A stretch of 64,000 nt of DNA from a bacterium (GTDB lineage Bacteria > UBA8248): contig CBDBBI010000010.1 of NCBI GenBank assembly GCA_965202625.1, positions 1,696,001 to 1,760,000 of the forward strand, written 5' to 3'. The notes under the pieces were generated by a model. The model did no database searches, was not told where the DNA came from, and worked only from the letters and a program-made list of their open reading frames with translations. This document shows, piece by piece, positions 1 through 64,000 of the stretch. The position numbers were made by a program, and so were the translations under genes. Numbering within the stretch: position 1 is the first letter of the stretch; each line of letters begins with the position of its first letter.

Positions 1-319
1 CATATTTTTTCATTGTTTCCTGATATTTTTGCTTCAAGAGTTCCGCCCTTTCACCGGGTATCAGCTTCGGGCCGTATGGCCATTGCTGCGGTTGCCATTT
101 CAAAAAGTCGTTCACCCGCATCCAGGATATTTCATCGCTTAGATCAAAGGAAAAGGGACCATGCTTGTAAAGGATAAAATCGAACCCAAGGGGGAGGCTT
201 GGTAATTCCTGCAAAAAATAAGTTCCTTTCTGGAGATGCGTTTCCCCACACCAACTACCACCATCCCTTAGATTCTCAGCCAAAGACAACAACACAGCAG
301 CTCTTTCCAATCGCTCCAT
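1..319 (-). CDS. YwgA-like/SocA(Panacea)-like protein, partial (runs off the window edge), partner of the HD hydrolase
   Basis: Not in the ORF track. ATG at 319 lies 2 nt after the HD gene stop. Manual translation MERLERAAVLLSLAENLRDGGSWCGETHLQKGTYFLQEL...LGFDFILYKHGPFSFDLSDEI is open to the edge; LQKxxYF and F..Y.HGPFS..L resemble YwgA/SocA-type motifs. Confidence 0.65.
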   Translation of the reverse strand, partial: MERLERAAVLLSLAENLRDGGSWCGETHLQKGTYFLQELPSLPLGFDFILYKHGPFSFDLSDEISWMRVNDFLKWQPQQWPYGPKLIPGERAELLKQKYQETMKKY

Positions 320-321
320 GT

Positions 322-1638
322 CTATTCATCGCCTCCCTCAGGAGAAAGGATGCGCACTCTATTTTCCCCCAGCCAATCATCTGCTTTCTTTTTGATTTCA
401 GGAGCAACAAAAACGCGATCACAAGATGCCACCGGAACCCTCGAAAATGTTTCTTTCTCCCCTAACGCTTGCGCGATTCTTCCTCCCTTTATGAAAACTG
501 GAAAATTCTTTATGCTCCTTTTTTGAGCATCATGGACATGCCTCACATTTCCCTCGCCAAATTCCCCAGAGGCTGCTTCATACATTCTCTTGCCCGGATC
601 AAGAAAATGTCGCTTGTCCTCGGCGGTAGGTCTATAGACGCTTTTGAAATGTCGCCGATGAACGATGCGGTCAGCGTGCACATAGGCGGGATGAGATATC
701 TCTTTGGCGATAGATAACATGGCGGATCCTACCTGATTATCCGTCCATTTCAAATGTTCTTCACTAACTGTTGAAAACGTCTGTTCAGGCAGCCAGGATT
801 TCAAAAAATCTAATAAATGTTGATCATAAATGCAGCGGACGGGATGAAAATATACTTGTGAAAACATAAAATACCGCGCAAGCAGCAATGCCTCTGCGGA
901 TTCTAAACCCCCTTCCTCCACACCTAAAACCGGTTCTTGAGAACCATCTTTTTCTTCTTTTGGCAATATCCTCATCGTATCAATCAAGCGGTAATGATCA
1001 AATTTCCCGTATGCAACGCCCGCGTGATGTGAATCGCGCAATAAATAATCCATTCTATCGGCGCCAAACACGTCCCCTGTGATAATTTCCGATAAAATAC
1101 TTTCCCACTCGCGCAGCTCAACACCCATGTAGTCTTTCGATTTCTTCGCTCCAATCGCCAGTTTCGCAACATCCTCCGGCTTCACGTCAATCTCTTGCCA
1201 AATCTCTTTCATTTGCTCGGTCAAAATTATTTTCATCGTTATGCGTTCATGATCCCAGGCCTCGGGCAATAACTCTTCCGATGCATGAGAAAACGGAAGA
1301 TGTCCGAGATCATGGCACAACGCCGCAAGCCTTAACGTCTTTTTCCATTTCAGGTAAGTATCCTTATCCTCTGGAACTATCTTTCGAACAGATTCCTCAT
1401 AAATATGTTCCGGCTTCGTTACAACGTCATAAATCCTGCTCGCAAGCTCCATCACGCCGAGTGAATGCTCGAACCTCTTGTGGGTTGCACCTGGATATAC
1501 CAGGTAGGTCAAGGCCAGCTGATGAATATGGCGCAATCGCTGAAACGGAGGCGAATCAAGAACCTTTCTCTCATCAGAATCCAGTTTGATGAATACATGG
1601 ATGGGGTCCCGTATTTCATGCGTTATGTTTTTCATCAT
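322..1638 (-). CDS. HD-superfamily phosphohydrolase, SAMHD1/YwfO-like dNTP triphosphohydrolase
   Basis: Motifs IRDPIH, FQRLRHIHQL, YPGATHKRFEHSLG, HDLGH, ADRMDYLLRD, RYFMFSQVYFHP. Confidence 0.9.
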   Translation of the reverse strand: MMKNITHEIRDPIHVFIKLDSDERKVLDSPPFQRLRHIHQLALTYLVYPGATHKRFEHSLGVMELASRIYDVVTKPEHIYEESVRKIVPEDKDTYLKWKKTLRLAALCHDLGHLPFSHASEELLPEAWDHERITMKIILTEQMKEIWQEIDVKPEDVAKLAIGAKKSKDYMGVELREWESILSEIITGDVFGADRMDYLLRDSHHAGVAYGKFDHYRLIDTMRILPKEEKDGSQEPVLGVEEGGLESAEALLLARYFMFSQVYFHPVRCIYDQHLLDFLKSWLPEQTFSTVSEEHLKWTDNQVGSAMLSIAKEISHPAYVHADRIVHRRHFKSVYRPTAEDKRHFLDPGKRMYEAASGEFGEGNVRHVHDAQKRSIKNFPVFIKGGRIAQALGEKETFSRVPVASCDRVFVAPEIKKKADDWLGENRVRILSPEGGDE

Positions 1639-1782
1639 TCCGGAAAAATATCATATTTTTGTTTTTTTATCGCCTGCCAAATCTCAAATTTCTCTTTGGC
1701 CGATCTCTGAAAACAAAGGCGAGCGCAACGAGAAAACGAGCAAAGGCCATTCAGGGAATATGCTGGATGAGAAAGAACCTCC

Positions 1783-2310
1783 TCACTCCAGGGGCGGTAT
1801 CTCGAAGGCGTTCAGGGTAAGAGAGACGGTCGAATAAAAACCCACGAGCGCAGTGAGGTCCACTATGCCTCTCTCCCCGAGACGGGAGAACGCCTCCTGA
1901 TAAACGGCGTCCGATACCTTTTGCGTCTTGAGCAGTTCCATGCAATAGGCGTGAACGCAAAGCTCCAGGGGACTCCCCGCATCAGGCGCCTCATCGGCCA
2001 TCACGGCGGCCACGAGCACAGGCGTCAGACCGCTGGCCAAGGCCTGGGCCTCGTGCGCGGCGTAGGCGTACCGCGCTCCCCAGCGGCGCGTGGTGATGAG
2101 GATGGCGAGCTCCCGAACGTCCTCGGTGAGGACGCTCTCCTCCAAATAAAACCTCATGAGGCTCCGCAAGGCGACGACGAGACCCGGACTGCGCACCCAG
2201 ACCCCAAAAGGCCCGCGCACGCCGCCGCGCTGGTGGGCGATGAGTTCCTCATACGCGCTTCTCTGCTCGACCGGCATGGCTTCGGGCGCAAGCGGAGCGA
2301 GACGGCTCAT
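1783..2310 (-). CDS. Carboxymuconolactone decarboxylase (CMD/AhpD-like) family protein
   Basis: GPFGVWVRSP, RELAILIT..W...Y...AH...A...G, DLTALVGFY..V...LNAF; GGAG RBS upstream. Confidence 0.8.
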   Translation of the reverse strand: MSRLAPLAPEAMPVEQRSAYEELIAHQRGGVRGPFGVWVRSPGLVVALRSLMRFYLEESVLTEDVRELAILITTRRWGARYAYAAHEAQALASGLTPVLVAAVMADEAPDAGSPLELCVHAYCMELLKTQKVSDAVYQEAFSRLGERGIVDLTALVGFYSTVSLTLNAFEIPPLE

Positions 2311-2396
2311 GCTCTGGCTCTCCTCTCGAAGTTGTCATACTGAAAACCTGCTACAATGGCGAAACGCCAAAACCCTTTTCCATAGCGAGGTATCCC

Positions 2397-2822
2397 ATGA
2401 ACTTTGAAGATGCAATGCTGTTTATGAAAAAAAATCACAAGGGGATGATCACCACCTTGAGACCAGACGGCTCGGCGCATTCGAGCATCATCGTGTGCGG
2501 GGCGCATGAGGGTTGCGCGGCGTTCGTCATCGTGCGCGGCTGGTCGGTGAAGCTCAAGAACCTGCGCGCGAACCCCCGGTGCGCGGTGCTCTCCGTCACC
2601 CCCGACTGGCGCACTTGGGTGAGCGTGGAAGGCGCGGCTCGCTTGTTCCTCTACGAGAACACCGAAAAAGAGCATATGCGGCGGATGTTTCGCGAGGTGT
2701 ATCGCGCCTGCGGAGATTCGGATCATCCCGACTGGGAGGAATACGACAAGGCGATGCTGAACCAAGGCGCCGCCGCCGTGCTGGTCAAGCCCGAGCGCGT
2801 CTATGGGCGTCTGCCGACCTGA
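2397..2822 (+). CDS. PPOX-class (pyridoxamine 5'-phosphate oxidase-like, possibly F420-dependent) oxidoreductase
   Basis: TLRPDGS.H.S, KLKNLRANPR, WVSVEG, HPDWEEYDKAM, PERVYG; GAGG RBS. Confidence 0.8.
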   Translation: MNFEDAMLFMKKNHKGMITTLRPDGSAHSSIIVCGAHEGCAAFVIVRGWSVKLKNLRANPRCAVLSVTPDWRTWVSVEGAARLFLYENTEKEHMRRMFREVYRACGDSDHPDWEEYDKAMLNQGAAAVLVKPERVYGRLPT

Positions 2823-3747
2823 GGTTCAGGGATTCCACGAATGCGGCGATTCCCTCATCAAGCGCGTATCTGGGCCGCCAGCCGGTTTTTAGTCGAAACG
2901 CGCGCGCGTCCAGGCCGATACGGAAGACTTCCCCCTCGCGCAGGGGCGCTCTTTCCACCGCGAGGGGCTTTTTGTCCATGTGGCGGCAGAGGAGGTTGAG
3001 CAGCGCCTCCACCTCGGTGATGACGCCGGTGCCAACGTTGTAGGCTCCGCCGTCCCCCTCCCCTTTCGCCGCCAGCATGAACGCCTCGACCACGTCTCTC
3101 ACGTAGATGTAATCGCGCCCTGCACGCCCGTCCCCATACAGGGTAATCGCCTCGTCCTTGACCAGCCTCTCCGCGAAAATCGACAGGACGCCCGCCTCCA
3201 GAGACGCGCGCTGCCCAGGTCCATATACGTTGGCGAGGCGCAGCGAGACGACGGGCACCCTGAAGCACCTGCCGTAGAACATGAGATACCGCTCGCCCAA
3301 AACCTTGCTCATCCCATAGGGAGACTCGGGGGCGATAGGACAACTCTCATCCACAATCGCCTCCTCGGGTTCGCCGTAGCAGGCCCCGCCCGTGCAAGCG
3401 TATATGATTCTCGGCGGAGCCTCAATGCTCCTGGCCGCCTCCAGAACGCTGAGCGTGCCCATGAGGTTCACGCGCGCGTCATGGAGGGGCTGGGCTATGC
3501 TGCGCGTAACGCTCACCTGGGCCGCCAGATGGTAAATGACCTGCGGACGCGCCTCTTTCACCATACGGCTCATGAACTCTGAATCGGTGACGTCCCCCTC
3601 GCAAAAAACGGCTGCCGGACCGAAGCTCTCCGCTTCGCCGGACGCAAGATTATCCACCACCCAGACGGAATCGCCCGCCTCAAGGCAAGCCTCCACCAAG
3701 CAGGCGCCAATGAATCCGGCCCCACCCGTCACCAAAACGTTCGCCAT
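2785..3747 (-). CDS. NAD-dependent epimerase/dehydratase (UDP-glucose 4-epimerase-like)
   Basis: VTGGAGFIG, HLAAQ, SPYGMSK, NVYGPGQ, RDYIYV.DV; start placed at ATG 3747 after GGAG. Confidence 0.9.
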   Translation of the reverse strand: MANVLVTGGAGFIGACLVEACLEAGDSVWVVDNLASGEAESFGPAAVFCEGDVTDSEFMSRMVKEARPQVIYHLAAQVSVTRSIAQPLHDARVNLMGTLSVLEAARSIEAPPRIIYACTGGACYGEPEEAIVDESCPIAPESPYGMSKVLGERYLMFYGRCFRVPVVSLRLANVYGPGQRASLEAGVLSIFAERLVKDEAITLYGDGRAGRDYIYVRDVVEAFMLAAKGEGDGGAYNVGTGVITEVEALLNLLCRHMDKKPLAVERAPLREGEVFRIGLDARAFRLKTGWRPRYALDEGIAAFVESLNLRSADAHRRARA

Positions 3748-4142
3748 CAAGAATTCTCCATTCGCGTTACAAGGAACTTACCTAACGTCAAACTCCCCCT
3801 TCGCCTGCAAGGCGCAAAGCGTTAATGCGCATGGCGAATATGCCCGCTCATATCGAACCGCCGCCCACGTCCAGAAGGCGAAACCGCGCTACCCCCGAAC
3901 CGGGACGCGCACATCCATGCGAAACACGCCATGCAAAATGGCAAATAAAAGATGAGCATGCCCTATAATGGCGCGGATTCCAACCAAAAACCAGTCCACG
4001 CGCCTGTTCTACGAGGCTTTCAAGACGCAAGCGTTCGCGCGACCTCGCCAGTCATTTTTGATTTTACCCGAAGAGACCACTTCTGATAGCATATAGAGTC
4101 GTTCTCGGCGAAAAAGGCAGGTGCGAACCGGAGGAAACTCGA

Positions 4143-5135
4143 TTGGCCAAATACCTCGTCACCGGAGCGGCGGGCTTCATCGCGTCGAGAGTATGCGAGT
4201 TTCTGAGCGAGGCAGGCCACGCCGTCGTCGGTCTGGACAACATGAACGACGCCTACGACGTCCGGTTGAAGGACTATCGGCTCGCGCGTCTCAAAGAACT
4301 GCCCGGCTTCGTTTTTCAGAAGATGGACGTCACCCGGCTTGACCTCCTCCGCGAGTTGTTCTCGGAGAGCACCTCCGCAGGAACGCCGCCTTTCTCCGCC
4401 GTCTTGAACCTCGCCGCGCGGGCGGGCGTGCGACAGTCCATCGCGTCTCCCTGGGCGTATTTCGAGACCAACCTCACCGGCACGCTGAACCTGCTCGAGC
4501 TCTGCAAGGATTTCGGCGTCATGAAGTTCGTGCTCTCCTCCACCTCGAGCGCCTACGGGGCGGAGGCGCCCATGCCGTTTCAGGAGGACGCCCCGACCGA
4601 CAAGCCCCTCTCGCCCTACGCGGCCTCCAAGAAAGCGGCCGAGGCGCTCTGCTACACCTATCACCATCTGTTCGAAATCGACGTGACGGTGCTGCGCTAT
4701 TTCACCGTCTATGGTCCGGCAGGCCGACCCGACATGAGCCTGTTCCGCTTCACGCAATGGATAGCCGAGGGAAAACCCGTTCTCATCTATGGAGACGGCA
4801 CTCAGGAGCGCGATTTCACGTACGTGGACGACATCGCGCGGGGCACGATTGCGGCCTTAAAACCGGTGTCCTATGAGGTCGTCAACCTAGGATCAGATGC
4901 ACCCGTCGCCCTGAACGACGCGCTTCACGGCCTCGAGGGGCTGATCGAGAAGAAGTCCCGGGTCCGCCACGAGGAGATGAACCCCGCCGACGTGAAAGCG
5001 ACGTGGGCGAACATCGACAAGGCGGAGAGGCTCTTGGGCTGGCGGCCCGAGGTGAGGCTTTCAGACGGCCTCGCGCGTCTGGTGGAATGGTACATGGCCA
5101 ACCGAGAATGGGCGAAACACCTCGACACGGGCTAG
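4143..5135 (+). CDS. UDP-glucuronate 4-epimerase-like SDR
   Basis: VTGAAGFIA, DNMNDAYDVRLK, NLAARAGVR, SPYAASKK, RYFTVYGPAGRPDM; GGAGG RBS before TTG. Confidence 0.9.
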   Translation: MAKYLVTGAAGFIASRVCEFLSEAGHAVVGLDNMNDAYDVRLKDYRLARLKELPGFVFQKMDVTRLDLLRELFSESTSAGTPPFSAVLNLAARAGVRQSIASPWAYFETNLTGTLNLLELCKDFGVMKFVLSSTSSAYGAEAPMPFQEDAPTDKPLSPYAASKKAAEALCYTYHHLFEIDVTVLRYFTVYGPAGRPDMSLFRFTQWIAEGKPVLIYGDGTQERDFTYVDDIARGTIAALKPVSYEVVNLGSDAPVALNDALHGLEGLIEKKSRVRHEEMNPADVKATWANIDKAERLLGWRPEVRLSDGLARLVEWYMANREWAKHLDTG

Positions 5136-5144
5136 CGCCCGTCT

Positions 5145-5282
5145 GTGGCCGCGCCGCCATCACGCTCGACAACCTGCTTTGAACGACCTTTTCAACGCTC
5201 TTTCACGGCCGTTTTACGAACCGTTTACGCCCCGAAAAACGGTATTTTTCCAGGCTGTTCGCAATTATTTTTGTCTGGCTAC
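5145..5282 (-). repeat. Dispersed intergenic repeat, copy A (internally shortened by ~30 bp)
   Basis: Reverse complement aligns with 15663-15832 and 18997-19165 and carries the identical 20-mer CGAGCGTGATGGCGGCGCGG. Confidence 0.9.
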
Positions 5283-5435
5283 ATGCTCCTCCAACGGCAA
5301 ACGAGCCAGGCGCACACCCAAAGAAGGGACACAGACCCCAGGGGGGATACGTCGGAAACGGAGCAGTAAATTGCAGAACGGGCAAGTCTTTTGTAGGTTT
5401 GAAAGAAACCTGAAGATTCACGGGGAGGAGAGGCG

Positions 5436-6611
5436 ATGATGCAGAAACCGCACAGGATACTCGTGGTCGACGACGAACCCGATCTCGAACACCTCGTGCT
5501 GCAACGGATGCGGCGCGAGATTCGCAACAACCAATACTCTTTCGTTTTCGCCCGCAACGGGGTCGAGGCGCTCGAGTGCCTGAACGATGAGGAAGAAACA
5601 ATCGACATGGTACTCACCGACATCAACATGCCGCAGATGGACGGCCTCACCCTGCTCAAGCAAATCCCCACGGTCGACCCTAACGTTCGCTGCGTGATCG
5701 TCTCGGCGTATGGCGACATGAAGAACATTCGCACAGCGATGAACAGGGGCGCCTTCGATTTCATCACCAAGCCGATCGACTTCGAGGATATGCGGCTCAC
5801 CATCGATCGGACCTTGAGCCACCTCGCCATGCTGCGCGAAGCTCTGGAGTCGCGCGACAAACTGGTCGAGTTGAAAAGCGACCTCGCTCTGGCGAGCAGT
5901 ATGCAGCAGTCGATCCTGCCCACCAAATTCCCAGAAAGCCCTGACTTCCAGGTGTTCGGAGGCATGGAGCCCGCCCACGACGTGGGCGGCGACTTCTTCG
6001 ACGTGATCGAGCTCTCCGACGGCCGCATCGGCGTGGCGGTCGCCGACGTCTCGGGCAAGGGAGTGCCCGCCGCCCTTTTCATGATGATCAGCCGCACGCT
6101 ACTCAACAGCATCTCCATCGCCTATTCCAATCCAGGCGAGACGCTGAGCGAGGTCAACCGCCTGCTCCAGAATAACAACGAAGCCTTAATGTTCGTCACC
6201 GTCTTTTTCGCGATTTTCGACCCGGCGAGCGGGGAGCTCGTCTACGCCAACAGCGGGCACAATCCCCCGCTCATCGTTCACGCCGACGGCTCCTTGACTC
6301 TCCTCCCCAAAACCCAGGGGATCGCCCTCGGGGTGGCGCCCGATTGCACATACGAGAAAAACACGACGAGCCTCGCCCCCGGCGACGCGATCATCCTCTA
6401 CACCGACGGCGTGACGGAGGCGGAGAACGGCGAGGGCGAACAGTTTGGGGTTGTGAGGCTGTGCGAGGTTTTCGCCGCCGCGACGCCGCGCGACGCCCGG
6501 AAGACCAACGAGACGGTCTTTCAGGCGGTAAAGAATTTCGCGGGCGACGCCCCCCAGTTTGACGACATCACCTGCTTGACGCTTTACCGCCGCCCTGGAG
6601 CGGACGGGTGA
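5436..6611 (+). CDS. Response regulator receiver + PP2C/SpoIIE phosphatase (RsbU/RsbP-like)
   Basis: REC motifs ILVVDDE, LTDINMP.MDG, FITKP; PP2C motifs VGGDFFD, ADVSGKG, LYTDGVTE, DDIT. Confidence 0.92.
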   Translation: MMQKPHRILVVDDEPDLEHLVLQRMRREIRNNQYSFVFARNGVEALECLNDEEETIDMVLTDINMPQMDGLTLLKQIPTVDPNVRCVIVSAYGDMKNIRTAMNRGAFDFITKPIDFEDMRLTIDRTLSHLAMLREALESRDKLVELKSDLALASSMQQSILPTKFPESPDFQVFGGMEPAHDVGGDFFDVIELSDGRIGVAVADVSGKGVPAALFMMISRTLLNSISIAYSNPGETLSEVNRLLQNNNEALMFVTVFFAIFDPASGELVYANSGHNPPLIVHADGSLTLLPKTQGIALGVAPDCTYEKNTTSLAPGDAIILYTDGVTEAENGEGEQFGVVRLCEVFAAATPRDARKTNETVFQAVKNFAGDAPQFDDITCLTLYRRPGADG

Positions 6612-7030
6612 GCGCGAAACTCTCCTTGCGCATGGAATTGGACGTCAGCGAGCTCGCGCGCGTCGACGCCGCCGTCTCTGAATTCGCGCGTGCGGAAAAC
6701 TGGTCCCCCGACCTGGAGTTCCAGACCAAGCTCGTGATCGAGGAGTTGGGCGTCAACATCGTAAATTACGGACACGATGACGAGGAGGGCCATGCGATTG
6801 AAATTGAGATTGTCTCGAACCCGGAATCTCTCACCATCGAGATCATCGACGACGGTCGGCCGTTCGACCCCCTCACCGAGGCGCCTCCGCCGGATACCCG
6901 GTCACCCCTTGAGGATCGCCCCTTGGGCGGACTCGGCATTCATCTGGTCCGGTCGATGGTGGACGAGATATCCTATCGACGCGAGGGGAGCAGAAACCGC
7001 TTGACCCTGGTCAAACGGAGGCGAGGATGA
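6608..7030 (+). CDS. Anti-sigma factor / Ser kinase (RsbW-like HATPase_c_2)
   Basis: EELGVNIVNYG, IIDDGRPFDP, GGLGIHLVR; GTGA overlap with the upstream stop. Confidence 0.9.
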   Translation: MSAKLSLRMELDVSELARVDAAVSEFARAENWSPDLEFQTKLVIEELGVNIVNYGHDDEEGHAIEIEIVSNPESLTIEIIDDGRPFDPLTEAPPPDTRSPLEDRPLGGLGIHLVRSMVDEISYRREGSRNRLTLVKRRRG

Positions 7031-8214
7031 GGCGTCTGCGCCGAACCCTCCCCACGCTCTTTCTCCTCGCCAGCGCGACGCTGTGCGCGGTCTTGGAGGC
7101 GGGCGGAGCCGAGCCCGGAATTTCCGCGCGGCGCGTTCTCTTCGGCCAGTCCGCCGCTCTCACGGGACCCGCCAGGGCACTGGGAGAGAACATGCGCCTC
7201 GGCATCCAGGCCGCCTTCGGCGCGGCGAATCAGCGCGGCGGCGTTCACGGGCGCCGGCTCGACCTCCTCTCTCTCGACGACGCGTATGAGCCCGAAGCCG
7301 CCATCGCCAACACGCGGCAGTTGATCGACGAGGAGAAGGTCTTCGCCCTCATCGGCGCGGTCGGCACGCCCACGTCGCGCTCCGCCACTCCGGTCGCCGC
7401 AGCGGCGGGCGTTCCCTATATCGCGCCCTTCACCGGCGCCGCTTTTCTGCGCGATCCGAAGTGGCGAAACGTGATCAACCTGCGCGCCTCCTACTTCCAG
7501 GAAACCGAGGAAATGGTGGAGCACCTGATTCGCGATCTGGGGATCAACCGCATCGCCGTGCTCTACCAGGACGACTCCTTCGGTCTGGCGGGCTACCGCG
7601 GCGTCCGCCGCGCCCTGAAACGGCGCAACCTGCAGCCGGTCGCCATCGGCGTGTATCCCCGAAACACGACGGTGGTCAAGGCGGCTCTGCTCGACCTGCG
7701 ACGGGCAAAACCCGGAGCGGTGATCCTCATCGGCGCCTACAAGCCGGTCGCGACGCTGATCGCCTGGGCGCGGCACGCAGCGTTCAAGCCGGTTTTCGTC
7801 ACGGTCTCCTTCGTGGGCAGCAACGCGCTGATACGCGAGCTCGGCCCGGCCGGTCCCGGAGTGTTCGTCACCCAGGTGGTTCCCTTTCCGTCAGCGGCCG
7901 CGCCTCCCATCGCGGCGGCCTACCGCCGGGACCTCGCCGCGCACGCCCCCGACGCCCTTCCCGGTTTCGTCTCTTTCGAGGGCTACCTGGCCGGCCGCCT
8001 GGCCATACTCGCTCTCGAGCTCTGCGGCCGGAAAATCGACCGCTCCTGCTTCATCAACAGCCTCCGCAGCAAGGCCGTCATCGACCTCGACGGGTTTCAG
8101 CTCCGCTACGGCGAGAAAGACAACCAGGGCTCGGACGCCGTGTTTCTCACCGTCATCGGAGAGGACGGCCGCTACCACCCCACCCGAACGATGCGGCGGC
8201 CGACGCGGCCATGA
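7027..8214 (+). CDS. Periplasmic ligand-binding protein (branched-chain amino acid/PBP1 fold)
   Basis: Signal peptide; GQSAALTGP, DDAYEP, GAVGTPT, RASY..E, SFEGYLAG; translationally coupled on both sides. Confidence 0.88.
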   Translation: MRRLRRTLPTLFLLASATLCAVLEAGGAEPGISARRVLFGQSAALTGPARALGENMRLGIQAAFGAANQRGGVHGRRLDLLSLDDAYEPEAAIANTRQLIDEEKVFALIGAVGTPTSRSATPVAAAAGVPYIAPFTGAAFLRDPKWRNVINLRASYFQETEEMVEHLIRDLGINRIAVLYQDDSFGLAGYRGVRRALKRRNLQPVAIGVYPRNTTVVKAALLDLRRAKPGAVILIGAYKPVATLIAWARHAAFKPVFVTVSFVGSNALIRELGPAGPGVFVTQVVPFPSAAAPPIAAAYRRDLAAHAPDALPGFVSFEGYLAGRLAILALELCGRKIDRSCFINSLRSKAVIDLDGFQLRYGEKDNQGSDAVFLTVIGEDGRYHPTRTMRRPTRP

Positions 8215-10442
8215 GCAGGACGCTGAAAAAACTGCTCGAAAGCCGTTTCCGAATCTCGACGCAGCTCTACCTGAGCATCGGCGGCGGGTTCGCCCTCACC
8301 GTCGTCGCAAGCCTGATTGGCTGGGTTTCGTTCGACCGCGTGGGAGACGCCCAGCACCGCGTGAACGAGGGGAGCGTTCCGGCTCTGGTGACCGCCTTTG
8401 AAGCCGCCCGGAAAAGCGGCGTTCTGGTGGACGCCGCACCGCGCCTGGCCGCGGTCGTGATACCGGAAAACCTCGCCCAGATCGCCGACGAAGTTCTCAA
8501 GGATCGCAGGGACTTCGAGGCGGAGCTGGCGACCCTGACGCGCCACGGGGTGGGGGAGGAGCACTCCAGACACATCCGCGCGCGGGGCGACGCGCTGATC
8601 GCCAATACCGAAACCATCAAGGAATCGGTCCTCCAGCGCTTCGACCTCACCGATCTGCGAGACACCCTGCGCCTGGAGCTCTCATGGGTGCGCGAAGAAC
8701 TCGTCAACACCCTGGTTCCCGCGATTGACGACCAGTTGTTTTTCGCGATGACGGGCTATCGCAACCTCGGCGACCCGCCCGCGCCCCGATCGCGGCACTT
8801 CTCGGAGGAGGAATTCAACCTCTATCGCTACCTGGCGGAATTGAAGGCGGACGTCATCATCGGGACGCAGCTTCTGACGACCGCCTTCAACGTTTCGGAC
8901 GCCGCGTTGCTCGAGCCGCTGCGGGAGCGCTTTGAGGCCATCGCTCGCGGCATCACGCGGCGTTTGACCGCCCTCGGAACAGCACCGCTGCGCGAGAAAC
9001 TCACGCCGCTCTTCACCCGCATGGTCGAGCTGGGCATTGGCCCGGAGGGCGGCTTCAATCTGCGCGCCCGCGAGCTCGCGCTCGAGAAGCGGCAAGCGGA
9101 GCTGCTCGCGCGCAATCGCAACCTCGCCGCCCTGCTGCTGTCGGAGGTCGAGGCTCTGGTGAGCACGGCCCGGCAGAGCGCGCAGGAAGCCACCCGGACG
9201 TCCAACTCGGCGATTCGCATGGGCCGCAACCTCCTGCTCGCACTGAGCGTCATCAGCCTCGTCGCGGCGGTGCTGATCGCCTGGCTGTTCATCGGCCGGG
9301 TGCTGTCGCACCGCCTGGGAAGGCTCTCCTACAGGATGCGCCGCATGGCCGAGGGAGACCTGGAGGAGAAGGTCGAGGTCGCGGGACGCGACGAGGTCGC
9401 GGAGATGGCCGCCGCGCTCGAAATTTTTCGCCGCCACGCCCTCGAAGCGCAGCGTCTGAACCTGGTGGAGAAGTTGGCCGAGGAGCTCAGGGGCAAGAAC
9501 GACCAGCTTGAGAGCGCGCTGGCTGATCTCGAGCGGGCACAGGATCAGATCGTCATGCGCGAGAAGCTCGCGGCACTCGGCGAGCTGACGGCGGGCGTCG
9601 CCCACGAGATACGAAACCCGCTGAACTTCATCAAGAACTTCTCGGAAGTCTCCGAGGAGCTGATGGGGGAGATGCAGGAGGAACTCCAAAAAGTCATGGA
9701 CGAGGGCGCGAACGGGCAGGAGGAGGAGCGGCGCGGGCTGATTCGGGAGATCGGCGGCGACCTCGCCGGCAACCTCCGGCGCATCCGTGAACACGGAGAA
9801 CGGGCCAACAACATCGTCCAAAGCATGCTCATGATGGGCAGGGAATCGGGCGAGCGGCAGCCCACCAACGTCAACGCCCTGCTCGAGGAGCACGCGCGGC
9901 TCGCCTACCACAGCGCCCGGGCGAGCGACCCGAATTTCCACCTCGCCATCAAGGAGGAATACGACGATGAAATGGAGGAATACGAAGCCATCCCGCAGGA
10001 TTTGGGCCGCGTGTTCCTGAACATGGTGAGCAACGCCTGCCACGCCACCGACGCGAAACGGCGCGCGCGCGAAGCGAGCGCGGCGAAGACGAGCGACGGT
10101 GCCCCCGTCGAAGAAGCCCCGCGCTACGAACCCACCCTGTGCCTCATCACCCGGTGTCTGCCGGACCGCATAGAGGTGCGCATCCGCGACAACGGAGACG
10201 GAATACCGCCTGAAGTCATCGACAAGATATTCAACCCCTTCTTCACGACCAAGCCGACCGACCTGGGCACGGGGCTCGGCCTCGCCATCTCCAGCGACAT
10301 CGTGCGCCAGCACGGCGGAAGCATACGGGTCGAGTCCGAGCCCAGCGTTTTCACGGAGATGATCGTCGAACTGCCCCGGCAAGCGCAAAAACCAGCTGCG
10401 CCGCGAGTCGAGGGAAGCCGGGATGGGAGACAGGATATGTAA
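8211..10442 (+). CDS. Membrane sensor histidine kinase (TorS-like periplasmic domain, HAMP, HisKA, HATPase)
   Basis: Real start ATG 8211 (ATGA overlap), not 7461. Two TM segments, HAMP (GDL...GRDEVAEMA), H-box AHEIRNPLNF, N-box LNMVSNA, DNGDG, FFTTKP, GTGLGL. Confidence 0.9.
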   Translation: MSRTLKKLLESRFRISTQLYLSIGGGFALTVVASLIGWVSFDRVGDAQHRVNEGSVPALVTAFEAARKSGVLVDAAPRLAAVVIPENLAQIADEVLKDRRDFEAELATLTRHGVGEEHSRHIRARGDALIANTETIKESVLQRFDLTDLRDTLRLELSWVREELVNTLVPAIDDQLFFAMTGYRNLGDPPAPRSRHFSEEEFNLYRYLAELKADVIIGTQLLTTAFNVSDAALLEPLRERFEAIARGITRRLTALGTAPLREKLTPLFTRMVELGIGPEGGFNLRARELALEKRQAELLARNRNLAALLLSEVEALVSTARQSAQEATRTSNSAIRMGRNLLLALSVISLVAAVLIAWLFIGRVLSHRLGRLSYRMRRMAEGDLEEKVEVAGRDEVAEMAAALEIFRRHALEAQRLNLVEKLAEELRGKNDQLESALADLERAQDQIVMREKLAALGELTAGVAHEIRNPLNFIKNFSEVSEELMGEMQEELQKVMDEGANGQEEERRGLIREIGGDLAGNLRRIREHGERANNIVQSMLMMGRESGERQPTNVNALLEEHARLAYHSARASDPNFHLAIKEEYDDEMEEYEAIPQDLGRVFLNMVSNACHATDAKRRAREASAAKTSDGAPVEEAPRYEPTLCLITRCLPDRIEVRIRDNGDGIPPEVIDKIFNPFFTTKPTDLGTGLGLAISSDIVRQHGGSIRVESEPSVFTEMIVELPRQAQKPAAPRVEGSRDGRQDM

Positions 10443-10508
10443 GCAGCAGGAAAAACCGCGCCGGTTCGTGAAGCGAGAGCGCGACCTCGCGCTCCTTCGT
10501 TTTGTCCG

Positions 10509-10850
10509 CTAACCGCCGCTCGTCGCGGCGAGGGCCTCCGCCTTGGAGGCGCGGATCTGGATGATCTGGTCGAATCCGGATATTTCAAACACTTCGCGGG
10601 TCAGTTCCTGGAGCGCGTAAAGGGCAAACTTCGCCTCCCGCTGCCCGATGTACTTGGCGATAAGCAGGATGGCGCGCAGGCCGGCGCTGCTGACGTAGGA
10701 GACGCCCCCGAAATTGATGACTACGGCGCGATCATCCTGGGAGATCGCGCGTTTCAGCCCATCCTCGAATTCAGGAGCAGTGGTGCCGTCAATACGGCCC
10801 TCCACCTGGACGACCAGAGATGCGCCTTCCCGCTCGAACTTGATTTCCAT
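10509..10850 (-). CDS. STAS-domain anti-sigma factor antagonist (RsbV-like)
   Basis: GRID, YVSSAGLR (phosphorylated Ser motif), EVFEISGF; start MEIKFERE at 10850. Confidence 0.9.
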   Translation of the reverse strand: MEIKFEREGASLVVQVEGRIDGTTAPEFEDGLKRAISQDDRAVVINFGGVSYVSSAGLRAILLIAKYIGQREAKFALYALQELTREVFEISGFDQIIQIRASKAEALAATSGG

Positions 10851-11777
10851 TCTCGCTCCCGCCTCCTCGCTCTTGGGACCCGCCTCCTTGCAGGCCGTCC
10901 AAAACCGTAAAGTTGCCTCCGGGCTGCCTCGCATCGACGGAATACATACCGCCCAGAGATGGTTCATAAAGCGTTCGCCGGCCCGTCAACCGCTTCCCGA
11001 CGCGCCGGAATCCCATCCCCTGAACCATCGGCTTGCGACAAATGTATCAAATGCCGCCGCGTTTCGCAACTCCATCGCCCCGCCCCTGATTCACGCTCGC
11101 CTCACCCCGCCATCGCCAGAGCGTTCCCGAAGCGTCGCGCGTCATGGCCGCCCCGCTGGGATATCCATGGGTGATGATGGCGGCCTTCATCCGGCGGCGA
11201 CTCGCGCCCTTTCCCGCCATGATGCGGTTGCGCCGAGGGCGACCTCCCCACGCCCCGCCGCCGGAAATGGAACCCTGGGCTTCCACGCGAAGGGGCGCGA
11301 TATCCGCGTCATCCTGTTGCTGGCGGCGAACCGCAGCGAACGCCCGCGTTCATGGGAGAATCCGTTCCGGTCTCCGGCACTCCTCCCGCGCGCGGGCGGC
11401 ACGCGGCCAGTTCCCTGAAAGCCCTCTCAACGCCGAAGCCCTCACAGGCACCGGGCTTCGACGCTCATTCCCCGTCGCACGTCAAATCCGCTGTCACGGA
11501 CCGGAGGACGGCTTGCGGGGCATGGGAGGAAGCGCCAAAACACCGCGCCGGAAGCGCGGAGACGACCGCTGCGCAAAGCCGAGACGCGCGCAGCAGCCAG
11601 GGCGTTTCAGAAAGCACATCTGGGGCCGCCGACGCCAAAGGCGACGAGCACGGCGAACCTCATCCGCCTTCCGGTTGTCTCCACCGCCTTATTTTGCGTA
11701 TTTTATAGGGATGGTTCACCAGGTCGCTCTCATCGCCCGCGCGGCACCGCCCGCAACCCCTCGGAGGAAACCCCGCT

Positions 11778-12434
11778 TTGGCCCGCAAACCCAAAAGAAA
11801 AAAAGGGAAGAGGAAACACCCGCAATCCGCCAAACCAGCCGCGTCCCGCCCCAGGGCGGCGCGCGATGCCAAGAAGAAGGCCGCAGCCCCGCTGGCCAAG
11901 AAGAAGGGCACAGCCTCGCCGGTCAAGAAGAAGGGCACAGCCTCGCTGGTGTGGGTGAGCGTCATCGTCGTGAGCGTCATCGTCCTCCTCTTCGGCATCT
12001 ATTATTTTTCGGGCGCGTCCGAGAACAAGGCGCGCGACGTGCCCTCGCTCGGCAACCTTCACATTACGAAGGGCACGAGCCACACCATCACCTACAACAC
12101 GGATCCGCCCACCTCGGGGCCGCACTATCCGCGCCTCACGCACTGGGGCGTCCACAGCGTCCCGATCGACAAGGGCTTTCAGGTCCACAACCTCGAGGAC
12201 GGCGGCGTGCTCGTCCAGTATAACTGCATGGATTGTCCCGAGCTCGTGCAGAAGCTCGGGAAGATCGTGCGCGGCTATTCCAAAGAGGTCATCCTCGCCC
12301 CCTACCCCCCCATGAAGCACAGAATCGCCCTCACCGCCTGGGGCAAGATCGACACGTTCGATACCTTTGATGCCAAGCGCATCACGGGCTTCATCAACGC
12401 CTTCCGGGGCCTCGATCATCACCCGAGACGGTAA
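11778..12434 (+). CDS. DUF3105 domain membrane-anchored protein with Lys-rich N-terminus
   Basis: YNTDPPTSGPHY, VHNLEDGGVLVQY, IALTAWG; GGAGG RBS before TTG; one TM helix. Confidence 0.85.
   Translation: MARKPKRKKGKRKHPQSAKPAASRPRAARDAKKKAAAPLAKKKGTASPVKKKGTASLVWVSVIVVSVIVLLFGIYYFSGASENKARDVPSLGNLHITKGTSHTITYNTDPPTSGPHYPRLTHWGVHSVPIDKGFQVHNLEDGGVLVQYNCMDCPELVQKLGKIVRGYSKEVILAPYPPMKHRIALTAWGKIDTFDTFDAKRITGFINAFRGLDHHPRR
11871..11984 (+). repeat. In-frame tandem repeats: 3x27 bp (KKKxxAxxx) and 2x15 bp (VSVIV)
   Basis: AAGAAGAAGG(C/G)C... units at 11871, 11898 and 11925; GTGAGCGTCATCGTC at 11955 and 11970. Confidence 0.9.
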
Positions 12435-12461
12435 GGAGAACGGGCGCGCACAGGCGGAAAA

Positions 12462-12490
12462 TTGACAAGACGCCGCATGAACGCTAGCAT
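12462..12490 (+). promoter_or_regulatory. Sigma70-type promoter of the zor operon
   Basis: TTGACA (12462-12467), 17-nt spacer, TAGCAT (12485-12490), ~60 bp upstream of zorA. Confidence 0.7.
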
Positions 12491-12549
12491 GGTGTTTTTG
12501 AACGTCATCCTTCCATCAACCCCATGAGCTGACAGAGGCGCGCCGCCTA

Positions 12550-14097
12550 ATGGATTCTCTCTATCTGTTCTTTCAGCCGATCCTCGCTCCACAAACCGAT
12601 GCGGATCAAGTAACGCGATGGTTTGCCTTAGGGATACTGCTTCTCTTCATATGCTTGCTATGGAGCAGAAATACCCGCCGATTTTCCCAACAAGCGACGA
12701 CGTTCTTTGGAATCCTCGGGACGTTCGTGGGCATTTATTTTGGTCTTCGCCATTTTGATCCCAAAGACATCCAACAAAGCGTGCCGCCGCTTCTCGCTGG
12801 TCTGAAAACGGCGTTTCTCACCTCCATATTCGGCATCGGAGCGACTCTCCTCACGAGAACCTATGACTTCTTCTCATCGTGGGCGTCTCCAAACGAGAGA
12901 AGAACGGAAGGCGCCACCGTTCAAACCCTCGCGGAGATTCTCCAAGAACAGACGAAAGCGATGCAAGAACAGACGCAAGCTCTCCAAGAGCAGACGCAAG
13001 CAGAAAAAGAAAACCACCTTCTGACGCTGAAAAGCCTGGAGAGCATCCGATCTTCCGTTTCGGGCGATGGCGATACGTCCATGCTCACCCAGATTCAGAA
13101 ACTCCGCCTCAGCTTCGACGAAAAACAAAATGCGCTCATTCAGGAATTCAAAACGTTCGCCCAAAACATGGCGGAGGCGAACACCGATGCGCTCATTAAA
13201 GCGCTTGAAGGGGTGATTAAGGATTTCAACGCGAAGATAAACGAGCAGTTCGGGGAGAACTTCCAACAACTCAACGAGGCGGTCGGAAGCCTCGTCGTTT
13301 GGCAGGACAAGAACAAGGAACAAACCGAAAGGATGATCCAGCATTTCGACGCGACGGTCTCCGCGGTTGAGGAGGTGCGGGAATCCATCGCGCAAATGCG
13401 GGATTCAATGACCCAAATAGCGGAGCGGAGCCGTGCCATCACCGATGCGGCGGAGCAGCTCGCCCCCATTCTGTCCGCCATTCAGGAGCAAAGAGAGTCA
13501 CTGGCAGGCTACATGGGGCAATTCGCAGAAATATCAGAAAAAGCAAAAGAGCTTCTGCCCACGCTTGAGACGAAAATAAACGAGCTCACGGAGAATTTCT
13601 CCCAAGCGGTGATGCGGGCGACAGAGACGAACCAGAAGGCCTTGGATGCGCACAAGGAATTCGCCCAGACTGTGATCAATGGATTTTCTGAATTGGGTTC
13701 TGAATTGGGTAAAACGACCACCGACGTCATAACGCAGGTGGGAGAATCCGCCATACAAAACATGGAAACGATGCGCGTGCAGACGGAGGATGCCGCAAAG
13801 CTGCTGGAGACGCTCGTCTCCAATCTAGCCGGTAGATTAACTTCTCACATACAAGAAACCTTCACGAAAACACACGAGGAAATTGCTCGATTGGCGGGGG
13901 AAAGCGCAGGGCACACCGAAGCGCGGATGGAAGAGATAGATAAACGTCTCGGTGAAGCACTGACCAAGGTGTTGAAGGAGTTTGGCAGCAGACTCGCCAG
14001 CATATCGGAGAAGTTCGCTGACGATTATACGCTATTATTGGCAGAGTGGAGGAAAGTGCTGGAGCTAGCAAGAGGGGACGGCAATGCGCGACTCTGA
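12550..14097 (+). CDS. zorA: Zorya protein ZorA (MotA/ExbB-like TM region + long helical tail)
   Basis: GILGTFVGI, LLAGLKTAFLTSIFG in the TM region; ALIKALEGVIKDFNAKINEQFGENFQQLNEAV..LVVWQ; C-terminal LASISEKFADDY; followed by an OmpA-type and an HNH gene. Confidence 0.9.
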   Translation: MDSLYLFFQPILAPQTDADQVTRWFALGILLLFICLLWSRNTRRFSQQATTFFGILGTFVGIYFGLRHFDPKDIQQSVPPLLAGLKTAFLTSIFGIGATLLTRTYDFFSSWASPNERRTEGATVQTLAEILQEQTKAMQEQTQALQEQTQAEKENHLLTLKSLESIRSSVSGDGDTSMLTQIQKLRLSFDEKQNALIQEFKTFAQNMAEANTDALIKALEGVIKDFNAKINEQFGENFQQLNEAVGSLVVWQDKNKEQTERMIQHFDATVSAVEEVRESIAQMRDSMTQIAERSRAITDAAEQLAPILSAIQEQRESLAGYMGQFAEISEKAKELLPTLETKINELTENFSQAVMRATETNQKALDAHKEFAQTVINGFSELGSELGKTTTDVITQVGESAIQNMETMRVQTEDAAKLLETLVSNLAGRLTSHIQETFTKTHEEIARLAGESAGHTEARMEEIDKRLGEALTKVLKEFGSRLASISEKFADDYTLLLAEWRKVLELARGDGNARL

Positions 14098-14794
14098 CGC
14101 ACTCCACGAGGAAAGCGAAGGGGGATGGATATCCATCGCGGACGTCATGTCCGTGACCATGATGATATTCATGTTCCTCACCGTCATATTCATGGCGACG
14201 GTCCAGGCGGACAAAGAGCGCATCGAGAAAATCGCCGTCACCTACAACCGCCTGCAGAATGACCTGTATGATGATTTGAAGCGTGAATTCAAGGACGATT
14301 TGCCGAGTTGGCGCGCGGAAATCGACCGAGAGACGCTCTCCATCACCTTTCGGGAGCCCGAGGTGCTTTTCGGGGCAGGCCGAAGCGCCCTGAAAGAGAA
14401 ATTTCGGGACATCCTCATCGACTTCTTCCCCCGCTACGTTCGGATTCTCACCAGCCCGAAATACAAAAACGATATTGAGGAGGTGCGAATCGAAGGCCAC
14501 ACCTCCAGCGAATGGACGACGTTCACCGCTCCCAAAATCGACTATTTCAAGAACATGGAACTTTCCCAGAAAAGAACGCGCGCCGTTCTGGAATACGTCT
14601 TGAACCTCAAGGAAGCGTCCGGAGATTTCGCGTGGCTGAAGGGGCGGCTCACCGCCAACGGCCTGTCTTCGAGCAGACCCGTCATGGAGAATGGCCGCGA
14701 GAACCGGAAAAAATCCAGAAGGGTGGAGTTTCGCGTGAGAACGAACGCGGAGAAAAGAATCGTCGAGATCATCAACAAGAAGGAGAGGCCATGA
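14084..14794 (+). CDS. zorB: Zorya protein ZorB (MotB/OmpA-like)
   Basis: TM WISIADVM with the conserved Asp; IEGHTSSEW, NMELSQ.R, ANGLSSS, SRRVEFRV. Confidence 0.9.
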   Translation: MRDSDALHEESEGGWISIADVMSVTMMIFMFLTVIFMATVQADKERIEKIAVTYNRLQNDLYDDLKREFKDDLPSWRAEIDRETLSITFREPEVLFGAGRSALKEKFRDILIDFFPRYVRILTSPKYKNDIEEVRIEGHTSSEWTTFTAPKIDYFKNMELSQKRTRAVLEYVLNLKEASGDFAWLKGRLTANGLSSSRPVMENGRENRKKSRRVEFRVRTNAEKRIVEIINKKERP

Positions 14795-15666
14795 AAATCG
14801 AGATTGCGTTCGACGGAATTGATGCGGTTCTTCGCAAAATGGGAATCGAGAGACTAGCCGAACCCCCCGGTAAATCGGGATGGAATCCAATAGACACCAA
14901 ACTGGCGGAGAAAGGTATAGGCGTTCATCCAGGCGAGATCGGGAAAGGTACCAAGAAAACTTTAACCTACAAAGGCCGCAAGGTTCTCGTCTATATTCGG
15001 GACCAATATACCCACTTTTCTAACGGATACAAGTTTCACGTGGCGAATTGCGTAAAGATACAGGAGATGAAAGGAAGCAACCGATTTGAAAAACGATACG
15101 TCGCCTCGACCCGGACGGACGGAAAATTTATCGTGAACTTCATGGACCGCTCCGATGAAATTATCGAAAAAGACCAAACTATAGCGATGCGTGTATGCAA
15201 ATACTGCTTATCCGAATTGAACTACAAAGGTTATTACAATGAATTCTCCCTGAAGGAATTCTTTGAAATATACGGCGAAACAATCGTCGACGAGCCGACG
15301 TACACGGACATCATCGACCCCGGACGGCCTACGTATTCACCAAATCAAGAAATATTTTCACGAATATGCCGTGAAAGAGCGAATTGGAGGTGCGAGGAAT
15401 GCGGCATTTTTCTGGGAGATAAGGAAGCCCGACAATTTCTCCACGCACACCATATAAACGGCGATAAATCCGACAATCGCGTGGCCAATCTTCGCGCCCT
15501 ATGCGTCGATTGCCACGACAAACAAGCAGGCCATTCACTACCGGCAACGATGCGGAAAAAGTTCCATGACTGGAAAAGAGAGAAGCGTGCCAGCCGTATA
15601 GATTCCGCCGACTCGCCCTCCCTCTCCTATGCGCGCGAGACGCCCGAACGCGCTTATTTCGCGTAG
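14791..15666 (+). CDS. zorE: HNH endonuclease, ZorE-like effector
   Basis: Start ATG 14791 overlaps the zorB stop; KFHVANC, VCKYCL, CEECG, HAHHINGDKSDN...NLRALCVDCH. Confidence 0.82.
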   Translation: MKIEIAFDGIDAVLRKMGIERLAEPPGKSGWNPIDTKLAEKGIGVHPGEIGKGTKKTLTYKGRKVLVYIRDQYTHFSNGYKFHVANCVKIQEMKGSNRFEKRYVASTRTDGKFIVNFMDRSDEIIEKDQTIAMRVCKYCLSELNYKGYYNEFSLKEFFEIYGETIVDEPTYTDIIDPGRPTYSPNQEIFSRICRERANWRCEECGIFLGDKEARQFLHAHHINGDKSDNRVANLRALCVDCHDKQAGHSLPATMRKKFHDWKREKRASRIDSADSPSLSYARETPERAYFA

Positions 15667-15832
15667 CCGGGCAAAATCATTGCGAATGGACTGGAAAATG
15701 CGCGGATTTTCCGAGGTGAAACCCCCTGGAAAAGCCGTTTTTCGGGGCGTAAACGGCTTGGTAAACGGCCGTGCAAGGGCGTTGCAAAAGTCGCTCCAGG
15801 AAGGCCGGCGAGCGTGATGGCGGCGCGGGCAC
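15663..15832 (+). repeat. Dispersed intergenic repeat, copy B
   Basis: Begins at the zorE stop codon; aligns over its full length with copy C. Confidence 0.9.
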
Positions 15833-16422
15833 CCTCGGCTCTCCCCAGCCAGTCAGGGTCGGCGTGGGTTAGCTCTTGCGGTTTGAAACCTTTGGTCTCT
15901 CATTGGACGCTACCGAAAAGTAATCTCCCTTGCTTTATCAAGAGCTTCTATTTTAACTTACTCGTTTCGGCACTTGATGGGCGCGTATTAAATGGTGTGA
16001 GAAAAAATGAGTCATTAAATTCACGGTAGGCCAATCCCATATCATCACACATCGCCTTCATTAACCTCACCAATGTGTCCTCTTGATTCTTGTCTCGCGC
16101 TATGGTTTTTTTATGAAATTCCGAGAGGGCATCCATAACTTTCAACGAGGAGTTGAATGCAAGGAAAATCTCGTTCAATGCTCTACTAAATTCATCGCCT
16201 TTAAGGTCGTAGCGATTGCTCATGAACCGCCGAAGCGCTTCCCATTTGATTTTACGGCGTCCATATTTAATATAAAACCAATTTGACACCAAAGCACCAA
16301 CTATAGCGCCAGAAATCACTCCTCCCACCGAGAAAATTAGTTCACTTGTCATTCCTGTTGAACCCCCTTTTCGCTATGTTCGTCTATCGCCCTAAGGACC
16401 GGGCATTCTCGGCTCTCCCCAG
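15826..16422. repeat. 23-bp direct repeats flanking an AT-rich single-gene module
   Basis: CGGGCACCCTCGGCTCTCCCCAG (15826-15848) vs CGGGCATTCTCGGCTCTCCCCAG (16400-16422), 21/23 identical. Confidence 0.85.
15948..16352 (-). CDS. Small membrane-anchored hypothetical protein, DUF6680-like
   Basis: N-terminal TM, then LRRFMSNR...FSRALNEIFLAF...V..AL...LVRLMKAMCDDMG; visibly AT-rich. Confidence 0.6.
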   Translation of the reverse strand: MTSELIFSVGGVISGAIVGALVSNWFYIKYGRRKIKWEALRRFMSNRYDLKGDEFSRALNEIFLAFNSSLKVMDALSEFHKKTIARDKNQEDTLVRLMKAMCDDMGLAYREFNDSFFLTPFNTRPSSAETSKLK

Positions 16423-16440
16423 ACGCTTCCACGTCGGCAT
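16384..16440 (-). pseudogene. Truncated start of a third pentapeptide-repeat paralog
   Basis: After the 16444 stop, TAAACCATGCCGACGTGGAAGCGTCTG gives MPTWKRL (first paralog starts MPTWNRL); homology breaks at the 23-bp repeat. Confidence 0.65.
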
Positions 16441-16443
16441 GGT

Positions 16444-17757
16444 TTAGCGTCCGCCTTTGTCGTCCGTCTCCGGCGTTGGGCTTTCCGAGGTGGCCTTTTC
16501 GTATTCGGCAATCCACTCTTCGGCTTCTGCGAGAGTGTAGGCTCCGGTTCGAGCGCCGCTATCCTTCGGCAACCCATAGACTGGCGGCTTGTCGATATGC
16601 GGCTCCAGTTGCTCTCTCAACGTTTGTGCTTTTCTATCGGGCAAGCGTTTGAGAATGGAATCCACATATTCCCTTGTCAATCCGCCCTCGAAAATGACTT
16701 TGGAGAGATCGCTCTCACGGCCGGCTAACGCTCTCATGCGTTCCGCAAACCTATGGGACCAGCTTACTGCACTGACTGCCCCTTGCAGTTGCACGCCATT
16801 GAGATTCACCCCTTGCAACCGCGCATCCCTGAGATTCGTCCCTTGCAAATGTGCACCCCCGAGATGCGCACCTTGCAGTTTCGCGCCCACGAGCTCCGCC
16901 CCTCGCAAATACGCACTCCCGAGACTCGCCCCTTCCAAATGTATAAACGCGAGACTCGCTCCTTCCAAATGCGCATTCATGAGATTCGCCTCTTGCAAAT
17001 GCGCACCCCCGAGATACGCCCTTTGCAATTGCGCCCGCCAGAGACTCGCCCCTTGCAACCGTGCCGATCCAAGATCCGCCCCTTGCAACTGCGTATTCCA
17101 AAGATGCGCCCCTTCCAGGCGCGCATTTAGAAGATTCGCGCCGTTTAGCCAGCTGCCCTCCAGGTTGATGCGGAAACCCTGAAAGACATCATGCTCCTGC
17201 ACGAAAAGCAGGGTCAGCAGGCTTTGGATTTCCTCGGAAGGCTTCTCCGGGCATTCCTTTTGATACTTAGACTCTCCCGTCGTCCGGCGGACGTGCGCGC
17301 AGAGAATATCCAACACTGTCTGCCGCAATTCCTGCGTATCTTCCGCCAGATGGAAGAGCTCGTAGGCCCCGCCCAGACGAACGGAAACCGAGGCGTGGCC
17401 CATGTGTTCAATGGCGTTTTTCAGACGCTCCTGCCGCAGTCCCTTCTCGGCGTTCTCGTTGGTCTTGGCCTGTTGTTCCGCCGTCTTCTCCATCGCCTTG
17501 GCGCGCCTGTAGGCGGTCACAGCCTGTATGGCGAGCAGGACGCCGCCCATGGCGACGCCCAGAAATTTCAGAATCTGAAATTTTTCACCTACCCCGAAGA
17601 GGCAAAAAGCCCATTCCGGATCTTCGGAGAACAAGATAACCAAAAAAGGCGCCACTAAAAACACAAACAGGAACAGCCACAACACCCACAAAAAAACGAG
17701 CGTGGGGTCTTTCCGCCAAGAACAGATACGGGCTTTCAGCCAGTTCAGGATCGGCAT
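16444..17757 (-). CDS. Pentapeptide repeat protein with N-terminal TM helices (paralog 2)
   Basis: RLKNAIEHMG..S.SVRLGGAYEL domain followed by many AxLxx units (ANLLN ARLEG AHLWN...). Confidence 0.92.
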   Translation of the reverse strand: MPILNWLKARICSWRKDPTLVFLWVLWLFLFVFLVAPFLVILFSEDPEWAFCLFGVGEKFQILKFLGVAMGGVLLAIQAVTAYRRAKAMEKTAEQQAKTNENAEKGLRQERLKNAIEHMGHASVSVRLGGAYELFHLAEDTQELRQTVLDILCAHVRRTTGESKYQKECPEKPSEEIQSLLTLLFVQEHDVFQGFRINLEGSWLNGANLLNARLEGAHLWNTQLQGADLGSARLQGASLWRAQLQRAYLGGAHLQEANLMNAHLEGASLAFIHLEGASLGSAYLRGAELVGAKLQGAHLGGAHLQGTNLRDARLQGVNLNGVQLQGAVSAVSWSHRFAERMRALAGRESDLSKVIFEGGLTREYVDSILKRLPDRKAQTLREQLEPHIDKPPVYGLPKDSGARTGAYTLAEAEEWIAEYEKATSESPTPETDDKGGR

Positions 17758-18857
17758 GGTTTATCGTCCGTCTCCGGCGTTGGGATTTCCGAGGTGGCTT
17801 CTTCGTATTCGGCAATCCACGCTTCGGCTTCTTCGGACGTGTAGGCTCCGGTTTGGGCGCCGCTATTCGTCGGCAACTCATGGCTTGGCGGCTGGTCGAT
17901 ATGCGGCTTCAGTTGCTCTCTCAATACCCGTGCTCCTCCATCGGACAAGGACAAAACTTTGAGGATGGAATCCACATATTCCCTCGTCAATCCGCCCCCG
18001 AAAATGACTTTGGAGAGATCGCTCTTACAGCCGACTAACCGAGTTATGCGTTCCGCAAATCCACCGTAGAATATTATTTCACTGCACGCCCCTTGCAAAT
18101 GCGCATCCACGAGATCTGCCCCTTGTAATTGCGCCTTCCGGAGATTTGCCCCCTGCAAATGCGCAAACCCGAGATCCGCCCCCTCCAAATGCGCAATATC
18201 AAGATCTGCCCCTTGTAGTTGCGCAAGCCTGAGATCTGCCCCTTGCAGTTGCGTCTCGCCGAGGTTCGCACCTTCTAAATGCGCATCTTGAAGATTCGCG
18301 CCGTTCAGCCAGCTGCCCGCCAAATTGATGCGGAGACCTATAAAGACGTTAAAGATGTCGTGCTTCTGCACGAAAAGCAGGGTCAGCAGGCTCTGGATTT
18401 CCTTGGAAGGCTTCGCCGAGTAATCCTTTTGATATTTGGACTCTCTCGTCGTCCGGCGGACGTGCGCGCAGAGAATGTCGAGCACCATCCGTCGCAATTC
18501 CCGAGTATCTCGCGCCAAACGGAAGAGTTCATGAGCCCCGCCCAGACGAACGGAATCCGAATCATTGCCCATATGTTCGATGGCGTTTTTCAGACGCTCC
18601 TGCTGACGCTCCTGCCCCCGCTTCTGGGCTGCCACAACCCGTATGACGATCAGGACGTAGAGCATGGCGACACCCAGAACGTACAGAGTGTGAAATTTTA
18701 TCCCGAAGAGGTAAAAAGCCGATGTCGGGCCTTCGGAGAACAAGCTGACCAAAAAAAGCACAAACAAACACACAAGCAGGCACACCCACCAAAAAACGCG
18801 CATGAAGTCTTTCCACCAGGAAAGGATGCGGGCTTTCAGCCGGTTCCACGTCGGCAT
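17745..18857 (-). CDS. Pentapeptide repeat protein with N-terminal TM helices (paralog 1)
   Basis: Same architecture and a near-identical C-terminus (GAYT..EAE.WIAEYE.ATSE.PTPETDDK); fewer repeats. Confidence 0.92.
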   Translation of the reverse strand: MPTWNRLKARILSWWKDFMRVFWWVCLLVCLFVLFLVSLFSEGPTSAFYLFGIKFHTLYVLGVAMLYVLIVIRVVAAQKRGQERQQERLKNAIEHMGNDSDSVRLGGAHELFRLARDTRELRRMVLDILCAHVRRTTRESKYQKDYSAKPSKEIQSLLTLLFVQKHDIFNVFIGLRINLAGSWLNGANLQDAHLEGANLGETQLQGADLRLAQLQGADLDIAHLEGADLGFAHLQGANLRKAQLQGADLVDAHLQGACSEIIFYGGFAERITRLVGCKSDLSKVIFGGGLTREYVDSILKVLSLSDGGARVLREQLKPHIDQPPSHELPTNSGAQTGAYTSEEAEAWIAEYEEATSEIPTPETDDKPCRS

Positions 18858-18996
18858 GGGCGTTTCTCACTCTCTTCGTTCGGGCGGAAGGCTGTAGCCT
18901 AGAACACCCCCCATCAGCCATTCAAGCGCACCGCACCTCGTCTCACCAACCCCGCCCGCCCGTGCCTGGAACGGGTGCGGAGGGTTCCCCGCCTGG

Positions 18997-19165
18997 AGCC
19001 GGACAAAATCATGGCAAATGGGCTAAAAAATTCGCGGATTTTCCGAGGCGAAACGTCCTGAAAAATGACCGTTGTAGGGGGCGTAAAAGGCTCATAAAAC
19101 GCCCGTGCAAGGGCGTTGCAAAAGCCGTTCAAGGCAAGGTTGGCGAGCGTGATGGCGGCGCGGGC
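18997..19165 (+). repeat. Dispersed intergenic repeat, copy C
   Basis: AGCCGGACAAAATCATGGC...CGCGGATTTTCCGAGG...CGTGCAAGGGCGTTGCAAAAG...CGAGCGTGATGGCGGCGCGGGC matches copy B. Confidence 0.9.
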
Positions 19166-19184
19166 GTCCGCGTCCCCGGCGACG

Positions 19185-20402
19185 CTAGAGGGCGCCGGCG
19201 AACGCCTCTCCCGCCAGAAGCCCCCCCAGTTTCAGGCGCGTGGTGTCGTTCAGGCCGTCGATGTGGTAGCACATCATCGCGTCGCGCAGATGGCGCTCGG
19301 CGGAATGGGTGTCCATGTAGCCGTTGCCGCCGAATACGTTCATCGCCCGAATGCAGACCTGGGGGGCCATCTCCGATGCGAACAGGGCGGCGCGCATCCC
19401 CTCCTTGTGGTCGTATGCACCCTCCGGCGCCGCATCCGCGTGCCAGGCCGCGCGCCAGACGGCGTCGCGCGCGACGGTGATGCTCACGTACATGTCGGCG
19501 AGCAGCTCCCGAATACGTGCGTGCTCGATGATGGGCTTTCCGCCCTGGACGCGCTTTCGGGCGTAGGCGCGAGCGTCCTCAAAGGCGGCGCGGGCGATGC
19601 CGACGCCAAAGGTGGCGGTGGTGGGCGAGTGGCGGGCGAACACGCGCGCCATGTAGGGCAGCCCTCCGTCCACCTCGCTGAGACGCCACCCCTCGGGTAC
19701 CTCGGCGTTCTCATAGACGAGCTCCCCGTTCATCAAAAGGCGCGCGCCGAGCTTCCCGTGAATGACGCCGCGCCGAAAGCCGGGCGTCTCGTCTGTGGTG
19801 ATGAACATGGTGGCACCCTCGTTCACGGGAACGTTCGGGTTCGTCCGGGCGAGCACGAAGTTCACGTTGCTCATCGCCGCACAGGCGATGAAGTGCTTCG
19901 TCCCGTTCAGTACCCACACATCTCCGCACCTCTCGGCGGAGAGCCGCATTCCGCCGTCCACGTTCATGGCGGGCATGATGTTGTCCGTCCCCGCCTCCGG
20001 CTCCGTCATGCCGATGGCCATGGTGGAGGTGTCCACGTCCATGAAAAGGGGCAGGAACTCCGCCCTTTGCGCGTCCGTGGTGAAGTGGCAAAGCATCTTC
20101 GCCAGTTTCCAGCCCTGGTGAATCACGGAGGCGAAGCCCGCCTCTCCCTGAAACAGCTCCTCCAGCAGCACCACGTGCGCGAATATGCCCAGGCCCGCTC
20201 CGCCCATCTCCTCCGGCACGGTCAAGGTTCTGATGCCCGCTTTCGAGGCTTTGCGCAGGACGTCCATGGGAAAGGGATGCGCAGGGTCCACCCCGTTCTG
20301 GCGATCCCATTCGGCGGCGTGGGGCCGCAGCTCGTCTCTGGCGAATGCAGCGACCCTCTCCTGCCAGGATTTCAGCCCATCATCAAGAACGTAGTCCACC
20401 AT
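19185..20402 (-). CDS. Acyl-CoA dehydrogenase family flavoprotein
   Basis: GMTEPEAGTD, LNGTKHFI, AYARKRVQGGKPII, FGGNGY....AERHLRDA; start at 20402 (MVDYVL). Confidence 0.9.
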   Translation of the reverse strand: MVDYVLDDGLKSWQERVAAFARDELRPHAAEWDRQNGVDPAHPFPMDVLRKASKAGIRTLTVPEEMGGAGLGIFAHVVLLEELFQGEAGFASVIHQGWKLAKMLCHFTTDAQRAEFLPLFMDVDTSTMAIGMTEPEAGTDNIMPAMNVDGGMRLSAERCGDVWVLNGTKHFIACAAMSNVNFVLARTNPNVPVNEGATMFITTDETPGFRRGVIHGKLGARLLMNGELVYENAEVPEGWRLSEVDGGLPYMARVFARHSPTTATFGVGIARAAFEDARAYARKRVQGGKPIIEHARIRELLADMYVSITVARDAVWRAAWHADAAPEGAYDHKEGMRAALFASEMAPQVCIRAMNVFGGNGYMDTHSAERHLRDAMMCYHIDGLNDTTRLKLGGLLAGEAFAGAL

Positions 20403-20457
20403 CTCCGCTCCCCCCGCGCCTGCTGAAGGCGCATGAACGCATCTCCCGACCCGCTCC

Positions 20458-21405
20458 CTACTCCGAGTCGTCGTTTTCCCTGAGCCAGCGGATGAGCGCC
20501 GCATTCCGTGCCCGCATCGCCGCAGCAGTCGATTCCGCCGACCACCTGTAAAAGCCCTCGCCGCTCTTCACGCCGAGCAGGTTCTTCTCCACCATCCCGT
20601 CCACCAAGGGCGAGGCCTGCACCCGATTATCGAGCGAGGGCTGAACCTGGCGATGCACGTCGCGCAGCACGTCCAGACCCGAGAAGTCGCTGAGCATACA
20701 CACTCCGAGAGCCGAGAAAAGAGGGGCGAGGGAGCGCCACACGGCGTCGACGTCCTCGGGACGCGCGTAGCCCTTCTCCACGATGTGAAAGGCCTCGCGC
20801 CTGAGCGCCGTCGTGAGCCGCACTCCGACGTGGCCGGGCACCTCCCGGCACAGGATGGGCTTCTTGCCCGCTCGCCTCAACAGCGCGCACGCGATTCGCG
20901 TGGTCTCCTCGCTCGTTCGCCGGCCGGGCGCCACCTCCACGATCGGAATCAAGTGGGGGGGCGTATAATTGTGCGTGGTGATGCAGCGCTCGGGATGCTT
21001 CGTTCGCTGCGAGATATCCGTCATCCCCAAACCTGAAGTCTCGCTCGCCAGTATCACGTCCGGCGGGGATATCGCATCCATCCTCTCGAAAACTTCCTGC
21101 TTGAACACGAGGTTCTCACTCACCGCCTCGACGACGAAATCACCGCCCGAGACGGCTTCGTGAAAATCCTGCGTCGAGGCGATGCGCCCTGAAGCGTCGC
21201 GCGCATCCTCCGCACTCCACGCGTCTGCGTCCACGAGCGCCTCAAGGCTCTCCTCGATTCCCCGGCGCGCGCGCGCAGCACCCTCTGCGCTTCGGTTGTA
21301 GAGCAGGACGCAAAAGTGCGCCCGCGCGAACTGAAGCGCCACGCCCCGGCCCACGTATCCGCCCCCGATGACCGCGACGCTTTGAACGTCCTCCGCCTCG
21401 CGCAT
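20458..21405 (-). CDS. 3-hydroxyacyl-CoA dehydrogenase family protein
   Basis: VIGGGYVGRG, VVEAVSENL..KQ, ASETS, H.YTPPHLIPIVE. Confidence 0.88.
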   Translation of the reverse strand: MREAEDVQSVAVIGGGYVGRGVALQFARAHFCVLLYNRSAEGAARARRGIEESLEALVDADAWSAEDARDASGRIASTQDFHEAVSGGDFVVEAVSENLVFKQEVFERMDAISPPDVILASETSGLGMTDISQRTKHPERCITTHNYTPPHLIPIVEVAPGRRTSEETTRIACALLRRAGKKPILCREVPGHVGVRLTTALRREAFHIVEKGYARPEDVDAVWRSLAPLFSALGVCMLSDFSGLDVLRDVHRQVQPSLDNRVQASPLVDGMVEKNLLGVKSGEGFYRWSAESTAAAMRARNAALIRWLRENDDSE

Positions 21406-21519
21406 GAGGGCCCCCGGCGTGGAATGGATGAGAGGAATCAGGGAGAATGTATCATAAGCGCCCCCCCGACGCCATCGGAAGGCACCGCTCCCGAACGGCG
21501 CAAAAGGAAAGGACGGACG

Positions 21520-22620
21520 ATGGGGAAGCGAAGGGCCGCATTCTTTTTGCTCGGAGTCGCACTCTACGCCTGCGGCGGCGAGGGGGGGTTCTCTCCGGCG
21601 GGAAACATGGGCACCCCCCGGCACGGGCATACCGCCACGAGGCTCGCATCAGGAGAGATACTCATCGCCGCCGGCCTCACCAAAACCTCCCCGCTCGGCC
21701 ATCTGGAGACGTATGACCCGACGCAAAAGGTTTTCAGGCCCCGCGCGCCGGAAGGCTTTCAAGCGCGGGGCTGGCACAAGGCCACCCCCATGGAGGGCGG
21801 AGTGCTGATCTCGGGAGGCTGGACGACAGGCGGCGAGGCGCTCAGGAGCGCCCTTCTCATACATCCAGGCGGCGGAGTTCTCTCGCGCGCCATGATGAAG
21901 CGGGGCCGCTACGACCACACGGCGACGAGGCTGCCGAACGGAGGCGCGCTCATCGCCGGCGGCAACGACGGCAAGCGCGCCATTCGCCATCTGGAGATAT
22001 ACCTGCCGGACGAGCGGCGCTTCGCCTCCGCGCGAAGGCCCATGCTCACCCCAAGGCAGCAGCACAGCGCCACCGCGCTTTCGGGGGGCGAGGTGCTCAT
22101 CATCGGCGGTGCGGAGGGAGCAGGGGCGCGATACGCGGAGATGTATCTGCCCGCACAAGGAAGAACGCGCCTCGTCCGCAGCCTCACGGCCCAAAGGAGT
22201 CGCCACAGCGCCACGCGGCTCAAAGACGGGAGCGTGCTCATCGCAGGCGGGTTGGGCGAGGACAAAACGCTTGACAGCGCGGAGATATTCGACCCCGGAA
22301 CGCAGAGGTTCATTCCGCTTGCGAGCAAATTGCGCGTGAGGCGGCAGCAGCATACCGCCACGCTGCTTCCGGACGGCAGGGTTGTCCTCATCGGGGGCTG
22401 GGGGGGTGCGGGACGCACCCTCGCCAGCGCGGAGGTGTTTGACCCCGAGAGGCGATGCTTCCATCTGGCGGATGGGGAGATGAAGTCGCCCCGGCGCCTT
22501 CACACGGCCACCTCGCTCGGGGGGCTACGGGTGCTCATCGCAGGGGGTGCGTCCGAGGCGGAGGTGCTCGGGTCTGCGGAGATTCTCGAGATGGACCCAG
22601 ACAGAGAAGACGAATGTTGA
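21520..22620 (+). CDS. Kelch-repeat beta-propeller putative lipoprotein
   Basis: About 7 repeats of R..H(T/S)AT.L..G.VLI.GG; signal peptide ending in the lipobox-like LYAC. Confidence 0.85.
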   Translation: MGKRRAAFFLLGVALYACGGEGGFSPAGNMGTPRHGHTATRLASGEILIAAGLTKTSPLGHLETYDPTQKVFRPRAPEGFQARGWHKATPMEGGVLISGGWTTGGEALRSALLIHPGGGVLSRAMMKRGRYDHTATRLPNGGALIAGGNDGKRAIRHLEIYLPDERRFASARRPMLTPRQQHSATALSGGEVLIIGGAEGAGARYAEMYLPAQGRTRLVRSLTAQRSRHSATRLKDGSVLIAGGLGEDKTLDSAEIFDPGTQRFIPLASKLRVRRQQHTATLLPDGRVVLIGGWGGAGRTLASAEVFDPERRCFHLADGEMKSPRRLHTATSLGGLRVLIAGGASEAEVLGSAEILEMDPDREDEC

Positions 22621-22712
22621 CGCTGGCGCGCTCGGTGCCCTGGAGTCTGAAACGCTCCGCCTGCACCCAGCGCGGACGATGCAAACCGCTTGCGCAAACG
22701 AGGAGAATTCGC

Positions 22713-23918
22713 ATGTCTTTCCAACACGCACGACGCCGGGACAACCAGCAATGGATGCTCGATTACGTGGTCAAAACGGCCGGCATGGTACAGAACTTCG
22801 AAGACGACAGGTTCGAGCTTCCCAGGGGCGTGAAGAACTACAGGATGATCAGCAAGCTGCAGGGGGAGGATGCGGCGCACAAAGAAGAGGTCGCCCGCGC
22901 GGCGGAGGAGTCCGGAATGCGTGAGACGGCACTTGAACTCTACGTCCAGGCGTCGGAATCCTACCGAAAAGGGCAGCACGCGATATTTGAAGACGACCAC
23001 CCGCAGAAGATCAGGCTCCACGCCGGGCTGATTCGCTGCTACGACCGGGCGATGGCGCTGTCCGACTATCCGATGGAGCGCGTCGAGGTTCCCTTTGAAG
23101 GCCAGGAAATCCAGATCATCCTGCACCTTCTGCCGGAGGGCGAGAAGGCCCCCTGCGTCATCTACATCCCCGGCATGGACCAAACGAAAGAGTTCTACCC
23201 CTATATCCTGCAGAACGACGTGATTCGGCGGGGCATGCACGCATGTGCCATGGACGGCCCCGGGCAAGGCATCTCCAACTTGCGAAAGATCCGCGTCGCC
23301 GAGGACAACTATGAGCGCGCCGTCTCGGCGGTGATCGACCATCTGGCGACGCTCCCGCAGATAGACGAGGACAGGATCGGCGTCTTCGGCATCAGCATGG
23401 GCTCCTACTGGGCACCGCGCGCCGCGGCGATAGACCGCCGCATCAAGGCGTGCGCGGGGGGCAGTGCCACGTTCTCGGACAAGCGCGTCATCTTCGGCGA
23501 AGCCTCTCCGCGCTTCAAGCAAATTTTCATGTATATGGCCGGATACGCGGACGAAGACGCGTTTGACGAGATGGCGGAGAATATGACGCTCAGAGGCTGC
23601 GGGGCGGAGATCGCATGTCCCATCCTGTTGGCTACGGGAGAGTTCGACCCGTTGAGCCATCTCGAAGACGCCTTCCGCTTCTTTGACGAGATCACAGCCC
23701 CCAAGGAATTGTGGGTACTGGAAAACGAGTTTCACAGGGTCTGGGGAATGCAGGGGCTCGGCGGCCTGGATCTGAACCCCTGGGCCGTGGACTGGATGCG
23801 AAAAGCGCTTCAGGGGGAGATTCCCGAGGGGCACGACAAGACGGTCTACGTCAGGCAAAAATCAGGCGGCGGGGCTTTCAGCGGCCCCGTTCCGGATGAC
23901 CACCCGAGACGATGGTGA
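22713..23918 (+). CDS. Alpha/beta hydrolase (2,6-dihydroxypseudooxynicotine hydrolase/FrsA-like)
   Basis: PGMDQTKE, DGPGQG, nucleophile elbow GISMG, GEFDPL; AGGAG RBS. Confidence 0.8.
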   Translation: MSFQHARRRDNQQWMLDYVVKTAGMVQNFEDDRFELPRGVKNYRMISKLQGEDAAHKEEVARAAEESGMRETALELYVQASESYRKGQHAIFEDDHPQKIRLHAGLIRCYDRAMALSDYPMERVEVPFEGQEIQIILHLLPEGEKAPCVIYIPGMDQTKEFYPYILQNDVIRRGMHACAMDGPGQGISNLRKIRVAEDNYERAVSAVIDHLATLPQIDEDRIGVFGISMGSYWAPRAAAIDRRIKACAGGSATFSDKRVIFGEASPRFKQIFMYMAGYADEDAFDEMAENMTLRGCGAEIACPILLATGEFDPLSHLEDAFRFFDEITAPKELWVLENEFHRVWGMQGLGGLDLNPWAVDWMRKALQGEIPEGHDKTVYVRQKSGGGAFSGPVPDDHPRRW

Positions 23919-24102
23919 GCCGACCGCAAGCATGACGAAACCGCCGAAGCGGCACCAGGAGGCGCCCGCATCTTCCTTTTGCAAAAAACGAGAATATACA
24001 ACATAGTTCGAGTGCCTGGGAAATCAGCCTCCGGATTCCCTCGAGACAGAGCGGCCCTCTCGTTCACGTCCGGGCCGTGCCATACCGCAGAAGGAGATTG
24101 GA

Positions 24103-25365
24103 ATGCCTGGCCATCCCGTCAACAGCGACCTGGAGCCCATCACCGAGAACTGGCGAATATCGCAGCACTGCTTCTCCGAGGAAATCCGCTCGCAAATGAC
24201 GCTTCCCGAGAAGTTTCAGCTCTGCGACATCACCTTGCGGGAGGGCAGACAACTCCCCGGCGTGTCCTTGAGGCGCGATGAGGTCATCCGCATCGCCGAC
24301 GCGCTCGTCGACGCCGGCGTGGGCATGGTCCAGATGCACCACGACGACCCGAAAGAGATGGAGGAGGTGAAAAAACGGCATCCGGCACTCATCGTGGAGG
24401 CACTCGTCCATCCCACCGCCGTCCTGAATCCGGAGCTCGCGAAAGTGGAAGTCGACCTCAACGTGGAGCACGGAGCGGACTATACGACCCTTTGCTTCTC
24501 TTTTTCGCCGCACCAGATGTGCCTGTTTGAATCCATGGCCGGAGATCCGAACATCACCATCGAGCAGGCCATCAAGCGCGCCTGCGGCTCCGTGGCCTAC
24601 GCCCGCGAGAAATCCGGCCCCGACAGGAAGGTGGGCTGCCTGATCCAGGACTGCACGCGCATTCCTATCGCGCGCCTCGCCCAGGTATGCGGTGCGCTCG
24701 TGGATGCGGGCGCCGACATGATCAAGCTCGACGACATCAACGGCATGGCTATCGCCTCCGTCTATACCTACGTCGTTCGGGAGATGAAGCGCCTGCTGCC
24801 CGGAACGGAAATCGGCCTCCACACCCACAACGACATCGGCATGGCGTGCGCCGCCCTGTATGCGGGTCTGGAGGGCGGTGCCGACCTCCTCGACGCCTGC
24901 GTGAACGGTCTGGGCGAGCGCGCCCACATCGCCCCCCTGGCCGAAGTCGCCTCGGTCATCCAGATCTACTACGGCATCGACTGCGGCATTCAGCTGCACA
25001 AAATGTATGCACTCTCCAAACTCGTCTCCGACGTCATGAAGTGGCCCATGACGGACACGATGCCCTTCGTGGGCGAGACGGCGTTCTCCCACCTCGTCGA
25101 GGTGCACTACCGCGTGCCCGAAGGCGAGGAGGGCTTCTGGGCGTATTCGTGCATGAAGCCCGGGATTTTTGGAAACCGCATGCACAATCTTCTGGGCCAC
25201 TATTCGGGAAACTGGGCGATACGCGCCAAGGCGCGCGAACTCGACCTCGACTTGCCCGGAGAAAAGGAAGAAGCCGTCCTCCGGCAAGTTCGGACGGATA
25301 TCCGCTGGCGCAAGCGGCAACTGAAGGATGAGGAATTCGAGGCCATCGTCCGGGCGGTCTGCTGA
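24103..25365 (+). CDS. DRE-TIM metallolyase (homocitrate/isopropylmalate synthase-like, no regulatory domain)
   Basis: DITLREG.Q, HTHNDIG, NGLGERA, VGETAFSH. Confidence 0.8.
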   Translation: MPGHPVNSDLEPITENWRISQHCFSEEIRSQMTLPEKFQLCDITLREGRQLPGVSLRRDEVIRIADALVDAGVGMVQMHHDDPKEMEEVKKRHPALIVEALVHPTAVLNPELAKVEVDLNVEHGADYTTLCFSFSPHQMCLFESMAGDPNITIEQAIKRACGSVAYAREKSGPDRKVGCLIQDCTRIPIARLAQVCGALVDAGADMIKLDDINGMAIASVYTYVVREMKRLLPGTEIGLHTHNDIGMACAALYAGLEGGADLLDACVNGLGERAHIAPLAEVASVIQIYYGIDCGIQLHKMYALSKLVSDVMKWPMTDTMPFVGETAFSHLVEVHYRVPEGEEGFWAYSCMKPGIFGNRMHNLLGHYSGNWAIRAKARELDLDLPGEKEEAVLRQVRTDIRWRKRQLKDEEFEAIVRAVC

Positions 25366-25475
25366 GGGAGCGCTTCCAAAAACCAGGCCGAGGCAGGCGC
25401 CCGGCATGAGGGAGCCGCATTTTCGCTCGAGCGGGTGCGCGCCGCGCGCGCCGTTCATCCACCCGAGGAGAAAAC

Positions 25476-26252
25476 ATGAAACTGGAGGGCAAGGTCGCAT
25501 TCATCACGGGCGCGTCGGGCGGCATAGGAGGTGCCATCGCGCGCACCTACGCACGCGAGGGGGCACGTATCGCCCTGGCCGCCCGTTCCGTGGACAAGCT
25601 GGAAGCACTCGCCGGAGAGATAGAGGACATGGGGCGAGAGGCGCTCGTCTGCCGGTGCGACGTCATGCGGGATCAGGACATCCTCGATGCGCTCCGCAAG
25701 ACGGCGAGTGTGCTGGGCCCGGTGGACGTTCTGGTGAACAACGCCGGCGTCGTGAGCTTCGAGGCAGTGCACGCCCTTCCCGATGCGGTGTGGGAGCGCA
25801 CGATGCAGATCAACGCGAAAGCACCCTTCACGGCGATTCGGGAGGTTCTCCCCTCGATGCTTGAGCGCAAATCCGGAAAGATCATCAACGTGGCGTCGGT
25901 TTCGGGAAAGATCGGCCTCGCCTACAGAAGCGCATACGCGGCGTCGAAACACGCCGTCCTGGGCCTCACCAAGGCACTCTCCGCCGAGGTCGCCCCGTTC
26001 GGCATCACGGCAAACTGCATCTGCCCCACCTTCGTCTCCACCCCCATGTTCGATGAGAGCATCCAGAAATGGGCGGACGAGACGGGCAGAACTTTCGAGG
26101 AGCAGGCACAAGAGCTGAGAGACAAGGTGCCCATGAAGCGCTTTATCGATCCGGAAGAATGCGCGCCGCTGGCGCTTCTTTTGGCGTGTGCGGATTCCGG
26201 CGGCATCACCGGCCAGGCCATCAACGTGGACGGCGGCTTCGTGCAGTTCTAG
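25476..26252 (+). CDS. SDR oxidoreductase (3-hydroxybutyrate dehydrogenase-like)
   Basis: TGASGGIG, NNAG, YAASK. Confidence 0.88.
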   Translation: MKLEGKVAFITGASGGIGGAIARTYAREGARIALAARSVDKLEALAGEIEDMGREALVCRCDVMRDQDILDALRKTASVLGPVDVLVNNAGVVSFEAVHALPDAVWERTMQINAKAPFTAIREVLPSMLERKSGKIINVASVSGKIGLAYRSAYAASKHAVLGLTKALSAEVAPFGITANCICPTFVSTPMFDESIQKWADETGRTFEEQAQELRDKVPMKRFIDPEECAPLALLLACADSGGITGQAINVDGGFVQF

Positions 26253-26269
26253 GACGTTGCGAGACCGAT

Positions 26270-27019
26270 ATGCGCCTTGCGAATAGAGTAGCCATCATCA
26301 CAGGAGCGGGAAGCGGCCTGGGCGAGGCCATCGCGAGGCGCTTTGCGTCCGAGGGTGCCTGCCTGCTCCTCTGCGATCGCAACGGCGGGGCCGTGGAGGG
26401 GCTCTCGGGTGCGCTCTCCGCTTCCGCCCCCGGCGTCGAGGCGTGCGAGATGGACGTATCGGATTCGGGTGCTGTGCGAAAGATGGCGGAACTCTGTCTG
26501 GAAAGATTCGGGCGAATCGACGTCCTCGTCAACAACGCGGGCATCTCGCCCAAGAAAGCGTATCTCGAATACTCCGAGGAGGATTGGGACGCCGTCATCG
26601 ACGTGAACCTGAAAGGGGAGTATCTGTGCGCCCGCGCCGTCAGCGCGCACATGATGGCGAGGGGTTACGGCCGCATCGTCAACCTCTCCTCATCCGCGTG
26701 GCGTTCGGGCGGCTTCGCGGGAGGGATTCCCTACGCCTCGGCCAAGGCCGGCGTCATCGGCCTCACGCGCGCCCTCGCCAAGACGCTGGGGCCGCACGGC
26801 ATCACCGTGAACGCGATAGCACCCGGCCCCACCGCCACGCCGCTCACGGACGAATGGCTTCCCGCCCGTCTGGAGGAGATCGTGCGGCAGATTCCGCTCG
26901 GTCGCGTGGGCAGGCCCTTGGACGTGGCCAACGCCGCGCTTTTCCTGGCCTCGGACGAGGCGGAATACGTCACGGGCATCTGCCTGGACGTGAACGGCGG
27001 CATCGCCATGGGCGGCTGA
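26270..27019 (+). CDS. SDR oxidoreductase (FabG-like)
   Basis: TGAGSGLG, NNAG, YASAK, VNAIAPG; start ATG 26270. Confidence 0.88.
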   Translation: MRLANRVAIITGAGSGLGEAIARRFASEGACLLLCDRNGGAVEGLSGALSASAPGVEACEMDVSDSGAVRKMAELCLERFGRIDVLVNNAGISPKKAYLEYSEEDWDAVIDVNLKGEYLCARAVSAHMMARGYGRIVNLSSSAWRSGGFAGGIPYASAKAGVIGLTRALAKTLGPHGITVNAIAPGPTATPLTDEWLPARLEEIVRQIPLGRVGRPLDVANAALFLASDEAEYVTGICLDVNGGIAMGG

Positions 27020-27223
27020 TCATCGCCGCCCACCGCCCCATACGGCCCGAAACGCCGCCCTCCCCGGGCCCGCTTGCATTTCCGCATCCTGCATGACACC
27101 CTTTTCAGATGCGAATCACCCCTTGATCGGTGGTTGCGAGAGCGCACTCGCCGCGTTTTTTTCATTGCGTGCGAAGGAGCGTTCGTTCGTTTCGCGCTGG
27201 ATATAAAACGAGAGGAAATCACC

Positions 27224-28381
27224 ATGAATCTGCCCTTTGACGAAAACAAGCTCAGCACCCTGATGGAGAACGAGGGTGCGGACGTCGTTCTTGCCTCCTC
27301 AAAGGAAAACGTCCAGTACCTGCTCGGCGGCTACAAATTTTTCTTCTTCGCCCACAAGGACGCCATCGGCGTGAGCCGCTACCTGCCGATGGTGGGACTG
27401 CCGAAGGGTGCCTCCGACAAGGCGTTTTACATCGGCAACGTCATGGAAGGCTGGCAGCAGGAAGTCGAACCCGTATGGGTGCCCGAGAAGAGAAACAACC
27501 AGTGGCGCAGCGATCAGGCGGGCAAGGACGCGGCTGATTTCATCCGCAAGCTCGGCCATGGAAAAGGTACCGTGGCGGTGGAGAAATGCTTCCTTCCGGC
27601 GGATGCCTACGAGGCGCTTCAAGAGGAGCTGCCGGACGCGAAATTCATCGACGCCGTCTATATGCTGGAAGAACTCCGCGCCGTGAAGCGCGCCGGCGAG
27701 CGCGCCCTCCTGAAAGAAGCCTCCGAAGCCATCGTCGAGTGCATGCTCGGCGTCATGGAGAGCACGCCCCCCGGAACCACTACGTATGCAATCGCCGATG
27801 AGATGAAAAAACGCGAAACCCAAAAAGGGCTCGATTTCGAGTATTGCCTCACCTGCACAGGGCCGAGCTACAACCGCGCCCCCTCCAACGCCGCGTGGGA
27901 GGAGGGGAACGTCCTCTCGCTCGACTCCGGCGGGAACAAGCAGGGCTACCTGGGCGACCTTTGCCGCATGGCCGTCATGGGGGTGCCCACGCCGCTGATG
28001 GAGGATTTGCTCGGCGAAATTCAGGCGGTACAGGCGGCCGCGCGCGCGGTGGTGCGCCCGGGCGTCACGGGCCGGGAAATCTACGAAGCCGCCCGCACCG
28101 AGCAGGCCCGATGCGCACACGGCGAGGAGATGGTCTTTCTGGCCCACGGCATGGGCATCATTCAGCACGAAGCCCCGCACCTCACCTCCTCCGGCGTCGT
28201 GCCCTACCCCGCCACCTACGAGGACAAGGGTCTTGCGGCCGGAATGGTGGTGTCTATCGAAACGGACCTGAAAAACCCGGAGGTGGGCTTCGTCAAGCTT
28301 GAGGACACGGTGGCGGTCACCGAGGATGGGGCGGAGGGATACGGCGACGACGGCCGGGGGTGGAACGTCGCAAACGCATAG
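27224..28381 (+). CDS. M24 family Xaa-Pro peptidase/creatinase-like hydrolase
   Basis: Metal ligands D(SGG)...GD, HGMG...HE, SIE, KLED; GAGG RBS before ATG 27224. Confidence 0.85.
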   Translation: MNLPFDENKLSTLMENEGADVVLASSKENVQYLLGGYKFFFFAHKDAIGVSRYLPMVGLPKGASDKAFYIGNVMEGWQQEVEPVWVPEKRNNQWRSDQAGKDAADFIRKLGHGKGTVAVEKCFLPADAYEALQEELPDAKFIDAVYMLEELRAVKRAGERALLKEASEAIVECMLGVMESTPPGTTTYAIADEMKKRETQKGLDFEYCLTCTGPSYNRAPSNAAWEEGNVLSLDSGGNKQGYLGDLCRMAVMGVPTPLMEDLLGEIQAVQAAARAVVRPGVTGREIYEAARTEQARCAHGEEMVFLAHGMGIIQHEAPHLTSSGVVPYPATYEDKGLAAGMVVSIETDLKNPEVGFVKLEDTVAVTEDGAEGYGDDGRGWNVANA

Positions 28382-28413
28382 GCCCCGCTTGATAAACGCG
28401 AAGGGACGATCTG

Positions 28414-29589
28414 GTGGATTTTCGCATCAACCCTGAAAACGAAGACCTGCTGGAACGCGCGAAAACCTACGCGAGAGAGATTCTCGCTCCGAGGGCGGAG
28501 AAAATCGATCAGGAAGGGATTTTCCCCCGCGAGAATTTTGACGACCTCGCGCGGGAGGGCTTCACCTCCCTGACGCTCCCCAGGGACCTGGGCGGCCGCG
28601 ACCTGTATGAGGACGCCGCCACCTATTCGATGATCCTCTACGAGCTCTCGAAAGGCTGCACGAACACGGCGATGCTCTTTCACATGCACAGCTCCATCGC
28701 GCACGTCATCACCTATCTGGGAACGGATGCGCAAAAGCACAGATACGGCGCGATCGTCCGGAGCGGGAAAATCATCGCGAGCTACGCGAGCGAGAACGCC
28801 TCGAGCCTTCACGGCGTGTGGCGCATGGAGACGAAGGCGCGGCGCGACGGCGACGTTTACAGGGTCAACGGCAAAAAATATTTTTGCTCCATGGCCGGCG
28901 AGGCGGACTATTACGTGCTCTGGGTGCAGCTGGAAGAGGAGGAGGACCTCACGAAAAGCCTGGGGCTGCTCATCGCCCCCTCAAGCGCGCCCGGCTTCAA
29001 GATCGATCAGGAGTGGAACGCCTTCGCCATGCGCGGAACGATGAGCCACTCGATGATATACGACAACGTGGAAATACCGGTGGAGGACCTCGTGGGCCAG
29101 GGCGGAGACCCGATACGGCCGGACGTTCTGCCCAAGTTCGGCTTCGGCTACTCTGCCGTCTATCTGGGCGCCGGCGGAGGCGCCTTCGATTGGGTGGTCC
29201 ACTACGCGCAGACCAGAAAACTCATGCCCGACAACGCGCCCATTGCCTCCTATCCCGCCATACAGCGCCAGATAGGGGAGATGAAGATAGCCCTCGACGG
29301 CGCGATTCTCATGCTCCAAAGGGCGGGATGGATGATCAACGCCTACGGAGCGGAGCGGGCCTATGGCGCCATCAACGAGGCGAAATACGTTTGCGCGGAA
29401 TCCGCCGCCCTCATCACGGAGAAGGCGCTCAAGGTGGCCGGCGGGCCGGGGCTGTTCCGGCACAATCCGCTCCAGCGCTTTCACCGGGAGGCGAGAGCGG
29501 GCCTCATCATGCCGCCCAACACGGAAAAATGTCTGGAGCTCACCGCCAGGACCGTCCTGGAAGGCAACGCGAACATGCTAGGAGTATAG
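28414..29589 (+). CDS. Acyl-CoA dehydrogenase-like flavoprotein (YdbM-like), paralog 1
   Basis: NGKKYFCS, WNAFAMRGT.SH, LQRFHREARAG..MPP. Confidence 0.85.
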   Translation: MDFRINPENEDLLERAKTYAREILAPRAEKIDQEGIFPRENFDDLAREGFTSLTLPRDLGGRDLYEDAATYSMILYELSKGCTNTAMLFHMHSSIAHVITYLGTDAQKHRYGAIVRSGKIIASYASENASSLHGVWRMETKARRDGDVYRVNGKKYFCSMAGEADYYVLWVQLEEEEDLTKSLGLLIAPSSAPGFKIDQEWNAFAMRGTMSHSMIYDNVEIPVEDLVGQGGDPIRPDVLPKFGFGYSAVYLGAGGGAFDWVVHYAQTRKLMPDNAPIASYPAIQRQIGEMKIALDGAILMLQRAGWMINAYGAERAYGAINEAKYVCAESAALITEKALKVAGGPGLFRHNPLQRFHREARAGLIMPPNTEKCLELTARTVLEGNANMLGV

Positions 29590-29592
29590 CCG

Positions 29593-31158
29593 ATGCGTTC
29601 ACTCCCCCCCTATTTTCGTCCCCCGATCGAATATCCCGACTGCGCCCTGCACGGCTTGCTGAAAATCACATGCGCGCGCCGCCCGGACGCCATCGCCCTG
29701 GTGGACGGGGAGGTCCGCATGAGTTTTCGGGAGCTCGACGCGCTCTCGAACGCATGCGCCCGCGCCATGCGCGCCGAGGGCGTAGCGCCCGGAGATCGCG
29801 TCGCCCTGCTCCTGCCCAACTCGGCCGCGTTCGAGATAGCCGCCTTTGGCGCGTCGAAGGCGGGCGCGGTATTCACGCCGATGAACCCCGCATACAAAGA
29901 AGCCGAAGCACTCCACCAGCTCCATGATTCTGGTGCGAAGCTCCTCATCACCACAGCGGAGGGGGCCGCCCTGGCCCAAGAGGTGAGAAAAGACCTCCCT
30001 ACGCTGAAAGCCGTCGTCTCCACGAACGACGGCCCGGCGGAGCGCCCCCGCTTCGAGGACTGGATAGGCGCGCATTCGGCAGCCGCCGTCCCCGAACCGC
30101 CTATCCATCCCGCACAGGACCTGGTCGCCCTGCCCTATTCAAGCGGCACGACCGGCCTGCCCAAGGGGGTGATGCTCACCCACAGAAATCTGGTGGCGAA
30201 CTACCACCAGTTCGTGGCGAACGATTACGTCACGGACCGGGATTCGGGACTCCTGTTTCTGCCGCTATATCACATCTACGGAGCGCTGATCATGGGCGGG
30301 CTGGTTCTGGCCGGCGCCACCCAGGTGCTGATGAAGCGATTCACGGTGGAGGACGCCCTGCGTCTCGTGCAAGAACACGGGATCACCCTCTTCTACGGCG
30401 TGCCGCCCGCGCTTCTGGCCATCGCCCACCATGAAAAAACGGGCGACTACGACCTCTCCTCCCTGCGATACATCATGAGCGGGGCGGCGCCCCTTCCGCC
30501 CGAGGTGAGGCGCATCGTGCAGGAGAGAACGGGCGTGCCCACCTTCATGGGCTACGGCCTCACCGAAGCCTCGCCGCTCACCCACATCCCCCCTGCCGTC
30601 GCGTCGCTCATTCGGGAGGAGTCGGTGGGTCTCCCCGTCTCCGACGAGGAGCAAAGGATCGTGGACGTGGAGACGGGAGAGAAACAGATGCCCGTGGGCG
30701 AGGCGGGCGAGCTCATCCTCAAGGGACCCCACATCATGAAAGGCTACTGGAACGCGCCCGAAGCGACGGCGGAGGCACTCAAGGACGGCTGGCTCTACAC
30801 GGGCGACGTCGGGCGGCTGGACGAGCAGGGCTATCTCTACCTGATGGACAGAAAAAAAGAGATGATCAAATACAAGGGCTTCGCCGTGGCGCCCGCCGAG
30901 CTCGAAGCGCTTCTCCATGCGCACCCGGACATTGCGGATGCGGCCGTCGTCCCCCGGACGGACCCGGAGGCGGGCGAGATACCGGTGGCCTTCGTGGTTC
31001 CCCGCGAGGGTGCCGAAATCGACGAGGAGGCGCTGATGCGCTTCGTGAACGAAAAAATAGCGGGCTACAAGCACGTTCGCGCGGTGGCCTTCATCGACGC
31101 CATTCCGAAGTCGGCCAGCGGGAAAGTTCTGCGCCGATTGCTGAGAGAGAGCGCCTGA
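29593..31158 (+). CDS. AMP-dependent acyl-CoA ligase (4-coumarate-CoA ligase-like)
   Basis: YSSGTTGLPKG, GYGLTE, TGD, DRKKEMIK, PKSASGK. Confidence 0.92.
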   Translation: MRSLPPYFRPPIEYPDCALHGLLKITCARRPDAIALVDGEVRMSFRELDALSNACARAMRAEGVAPGDRVALLLPNSAAFEIAAFGASKAGAVFTPMNPAYKEAEALHQLHDSGAKLLITTAEGAALAQEVRKDLPTLKAVVSTNDGPAERPRFEDWIGAHSAAAVPEPPIHPAQDLVALPYSSGTTGLPKGVMLTHRNLVANYHQFVANDYVTDRDSGLLFLPLYHIYGALIMGGLVLAGATQVLMKRFTVEDALRLVQEHGITLFYGVPPALLAIAHHEKTGDYDLSSLRYIMSGAAPLPPEVRRIVQERTGVPTFMGYGLTEASPLTHIPPAVASLIREESVGLPVSDEEQRIVDVETGEKQMPVGEAGELILKGPHIMKGYWNAPEATAEALKDGWLYTGDVGRLDEQGYLYLMDRKKEMIKYKGFAVAPAELEALLHAHPDIADAAVVPRTDPEAGEIPVAFVVPREGAEIDEEALMRFVNEKIAGYKHVRAVAFIDAIPKSASGKVLRRLLRESA

Positions 31159-31205
31159 GCGCCGGAAGAAACGTTTTCCCTCTCCGGAAACGCCAACGAG
31201 AATCC

Positions 31206-32378
31206 ATGGACCTTCGCGTAGATTCTGAAACCGAAAAATTGATCGGGCGCGCCAGAGAGCTCGCCCAGAAAGTTCTGGCGCCTCATGCGGATCGATGCGA
31301 CCAGGAGGAGCGCTTTCCGAGAGAGAGCTTCGACGTCCTCGCCCAGGAGGGATTCACGCGCCTCACCCTGCCCGAATCCCATGGCGGGCGCGCCCTCTGG
31401 CGCAACCCCGTCGGCTACGTCATGGTGTTTCACGAACTCGGCAAGGGGTGCGCGAGCACCGCCATGACGCTGCACATGCACAGCACGGTCCTATACTTCC
31501 TCCTCACGCTCGCCGATGCGGAGCAGAAAAGCCGCTTCGCAGAGGCGGCGAGAGACGGCGCCATCTTCGGCAGCCACGCGGGCGAGGCGAGCTCCAGCCC
31601 CCAGTGGAACCGCACCATAACCACGCGCGCAAAAAAAGAGGGCGACTCGTATCTCCTCAACGGCCGGAAATACTTCTGCTCCATGGCGGGGGAGGCGGAT
31701 TATTACGTGCTCTGGTGTCTGCTCGAGGGAGAGGAGGACCTCGGGGTCGGCCTGCGCTGGGCGGTGGTGGACAGGAACCTCAAGGGCATCGCCATCGCAA
31801 GCCGCTGGAACGCCTTCGCCATGCGGGGCACGGCCAGCCACGCGCTCGTCTATGAGGACGTGAGAGTTCCGGCGCGCAACGTCGTGGGGACGGGCGAGGA
31901 CATCCTCCAGCCCGACTTCGTGCCCCGGTTCGGCCTGGGCTACGCCGCCGTATATCTGGGCGTCGGCGCCGCCGCCCTGGACTGGGTCGCCGACGATGCG
32001 CGAACGCGCGCGCGGTGTGCCGAGGACGCCGCCCCGAGCCATCCAGCGGTTCAGCGCCAGATAGGCGAGATGAAAATCGCCCTGGAAACCGCGCGCATGA
32101 TGATACAAAAAGCCGCCTGGGTACTGGAAACCCGGGGCGCGGCGGCGGCCGTCCCGTTCATCAACGAGGCGAAATGCGTCGCCTCCGAGGCGGCGGCATC
32201 CATGACGGAGAAGGCGATGAAAATCGCGGGCCGCCCCGGCCTGGAGAACGACAAGCCGCTTCAGCGCTTTCACCGCGACGCCAGGGCAGCGCTGGTGATG
32301 CCGCCCGGCACGGAAAAATGCCTGCAAATGGCGTCGAACGCCGTTTTGCGCCAAAATGGGGAAACGTCCATCTTCTGA
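31206..32378 (+). CDS. Acyl-CoA dehydrogenase-like flavoprotein, paralog 2
   Basis: Shares KYFCSMAGEADYYVLW, WNAFAMRGT and QRQIGEMKIAL with paralog 1. Confidence 0.85.
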   Translation: MDLRVDSETEKLIGRARELAQKVLAPHADRCDQEERFPRESFDVLAQEGFTRLTLPESHGGRALWRNPVGYVMVFHELGKGCASTAMTLHMHSTVLYFLLTLADAEQKSRFAEAARDGAIFGSHAGEASSSPQWNRTITTRAKKEGDSYLLNGRKYFCSMAGEADYYVLWCLLEGEEDLGVGLRWAVVDRNLKGIAIASRWNAFAMRGTASHALVYEDVRVPARNVVGTGEDILQPDFVPRFGLGYAAVYLGVGAAALDWVADDARTRARCAEDAAPSHPAVQRQIGEMKIALETARMMIQKAAWVLETRGAAAAVPFINEAKCVASEAAASMTEKAMKIAGRPGLENDKPLQRFHRDARAALVMPPGTEKCLQMASNAVLRQNGETSIF

Positions 32379-32417
32379 TTCGAGGCGAACTGACATTTTT
32401 TTCACGAGGGAGAGCGC

Positions 32418-34091
32418 ATGAACAACGGAAACGGCTCGGACCTGTTCCTGGAGACGCTCATCGACGAGGGCGTCCGCTGCATCTTTGGCAATCCGGGTAC
32501 CACCGAACTGCCCCTGATGGACGCGCTGGTGAACGAGCATAGACTCGACTACGTCCTCTGCCTTCAAGAGTCCGTCACCATTGGAGCCGCCGAGGGCTAC
32601 GCCTACGCCACGGGCGGGGTGGGGGTGGTGAACCTCCACGTCGCGCCGGGTCTGGGCAACGCCATGGGGATGCTCTACAACGTCAAGCGCGCCGGCACCC
32701 CCCTTCTCGTCACGGCGGGCAACCAGGGTCAGCGCGGCCAGCTCTCCGAACCCGTCCTCTGGGACGACTTGCCCCGCATGGCGGCACCGCTCACCAAATG
32801 GGCCTACGAAGTGCGACGGGTGGAGGATTTGGAGCAAAGCGTCCGCCGGGCCGTCAAATACGCGCTCACCCCCCCTACGGGCCCGGTTTTCCTGTCGCTT
32901 CCCGGCGACGTCATGCGCGCCGAAACGGACGGGCCCACGGGCCGCCCCACGCGGTTATCGAGTGCGTATCCCGCCTCCGCCGAATCGGTTGAACGCGCGG
33001 CGCGGATGCTCGCAGAGGCGCGCGCACCCCACATCGTCACCGGCTCGCGCGTCACGCGCTCGGGCGCGGTGGGCGAGGTCGCCCGGCTGGCCGAGCGCGT
33101 CGGAGCGAAGGTTTTTTGCGACAACCGCCCGAATTCCCTCTCGTTCCCCCTCGACCATCCCCTTTACGCGGGCGACCTCCCCAACACCATCGCGCCGCTT
33201 CTGGATCAGCTCGAGGGGGCGGACGTCGTATTCTTCATCGGCACGGAAACCTATTCCTTCTCCTTTCCGCCGGAAATTCCGCTCGCCCCGCGCGGGGCGC
33301 GCGTCATCCATCTGGACCTGGACCCCTGGGAGATCGGCAAAAACTTCCCCGTGGAGGTCGCCATGCCGGGAGACCCGAAGGCCACCCTCCCCGCCATCAC
33401 CGATGCGGTGGAGAGGACGCTGGGCGAAGCGGGGCTTCAAAGGGCGGGCGAGCGCAGGGAGCGGCTTGCGAGAGAGCTGGCGGCCTTGAGGGAGGAGAAC
33501 GCCCCCAAAGCGGGAGAGGATGGGGGTGCTCTGACGAAAGAGACCTTTCAGGCCGCGTTCGGAGACGCGCTGCCCAGGGGCGCCGCGCTGGTGGATGAGT
33601 CCCTCACCATGGGACACGGCGGAGGACTCAAGAACGCCATCGCCGGCAAGACAGACGCCATCTACGGCATGAAGGGAGGCGGCATCGGTTTGGGCCTGCC
33701 CAGCGCGCTGGGGGTGAAAAAGGCGCTGCCGGACACCCCCGTGGTCTGCCTGTCGGGAGACGGCTCCGCCATGTATTCCATCCAGGCGCTTTGGAGCGCG
33801 GCGAAATACGACCTCGGCGCCCTCTTCGTGATTCTCAACAACAAAAGCTACCGGATTCTGAAGGAACGCGTTCTCCGACTCGACGGCAAAACGCAGGAGC
33901 ACAGAAAATTCGTCGCCATGGACTTCAAGGAGCCCGAGCTCGACTTCATCCAGATGGCCAGCGCCATGGGCGTGCGCGCCGAGCGGGCGAGAACGCCGGC
34001 GGAACTCAAAAGCGCCATGCGGGAAGCGCTGGCATCGGGCGCGCCGCGCCTCATCGACGCCCACGTCGAATACGAACGACTGGAGAACTGA
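32418..34091 (+). CDS. ThDP-dependent decarboxylase, benzoylformate decarboxylase-like
   Basis: FGNPGTTELP, NLHVAPGLGNAMG, GDGSAMY...NN. Confidence 0.88.
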   Translation: MNNGNGSDLFLETLIDEGVRCIFGNPGTTELPLMDALVNEHRLDYVLCLQESVTIGAAEGYAYATGGVGVVNLHVAPGLGNAMGMLYNVKRAGTPLLVTAGNQGQRGQLSEPVLWDDLPRMAAPLTKWAYEVRRVEDLEQSVRRAVKYALTPPTGPVFLSLPGDVMRAETDGPTGRPTRLSSAYPASAESVERAARMLAEARAPHIVTGSRVTRSGAVGEVARLAERVGAKVFCDNRPNSLSFPLDHPLYAGDLPNTIAPLLDQLEGADVVFFIGTETYSFSFPPEIPLAPRGARVIHLDLDPWEIGKNFPVEVAMPGDPKATLPAITDAVERTLGEAGLQRAGERRERLARELAALREENAPKAGEDGGALTKETFQAAFGDALPRGAALVDESLTMGHGGGLKNAIAGKTDAIYGMKGGGIGLGLPSALGVKKALPDTPVVCLSGDGSAMYSIQALWSAAKYDLGALFVILNNKSYRILKERVLRLDGKTQEHRKFVAMDFKEPELDFIQMASAMGVRAERARTPAELKSAMREALASGAPRLIDAHVEYERLEN

Positions 34092-34095
34092 CCCC

Positions 34096-35346
34096 TCAGA
34101 CGACGCCCATCTTCTCGCCGTAGGCTTCGAGAGCGCGTTCGAAGCAGGCGAGCGGTGCGCGCACCACGCCCGCGCCCACCTGGCCGACTCCGGGCTTCCG
34201 GTGCGCGATGCCCGTGTTGATGAGGGGCGTCACGCCGAGCCGCACCACCCGAATGACGTCGATTCCCGCAGGAGTCCCCTGAAAGTCGAGTGCGGGAATC
34301 GTCCACTCCGGGTTTTGCGCCTGGGTGATCGCATACATGGAGCGGGAATGATGCAGCGCGTCCGCCGCACTCCCCGCCCCCACGAACCCGACGACGGCGG
34401 GTGCGGCGGCCATGGCGAATCCCCCCAGCCCCATCGTCTCGATGATCGTGGAATCGCCCATGTCCGGATTCGCGTCCTCCTCGCCAAAACCTGGAAAATA
34501 CAACCCCTCCGGCATCTCGACAGGAGCCGTGAACCACTCGTCTCCCGTCGCGCTCACCCGAATTCCGAAATCCGTTCCATTACGCGACATCGCCGTGACG
34601 ACGCTCGAACCCGCAATACCGCGCACCGGGTCCATCACCGCCTTTCCGGCCGCCATCGCCACGTTCAGGAAAAACTGATCGTTGCCCCCGATGAAGGACA
34701 ACACCTCCTCCAGCGTCCCCCTCTCCCGCACAGCGCGCGCGAGGGCGGGTGCCGTCTCGCGCAGGAAGAGACTCGTACAGGCCACGTTGCGCTGGTGCAT
34801 TTCATCGCCCATCGAAAGCCCCCGCGCGATGATGCGCTTGAGCGGCAGCCCCCCCATGCTCCGGAGCGCCCCGGAGAGCGCCGGCGCCAGTCGAGCGGCC
34901 ATCCAGCGCAGCCGGGCGAGTACCTCCTCGTCGTTTCCGCCGAAGCGCATCACCTTCCCCAAGCCCTCGTTCAGGACGCAGTAGGCCCGGTTTCCAAATT
35001 TCGCGTTCTCCACGATCATGACCGGCATCGAGGGCGTGGTGACGCCCGTCATGGGGCCGACGGCGTCGAAATGATGGTTCGGATGGAACGCCACCTCGCC
35101 CGAGGCGGCGAGCACCTCCGCCGAGGCCAGGTCATCCGCCCATCCTTCCAGGACGACCGCTCCCGCAATCGCCCCGCGCAGGGGACCGCACATTCTCGCC
35201 CACTCGACAGGGGGTCCCGCATGCAGGAGAACGCCCGCGTCCAAGCCCTGGATCACCTCGCCCGCCGGACGCACGTCCACCAGAACGGGGTCGGCGCCGA
35301 TGATGCGGGAGGTCGCCTCCGCGTTCGCGTCCGTGATCACGCCCAT
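34096..35346 (-). CDS. DUF1116/YlbE (oxamate carbamoyltransferase subunit AllG-like) protein
   Basis: LLHAGPP, AVGPMTG, NEGLGKV.RFG, MGDEMHQRN, RNGTDFGI, ANPDMGDS.I.ET.GLGG, INTGIAH. Confidence 0.85.
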   Translation of the reverse strand: MGVITDANAEATSRIIGADPVLVDVRPAGEVIQGLDAGVLLHAGPPVEWARMCGPLRGAIAGAVVLEGWADDLASAEVLAASGEVAFHPNHHFDAVGPMTGVTTPSMPVMIVENAKFGNRAYCVLNEGLGKVMRFGGNDEEVLARLRWMAARLAPALSGALRSMGGLPLKRIIARGLSMGDEMHQRNVACTSLFLRETAPALARAVRERGTLEEVLSFIGGNDQFFLNVAMAAGKAVMDPVRGIAGSSVVTAMSRNGTDFGIRVSATGDEWFTAPVEMPEGLYFPGFGEEDANPDMGDSTIIETMGLGGFAMAAAPAVVGFVGAGSAADALHHSRSMYAITQAQNPEWTIPALDFQGTPAGIDVIRVVRLGVTPLINTGIAHRKPGVGQVGAGVVRAPLACFERALEAYGEKMGVV

Positions 35347-36605
35347 TCAGCCATCTCCCGCCAGGTCGTCTCCACGACGTTCTCCACGAGGACGCGCCCG
35401 CCCTTCACCACGAATCTCTTCTCGGGCTGATCGATGAGGACGTCGTCGAAATTCACCGAATCAAGAACCACGAAGTCCGCCGCGCACCCGGGGCGCAAGC
35501 CGTAGGCATCCTCCACTCCGAGTGCCCGCGCGCCATTGGTCGTGAACAGGGCGGGCACCGCGCCCCTCTCCGAGGCGCCGCTCATGTGGAGGGCGTGAGC
35601 GAGAAGAAGGCCGGCCTCGAGCAAATCCCCGCGCCCCGAGGGCGTAAAGGCGTTGCGAATGTTGTTGGACGAGATGGCGACGTTGACGCCCGCCCGCAAG
35701 AGGTCCTTGACGGGAGCGAGGCTTCGAAAGCGGGGCGCACGGCATCCCCTGCCGCCCAGAAACAAATCCGTCGCCGGAAGCGGCAGGACGGAGATGCCCG
35801 CCTCGAGAATTTTCTCGATGATCGACGCGGCCGCAGCCGGTGGGGCCGCACCAAGCGACGTGAGGTGGGCTACGGCCACCCTCCCCTGCAGACCGGCGGC
35901 GATCGTTCGGGCGGCCACGGATTCGATGCGCCTCTCGTCCGGATCGTCCGAGAAGTCCAGATGAAGGTCCAGGCCGCAGCCGCAAGCCGCAGCCATTCTG
36001 AAAACGACGTCCAGATGCCGCTCGGGGTCGAGGTCGTTGTAAGGGATTGCGCCCACGAGGTCTCCGCCCATCCGCATCGCCTCGCGCATCAACTCCTCCG
36101 TGCCCGGCTGCTTCTCGATGCCCTCCTGCGGAAAAACGACCAGCTGAAAATCCGCCTGGCCCGCGTATTTCTCCTTGAGCTCCAGGGCGACCTCCACGCC
36201 CTTCAGCCCGACGATGGGGTCCACCTCCACCTGCGTCCGGAACCACGTGGTGCCATGTCGAATCGCCATGCGCAGCGCGCGCTCGGCGCGCTCCATGATG
36301 TCGCGTTTCGTCACGCCCCTCTTCAGGGCGAACGTGATGGATATGGCGTCCTCAAGCGTTCCGGAGCAATTGGGGGCGCGCTCCTCCAAAAACGCCTTGT
36401 CCAGATGGATATGACTCTCCACGAACGCGGGCAGAACGACGCGACCGCCCACATCGATCTCCTCGCATCCTCTCTCGTTTCTGGGGCGTGCCCCGATCAT
36501 CGAGAACCGCCCCCCGGCGACGCACATGTCCACCAGGGGTCCTTGGGATTCGACCCTGGCGTTTCTGAAAATTCTCTCATCCGGAATTGCGGCGCGCATG
36601 GGCAT
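35337..36605 (-). CDS. Cytosine deaminase-like amidohydrolase
   Basis: ESHIHLDK, HGTT..R, FPQEG, LHLD, AHLT, NNIRNAFTP. Confidence 0.85.
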   Translation of the reverse strand: MPMRAAIPDERIFRNARVESQGPLVDMCVAGGRFSMIGARPRNERGCEEIDVGGRVVLPAFVESHIHLDKAFLEERAPNCSGTLEDAISITFALKRGVTKRDIMERAERALRMAIRHGTTWFRTQVEVDPIVGLKGVEVALELKEKYAGQADFQLVVFPQEGIEKQPGTEELMREAMRMGGDLVGAIPYNDLDPERHLDVVFRMAAACGCGLDLHLDFSDDPDERRIESVAARTIAAGLQGRVAVAHLTSLGAAPPAAAASIIEKILEAGISVLPLPATDLFLGGRGCRAPRFRSLAPVKDLLRAGVNVAISSNNIRNAFTPSGRGDLLEAGLLLAHALHMSGASERGAVPALFTTNGARALGVEDAYGLRPGCAADFVVLDSVNFDDVLIDQPEKRFVVKGGRVLVENVVETTWREMAEWA

Positions 36606-36775
36606 CCCACCGGAGCGAAATCTCGCCTTCAGAGAGACGAAACGCGCGGGGAGAGATTCCCGCCCCCTCCGCCCCCCATGGCAAAAACGAAAGTCGAGCG
36701 CATGAACCTTACCCTACCTACTCGGATTCTCGCCAGCGAGAAAGGGGGAACGAGAAGGGCGACCCCTCCATCCGC

Positions 36776-36805
36776 TTGACCGCCGCCGAGAACCAGAAGC
36801 ATAAT
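36776..36805 (+). promoter_or_regulatory. Putative sigma70 promoter of the ABC transporter operon
   Basis: TTGACC (36776-36781), 18-nt spacer, CATAAT (36800-36805). Confidence 0.5.
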
Positions 36806-36917
36806 GAAGCGTTCGACGTGATATTTTCATACTGATTCTCATGCAATTCGACGCTCCGGGGATGCGCCGCGGGCTCCTCGCGCGCGGTGCGCGTCCTTCA
36901 GAACAAGCGAGACGTGA

Positions 36918-38015
36918 ATGACCACCCTGAGCTTCGCCAACATCCTCGTTCTGAGCTACAACTCTCTCTCCTACGCGGCGATTTTATTTCTCCTGGCGAG
37001 CGGACTCTCTCTCATCTTCGGCGTGATGCGCATCGTGAACCTCGCCCACGCCGCCTTCTTCCTGTTCGCCGGATACCTCGCCCTGGAATTCTACAACGTC
37101 ATATTCGGCTCCTTGAGCCTGTTGCCGAGAATCGTTCAAATCCTCTCATGGGCACTTCTTTATCTGGCGTGGCGAGGGCTCACGCAATGGGTCGCTCCCC
37201 AGCGCGCCGCGCTTGCGCTGCTCCTCGCCTACGTCGTTCTGGAAGCCGCCAGCAGCCTGATATGGGGCTTCAAATTCTTCGAGCTCTTCTTTCCGCACGT
37301 GCCCGTGAAGCCCGTCGACAAGATCAACTTCGCGGCCATGATCGCCGCCATCGTCGTCGCCCTCTCGGTCGCCGCGCTGTGCGGCATGCTCATCGAGCGC
37401 TTCTTCCTCCGCCGCCTCGGGCAGGACACCCTGGCGCAGGTGCTGGTGACCATCGGTTTCGCGTTCATCCTGCAAGACGGCTCCCTCTACACCTGGGGCG
37501 GGGACAACTTCATGCTCCAGCAGCCTTGGCCCCTCAACTACAGCGCGGTGATAGGGGGATTGTCGCTGCCCCAGTATCGCGCCTTCATGATCCTCATCGC
37601 CGTCCTGGTGGCCCTCGCCCTGTTCCTCGGAATAGAGCGCACCCGCCTCGGCGCCATCATGCGCGCGGCGGTGGACGACCCCGAGATGGCGCGCGGAATC
37701 GGCATCAACACCAACGTCGTGCAAATGGCGATATTCGCCCTCGGCGCGCTTCTGGCCGCCACGGGCGGCGTGGTGGGCGGCGCGTTTTTCGGCGTCTATC
37801 CAGGGCTTGACTTCGAGATACTGCCCTACGCTTTCGCCGTGGTGATCATCGGCGGACTGGGCAGCCTGGGGGGTGCCGTCATCGGCAGCGTCGTGGTCGG
37901 CTTCATCGAGAACTTCGGGACGGCCCTGTTTCCGGAGCTCTCCTATTTTGCGCTCTTCGCGCCCATGGCGATCATTCTGGCGATCAAGCCGACGGGCCTG
38001 TTCGGAAAGGGTTGA
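36918..38015 (+). CDS. Branched-chain amino acid-type ABC permease (LivH-like)
   Basis: GLSLIFGVMRIVNLAH, RTRLGAIMRA, VVIIGGLGS, KPTGLFG. Confidence 0.9.
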   Translation: MTTLSFANILVLSYNSLSYAAILFLLASGLSLIFGVMRIVNLAHAAFFLFAGYLALEFYNVIFGSLSLLPRIVQILSWALLYLAWRGLTQWVAPQRAALALLLAYVVLEAASSLIWGFKFFELFFPHVPVKPVDKINFAAMIAAIVVALSVAALCGMLIERFFLRRLGQDTLAQVLVTIGFAFILQDGSLYTWGGDNFMLQQPWPLNYSAVIGGLSLPQYRAFMILIAVLVALALFLGIERTRLGAIMRAAVDDPEMARGIGINTNVVQMAIFALGALLAATGGVVGGAFFGVYPGLDFEILPYAFAVVIIGGLGSLGGAVIGSVVVGFIENFGTALFPELSYFALFAPMAIILAIKPTGLFGKG

Positions 38016-38021
38016 CCCCTG

Positions 38022-39044
38022 ATGGAGAACCCGGCAGAGAAAAGGAGGGTGTTCGTCGTCCTGGGCGTGTTCGCCGCCCTCGGCGCCATCACGCCGTTTC
38101 TGGACCTCTTCATGCAAAGCCTGGTGACGGAGATTCTCGTTTTCGGCATTCTGGCCATGAGCCTGGACATCCTTCTCGGGTTCACCGGCCTGGCCTCCCT
38201 GGGACACGCCGCCTACTTCGGCGTCGCCTCCTACACCACGGCCATCATCATGACAAAAGAGGACTGGACGTGGACCTACGCCGCCTTCCAGTGGTCCAAC
38301 GACCTGGGGCTGGGCATCTTCTACGTCTTCATATTCGGCGTCGTCGTGGCCCTGGCCTTCGCCTCGTTCTTCGGCTTTCTGGCCATACGCGCCGTCGGCG
38401 TGTATTTTCTGATGATCACCCTCTCCCTCGCCATGGTCGTCTGGGGGCTGGCGTATCGCTGGAGTGCCGTGACGGAGGGCGACAACGGCATCAACGTGCT
38501 GGAGAGACCCTCGTTGCTCGGCATATCGCTGGAATCGGAAATTCCGTTTTTCTATTTCACGCTCGCGGTGTTCCTCGTCTGCCTCGCCCTGATGTATCTG
38601 TTCGTGAGAAGCCCCTTCGGAAAAACGCTGGTCGGCATCAGGGAGCGCGAGGAGCGCATGGAGATGCTCGGCTACAACGTCTGGCTTCACAAATATCTCG
38701 CGTTCATCATCGCGGGCGCATTCAGCGGCGTCGCGGGCGTGATGTGGACGCTGTTCAACCTGTTCGTGAGTCCGCCGGACATCGAGCTCATCACCTCGGC
38801 CGAGGCCCTCTTCATGGTGGCACTGGGCGGCCCCGCCACCCTGGTCGGCCCGGTGATCGGCTCGGCCATCATCCGTTCGCTGCAACAATTCATCAGCATT
38901 TACGTGGAACGATGGCCGCTCATTCTGGGTGCGATCTACATCATCACCATCATGCTGGGACGCCTCTACGGAGTAGAGGGAATTCTTGGGCTATTCGGCA
39001 AGTTTCGCAAACCCGCCGCGCGATCGGAAGCCCCCGAGGGATGA
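38022..39044 (+). CDS. Branched-chain amino acid-type ABC permease (LivM-like)
   Basis: GFTGLASLGHAAYFG, YFLMITL, SPFGKTL..IRE.E.R, LGG.ATL.GP. Confidence 0.9.
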   Translation: MENPAEKRRVFVVLGVFAALGAITPFLDLFMQSLVTEILVFGILAMSLDILLGFTGLASLGHAAYFGVASYTTAIIMTKEDWTWTYAAFQWSNDLGLGIFYVFIFGVVVALAFASFFGFLAIRAVGVYFLMITLSLAMVVWGLAYRWSAVTEGDNGINVLERPSLLGISLESEIPFFYFTLAVFLVCLALMYLFVRSPFGKTLVGIREREERMEMLGYNVWLHKYLAFIIAGAFSGVAGVMWTLFNLFVSPPDIELITSAEALFMVALGGPATLVGPVIGSAIIRSLQQFISIYVERWPLILGAIYIITIMLGRLYGVEGILGLFGKFRKPAARSEAPEG

Positions 39045-39092
39045 GGATGGCGCGTACCTGAACTTTCCAAACGAACGAAAGGAGGAGAAGAC

Positions 39093-40346
39093 ATGAAACG
39101 CAAAATTGTTACCATCGTCGCAGGATTCGGCCTCGCCCTTTGGGCCGGGCTCGGCGACGCCCGCGCCGCCGAGGTGCGCATCGGGTTCATCGCGCCGATG
39201 ACAGGCATCTTCGCCCAGATCGGCAAGGACATGCGCAACGGCTTCAATATGTATCTGGAGCACGTCAACAACAAGATGGGACCTCTGGACGTGAAGTTCA
39301 TTCTCGAGGATTCCACCGGAAAACCCGCCGTGAACGTGCGCAAGGCACTCAAACTCATCAAGCGCGACAAGGTGCACATGTTCATGGGAGGTCTGCTCGC
39401 CAGCACGGGATACGCCCTCGCCCCCGTCGCCAACCGCTTCAAGGTGCCCTACATCTCGCCCGTGCCGGCGGCGGACGACCTCACCCAGCGCAAACTTTTC
39501 AAATACTTTCTGCGCAGCGGCTTCACGAGCAGCCAGAACAGCCACCCCCTCGCCGAATGGGCCTATGACCAGGGCTATCGCCGCATCGTCACCATCGGCG
39601 CGGACTACGCCTTCGGCTACGAGACCGTGGGGGGCTTCCACAAGGCCTTCGAGGAGCGCGGCGGCAAGATCGTCAAGAGGATATGGGCGAAACTCGGCAC
39701 GAAAGACTTTGGCCCCTACCTGCCGCAGATTCCCAAGGACGCCGACGCCATCTTCACCCTGATGGTGGGCCCGATGTCCCTCGCCTTCCCGAAGCAGTTT
39801 CGCGCGGCCGGCTTCAAGATGCCGATGCTCGGCGGCGTTACGAGCGCGGATGAGTTCATCCTCCCCAGCATGGGCGACGAGGCGCTCGGCTACGTGACGT
39901 CCGCGCAATACAGCGCCGCTCTCGAGACGGACAAAAACAAGGCGTTCGTCAAGGAATACCAGCAGCGCTACGGGAAGATGGCCTCCTATTACTCGGAGAC
40001 CACCTACACGACGGGCCAGTGGGTGAACCTCACGCTCAAGAAAATCGGCTACAAACCAGAGGATGCAGATGCGTTCCTCAAGGCGTTCAAGACCATTCGC
40101 ATCGACGCCATTCGAGGGCCGGTGTATCTGGATACGTTCGGAAACCCGATACAGAACAGCTACGTCCGGCGCGTGACCCGCGTCCCGGGAGACCGCCTGG
40201 GTTTGGGCGTGAAGCCAAACGCGCTCTGGAACGTGGTGATCAAGACCTACCCAGCCGTGGGGCAGTTCTGGAAGTGGAAGGCAGAGGATTTCCTGAAAAA
40301 CCCCGTCTATAGCAAGAAATACCCGTCTTGCCCGAATTGTCAATAA
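39093..40346 (+). CDS. ABC transporter substrate-binding protein (LivK/PBP1 type)
   Basis: Signal peptide; IGFIAP.TG, DYAFG, DFGPYL; AGGAGG RBS. Confidence 0.9.
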   Translation: MKRKIVTIVAGFGLALWAGLGDARAAEVRIGFIAPMTGIFAQIGKDMRNGFNMYLEHVNNKMGPLDVKFILEDSTGKPAVNVRKALKLIKRDKVHMFMGGLLASTGYALAPVANRFKVPYISPVPAADDLTQRKLFKYFLRSGFTSSQNSHPLAEWAYDQGYRRIVTIGADYAFGYETVGGFHKAFEERGGKIVKRIWAKLGTKDFGPYLPQIPKDADAIFTLMVGPMSLAFPKQFRAAGFKMPMLGGVTSADEFILPSMGDEALGYVTSAQYSAALETDKNKAFVKEYQQRYGKMASYYSETTYTTGQWVNLTLKKIGYKPEDADAFLKAFKTIRIDAIRGPVYLDTFGNPIQNSYVRRVTRVPGDRLGLGVKPNALWNVVIKTYPAVGQFWKWKAEDFLKNPVYSKKYPSCPNCQ

Positions 40347-40357
40347 GTCGGTCCACC

Positions 40358-40390
40358 CCCTCGCCCGAGCCTTCTCAGCCCGGGCGAGGG
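40358..40390 (+). terminator. GC-rich intergenic hairpin after the binding-protein gene (attenuator or mRNA stabiliser)
   Basis: CCCTCGCCCGAGC-CTTCTCA-GCCCGGGCGAGGG, 12 of 13 pairs; no U-tract. Confidence 0.55.
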
Positions 40391-40428
40391 ATGCAGGCCG
40401 ACCCTTCAGGGAGGCGAGGAGTTTCGTT

Positions 40429-41184
40429 TTGGCGGACCCACAACCGGGACTTGAACTAGAGAGCGTCACCAAGCATTTTGGCGGCCTTCACGCGGTAGAG
40501 AACGTGTGCTTGTGCCTGAAAGCCGGAGAGCGGCGGGGCATTCTGGGGCCGAACGGAGCGGGGAAGACCACCCTGTTTCACCTGATAACGGGCGTTCTTC
40601 CGCTCACGTCGGGCCGCATCCGCCTTTTTGGACAGGACGTCTCCGGGTGGCCCACCTACAAGCGCGTGGCCCTGGGCATGGCGCGCACCTTTCAAATTAC
40701 CAGCCTGTTTCCAAAGCTCACCGTTCTCGAGAACGTTTTGCTCGCCGCCCAAGGCTTGCGAAAAATGAAAATGATGATGCTCAAACCCCTCTTCAAATAC
40801 AAAGACGTATGCGAAAAGGCGGAAAGCCTGCTCAGCGAGGTCCATTTCTGGCATTTGCGGAACCATGAAGTGCGCAACCTCTCCCATGGAGAGCAGCGGC
40901 AGCTCGAGATCGTCCTCGCCCTGGCGAGCGACCCGAAGGTTCTGCTTCTGGATGAGCCTTCCGCCGGGCTGGCGACGGGCGAATCCCGCGAGATGGCCGA
41001 TTTCCTGAAATCGCTGAAACCGGAGATAGCGATTCTCATCATCGAGCACGACCTGGACGTCATATTCGAGGTCGTCTCCCACATCAGCGTCCTGCACTAT
41101 GGCGAGGTTCTCGCCGAGGGGCCCAGTGCCGACATCCGCAACGACCCCCAGGTTCAGGAAATCTACCTCGGAAAGGCGGACTGA
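40429..41184 (+). CDS. ABC ATPase (LivG-like)
   Basis: GPNGAGKTT, LSHGEQR, LLLDEP, IEHD. Confidence 0.92.
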   Translation: MADPQPGLELESVTKHFGGLHAVENVCLCLKAGERRGILGPNGAGKTTLFHLITGVLPLTSGRIRLFGQDVSGWPTYKRVALGMARTFQITSLFPKLTVLENVLLAAQGLRKMKMMMLKPLFKYKDVCEKAESLLSEVHFWHLRNHEVRNLSHGEQRQLEIVLALASDPKVLLLDEPSAGLATGESREMADFLKSLKPEIAILIIEHDLDVIFEVVSHISVLHYGEVLAEGPSADIRNDPQVQEIYLGKAD

Positions 41185-41185
41185 A

Positions 41186-41896
41186 GTGTCGACTCTCCTG
41201 AGCGTGGACGACGTCCACACCTACTATGGCGATTCCTACGTCCTTCAGGGTCTGAGCATTCAGGTCGCCGAGGGGGAAACGCTGGGAATTCTGGGCAGAA
41301 ACGGCATGGGAAAGACGACGCTGATCAACTCGATCATGGGTTTCACGCCGCCGAGGCGGGGCCGCATTCTCTTTCGGGGCAAGAACATCACGGCGGCGAG
41401 CAGCTTTGAAATCTCAAAGATGGGAATCGGCCTGTGCCCGCAGGGAAGGCGCGTGTTTCCGACCCTCTCGGTGCGCGAGAATCTCCTGGTGGCACAACAG
41501 GAACATGATGGGGGATATCGCTGGAATTTCAGGGAAGTGTATGAACTCTTCCCCCGTCTCGGCGAGCGCGCCAGCCAGCGGGCGGGTTCGCTCTCCGGCG
41601 GAGAGCAGCAGATGCTAGCCGTGGCCCGCGCCCTGATGACCAACCCGAGCTGCCTCATTCTCGATGAGCCATCCGAGGGGCTGGCGCCGATGATCATTCA
41701 GGACATTGGAAGCGCCATTCAATCGCTCAAATCCGAGGGGCTCTCCGTCGTGCTCGTCGAGCAGAACGCCGCCTTCGCCGTCAAGACGGTGGACAGGGTT
41801 TGCGTCATCACGAACGGGAAGGTCGTCCACGCATCCTCGCCGCAGGAATTGTGGGGGAACGAGGAGATCAGGAAAACCCACCTCGGAATCGGCTGA
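41186..41896 (+). CDS. ABC ATPase (LivF-like)
   Basis: GRNGMGKTT, LSGGEQQM, ILDEPSEGLAP; GTG start at 41186. Confidence 0.92.
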   Translation: MSTLLSVDDVHTYYGDSYVLQGLSIQVAEGETLGILGRNGMGKTTLINSIMGFTPPRRGRILFRGKNITAASSFEISKMGIGLCPQGRRVFPTLSVRENLLVAQQEHDGGYRWNFREVYELFPRLGERASQRAGSLSGGEQQMLAVARALMTNPSCLILDEPSEGLAPMIIQDIGSAIQSLKSEGLSVVLVEQNAAFAVKTVDRVCVITNGKVVHASSPQELWGNEEIRKTHLGIG

Positions 41897-41995
41897 AGCA
41901 CCGCCGCAACGCCCGGAACCCTGTTGGCTGCTGGAGACGACGAGCATAAACACCGCGTCGCCTTGACGCGCAATCTCCGTGAAAAAACCGCCGAA

Positions 41996-44299
41996 TCACG
42001 CCGGCTTTCGCAACAGCCCCATCGCGATTCTATCCGGCGTCAGGGGCAAATCACGAAACCGGACGCCTGTGGCGTCGTAAATCGCGTTGGCGATGGCCGC
42101 AGCCGTGGGCACGTTCACCTGCTCTCCAGCCCCCTTCGCCCCATAAGGACCGCTCGAGTAGGCGTCCTCCACAATGATGGACGCCACCTGGCTGGGCACG
42201 TCCTGCGAGGTCGGAACGAGGTAGCCGTGCATGTCCGGGTTTTGCATGCGGCCCTCGCACTGCACCACCTCCTCCATCATGCAAAAACCAATCCCCATAT
42301 ACACGCCGCCCTCGACCTGCTGCTCCACGCCCATGGGGCTTATCGCCCTGCCCACGTCATGGGCGGCCCATACGCCGCAAACCTCCACCTCTCCCGTCTC
42401 CGGGTCCACGAGCACCTCCGCAACCTGGCTGCCGAACCCGTATACCTCATACGGATCGCCCAGACCCGTTTCCTCGTCGATCCGCGCGGGCGGCGGAATG
42501 CTGTCCGCCGCGCCCAGCTGCTTGAGTTCATCCGCGACGAACGCCCTCGCAACGTCAGGAAGGGTGACGCTGGCTTCCGGATGCGCGCGCGCGCGAACCA
42601 CGCCGCCGCGCAACTCCAGATCCTCCGGTGCCGCCTCCAGCAAAACGCCGCCCAGACGCAGCAACTCCTCCCGTGCCTTGAGGGAAGCGTTATAGACCGC
42701 CTTCCCCCCCTGCATGGTGATGCGGGAGCTCGAACTGGTACCGCCGAACGGATCGATGGCGGTGTCCACGCTCTCCATCAGAAACTCGGAATAGGGGACG
42801 TCCAGCGTTTCAGAGGCGATTTGGCACAGCACCGTCTTGCTCCCCTGGCCGAAATCCACGACGCCGGCGGCGACCTGGATTTTCCCGTTCGCCGTGAGAA
42901 AGACGCGCGCCTCCGCAGGGGAGTAGGCATTGCCCGTGCCATACAGACAACTCGCCACGCCTTGCCCGCGCAAGCGGCCATCCCCCGATCCGCCGCGGCG
43001 ACTGCCCCCCTCTCTCCAGGACGAGGCTCTCTCCACCTCCCGCAGGGTATCGAGAAAACCGACGCTCTCGGGCAAATGCTGGTTCCATGCGGTTCGGGAG
43101 CCGACCCGCAGTCCGTTGATGCGCCTGATCTCCATGGGGTCGAGGCGCAAGGCTCTGGCGAGCGCGTCCATCTGCTGCTCGCCCGCGAAGTGCACCTGGG
43201 GACATCCAGGCCCGCGCATCTGTCCCCCATAGGGGTGGTTCGTGTGCACGCAGTGCACGTCCACTTTCACGTTGGGCACCCGATACGGACCTGCGGCGTG
43301 GTAGGTCGCGCGTTTGAACGCGGGCGGATTGTCCCCCCCGTTCGCCGCGTACGCCCCCTTGTCCAGCCATATTTCCACCTGAAGCGCCACAAGGCGCCCA
43401 TCGCGCGTCGCCCCCGTCTTCGAACGAATGAAGGCGGCGTGGCGCTTTGAGGAGGAGATCAGGCTCTCCTCGCGAGAGTATGCGAGTTTGACGGGCCTGC
43501 CCGCCGCGTGAGCGAGCGCCGCGGCGCGCAGACACACGTCGAGGCTCGCCTCGCTCTTTCCGCCAAAAGCGCCTCCGGTGACCGTCTGAACGAAGCGAAC
43601 CGCGCCCTCGCCCTTCAGCCCCAGCATTCGGGCGACGTTGCGCCTCACCAGAAACGGCTGCTGGGTGGAGCCCCAGACCTGCATTCCGCCGCCGGGGAGC
43701 GGACTCGCGCAAGCGGCCTCCACCTCAAGGTAGAGATGCTCGACGGAAGGCGTCGAGTATTCGTTCTCGACGATCACGTCGGCGCGCGCGAAACCATCCT
43801 CGACGTCTCCCTTTCTTATTCTGGCCTGGTTGAGAACGTTTCCGCCGGGGAATATCTTCTCCGCCCCGTTCTTCATCGCCTCGCGTGGGTCGGAGACGAC
43901 GGGCAAAGGCCGATATTCGACCTTTATCAGCCGCATCGCCTCCTCGGCCGCCTCCAGCGTCTCCGCCGCGATGAGGGCGACCACCTCGCCCATATAGCGC
44001 ACCCTGTCGTAGGCGATGACGGGCATAGCGCGTTCGTGGGGAATGATACGGGGATGGCCCGGCAGGTCGTCACCCGTGAGAACGGCGACGACGCCGGGGA
44101 CGCGCGAGGCCGCGCGGGCGTCGATGGAGCGTATCTCGGCGTGCGCGCATTCGCTGCGAAGCGCCTTGCCTATCAACATTCCCGAAAGGCGAAGGTCGTC
44201 AAGATAGTCGGCCGCACCGGCCGCCTTTTCAGGATCGTCGAGAAAGGGGAGGGACGCGCCGACTACGGCCGCACCGCCCATGTCTTTGGCCTCCGCCAT
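41996..44299 (-). CDS. Xanthine dehydrogenase-family molybdopterin-binding (large) subunit
   Basis: EHLYLE, GGAFGGK, MRGPG.PQ, GQGS.T, SSRIT, GPYGAKGAGE. Confidence 0.9.
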   Translation of the reverse strand: MAEAKDMGGAAVVGASLPFLDDPEKAAGAADYLDDLRLSGMLIGKALRSECAHAEIRSIDARAASRVPGVVAVLTGDDLPGHPRIIPHERAMPVIAYDRVRYMGEVVALIAAETLEAAEEAMRLIKVEYRPLPVVSDPREAMKNGAEKIFPGGNVLNQARIRKGDVEDGFARADVIVENEYSTPSVEHLYLEVEAACASPLPGGGMQVWGSTQQPFLVRRNVARMLGLKGEGAVRFVQTVTGGAFGGKSEASLDVCLRAAALAHAAGRPVKLAYSREESLISSSKRHAAFIRSKTGATRDGRLVALQVEIWLDKGAYAANGGDNPPAFKRATYHAAGPYRVPNVKVDVHCVHTNHPYGGQMRGPGCPQVHFAGEQQMDALARALRLDPMEIRRINGLRVGSRTAWNQHLPESVGFLDTLREVERASSWREGGSRRGGSGDGRLRGQGVASCLYGTGNAYSPAEARVFLTANGKIQVAAGVVDFGQGSKTVLCQIASETLDVPYSEFLMESVDTAIDPFGGTSSSSRITMQGGKAVYNASLKAREELLRLGGVLLEAAPEDLELRGGVVRARAHPEASVTLPDVARAFVADELKQLGAADSIPPPARIDEETGLGDPYEVYGFGSQVAEVLVDPETGEVEVCGVWAAHDVGRAISPMGVEQQVEGGVYMGIGFCMMEEVVQCEGRMQNPDMHGYLVPTSQDVPSQVASIIVEDAYSSGPYGAKGAGEQVNVPTAAAIANAIYDATGVRFRDLPLTPDRIAMGLLRKPA

Positions 44300-44476
44300 G
44301 GAACATCCTCCCCGCATGAACAATACTCGCTAATTTACACGCTCCTCCACCGTTTGTCTATGAAATCGGCGGTGCGGGCCAATCCTTGCGGAGAGTATGC
44401 GTTGCGGGCGAACGCTTGCGAGAGCGTGCGGTGCGCAATCCTTTTGCGAGGGTGTGAGACAAGTCGTGTGGAGAGG

Positions 44477-44556
44477 ATGGAACGCAAGATCGTTCCCATC
44501 GTCGCCGGATTCGGCCTCGCCTCTTGGCCGGACTCGGAGACGCCCGGGCCGCCGAG
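44477..44556 (+). pseudogene. Degenerate copy of the 5' end (signal peptide) of the binding-protein gene at 39093
   Basis: ATGGAACGCAAGATCGTTCCCATCGTCGCCGGATTCGGCCTCGCC...GCCGCCGAG vs ATGAAACGCAAAATTGTTACCATCGTCGCAGGATTCGGCCTCGCC...GCCGCCGAG; 1-nt frameshift; GAGAGG RBS retained. Confidence 0.85.
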
Positions 44557-44975
44557 AGGCGGGCGGCTCAATGAGGAGAGCGGCGAGTGGAATACGCTTT
44601 CAGAACGCGAAATTCTATTCGCGCAAACGAGAAGCATATGAAAATTCGTGTACATTTACGACGCTTATCGAAAGTTTCAAGAATGATTCAGGAGTTATGC
44701 ACTGAACTATGCAAATAAAGACGTCCGCAATTGCTTGTTTTTTTCGGTAAGTTCCAGTCTGAACCGCTCTGTTCCGATTTTCCGCCGCACCCCGATACCC
44801 TCTCCCTCAAGTAGCGCCTCCATTCATTCCATTCCCTGAATTTTGAAACTTTTTCTCCGGGTCGGTGTAAATCTCGGCTTCTTTTTGTAGACGGATAAGC
44901 TTGCATAAAATTGCTCAGAGTTCCAACGCTTTTCCCATCCTACAGTATGAAGCATGTCGTTGCTTATTCCGCCAT

Positions 44976-45359
44976 AAAATATTCTTCAATGACAATATAT
45001 CTCGTGTTCTTATTATGCAGTCTACCAATGGAATATCTAACCGGCGGCTTGCCCTCAGCCAATAGGCAAACGGACTGAACAGAGCGGTGAATCGAAAGCG
45101 GAACGGGGCCAAAATGTCGACAAGTGGATTCCACTCCTTCATCAAGACTTCAACGGCATCGACAATTTCGGAAACTGTATTCTAAATCCGTCCTATTCTT
45201 TAGTTTATACAATAATTCGCCAATTTCCGATCGTCGTGTATTGAATCGTGGGTGTTCACATTCATCAGCTCCAATTTTGATGATGCTCAACGTATGAAGA
45301 ACAAGGGCGAATCCCTCTCTTCATTTTCCTACTATTTTTTGCCGGACGAACTTAGTCAT
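44976..45359 (-). pseudogene. ComF-like phosphoribosyltransferase pseudogene
   Basis: AGGAG RBS; MTKFVRQKIVGK*REGFALVLHTLS...HPRFNTRRSEIGELLYKLK, then shifted frames EIVDAVEVLMKEWNPLVDILAP / VPLS..RSVQSV.LLAE / RLDIPLVDCIIRTRD..SLKNI; truncated before the PRPP-binding motif. Confidence 0.7.
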
Positions 45360-45513
45360 TATGTCTCCTGCGTCGTGACTTTGGTCAAGATACTTCATCA
45401 CTATAATACTTTGTCAAATTTACATAGTTAAGTTTATAATTCTCAAAATTTTCGCTTCTTGATTTATCCTGCATTCCCTGTTCGTCCCGCGCCCACCCGG
45501 AGGAGTCCCGAGG

Positions 45514-46185
45514 ATGGAGGAACGAAAGAATTCAGCACGTGCGCTCTTTCCCGCGTATCCGCAAGTCGTTGAATTATTTACGCAAGAGACGCTCGACCTG
45601 CGCGAGGCGACTCTTCTGAGAAGAAGAGAGGAGAAAGCCTGGGGCTTGTGGTCCATCCAGGATCAGGTGAGTCACGTAGCCTCCCTGCCCTATCGGTGGT
45701 TGCTGGTGCGCTGGGGGGCCGTTCTGTTTGGCGACGACTTGCCGCGCGAGACGAAACTGCTCGACAGATTCGACGATCGCATGATGAAAAGGGAATATTA
45801 TCCAAAAATTCAAGGACTTATCAACGTCATGCGAGATTCGTTCTCACTCGCTTGGGAGGTGCTGGGTGCTGAATCGACCAAATCCATTCGGGACGAGCGC
45901 AACGTTTCCGAGCGCGTATCCGTGGGTATGAGGCGGCCCGGAACCAACGAGGACGTTCGCAAGTGGCGGGAAAACGTAACTCTCAAGGCGCATTCCACCG
46001 GCGTATGGATCGATCCGCATGACGCAGAGCTGTTTCGTTATAATCTAGAATACACGTTTCGCCACATGCTTTGGGAGGCGTATGCCCATCTCAAAACCAT
46101 TCAGATGCACAAAAAAGAGGAAAACATGAAACCCATCGGCAGAATTCCCCAAGATGGGTACATCTCCGTGCTGAAATGGGAGTAA
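45514..46185 (+). CDS. DinB/YfiT-like four-helix protein
   Basis: WSIQDQVSH near the N-terminus, RH..WE...H...I near the C-terminus; GGAGGAG upstream. Confidence 0.6.
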   Translation: MEERKNSARALFPAYPQVVELFTQETLDLREATLLRRREEKAWGLWSIQDQVSHVASLPYRWLLVRWGAVLFGDDLPRETKLLDRFDDRMMKREYYPKIQGLINVMRDSFSLAWEVLGAESTKSIRDERNVSERVSVGMRRPGTNEDVRKWRENVTLKAHSTGVWIDPHDAELFRYNLEYTFRHMLWEAYAHLKTIQMHKKEENMKPIGRIPQDGYISVLKWE

Positions 46186-46253
46186 CTCTAATGATGAACA
46201 ACAATTTGCGAGCACTAAAATCTGCATCCCCTAACCTTGAGGGACGGACAAAC

Positions 46254-46814
46254 ATGGTGGAAAACCCGAACTATCCTTGGCATGAGAGCACCACGCCCGG
46301 TGAGAGGCCGATTGACAAGCCTGAACTTCCAAAAGACGGCTACGAGATCACCATGCTCGCCGAAACAGAGAAGATGGACGACGGACAACTGAAAATCGGT
46401 CGATTCCGACATTTTAAGGTTTTCAGCGATGAACCGCCTCGCATCGGAGGAGAAGATAGATATCCCCAGCCCCTCACCTATATCGCCATGGGGGTTGGCT
46501 TCTGACTGTTGACCCAGATGGGGCGGTACGCCCACATGACGAAAACAACCTTTGAAAAAGCCGCCTGTCGTGTTGAGTTTGATTATTTTCTAAAGGGTTC
46601 TGTACTGAAAGGAGACGTCCATTCGGGGTGCCGAGGGGTTCGGACGCACTTTAAGGTGGAATCCAGCGAACCGGAAGAGAAAATCCTTGCTATCATTCGG
46701 CTGGCGAAACAAGGCTGCTACGCCGAGCAGATGGTGCAAACAGCGGTTCCGCTCACAAGCACCGTCGAATTGAACGGTAAAAGCATTACGTTGACAGGAA
46801 TCACGACAAATTGA
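46254..46814 (+). CDS. OsmC-like protein with in-frame TGA, probable selenoprotein (186 aa, Sec at codon 84)
   Basis: Track ORFs 46071-46505 and 46509-46814 are in the same frame: SDEPPRIGGEDRYPQPLTYIAMGVGF-(TGA)-LLTQMGRYA...AKQGCYAE. The TGA is at the first OsmC Cys position. Confidence 0.8.
46518..46537 (+). promoter_or_regulatory. Candidate bacterial SECIS hairpin
   Basis: ATG-GGGCG-[GTA]-CGCCC-A-CAT; the apical loop starts with G-U and lies 20 nt after the UGA at 46503-46505. Confidence 0.7.
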
Positions 46815-46942
46815 AACCAGCACGCGATTCTACAGGCTAAAACCGAGTGCGACCGATGCGCGTCATCCAACAAACCATGGCACCAGACGCACACAGATAT
46901 GTGCACTGAATATCCTACAAACGCTTTACTCTTTCGATTCTC

Positions 46943-47018
<76 letters not shown>

Positions 47019-47212
47019 ACCATGTAGAGAAACGCCTGATGAGCAAAGCGTATTTCTTATCGGCCAATTTTTCCCTGCAAGGCAATCTTTTCTATATACC
47101 TAAGCAAGAACGGGGAAATTCTAAAACCTCCCATCATGAAGGTCAACGTAGAAACGCCCATCGCTCCCATATCCGACTTGATGCGAGGGAAGCTCTCTCC
47201 TATGGTAAAAGC

Positions 47213-48231
47213 ATGTTGACCCGCTCTTCATTCCCCGTGGGCAAGCTCCCCCCAGACATACTGGAGGTTTTATTCCAAAAGGCAGACCCTCATTCGCGCC
47301 TCATCGTGGGTCCGCAGATTGGGGAAGACACAACCTCATCGACATCGGAGATCGTTATCTAGTCGCCAAATCAGACCCCACTATATTCGTAGGGAGTCAT
47401 ATCGGACGTTACGCCGCTCACGTGAACGATGTCGCTTGTATGGGCGGACACCCCCCCCTGTGGTTCCTGATGACGCTGTTGCTGCCCGATGGACGCACCA
47501 GCGAGGCGATGGTAAACCGGATTTGGAAAGAGGCGCAAGACGCTTGCCCTGAATCTGGGGATCGCCATATGCGGCAGACACACGGAGAGCACGTCGGGGC
47601 TGAAATTCCCGATTCTTTCCAGCCACATGACATGTTGGGGGAAATCGCCAAGGAAAAATTCATTCGGAGCGCGAACGCCCGCGTGGACGACATCATTCTA
47701 CTCACCCGCCCCATACCGTGGAAGGAACGGCGATCTTGACAAACTCTACATACGATTGTTTGAAAAACGTTCTCGACATGGAGATATTAGAGAGCGCGAA
47801 AAGATATCTTGATTCTCCGAGCATCAGCGTAGTGGCGCAAGCGGCTTGCAGCGTCTGAAACACGACGCGCTCACGCCATACATGGACCCGACCGAAGGGG
47901 CCCTCGCCACAGGCACCTATGAGCTGGCCGTAACCCCTAGTCTCGGAGCAACCGTGGAGGAAAGCAAGATTCCCATCTCTTTTGAGAGCGGAAAAATTTG
48001 CGAAGTGTTGGGGCTCGACCCGTTGAGGGTCATCACCTCGGGGGCGCTTCTGTTGACACTTACAGCCAAGGAGAAGGAAATTTTCCGAAAAACGCTAATA
48101 GAAAAGCGAGTGCGATGGGAGTTCACATAGGCAGGTTATGTGCGCCTGAATGCGGGGTGACGATTCAATGCAGAGGAATATCCTCTCCCCTGTAGCACTT
48201 CCACACCGATGAAATCTCAAAAATCATTTAG
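47213..48231 (+). pseudogene. AIR synthase-related (PurM/HypE/ThiL-like) protein pseudogene
   Basis: Fragments in several frames: GKLPPDIL, VGPQIGED, DIGDRYLVAKSDP, VNDVACMGG, DPTEGALAT, LGLDPL...SGALL, DEISKII. Confidence 0.75.
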
Positions 48232-48241
48232 AAAGATAAAG

Positions 48242-48831
48242 ATGAATCGAGCCATGAGGGGCGTGTTGCTCGATTTCGACGGCACGCTCACAAAACCCGC
48301 ATTTGATTGGCCCACTATGAAAAAGGAGATGAAATTACCGGATGAAAACGTATCGATTTTAGACCATCTCGTCAGCCTATCTCCTGAACGCGTACGTGAA
48401 ACATCGAGCATACTAGAAAAATATGAGCGCGAAGCCGCCAACAACGCGGAAGCCAACGAAGGCGCCCATGAACTGATCGCGCGCACCTGCGAATCGAAAA
48501 AATTCCCTTTGCGGTCGTGACAAACAACGCGGAGCGGCAGGTCCTAGAAATGGCGAAAAAAATAGATATAGAGTTCGAGGTTCTGATCACGCGAGATATG
48601 GGATATTAGAAGCCAGACCCGAAACCCCTCCTTGCAGGCGCTGCGGCCATCGGCGTAGCACACCCAGTGAATGTATCGTCATCGGAGACGGGAAATACGA
48701 CGTTGATGGCCGCCAAAGCGGCGGGAATGTTGTCCGTTCATCTGTGCGCATCCCCTTCGACACCCAGTGATTTCACCCTTTCCCATCTACTTGAGGCTCC
48801 CGCGCTTATCAAGCAACTCATTGAAAAGTAA
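48242..48831 (+). pseudogene. HAD-family hydrolase pseudogene
   Basis: Motif I LLDFDGTLT; after a frameshift AVVTNN, GY*KPDP (TAG 48607-48609), IGDGKYD, AKAAGM. Confidence 0.75.
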
Positions 48832-49377
48832 AGATTTGGGGCACGCCTCCTCAGAGACATGCCCCATGATGGAAGGAATTTGCCTAAGTTCAGGCAAACC
48901 TTTTGGCGAGATGTCAGTGCATCAGCATCAGGGGATCCCTCTGCTGATCACCGGAAAGGAAAGGCCCCTATCTCAAGGGACCATTGAAGGCCGATGACGC
49001 TTCACACCCTTATTATATGCACGAAACGTGCCAAAATAGACTCTTTTGCCGCATACAATCCACTAATCTCCTAATCATAAACGTATCAGTAATATACCGC
49101 CCATAACCGGGCGCGAAAACTCCGCTAAGGTGCCTTAGATTTCTGACGTTCACTCGCTTAATTTGACTATTTTTCGGGAATACAACGCCAGAATTTGACA
49201 AAATGTCAATTTTCAGTGGGGAGGGATGAGATGAAAAACGCGCTCCGATAACGACGCCACAAGAAAAAGCCTTTTGACTTTATCGAAAAATCGCGTCTGT
49301 CTTTTGATAGAAATTTACGCATATCTGCGAATAATCCGGTGGCAATCACCTACGCAGACGTTACGGATACTTCCGCA

Positions 49378-50880
49378 TTACCTGAAGCTGGCCACCGTTC
49401 CTTGCGCCGCGTCCAGAAAACTGCCCGGAAACAGGCCGAGCAACAGCGTCGCCACCACCAGTGCCACTAAGGCGAAGAGAAGTGAAGGGGCGTTCGAGAA
49501 GCGCACCGTCTCTTGGTGCTCGCTCCGATTTTCCATGAACATCACCATGATGATGCGCCCATAGTAATACATCGAGACCGCGCTCATAAGAAGGCCGATC
49601 ACAGCGAGCCAGTAATACTCATTCTCCACGGCCGCGGCGAACAAGTAGAGTTTGCCGACGAAACCGGCCGTCGGCGGCATTCCGCCCAGCGAGAGCAGAA
49701 ACACCACGAAGGCCATGCCCGCCCAAGGGTGGGCCTGCCCAACCCCCTTCCAGTCCTCGATGTTGTCTCCCCGATAGCCCTCCCTGCATGCCAAAATTAG
49801 CATACCAAAGGCACCCAAGTTGGTGAACAGGTAGGCGAGCAAATAAAAGGCCACCGCGCTTATCCCTATGGAACTGAACGTCACCTTGCCGTCCAAAACG
49901 CTCGTGGAGACCACAACACCCATCAGAACGTAACCCGCATGACCGATACTCGAATACGCCAGCATTCTTTTGAGGCTCGTCTGGGCGATGGCCGCCACGT
50001 TCCCCCAAACCATTGTGAACGCCGTCAGCGCCCACAGGAGGGCGTTCCACTCCTCGGCCATGGCAGGAAATGCCAGAAAGAAGATGCGCATCAGGGCAGC
50101 CACGGTCGCGAGTTTCACAGCCACGGACATGAAGCCTGTAATCGGAGTCGGTGCACCGGTGTAGGCGTCCGGCAGCCACATATGAAACGGCGCCAGCGCC
50201 AGTTTGAATCCGAAACCCACCACTAAAAAAATGAGGCCAAGAATCATCACCGGACTCTGCGCGATCGCCGCACTCTCGGCGGCGGAAAAAACCTCTGCGA
50301 TTCCATGAATTGAGGTCGTTCCCGTGAGGCCATACGCCAGTGCCATGCCATACAACAAAACGCCAGAAGCGAAAGCGCCCATCAGGAAATACTTGAGTCC
50401 GGCCTCTCGGCTCAACGGATCATGCCGCATGAACGCCACGAGCACGTAAATGCTAATGCTCATCGTCTCAAGTCCCAAATAGATCGTGAGCAAATCGTTT
50501 CCCGACGCCATCACGAGCATACCGAACACGGAAAAGAGCAGCATCGCGTATAATTCACCGTAGTTGATCTTCTCCACCCTGGCGTAGCGAAGCAGCAAGA
50601 GAATAGAGATGGCCGCGCAGACGAGCACGCAAACCTTCACGAAAACGCTCAAATTATCGACCACATAAAAGCCGTTGAACGTCGTCCGCGCGCCCTCCCC
50701 CCATTGTCCGAAAGCGACCAGCATCAGGAGGAGCACCCCCACGAACGCCATGACGCCTACGCGGACCTTGTTCTCAATCGCCACGAACAGATCGAGAATG
50801 AGCACCAGACAGATAAGTATGGCTAGCCCTATCTCGGGCGCCGCCAGGGACAAGGCGATGTCGGGAATCACCACTTCCAT
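49378..50880 (-). CDS. nuoN: NADH-quinone oxidoreductase subunit N (set 2)
   Basis: EAGLKYF, FKLALAPFHMWLPDAY.GAP, KRMLAYSSI.HAGY. Confidence 0.95.
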   Translation of the reverse strand: MEVVIPDIALSLAAPEIGLAILICLVLILDLFVAIENKVRVGVMAFVGVLLLMLVAFGQWGEGARTTFNGFYVVDNLSVFVKVCVLVCAAISILLLLRYARVEKINYGELYAMLLFSVFGMLVMASGNDLLTIYLGLETMSISIYVLVAFMRHDPLSREAGLKYFLMGAFASGVLLYGMALAYGLTGTTSIHGIAEVFSAAESAAIAQSPVMILGLIFLVVGFGFKLALAPFHMWLPDAYTGAPTPITGFMSVAVKLATVAALMRIFFLAFPAMAEEWNALLWALTAFTMVWGNVAAIAQTSLKRMLAYSSIGHAGYVLMGVVVSTSVLDGKVTFSSIGISAVAFYLLAYLFTNLGAFGMLILACREGYRGDNIEDWKGVGQAHPWAGMAFVVFLLSLGGMPPTAGFVGKLYLFAAAVENEYYWLAVIGLLMSAVSMYYYGRIIMVMFMENRSEHQETVRFSNAPSLLFALVALVVATLLLGLFPGSFLDAAQGTVASFR

Positions 50881-50914
50881 GAGAAAGACTCCATCAAATC
50901 AGGCGCACCGCATT

Positions 50915-52468
50915 TTATCTTCTATCCAGCCTCGCCATTTTTTCGGGCGCGGGAGTTTTTTGCGGGGTCTCCGCCACGTTCACCATTTTCACCACCTTCT
51001 TCACGCTCGCCTCCATGCGCCCCAGGAATGGCTTGGGGTACAGGCCAATCCAGAACATCAAGAAGATCAACGGCAGAAGATAAAGAACTTCTCGCCCGTT
51101 GCAATCCGTGAGTTTCTCGTTCTCGGGATTGTCCAGCCTTCCAAAGAAAACCCGCTGAAAGAGCCAGAGCATATACGCCGCCCCCAGAACGATGCCCACC
51201 ACGGCGAAGGCGGCATAGACGTAGCTTTTCTTGAACGCACCGATAAGGATGAGAAACTCGCCCACAAATCCGTTCAGTCCCGGAAGTCCAATACTGCTCA
51301 ACATCGTGATGGCGAACAACACCGTATACACCGGCACGACTTTAGAGAGGCCGCCATACTCCGAGATGAGGCGGGTATGGCGTCGCTCGTACACGACGCC
51401 CACCAGAAGGAACAAGGCACCCGTGCTGATTCCGTGGTTGATCATCTGCAGCTGCCCGCCGAGCACGCCCTGCTCGTTCAGGGCAAAAACGCCGAGCATA
51501 ACGAAACCTAGGTGGCTCACGGAAGAATAGGCCACCAGCTTCTTAATGTCGGTTTGCGCCATCGCCACCAAGGCACCGTAAATGATGCCGATAATGGAGA
51601 GAAGCATCATGAAGGGCACGAAAACCTGGCTCGCCTGGGGCAACAGCGGCAGGGCGAAGCGGACGAAGCCGTAGGTTCCCATTTTCAGAAGGATGCCGGC
51701 CAGAATCACGCTTCCCGCCGTGGGTGCCTCCACGTGCGCGTCGGGCAGCCAAGTGTGGAAGGGAAACATGGGGACCTTAATGGCAAACCCGATGAAGAAC
51801 GCCAAGAATATCCATACCTGGAGCGAAAGCGGTATCTTCGGGCCCACAGCGTAGAGCTCCACCAGATCGAAAGTAAGGCTGCCAGTGCCCATTTTGAAAT
51901 TAGCGAAGTAAAGCGCGAGTATCCCCAGCAACATGAGCACGCTGCCGAACAACGTATAGAGGAAAAACTTGATCGCTGCGTAGAGTTTTCTCGGGCCGCC
52001 CCACACCCCGATAAGAAAATACATCGGCACCAAGGTGATCTCGAAAAAGACGTAGAACAGGAAAATGTCGAGGGCGATGAACGTCCCTAACATGCCGGTC
52101 GCCAGCAGCAGTAGGCAGACGTAATACTCTTTCTCGCGCTCGGCGATGGCGGTGAATGAGCACACGATACCGACTATCATGGTGAGCGTCGTGAGCAGGA
52201 CGAGTAGCACGCTGATTCCGTCGATGCCGACGAAATAGCTCACGCCGATAGTAGGTATCCAGCTCGCCTTTTCCACGAACTGAAAGCCGGCCTCGGTGGA
52301 ATCAAAGTGGGTCCATAGAGGAAGTGAAATCAGGAAATCTAGGACTGCCACCGCCGTGGCGAAACCCTTAATGGCTTTCGTCTGCTCTTTCTTCATGAAG
52401 AGCATGATGATCACCGCGCCCAACGCAGGCAAAAAGGTGATCAGCGTGAGAAGCGGCACATTGCTCAT
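50915..52468 (-). CDS. nuoM: NADH-quinone oxidoreductase subunit M (set 2)
   Basis: KVPMFPFHTWLPDAHVEAPT, LLKMGTYG, AYSSVSH. Confidence 0.95.
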   Translation of the reverse strand: MSNVPLLTLITFLPALGAVIIMLFMKKEQTKAIKGFATAVAVLDFLISLPLWTHFDSTEAGFQFVEKASWIPTIGVSYFVGIDGISVLLVLLTTLTMIVGIVCSFTAIAEREKEYYVCLLLLATGMLGTFIALDIFLFYVFFEITLVPMYFLIGVWGGPRKLYAAIKFFLYTLFGSVLMLLGILALYFANFKMGTGSLTFDLVELYAVGPKIPLSLQVWIFLAFFIGFAIKVPMFPFHTWLPDAHVEAPTAGSVILAGILLKMGTYGFVRFALPLLPQASQVFVPFMMLLSIIGIIYGALVAMAQTDIKKLVAYSSVSHLGFVMLGVFALNEQGVLGGQLQMINHGISTGALFLLVGVVYERRHTRLISEYGGLSKVVPVYTVLFAITMLSSIGLPGLNGFVGEFLILIGAFKKSYVYAAFAVVGIVLGAAYMLWLFQRVFFGRLDNPENEKLTDCNGREVLYLLPLIFLMFWIGLYPKPFLGRMEASVKKVVKMVNVAETPQKTPAPEKMARLDRR

Positions 52469-52490
52469 AATTCCTCCAAAACCTCAACCC

Positions 52491-54521
52491 TTAACGGAGA
52501 AGGTAGGCGCTCAGCATCACGAAGACGCCTAAAAGCATCACGAAAAGATAATTCTGCACCATTCCGGATTGCAGATATTTGAACACTTGGGAGAAAAACC
52601 GAATGAAGCTCGCCGTCCCGTTCACCGCCCCATCTACCGTGCGCAAGTCGAAAATTCCGGAAAGCCGGCTCATGACAACTGTGATGATCGAACTGCCGTT
52701 CACCGCCCCATCCACCACCTTAGTGTCGAACGCCCAAAGGGCGCGCATAAGCCTGTAAGTGGGCTCCACGAGGCAGAACTGGTAGATTTCGTCAATGTAA
52801 TATTTGTTCAGGAGCAAATAATACAGTGTCGGAAAACGCGTATACAGGCGATTCGCCGATTCGGGGTCCCGCACATACATATTCCATGCCAGAGCGATGC
52901 CGCCCAGGGCGATGAAGATAGCCAGAACGATGAGCAGTATCGCCTCCGGTCCGCCATGCCCACCGCCATCGGCAGCGACTCGCATCAGTCGCGCGCCCTC
53001 GTCCATGGCGTGGCCGCCAGACGGCATCTTTGCCAAAGACGGCGCGAGAAAACGATGTATCCAGCCGCCCTCCGGTGGAAAGCCGGGAATCGCACCGCCC
53101 ACCACGCTCAGCCCCGCCAGAATGATGAGCGGAACCGTCATAGTGGTGGGCGATTCGTGAATGTGCGCGCGCGCATGATGGTCAACGCGCATCTCACCGT
53201 GAAACGTCATGAAGATGAGCCGGAACATATAGAAAGCCGTCATGAACGCAGCGATGCAACCCATCAACCAGACCGTGTAGTGCCCCGTGAAAAAGGCGTT
53301 CGCCAGAATCTCGTCCTTGCTCCAGAAGCCAGCGAGCGGCGGCACTCCGGCGATGGCGATCGCACCGATTAGAAACGTCCAGTAGGTCACAGGCATTTTC
53401 TCTTTGAGGCCACCCATGTAGCGCATGTCCTGTTGCTGGTCTTCCGGAGCGTGGTGAAGCGCGTGAATCACGCTGCCGCTGCCAAGAAAGAGGAGTCCTT
53501 TGAAGAAGGCATGGGTCATCAGATGAAAGATGGCGGCGGCGAAGGCACCCACGCCCAGGGCCATAAACATGAAACCCAGCTGGCTCACCGTGCTATAGGC
53601 GAGCACACGCTTGATGTCGTTTTGCGCTAACCCAATGGTCGCGGCGAAAAGCCCTGTGACCGCGCCGACGATGGCGATGACCTCAAGCGCGCCCGGGCCC
53701 ATGACGTAGATGGGACTCGTTCGGGCAACCATGTACACACCCGCCGTGACCATGGTGGCGGCGTGAATCAGCGCGCTCACGGGGGTGGGGCCCTCCATGG
53801 CGTCCGGCAGCCAGACGTAGAGCGGAACCTGCGCGCTTTTGCCCGTGGCACCGACGAACAGCAGAAGGCCGATGGCCGTGGCCGCCGCCGCGCTCAGACC
53901 AGGGGCCGCCTCGAACGCCTCCACATAGTTGAGGCTGCCGGTCAGCGTCCAAATCAGAAACATACCCAGGAGAAAACCGGCGTCGCCGATTCGGTTAACG
54001 ATGAACGCTTTTTTGCCGGCGTCGGAGGCGGAGCGCTTCTCGAACCAAAAGCCGATGAGCAGATAGCTGCAAAGGCCCACGCCCTCCCAGCCCACGAACA
54101 TGACGAGATAGTTGTCCCCGAGCACCAACAAAAACATGGAGAGCATGAAAAGGTTGAGATAGGCGAAGAAGCGCGGGTAGCCTGGATCTCCGCGCATATA
54201 ACCCACAGCATAGACGTGCACCAGAAATCCCACGCCCGCCACCACCAACAGCATGACGGTGCTCAACGGATCGATCAGGAAACTCATCGACACGCTAAGG
54301 CTGCCGGCCTCTACCCACTTCCACAGCACCACGGTATGGCTGCTACCGCCCTCCGCCACGAAAATCATCTCGAAGGCGACGCTCAGCACGACGAGAAGCG
54401 ACAGGCCCGCCATGAAGGACGCGAAAGAGCCCGCCCTCTCGCCCACGCGCTCTCCGAACAATCCATTGACCAGTGCCCCGATCACCGGAAAAACAGGAAT
54501 AAGCCATGCCATTTCGATCAT
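52491..54521 (-). CDS. nuoL: NADH-quinone oxidoreductase subunit L (set 2)
   Basis: GKSAQVPLYVWLPDAMEGPTPVSALIHAATMV, HAFFK. Confidence 0.95.
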   Translation of the reverse strand: MIEMAWLIPVFPVIGALVNGLFGERVGERAGSFASFMAGLSLLVVLSVAFEMIFVAEGGSSHTVVLWKWVEAGSLSVSMSFLIDPLSTVMLLVVAGVGFLVHVYAVGYMRGDPGYPRFFAYLNLFMLSMFLLVLGDNYLVMFVGWEGVGLCSYLLIGFWFEKRSASDAGKKAFIVNRIGDAGFLLGMFLIWTLTGSLNYVEAFEAAPGLSAAAATAIGLLLFVGATGKSAQVPLYVWLPDAMEGPTPVSALIHAATMVTAGVYMVARTSPIYVMGPGALEVIAIVGAVTGLFAATIGLAQNDIKRVLAYSTVSQLGFMFMALGVGAFAAAIFHLMTHAFFKGLLFLGSGSVIHALHHAPEDQQQDMRYMGGLKEKMPVTYWTFLIGAIAIAGVPPLAGFWSKDEILANAFFTGHYTVWLMGCIAAFMTAFYMFRLIFMTFHGEMRVDHHARAHIHESPTTMTVPLIILAGLSVVGGAIPGFPPEGGWIHRFLAPSLAKMPSGGHAMDEGARLMRVAADGGGHGGPEAILLIVLAIFIALGGIALAWNMYVRDPESANRLYTRFPTLYYLLLNKYYIDEIYQFCLVEPTYRLMRALWAFDTKVVDGAVNGSSIITVVMSRLSGIFDLRTVDGAVNGTASFIRFFSQVFKYLQSGMVQNYLFVMLLGVFVMLSAYLLR

Positions 54522-54528
54522 AATTTTC

Positions 54529-54831
54529 CTACCACTTCAAAAGGTTGATCTCATCCACGTTGACCATTGTCCGGTCGCGGTTCAGCGCGATGAGTATCGC
54601 TAAACCAACGGCCGCCTCGCACGCCGCCACAGTGATGACGAAAATGGCGAACACCTGACCCGTCAAGTCCGCCCAGTGGCGCGAGAAGCTCACGAAGGTC
54701 ACGTTCACGGCGTTGAGCATCAATTCTATCGACAGTAGGATGATGATGGCGTTGCGGCGCATCAGCACGCCCGCCGCACCGATCAAGAACAAGATGGCGC
54801 CCAGGGCGAGAAAGTGGGTCATGGGTATCAT
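54529..54831 (-). CDS. nuoK: NADH-quinone oxidoreductase subunit K
   Basis: [20 protein letters not shown]. Confidence 0.95.
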
Positions 54832-54847
54832 CGTTTCTCTCCTCGCG

Positions 54848-55357
54848 CTACCGCTCTATCGTGCGCTTCGCTAGGACGATGGCGCCTATCATCGAAGTCA
54901 ACAGGAGGATGGAGGCCACCTCGAAAGGAAAAAGGAATTTCGTGTATAGCACCGCACCGATGGCCTCCACGTTTCCAGGAGTGGCACCTACAGACCAGGC
55001 CCACGACCTGGGATCCCCGAACTCCGCCTCTCCCAGCACGGCCCATACCTCGAGGCCCAGCAAAACGGCTGCCACGAGTGCCAGAGCACCCTGGCGGTGC
55101 CACTGCCGCATCCGCACGGCCACCTCCACGTTCATCAACATGATCGAGAATAGATACAGCACCATGATGCCGCCCGCATAGACGAGAACTTGCACCGCCG
55201 CCAGAAACTCCGCCCCCGCCAGCACGAAAACGCCCGCGAGGAAGAAAAACGTCATCACCAGCAACAGAGCCGCGTGAATCACGTTCGCGCGCGTGATCAT
55301 CAGCAAGGATGTGAGAATCATTCCGCCAGCGAACAAGTAAAAGAAATATATCTCCAC
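54848..55357 (-). CDS. nuoJ: NADH-quinone oxidoreductase subunit J
   Basis: [25 protein letters not shown]; GTG start. Confidence 0.93.
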
Positions 55358-55376
55358 TCTGCGCCTCTCCCGCGAG

Positions 55377-56357
55377 TTACAAGAACAGATACTTCAAAAA
55401 TCCGGTCAGGAAAATGTTGATCATGACGAGCGGAAACATGAACTTCCAGCCCACGCGCATGAGCTGATCGTATCGATAGCGCGGAAGCGTCGCCCGCAGC
55501 CATATAAACACGAAGATCATCGCGGCCAGTTTGAGGAGGTACCAGATAAAGCCGGGAAGCGGAATGAAATCCAGCCCCTCCCATCCGCCGAAGAAGAGCG
55601 TGACACCTATCGTGGAAACCGCGACGATGTTAGCGTATTCCGCCAGAAAGAAAAACGCGAACCTCATTCCGCTGTATTCGGTATGAAAGCCCGCCACGAG
55701 TTCCGTCTCCGCCTCGGGCAGATCGAAGGGCACGCGGTTCGTCTCGGCGAGACCAGCGACGAAGAAGACGATGAACGCGATCGGCTGATAGAATACGAAC
55801 CACACGTCACTCTGTGCCTTTACGATCTCCTGCATATTCAGGGATCCTGCGAGCATCAGCGGCCCGATGACGGAGAAACCCAGAAAAATCTCGTAGCTCA
55901 GCATCTGCGCCGCGCTCCTCAGAGCCCCCAGAAGCGAGTATTTGCTGTTTGAGGCCCAACCCGCCATCACGATGCCATATACGCCGAGCGAGCTGATCGC
56001 CAGAATGAAGAACAACCCGATGTTCACCTGCGTGATATAGAACGTCGCGCTAAAGGGCAGCACCGAATAAATGATGAAGGCTGGCAACAGTGTAACCACC
56101 GGCGCGAGAATGAATACGACGCGATCCGCCTTGTCGGGAATGATGTCTTCCTTCAGAAACAGTTTAAGTCCGTCCGCTATCGGCTGCAGGAGGCCGTGCC
56201 AGCCCACGCGCATGGGGCCGATCCTCGACTGGATGTGGGCGATGACCTTTCTTTCCACGTAGGTGAGGTAGGCGGCCACCAGTTGAATCACGTTCAGCAC
56301 GATGAATATCTTTATCGCGGCAACCACGACTTCACGAACCATGTCCAACGAAACCAC
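55377..56357 (-). CDS. nuoH: NADH-quinone oxidoreductase subunit H
   Basis: [42 protein letters not shown]. Confidence 0.96.
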
Positions 56358-56360
56358 TCC

Positions 56361-57503
56361 TTACCGATCACACTCGCCTAGCACGATGTCAATGCTTCCG
56401 ATGATAGCCACTACATCCGCCAACAGCTGCCCGATGCACAGCTTTTTGAGCCCGCCCAAATTGATGAAAGACGGCGGGCGGATACGAACGCGATAGGGCG
56501 TCTCCGTGCCATCGCTCACGATGTAGAAACCGAACTCGCCCTTGGGGTTTTCGATGCTGTGGTATATTTCACCTTCGGGCGGTTTGATAGTTCTGGGCGT
56601 CTTACAGTTCACCGGCCCGCCCGGAAGCTGCTCCAGGCACTGCTGAATGATGCGGACGCTCTGGCGCAATTCTTCAACGCGCACCAGATACCTATCATAA
56701 ACGTCGCCGTTCTCGCCCACGGGCACGACGAAGTCAAGATAGGGATACGCCGCGTAGGGCTTGGCGCGCCTTAAGTCCCATCGCACGCCGCTACCCCGAA
56801 TGATAGGGCCGGTCAGCCCTAAGTCCATCGCATCCGACGCGGAGATGACGCCCACCTCGCGGGTTCTTTGCAACCAGATGCGGTTGTTCGTGAGGAGGGT
56901 CTCGTAGTCGTCGATGCGGCTCGGAAAAACGTCGATGAACTCCTGGGTGAGGCGCAAGAATTTGTCCGGCACGTCCTCGTGCAGCCCCCCGAGGCGAAAG
57001 GCGTTGACCGTCAGGCGGCCGCCGAACGCGGTCTCGAACAGATCCAGTACCATCTCGCGCTCTCGGAAACACCACAGAAACACCGTCATCGCCCCGATGT
57101 CTAGGGCGTGCGTGGCGAGCCAAAGCAGATGGCTGGCGATGCGAGAAAGCTCGCCCACCATTGAGCGAATATACTGCGCCCGCATGGGGATTTCCCAGTC
57201 GAAGAACTTCTCGACCGCCGTCACCCACGCCAGGTTGTTCGACGGGGCGGCGATGTAGTCAAGGCGATCCGTATAGGGGATGAACATCGTATAGGTGATG
57301 TTCTCGCCAATCTTCTCAGTGCCTCGGTGCAAATAGCCAATGTCGCAGTCCACATCGTTCACCGTCTCGCCGTCCAGTTTCAGAATCACCCGAAGCACGC
57401 CATGGGTGCTCGGGTGCTGAGGGCCCATGTTGATTACAAATTCCTCGGCCCCGTACACTGTGCTTCGTCGTTCGATGCGAGAGGTATCCGCTACGCCAAC
57501 CAT
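56361..57503 (-). CDS. nuoD: NADH-quinone oxidoreductase subunit D (short form)
   Basis: NMGPQHPSTHGVLR, GYLHRG.EK, DRLDY, GSIDIVLGE.DR; no NiFe CxxC motifs. Confidence 0.95.
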   Translation of the reverse strand: MVGVADTSRIERRSTVYGAEEFVINMGPQHPSTHGVLRVILKLDGETVNDVDCDIGYLHRGTEKIGENITYTMFIPYTDRLDYIAAPSNNLAWVTAVEKFFDWEIPMRAQYIRSMVGELSRIASHLLWLATHALDIGAMTVFLWCFREREMVLDLFETAFGGRLTVNAFRLGGLHEDVPDKFLRLTQEFIDVFPSRIDDYETLLTNNRIWLQRTREVGVISASDAMDLGLTGPIIRGSGVRWDLRRAKPYAAYPYLDFVVPVGENGDVYDRYLVRVEELRQSVRIIQQCLEQLPGGPVNCKTPRTIKPPEGEIYHSIENPKGEFGFYIVSDGTETPYRVRIRPPSFINLGGLKKLCIGQLLADVVAIIGSIDIVLGECDR

Positions 57504-57530
57504 TCCCTCATTCCCTTGAAAGGCCGCGCG

Positions 57531-58118
57531 CTAATCGCCTATTTCCTTGCGCGACGGCTTCGTATAAATCCGCTCTCCCCTGCCCTCCAGCGGGTAGTCC
57601 TTGCGCATCGGGTGACTACCCCAGTCATCCGGCAGGAGTATGCGCCTCAAATCCGGATGCTCCTCAAACGCGACCCCGAACAAATCATAGACCTCCCGCT
57701 CCATCCAGTTCGCGCTGCTCCATATTCTGGAGACCGACGGCAGGGACTGGCCATCCTTGGCCCTTACCTTCAAGCGCAGCCTACGGTTATGCTCGAAACT
57801 ATAGAGGTGATACAGTACTTCAAAGGGATTCGCCGCCTCGGGGTAGTGGGTCGCGGTCAGGTCCGTGAGCAACGCGAAACGCGCATCGGCGTGATCCCGC
57901 AGATAGGCGGCCGCGCGAGTGAGGTAATCTATTCCTATCACGAACGTCGCCTCGTCCTCGTCATCCCTATAGGCGCTTCTCTCCAAGACGACGCCCGGAA
58001 ACGCCGATTCCAGCAATTCCCTCAAGTCCTCGCCGACCAAGGCCTGTGCGAACTCGGCGGAATCTGAATCTGGCGCACGGTTCGCCCCCTCGCTGTTCTC
58101 CACCACTTCGTCCGACAT
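57531..58118 (-). CDS. nuoC: NADH-quinone oxidoreductase subunit C
   Basis: ANWMEREVYDLFGV.F..HPDLRRIL, HPMRKDYP; start at 58118 or 58145. Confidence 0.93.
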   Translation of the reverse strand: MSDEVVENSEGANRAPDSDSAEFAQALVGEDLRELLESAFPGVVLERSAYRDDEDEATFVIGIDYLTRAAAYLRDHADARFALLTDLTATHYPEAANPFEVLYHLYSFEHNRRLRLKVRAKDGQSLPSVSRIWSSANWMEREVYDLFGVAFEEHPDLRRILLPDDWGSHPMRKDYPLEGRGERIYTKPSRKEIGD

Positions 58119-58150
58119 TTTCTTCCCTTGCACGCGCATGGCCATGGATG

Positions 58151-58627
58151 CTACGCGCGAATATATTTTTCCTGCTCAATCTTCTTCTGGAGTTGCATGA
58201 CACCCCACATCAGGGACTCGGGCCGGGGCGGGCAACCCGGAACGTAGATATCCACCGGAATGATTTCATCCACTCCCTGCATCACGGCATAGTTCGCATA
58301 GGGGCCGCCGCAGGTGGCGCAGTTGCCCATCGCGATCGCCCAGCGCGGCTCCGGCATCTGATCATAGACCTTGCGAATCGCGTCTCCCATTTTGTGGGTG
58401 ACCGTGCCCGCCACGATTATCACATCGGACTGCCTCGGGGTGGCACGAAAAATGACGCCAAAACGATCGAAATCATATCGCGCGGCACCGGACGCCATCA
58501 TCTCGATCGCGCAACACGCCAAGCCGAAGGTCATCGGCCAAAGCGCGCTTTTTCTCGCCCAAGCGACAAGGCTGTCGACTTTCGAGGTGATGAAATTGTC
58601 GCTGAACCTGCCCTCGACTAGGCCCAT
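58151..58627 (-). CDS. nuoB: NADH-quinone oxidoreductase subunit B
   Basis: [29 protein letters not shown]. Confidence 0.96.
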
Positions 58628-59010
58628 TCCAGCGCTCCTTTTCTCCAAGCGTAGAAATAGCCGACCAAAAGGATGGCGATGAACAGCATCATCTCGATGA
58701 ACCCGAAGAGCCCCAGAGCGTCGTAGCGCACCGCCCAGGGAAACAGGAACAGTGCCTCGACATCAAAAAGCAGGAACAATATGCCCAGCAAATAAAAGCG
58801 TATGGAGAAGCGCTCATGCGCCTCCATCAGAGGGGGCATCCCGCATTCATAGGCGGAGTTCTTCTCCGGGTCCGGCGCGTTCGGGCGAACGAGGAGCGCA
58901 ATAACGAGGATGCTCGCGGCGAACGCGAACGCCATGAGGGCGAACAGGAATATGGGAACGTAGGGATTGATGACCTCATAATCCCTAAAAAAAGCGCCCA
59001 GAATTTCCAT
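58618..59010 (-). CDS. nuoA: NADH-quinone oxidoreductase subunit A
   Basis: [27 protein letters not shown]; GAGGAG RBS. Confidence 0.95.
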
Positions 59011-59185
59011 TTGGGCTCCTCTTCAAAACAATGGCGGCGTGAGCGTCATAAAAACGCCCTCTGCCCGCCCATCACAAAAGTAGATGGTGGCCTTCCCTGA
59101 GAGTTCTCCACGCAAAAAATCCGTAAATCGGTTGAGACACCATGGTTTATATCATGGCGTTGGCTGAAAAACCAACCCCTGGGGG

Positions 59186-60664
59186 TCAATGAAAAAAGAG
59201 AGTGGAACGATAGGCGAAATCCATTGCCGGAGAGGGATAAATTCCCAGTTTTAGCGCGCCGGCGGCGGCGAGCGTCAGGGCGGCAACAGCGTAGGACCAG
59301 CCTGGATGCGGGCCGCGTCTCATTTCCTCTCCGGTGGGTTCTCGCATATACATCGCCACGACGACCCGCAGATAATAATATACGGCCACTACGCTGTTGA
59401 GCGCCGCGATTACCGCCAACCAGAAGTATCCGCCCTTCAGAGCCGCGCTGAACACGTAGAATTTCGCTACGAAGCCCCCCGTGGGCGGCAGTCCCGAGAG
59501 CGACACCATAAACACGGCCATCACCGCCGCAAGCCCGGGCCGTAGGGATGCCAGGCCTGCGAGATCATCCAGTCGCGCGCCGCCTTCCTCCCTCATACCC
59601 GAGGCGACGACCAGAACGCAGAAAGCACCCATGTTTATGAAGGTATAGACGAGCATGTAATACAGAAATCCGCCTGTAGCGAGCTCCGGGTTTGCGCGCG
59701 AGACCACAAGCGCAACCATGAGATAGCCGGCGTGCGCGATGCTGGAATAGGCGAGCATACGCTTCACGCACGACTGCCAGATAGCGACAAGGTTCGCCAG
59801 ACTCATAGTGAAGGCGGCCATCACCCACAGAATCGTGTCCAGATGCGCGCCCGCGTCGCCTGCCGACAGAACAATCCTGAAAAACGCCGCGAAAGCCGCC
59901 GCCTTGGGCCCCACGGACATGAAAGCCGTCACCGCCGTGGGCGCGCCTTCGTACACGTCCGGCGTCCACATGTAAAACGGAACGGCGGCCACCTTGAACC
60001 CCAGACCCACCACCATCAAACCCAGACCTGTCAAAAAGACGGCTCCCCTTGAAGCAGGATTCTCATGAAGACGCGTCGCAATCTCCACTAGGTCGATAGA
60101 GCCGGCCGCGCCATAGACGAGCGCCATGCCGTAGAGCAAAAAGCCCGAGGCAAACGAACCGAGGAGAAAGTATTTGAGGGACGCCTCGTTTCCCTCCGGG
60201 CGCGCGCGCAAATAGCCCACCAGGACATAGAGGGAAAGAGAGAACACCTCAAGGCCTACGAATATCATCAACAGGTTTCGGGTCGCGGCCATGAGCATCA
60301 TGCCGGAGGTGGCGAAAAGGATGAGACCGAAATACTCGCCCGCCGGCGCGCTCTCCAGCTCGCGCTGGGCTGCGGCGATAAGCGTCGCGAGAACGCTCGC
60401 GAACAGAATAACGATGAACACGAACTGCGTGAAGCCGTCGAAGAGATACATGCCACCCAGCGAAGCGGCTGTCCCTGGAAGGGTGCGGACGCCGAGCGTC
60501 GTCCCTAGGGCGGCGGCCAGCGTCCCCAACGTGATGGTGACGATGACGGCGCGCTCGCCTCGGGCGAGGAACGCGTCCCACATCAGCACCAGCACCGCGC
60601 CGCCCACCGGCAGAATCACCGGCAGTAGATATCCCCAATGGATCGTAGGATAAACGATATCCAA
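59186..60664 (-). CDS. nuoN: NADH-quinone oxidoreductase subunit N (set 1)
   Basis: EASLKYF, FKVAAVPF.MW.PDVYEGAP; likely TTG start at 60664, right after the nuoM stop. Confidence 0.93.
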   Translation of the reverse strand: MDIVYPTIHWGYLLPVILPVGGAVLVLMWDAFLARGERAVIVTITLGTLAAALGTTLGVRTLPGTAASLGGMYLFDGFTQFVFIVILFASVLATLIAAAQRELESAPAGEYFGLILFATSGMMLMAATRNLLMIFVGLEVFSLSLYVLVGYLRARPEGNEASLKYFLLGSFASGFLLYGMALVYGAAGSIDLVEIATRLHENPASRGAVFLTGLGLMVVGLGFKVAAVPFYMWTPDVYEGAPTAVTAFMSVGPKAAAFAAFFRIVLSAGDAGAHLDTILWVMAAFTMSLANLVAIWQSCVKRMLAYSSIAHAGYLMVALVVSRANPELATGGFLYYMLVYTFINMGAFCVLVVASGMREEGGARLDDLAGLASLRPGLAAVMAVFMVSLSGLPPTGGFVAKFYVFSAALKGGYFWLAVIAALNSVVAVYYYLRVVVAMYMREPTGEEMRRGPHPGWSYAVAALTLAAAGALKLGIYPSPAMDFAYRSTLFFH

Positions 60665-60666
60665 AC

Positions 60667-62223
60667 CTATTTTACCTCGATTTTCCGGGCGTAGGCGATC
60701 GCACCGCCTGGCGCTTTCCATTCGGGCGCGCCCTCCACGCGCAGCACTCGCCGGTTCACCTGCAATAGCCAGACTTTCGCCGAAGGTTCCACTCTCCGCA
60801 GCAACGGACCGGGATATAGACCGATCCAGAACATGAGCACCACCAAAGGCAGCATGATGATCCATTCACGCCGGCTCATGTCGGAAAGCCCCAAGTTCAC
60901 CCGCGCCCGCACCTCACCAAATAAAACGCGCTGGAGCATCCAAAGCATATAGACCGCAGAGAGTACCACCCCGGTGGCCGCGGCGGCAGCGAACCAGGCG
61001 CTGCGCTCAAACACGCCCAGCAGAATCGTGAACTCCCCCACGAAGCCGTTCAGCCCCGGAAGGCCGATGCTGCTCAACGCCGTGATGATAAAAAACGCCG
61101 AGAACGCGGGCATCACCCGAATGAGGCCGCCGAAGTCCTCGATCCTCCTCGTGCGCCTGCGCATGTAGATAAAACCCACGATGAGGAAAAGCGCCCCGCT
61201 GCTGACGCCGTGGTTCACCATCTGCAAAACGCTTCCCGAGGCACCAAGAAGGTTGAAGGAGAAAAGCCCTAAAATCACGAAACCCAGATGGCTGACCGAG
61301 GAGTAGGCTACGAGTTTCTTCACGTCGGTCTGCACCATCGCCATCAGCGCGCCATAGATGATCCCCACCACTCCCAGGCACATGAGCAAGGGCGCGAACT
61401 CATGGGCCGCAGTCGGAAACAACGGCATCGCCAGCCGCATGAAACCGTAGGTGCCCATCTTGAGGAGGACACCAGCCAGAATGACGCTTCCCGCGGTGGG
61501 CGCCTCCACGTGGGCGTCGGGCAGCCATGTGTGAAACGGGAAAACCGGTACCTTGATAGCGAAGGACACCGCGAACGCCGCAAACAGCCACGACTGCAAA
61601 GCGGGGTCCAGCGGCTCCCGAAAATGCGCCAGCATGTCGAACGTGCCGACGTCGCTCGCGAAATACAGCCAGATGATCGCCACGAGCATCAACACGCTTC
61701 CGGCCATGGTGTAAAGGAAGAACTTCACGGCCGCGTAAACCCTGCGGCCCCCGCCCCAGACCCCGATGATGAGATACATCGGAATCAGCATTCCCTCCCA
61801 GAAGACGTAGAACAAAAAGAAATCGAGCGCGAAGAACACGCCGAGCATCCCCGTCTCCAAGAACAGCAGGGACATGTAGTAGAGCCGCGTCCTGTGTCGC
61901 ACGTCGTCGAAAGAGAAGAGAATCGCTATAGGCGTCAGGAAGGTGGTCAGCATCACAAGAAGCAGACTGATGCCGTCCACGCCCACCTTGTAGGAGATTC
62001 CGAAACGGGGAATCCACGCAGCCTCCTCGACGAACTGCATTCCCGAGAATTCGGGACGAAAGGCAACGTACATTCCTGCAGACAGGGCGAACGTGACCAG
62101 GGAGACCGCCAGGGCGAACGCGCGAATGCCTCCGTTTCGGCCGCGCTCATCTTCACACGCGAACCCGAGCGCCAGCCCCCCGACCAGGGGCAAAAACAAC
62201 ACCAAAGTGATTATTCCAGGCAC
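60667..62223 (-). CDS. nuoM: NADH-quinone oxidoreductase subunit M (set 1)
   Basis: KVPVFPFHTWLPDAHVEAPT, LLKMGTYG. Confidence 0.95.
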   Translation of the reverse strand: MPGIITLVLFLPLVGGLALGFACEDERGRNGGIRAFALAVSLVTFALSAGMYVAFRPEFSGMQFVEEAAWIPRFGISYKVGVDGISLLLVMLTTFLTPIAILFSFDDVRHRTRLYYMSLLFLETGMLGVFFALDFFLFYVFWEGMLIPMYLIIGVWGGGRRVYAAVKFFLYTMAGSVLMLVAIIWLYFASDVGTFDMLAHFREPLDPALQSWLFAAFAVSFAIKVPVFPFHTWLPDAHVEAPTAGSVILAGVLLKMGTYGFMRLAMPLFPTAAHEFAPLLMCLGVVGIIYGALMAMVQTDVKKLVAYSSVSHLGFVILGLFSFNLLGASGSVLQMVNHGVSSGALFLIVGFIYMRRRTRRIEDFGGLIRVMPAFSAFFIITALSSIGLPGLNGFVGEFTILLGVFERSAWFAAAAATGVVLSAVYMLWMLQRVLFGEVRARVNLGLSDMSRREWIIMLPLVVLMFWIGLYPGPLLRRVEPSAKVWLLQVNRRVLRVEGAPEWKAPGGAIAYARKIEVK

Positions 62224-62259
62224 CCGCCTCTCCCGCTCCTCAAGCCAACCAGAAAAATG

Positions 62260-64000
62260 TCAACGCGCCGTGAGATACAACAATATGACCAGCGCGCCGA
62301 TCAGCATCGAAACGGCGTAGCTTTTCACGTAACCCGTCTGGAGGCACCGCAAGGCGCCACCCAGGGCGCGCGCGAAAAAACCCGCGCCGTTCACCGCCGC
62401 GTCCACCAAGCCATCCTCAAAAACTCTCCAGCACCAGATCGAAGCCCGCTTCACCGGCTGAACGATACAGGCGTCATACGCCTCGTCCACATAGTATTTG
62501 TTCTCCAGAAGTCGGAAGAGGCCCGGCCAGAGCGCGACGTAAGCGCTGCCGCCGTCATCGCGCGCGACGTAAAAGTTATACGCCATGTAAATGCCGAGGA
62601 GCGCGATGGCAAGCGAGAACAACATCATCAAAATCTCGAGCATCACCTCATGGTGCGCCTCCACGGGTCCGCCAATAGAAGGAGCGAGGAAATCCCCCAG
62701 AACGTTCGCCCCCGGAATGAGGGGAATCCCCACCCAGCCGCCAATGAGGGAGAGCGCGGCAAGCACCTGAAGCGGCAAGATCATGGAACGGGGGGATTCA
62801 TGGACCTTCTCCTGCTCCTCCAGTCCCAGCCTGCAAGAACCAAAGAACACCCGAAACAAGAGCCTGAACATATAAAACGCGGTCATCAGCGCACCGGCCG
62901 CCCCCGCGAGCCACAGGAGAACGCCGCCGCCATCAGCCGTCATGGCAGAGTACAGAATCGCGTCCTTGCTAAAAAAACCGGCGAAGGGGAATATCCCCGC
63001 GATGGCCAGCGCGCCAAGCACGAAGGCGTTGCCCGTTTTCGGAAGCGCGGCGTGCAACCCGCCCATCCGACGGATGTCCTGCTCGCCGCCCAGAGCGTGA
63101 ATCACGCTCCCCGCACCCAGGAAGAGAAGCGCCTTGAAGAACGCATGCGTCATCAAATGAAAAATCGCCGCAGAAAACGCCCCGACTCCGCACGCCAGAA
63201 ACATGTAGCCCAGCTGGCTCACCGTGCTGTAGGCGAGCACTTTCTTGATGTCGTTCTGTACCAAGGCGATCGAGGCCGCCATCAGGAGCGTGAGCGCTCC
63301 CACGGTCGCCACCACCAGCATCGCCGAGGGAGAGAGCACGAACAGCGCGTGCGTTCTCGCCACCATATAGACGCCCGCCGTCACCATTGTGGCCGCGTGT
63401 ATCAAGGCACTGACGGGAGTGGGACCCTCCATCGCGTCGGGGAGCCACACGTAAAGGGGAATCTGCGCACTTTTGCCAGTGGCGCCGGCAAACAACAACA
63501 GGCAGATGACCGTCGCCGCTGTGTTATCGGGACCAAGAAGCACGGGCGCCTTGGAGAACACAGTGGAGAAATCTAGAGAGCCGAATACATTATACAGATA
63601 AAAAAGAGCGATCAGAAAACAGAAATCACCCACCCGGTTCACGATGAAGGCTTTCTTACCGGCCTCGGCTGCCGCCTTGCGCTCGTACCAAAACCCAATC
63701 AGCAGATAGCTGCAAAGACCCACCGCCTCCCAACCCACGAACATCACCAGGAAGTTGTCCCCCAGAACGAGCATAAGCATGGAAAACGAGAAAAGATTGA
63801 GATAGATGAAATAGCGGACCACACCCCGGTCGCCACGCATGTAGCCCATTGAGTAAAGGTGAATCAGTGTCCCGACGCCCGTGACGACGAGGGTCATCAC
63901 TGATGCGACCGGGTCTAGGGCGAAGCCCGCCTTCACCTCGAAGCCGCCGATGGGAATCCAGTCGAACAAAAAGGCGCGAATGAGCCGATCTTGGGTGGGA
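62260..64000 (-). CDS. nuoL: NADH-quinone oxidoreductase subunit L (set 1), 5'-partial
   Basis: GKSAQIPLYVWLPDAMEGPTPVSALIHAATMV; the frame appears to continue past the window edge. Confidence 0.93.
   Translation of the reverse strand, partial: PTQDRLIRAFLFDWIPIGGFEVKAGFALDPVASVMTLVVTGVGTLIHLYSMGYMRGDRGVVRYFIYLNLFSFSMLMLVLGDNFLVMFVGWEAVGLCSYLLIGFWYERKAAAEAGKKAFIVNRVGDFCFLIALFYLYNVFGSLDFSTVFSKAPVLLGPDNTAATVICLLLFAGATGKSAQIPLYVWLPDAMEGPTPVSALIHAATMVTAGVYMVARTHALFVLSPSAMLVVATVGALTLLMAASIALVQNDIKKVLAYSTVSQLGYMFLACGVGAFSAAIFHLMTHAFFKALLFLGAGSVIHALGGEQDIRRMGGLHAALPKTGNAFVLGALAIAGIFPFAGFFSKDAILYSAMTADGGGVLLWLAGAAGALMTAFYMFRLLFRVFFGSCRLGLEEQEKVHESPRSMILPLQVLAALSLIGGWVGIPLIPGANVLGDFLAPSIGGPVEAHHEVMLEILMMLFSLAIALLGIYMAYNFYVARDDGGSAYVALWPGLFRLLENKYYVDEAYDACIVQPVKRASIWCWRVFEDGLVDAAVNGAGFFARALGGALRCLQTGYVKSYAVSMLIGALVILLYLTAR

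Follow-up and report, generated by a model that had tools for sequence, protein, structure and literature searches.

An in-frame TGA, probably read as selenocysteine, in an OsmC-related gene of a UBA8248 bacterium

Does a TGA codon within an otherwise open OsmC-like frame mark a dead gene, the boundary between two genes, or a site of selenocysteine (Sec) insertion? The question is raised by a locus in a 64,000-nucleotide stretch of DNA (the window) from a bacterium of the GTDB lineage UBA8248, where mechanical ORF calling cuts one gene into two ORFs, 46071-46505 and 46509-46814. A sequence-only reading had taken the two ORFs to be one reading frame split by a single TGA, and the sequence confirms this: the gene (Table 1) holds a lone internal TGA, in the context IAMGVGF-TGA-LLTQMGRYAHM. 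The same reading had proposed a selenoprotein and had pointed to homologs at the TGA site, the Sec machinery of the genome, the conservation of a downstream hairpin and dN/dS beyond the TGA as places to look. Its proposal stands, supported by a conserved TGA, Cys counterparts, Sec machinery, a covarying hairpin and purifying selection. We consider it very likely that the locus is an intact gene for a 186-residue selenoprotein of the OsmC superfamily (NF041052, 'OsmC-like, UxxT'), in which we infer the actual insertion of Sec.

Table 1 Features of the locus and its surroundings, in window coordinates
Feature	Position	Strand	Basis or remark
Promoter-like site	45411-45440		11/12 consensus positions; consensus match only
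223-aa ORF, tentatively DinB-like	45514-46185	+	directly upstream of the gene; kept there in 19/19 orthologous loci
Very probable OsmC-like selenoprotein gene	46254..46814	+	186 codons plus terminal TGA (46812-46814); start ATG at 46254
UGA most likely read as selenocysteine (U84)	46503..46505	+	first residue of the UxxT motif (U-L-L-T)
SECIS-type hairpin in the coding sequence	46518..46537	+	MFE fold, RNAalifold, covariation over 73 sequences
Codon of Cys155 (AKQGCYAE), presumed resolving cysteine	46716..46718	+	invariance and alignment with 3cje and 2onf
tRNA-Phe(gaa)	46943-47018	antisense	downstream of gene 46254-46814; kept there in 17/19 loci

The read-through protein and its family

For profile searches, the read-through protein (P0001) was written with C in place of U. 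It matched the NCBIfam model NF041052, "OsmC-related (seleno)protein" (OsmC_like_Se), with 164.2 bits (E 1.7e-48) against a cut-off of 95 bits, and the match spans positions 13-144 of the 144-position profile. A six-frame search of the genome with the same model gave 155.9 bits at this gene, with '1 TGA' within the match. Pfam OsmC (PF02566) scored 44.9 bits on the read-through protein against a gathering cut-off of 27.5. The start Met is kept in 23/23 orthologs, and the residues preceding it are variable.

The motif U84-L85-L86-T87 corresponds to UxxT with Sec in first place. Both Sec84 and Cys155 are invariant in the 26 aligned family sequences, the latter being the second Cys that the sequence-only reading had found retained (QGCYAE). 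D59, E60, G66, P71, P73, Y76, G82, L86, G115, S116 and V117 are likewise the same in 26/26.

The gene is an ordinary member of an already catalogued selenoprotein family. OsmC-like selenoproteins with the redox motif UxxT (COG1765) appear in Tables 1-3 of a 2005 study of the Sargasso Sea metagenome (PMC1088965), and a table in a 2026 review again lists an OsmC-like selenoprotein with UxxT (PMC13188914). With the OsmC-like selenoprotein family (Zhang, Fomenko and Gladyshev 2005; NF041052) the protein shares its HMM score and the UxxT motif with Sec first, a SECIS hairpin with a loop G right after the UGA, and the existence of Cys homologs. Nothing essential sets it apart; the source genome encodes three Sec paralogs, this copy among them. 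The family had been thought obscure, which does not hold for one that has a curated NCBIfam model and has been listed as a selenoprotein since 2005 (tables of PMC1088965). The related expectation that gene callers would miss the gene held in part: ORF calling does split it, but the annotation rules of NCBI include the NF041052 model. A literature search found no paper on the biochemistry or the paralog expansion of the NF041052 family.

The case matters mainly for annotation, as callers that take TGA as a stop yield two meaningless ORFs here. It adds one more confirmed family member with unusually clean comparative support and leaves current ideas of Sec decoding and OsmC function as they are. 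Mildly new are the three to six Sec paralogs per genome in the lineage, counted among the matches listed, and a fixed DinB-like neighbour.

Conservation of the TGA and selection on both halves

NF041052 was searched in 41 genomes, namely the source genome and 40 relatives, and gave matches above the cut-off in 31 of them. Exactly one TGA was present in each of the 100 above-cut-off matches listed from these 31 genomes. Among the 50 below-cut-off matches listed, 48 were free of stops, one contained a TAG and another a TGA; the search gave 58 more matches beyond those listed. When loci were fetched for 92 of the 100, every one of them had the TGA in the corresponding position, flanked by open frames.

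The source genome itself carries three NF041052 paralogs (the gene under study, C10:1742503, and those at 2332705 and 2778153), each with one TGA in the identical column, GF-TGA-LLTQ. A fourth, more distant OsmC protein of the Cys type scores under the NF041052 cut-off. The other two paralogs have gene neighbours unlike those of gene 46254-46814. Public genome contigs added 55 loci with 58 copies (three loci hold two each), and all 58 copies contain the TGA, including some in records titled Tectomicrobia, SAR202 and Dehalococcoidia. Some of the OsmC-like Sec paralogs in these public loci stand in tandem.

Cys counterparts of the TGA were found as well. Six metagenomic proteins (P0002-P0007) are Cys forms with GFCLLTQ, 44-55% identical by BLASTP figures. 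The family profile matches five PDB sequences, 3cje, 2opl, 9wo1, 1vla and 2onf, all of the OsmC family; the TGA column is Cys in 5/5 of them, and in 3cje and 2onf the second Cys falls opposite Cys155. Because the TGA recurs in the same column in 92/92 family loci and 58/58 public copies, the comparison indicates that it is an ancestral codon and no chance lesion.

Selection was estimated from a set of 23 orthologs (the source copy and 22 others, protein identity 77-94%; 253 pairs), all of which carry the TGA. For the 83 codons before the TGA, dN was 0.036 and dS 0.942 (dN/dS 0.038); for the 92 codons after it, dN was 0.058 and dS 0.895 (dN/dS 0.064). The latter ratio shows that selection is not relaxed downstream of the TGA, and the two estimates together point to strong purifying selection on both halves. 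At sites that do not vary elsewhere, the source copy carries three private changes (S4N, E55K and L89M), compared with 0-11 in the others. It has no further lesion besides the TGA, and its start codon and hairpin are intact. The gene shows no sign of decay.

These data bear on the idea that an OsmC-like gene was killed by a nonsense change from a Cys codon (TGC or TGT) to TGA in a decaying stretch of DNA. The surroundings lend this idea some colour. The sequence-only reading had cautioned that nearby pseudogenes carry nonsense mutations, and the AIR-synthase-like and HAD hydrolase genes downstream are indeed disrupted, by a nonsense codon and several frame changes; in addition, G+C falls to ~0.52 across 44-50 kb of the window. 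Further downstream of the gene, relatives have an intact frame of ~405 codons of the AIR-synthase superfamily, followed by a HAD-IA hydrolase. The best partial NCBIfam matches of the AIR-synthase-like protein are HypE, SelD and ThiL, all far under their cut-offs. In the window, the AIR-synthase-like match is scattered over all three forward frames from ~47058 to 48228, and the HAD match is split over two frames (48164-48511 and 48481-48828), with a stop where relatives have Trp. Most of this stretch recurs without gaps in independent DNA contigs, so the lesions are not errors in the assembly of this record. After position 47450, one contig of X5 carries an additional C, which an X4 contig does not have.

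The pseudogenes are thus real but irrelevant to gene 46254-46814: they are located past the tRNA and leave the selenoprotein gene unaffected. Against a killed gene stand the TGA in 23/23 orthologs, in 92/92 fetched loci and in all three paralogs of the genome, the freedom from any other lesion together with the dN/dS of 0.064 in the C-terminal half, and the conservative nature of the only three private substitutions next to an intact start codon and hairpin. We regard a nonsense-killed gene as extremely improbable and reject it on the conservation of the TGA.

Decoding of the UGA

The source genome encodes selA, selB, selC and selD. SelA scored 495 bits, and SelB, encoded ~1 kb from selA in the same orientation, scored 361 bits, above its cut-off. 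SelD, at 333 bits, is also above its cut-off, and its gene has one in-frame TGA of its own. The tRNA-Sec (selC) reached 75.8 bits against a gathering score of 47 and was called by ARAGORN as tRNA-SeC with anticodon tca. According to a ranking in BSepDB, Nitrospinota-labelled organisms (GTDB UBA8248) are among the ten bacteria richest in selenoprotein genes, with 48-54 (PMC13326102). Public records of related genomes are titled Nitrospinota or Nitrospinaceae.

TGA is the commonest ordinary stop in the source genome, where it ends 1133 of the 2227 open frames of at least 300 codons (51%). This argues against a general reassignment of TGA and for site-specific recoding. If TGA were generally read as Trp or Gly (NCBI tables 4 or 25) and not specifically as Sec, one could understand why the public homolog P0008 was deposited with W at the Sec position. 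However, besides the use of TGA as a stop, the TGA column aligns with Cys, neither Trp nor Gly, and tRNA-Sec, SelA, SelB and SelD are all present. The probability of a general reassignment is close to nil, and stop usage leads us to reject it. A window-wide listing returned 142 candidate TGA read-through frames, which are candidates only.

A second possibility is that the UGA is a true stop, leaving an 83-residue N-terminal fragment with or without a separate 101-residue C-terminal protein that starts from TTG 46509. Standard ORF calling divides the locus in just this way, and one public entry, P0009 (102 aa), consists of the C-terminal half alone. Yet a split at the catalytic Cys column leaves neither piece a complete OsmC domain, homologs of the Cys form are single polypeptides, and the full Sec machinery and a covarying hairpin would have no role. 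Termination at this codon is very improbable, and we reject it on the evidence of the OsmC domain, the Cys forms and the hairpin. From their sequences, P0008 and P0009 both look like miscalls of a TGA.

The internal UGA most likely encodes selenocysteine. In the mechanism that we propose for its insertion, decoding would be directed by a short hairpin 13-15 nt downstream of the UGA, inside the coding sequence, which SelB with Sec-tRNA(Sec) would recognise as the ribosome reaches the UGA. A hairpin with a G-first loop 20 nt downstream had been noticed from the sequence and is present at 46518-46537. It reads AUG-GGGCG-[GUA]-CGCCC-A-CAU, with a core helix of 46520-46525 with 46529-46534 and the loop GUA at 46526-46528, so that the loop G lies at 46526 and the gap from UGA to G is 20 nt. 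In the source copy, a lower stem pairs 46518-46520 with 46535-46537 and A46534 (alignment column 32) is bulged; owing to the ATG codon of L89M, the usual U18-A32 pair is replaced by G18-C33, U17-A34 and A16-U35.

Folded alone, 46503-46545 forms the hairpin at -11.3 kcal/mol (z = -1.26), a stability matched by 19 of 200 shuffles. The single-sequence hairpin is no better than chance. As the fold of one sequence cannot be told from shuffles, the reality of the hairpin rests on comparative evidence, for which we used the 73 distinct sequences among the 92 loci in an ungapped alignment of 51 nt from the TGA.

RNAalifold placed a helix at columns 18-22/28-32 of these 73 sequences. For the helix 18-23/27-32, 92.0% of cells were standard pairs, compared with 73.7 +/- 1.3% after shuffling, and five of its six pairs showed changes on both sides. 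The covariation score was 0.441 against 0.132 for shuffled alignments and was reached by 0/500 shuffles, which ignore relatedness. Sliding the helix partner by 1-3 columns left only 19-60% of cells paired. At pair 20-30, 35 sequences have C-G, 19 G-C, 17 A-U and 2 G-U; at pair 19-31, 43 have G-C, 18 A-U and 1 U-A. All 73 sequences share the loop G (column 24). In several of the changes, the partner on the 5' arm is the second base of its codon and the partner on the 3' arm a synonymous third base, and in the 23 orthologs the synonymous rate is 0.34 in the 12 codons after the TGA compared with ~0.95 elsewhere. Both observations point to a constraint at the RNA level.

Some of the pairing in the helix is coupled to amino-acid conservation, and the helix sits in conserved coding sequence. 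The hairpin segment encodes the conserved peptide (L/M)xRYAHM, and LLTQxxRYAxM is common to the Cys forms too. An Rfam scan of 46300-46900 at E <= 10 returned no SECIS family and only a chance mir-996 match on the opposite strand, and across the whole window tRNA-Phe was the only family to reach its gathering score.

The SECIS of the E. coli fdhF type is a stem-loop that follows the UGA immediately, within the coding sequence. The hairpin described here shares this placement, and also a loop with G then U ~20 nt after the UGA. It differs in that its helix is far shorter (6-8 pairs, with a 3-nt GUA loop) and that it has neither sequence similarity to the fdhF type nor a match to an Rfam model.

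Predicted function, upstream neighbour and RNA libraries

An AlphaFold2 model built on a 26-sequence alignment reached a pLDDT of 90.7 and a pTM of 0.83. Foldseek matched it to 64 PDB chains at E <= 0.001, the best being 2onf (E 4.5e-9, TM on target 0.85), and all PDB matches listed are OsmC-family/Ohr proteins or untitled hypothetical or structural-genomics proteins. The predicted fold is a single-domain OsmC/Ohr fold. In the model, residue 84 lies within a long helix (73-95) and Cys155 at the junction of helices 141-154 and 156-164.

With the two-Cys reductases of the Ohr/OsmC type (PF02566; 1vla, 6mjn, 1n2f, 4xx2, 6ebg), the protein shares the fold (Foldseek probability 1.00, TM on target <=0.85), one redox residue located on the first, long helix, and another Cys where a later helix starts. 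In contrast to them it has Sec for the first Cys, an N-terminal extension of ~45 residues that contains a conserved PGERxIDKPELP motif, and sequence identity of just 8-22%. The closest solved relative by sequence is PDB 3cje from Jannaschia sp. (family profile E 9.5e-19), which has in common the motifs GxxGC-V/L-x-TQ and AK(K/Q)GCF/Y, with Cys at the Sec column. Unlike our protein, 3cje is a Cys form without the N-terminal extension, and its entry states no function.

In Ohr, an activating Arg and a Glu around the peroxidatic Cys complete a triad. In 1vla and 2onf, a Glu stands 9-10 residues ahead of the Cys; the NF041052 protein has Leu74/Thr75 there. We found no invariant Arg in the N-terminal strands of the aligned family, and R91 is kept in most, not all, members. 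Given Leu74/Thr75, canonical Ohr/OsmC catalysis may not apply.

By analogy with the Ohr/OsmC enzymes, Sec84 on the long first helix would be the peroxidatic or otherwise redox-active residue and Cys155 the resolving one. The Sec84 selenolate would attack a hydroperoxide or another oxidant to give a selenenic acid, which Cys155 would resolve to a selenenylsulfide. An external dithiol or thiol reductant could then recycle the Sec84-Cys155 selenenylsulfide, and the resulting enzyme would serve in the detoxification of organic hydroperoxides or in thiol-redox detoxification. We favour this peroxidase reading with modest confidence as the most likely function, judging from family resemblance. It is weakened because Leu74/Thr75 replace the Glu and because the closest solved relatives have no assigned activity.

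The same two points suggest another reading, in which the gene encodes a real selenoprotein that does not reduce hydroperoxides. The product would belong to a YhfA/COG1765-like branch of the OsmC superfamily, serve as a Sec/Cys redox or carrier protein and might act, for example, on protein disulfides, lipoyl groups, or in the handling of sulfur or selenium. In its favour, 3cje and 2opl, the closest solved relatives, are structural-genomics entries without a stated activity, the Glu positions of 1vla and 2onf are Leu/Thr here, and the conserved upstream neighbour looks like a member of the DinB-like superfamily, which includes thiol transferases. However, the two-Cys geometry and the fold match the OsmC/Ohr peroxidases, and Sec at the peroxidatic position is typical of peroxide-reducing selenoenzymes. 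A redox or carrier role of this kind, whichever of the substrates were involved, seems to us possible but rather unlikely, and the peroxidase reading remains the preferred one.

The upstream neighbour gave no Pfam match at E <= 10 and no NCBIfam match at E <= 0.1, and it shows ~70-73% identity in the best alignments listed. An Atlas feature search, which alone points to a DinB-like assignment, placed it near DinB-like clusters with a score of 0.96, with DinB_2 on 35% of members. We take this as a lead. Its constant position beside the gene invites the speculation that a DinB-like protein and the Sec-OsmC protein might form a dedicated two-component module for thiol/selenol detoxification, in which the DinB-like partner would deliver or recycle reductant, and that the expansion of paralogs might replace classical peroxide defences. 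We find this arrangement doubtful.

Independent reads agree with the assembly across the TGA. Logan contigs from two DNA runs of one study cross it without differences (X4 record 3, 46037-46667; X5 record 10, 46075-46630), and so do contigs from two runs of metatranscriptome libraries of another study (X6 record 19, 46389-46627; X8 record 26, 46368-46602). The sequence is therefore real and occurs in RNA libraries; because such libraries may include carried-over DNA, the contigs do not prove transcription, and they have no bearing on translation. Contigs from the RNA libraries covered neither the DinB-like gene (45421-46146) nor the downstream pseudogenes (47115-48900), which is no evidence of silence. 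Over the gene itself and its flanks, the X6 contigs give near-continuous cover of 46202-46998. At the protein level, the tryptic peptide expected across residue 84 begins YPQPLTYIAMGVGF-U-LLTQMGR.

Base composition and gene neighborhood

The G+C content drops to approximately 0.52 at window positions 44001-50000, compared with 0.60-0.67 across most of the window. This low-G+C stretch contains a DinB-like gene, the OsmC-like selenoprotein gene, a tRNA, and two pseudogenes. Its flanks, an aldehyde oxidase/xanthine dehydrogenase-family gene and a run of Proton_antipo_M genes, represent ordinary context. About 850 nt at 44650-45500 contained no open reading frame of at least 90 amino acids and no Rfam match.

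Features around the selenoprotein gene and related genes elsewhere in the genome of origin (G000; C10 is the contig containing the window)
Feature	Position	Strand	Remark
Molybdopterin-binding aldehyde oxidase/xanthine dehydrogenase-family gene	window 41996-44323	-	one flank
223-aa ORF	window 45514-46185	+	immediately upstream of selenoprotein gene
tRNA-Phe(gaa)	window 46943-47018	-	antisense, ~130 nt past selenoprotein stop
AIR-synthase-superfamily gene, broken	window 47058-48228	+	HypE/SelD/ThiL-like
HAD-IA hydrolase gene, broken	window 48164-48828	+	two-frame split, in-frame stop
Three consecutive NADH:quinone oxidoreductase/Mrp antiporter membrane-subunit family genes (Proton_antipo_M)	window 49378-54521	-	opposite flank
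selD	G000:C10:1611050-1612009	-	outside window; one in-frame TGA within match
Two further Sec-containing OsmC-like paralogs	G000:C10:2332705 and 2778153		same genome as window

Conserved neighbors of the selenoprotein gene

The 223-aa ORF retained its position directly upstream in all 19 orthologous loci and may be an operon partner of the selenoprotein gene. Profile searches of Pfam and NCBIfam returned no match for it, and the Atlas feature search placed it in DinB-like clusters. On the other side, the position of the tRNA-Phe(gaa) past the selenoprotein gene was kept in 17 of 19 loci. When contigs were aligned to the window, many from other organisms stacked at this tRNA while diverging from the window on both flanks, as expected for a conserved tRNA.

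Two adjoining pseudogenes

The AIR-synthase-superfamily gene is intact in 17/19 orthologous loci, whereas the window copy consists of fragments across all three forward frames; its HypE/SelD/ThiL-like matches all fell under the NCBIfam cut-offs. Among independent DNA contigs (Logan assemblies from another study), one carried an extra C behind 47450 that was absent from another, indicating natural polymorphism in one or more of the frameshifts. The adjoining HAD-IA hydrolase is a second pseudogene, with its reading divided over two frames and an in-frame stop replacing the Trp of relatives (GY*KPDP in the window versus GYWKPDP).

Other probable selenocysteine genes

Given the in-frame TGA within the selD match, SelD of this genome is probably a selenoprotein itself. 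Relatives encode 3-6 Sec-containing OsmC-like paralogs, and at three loci from public genome contigs (L133, L148, and L149) two such copies lie within ~3.5 kb.
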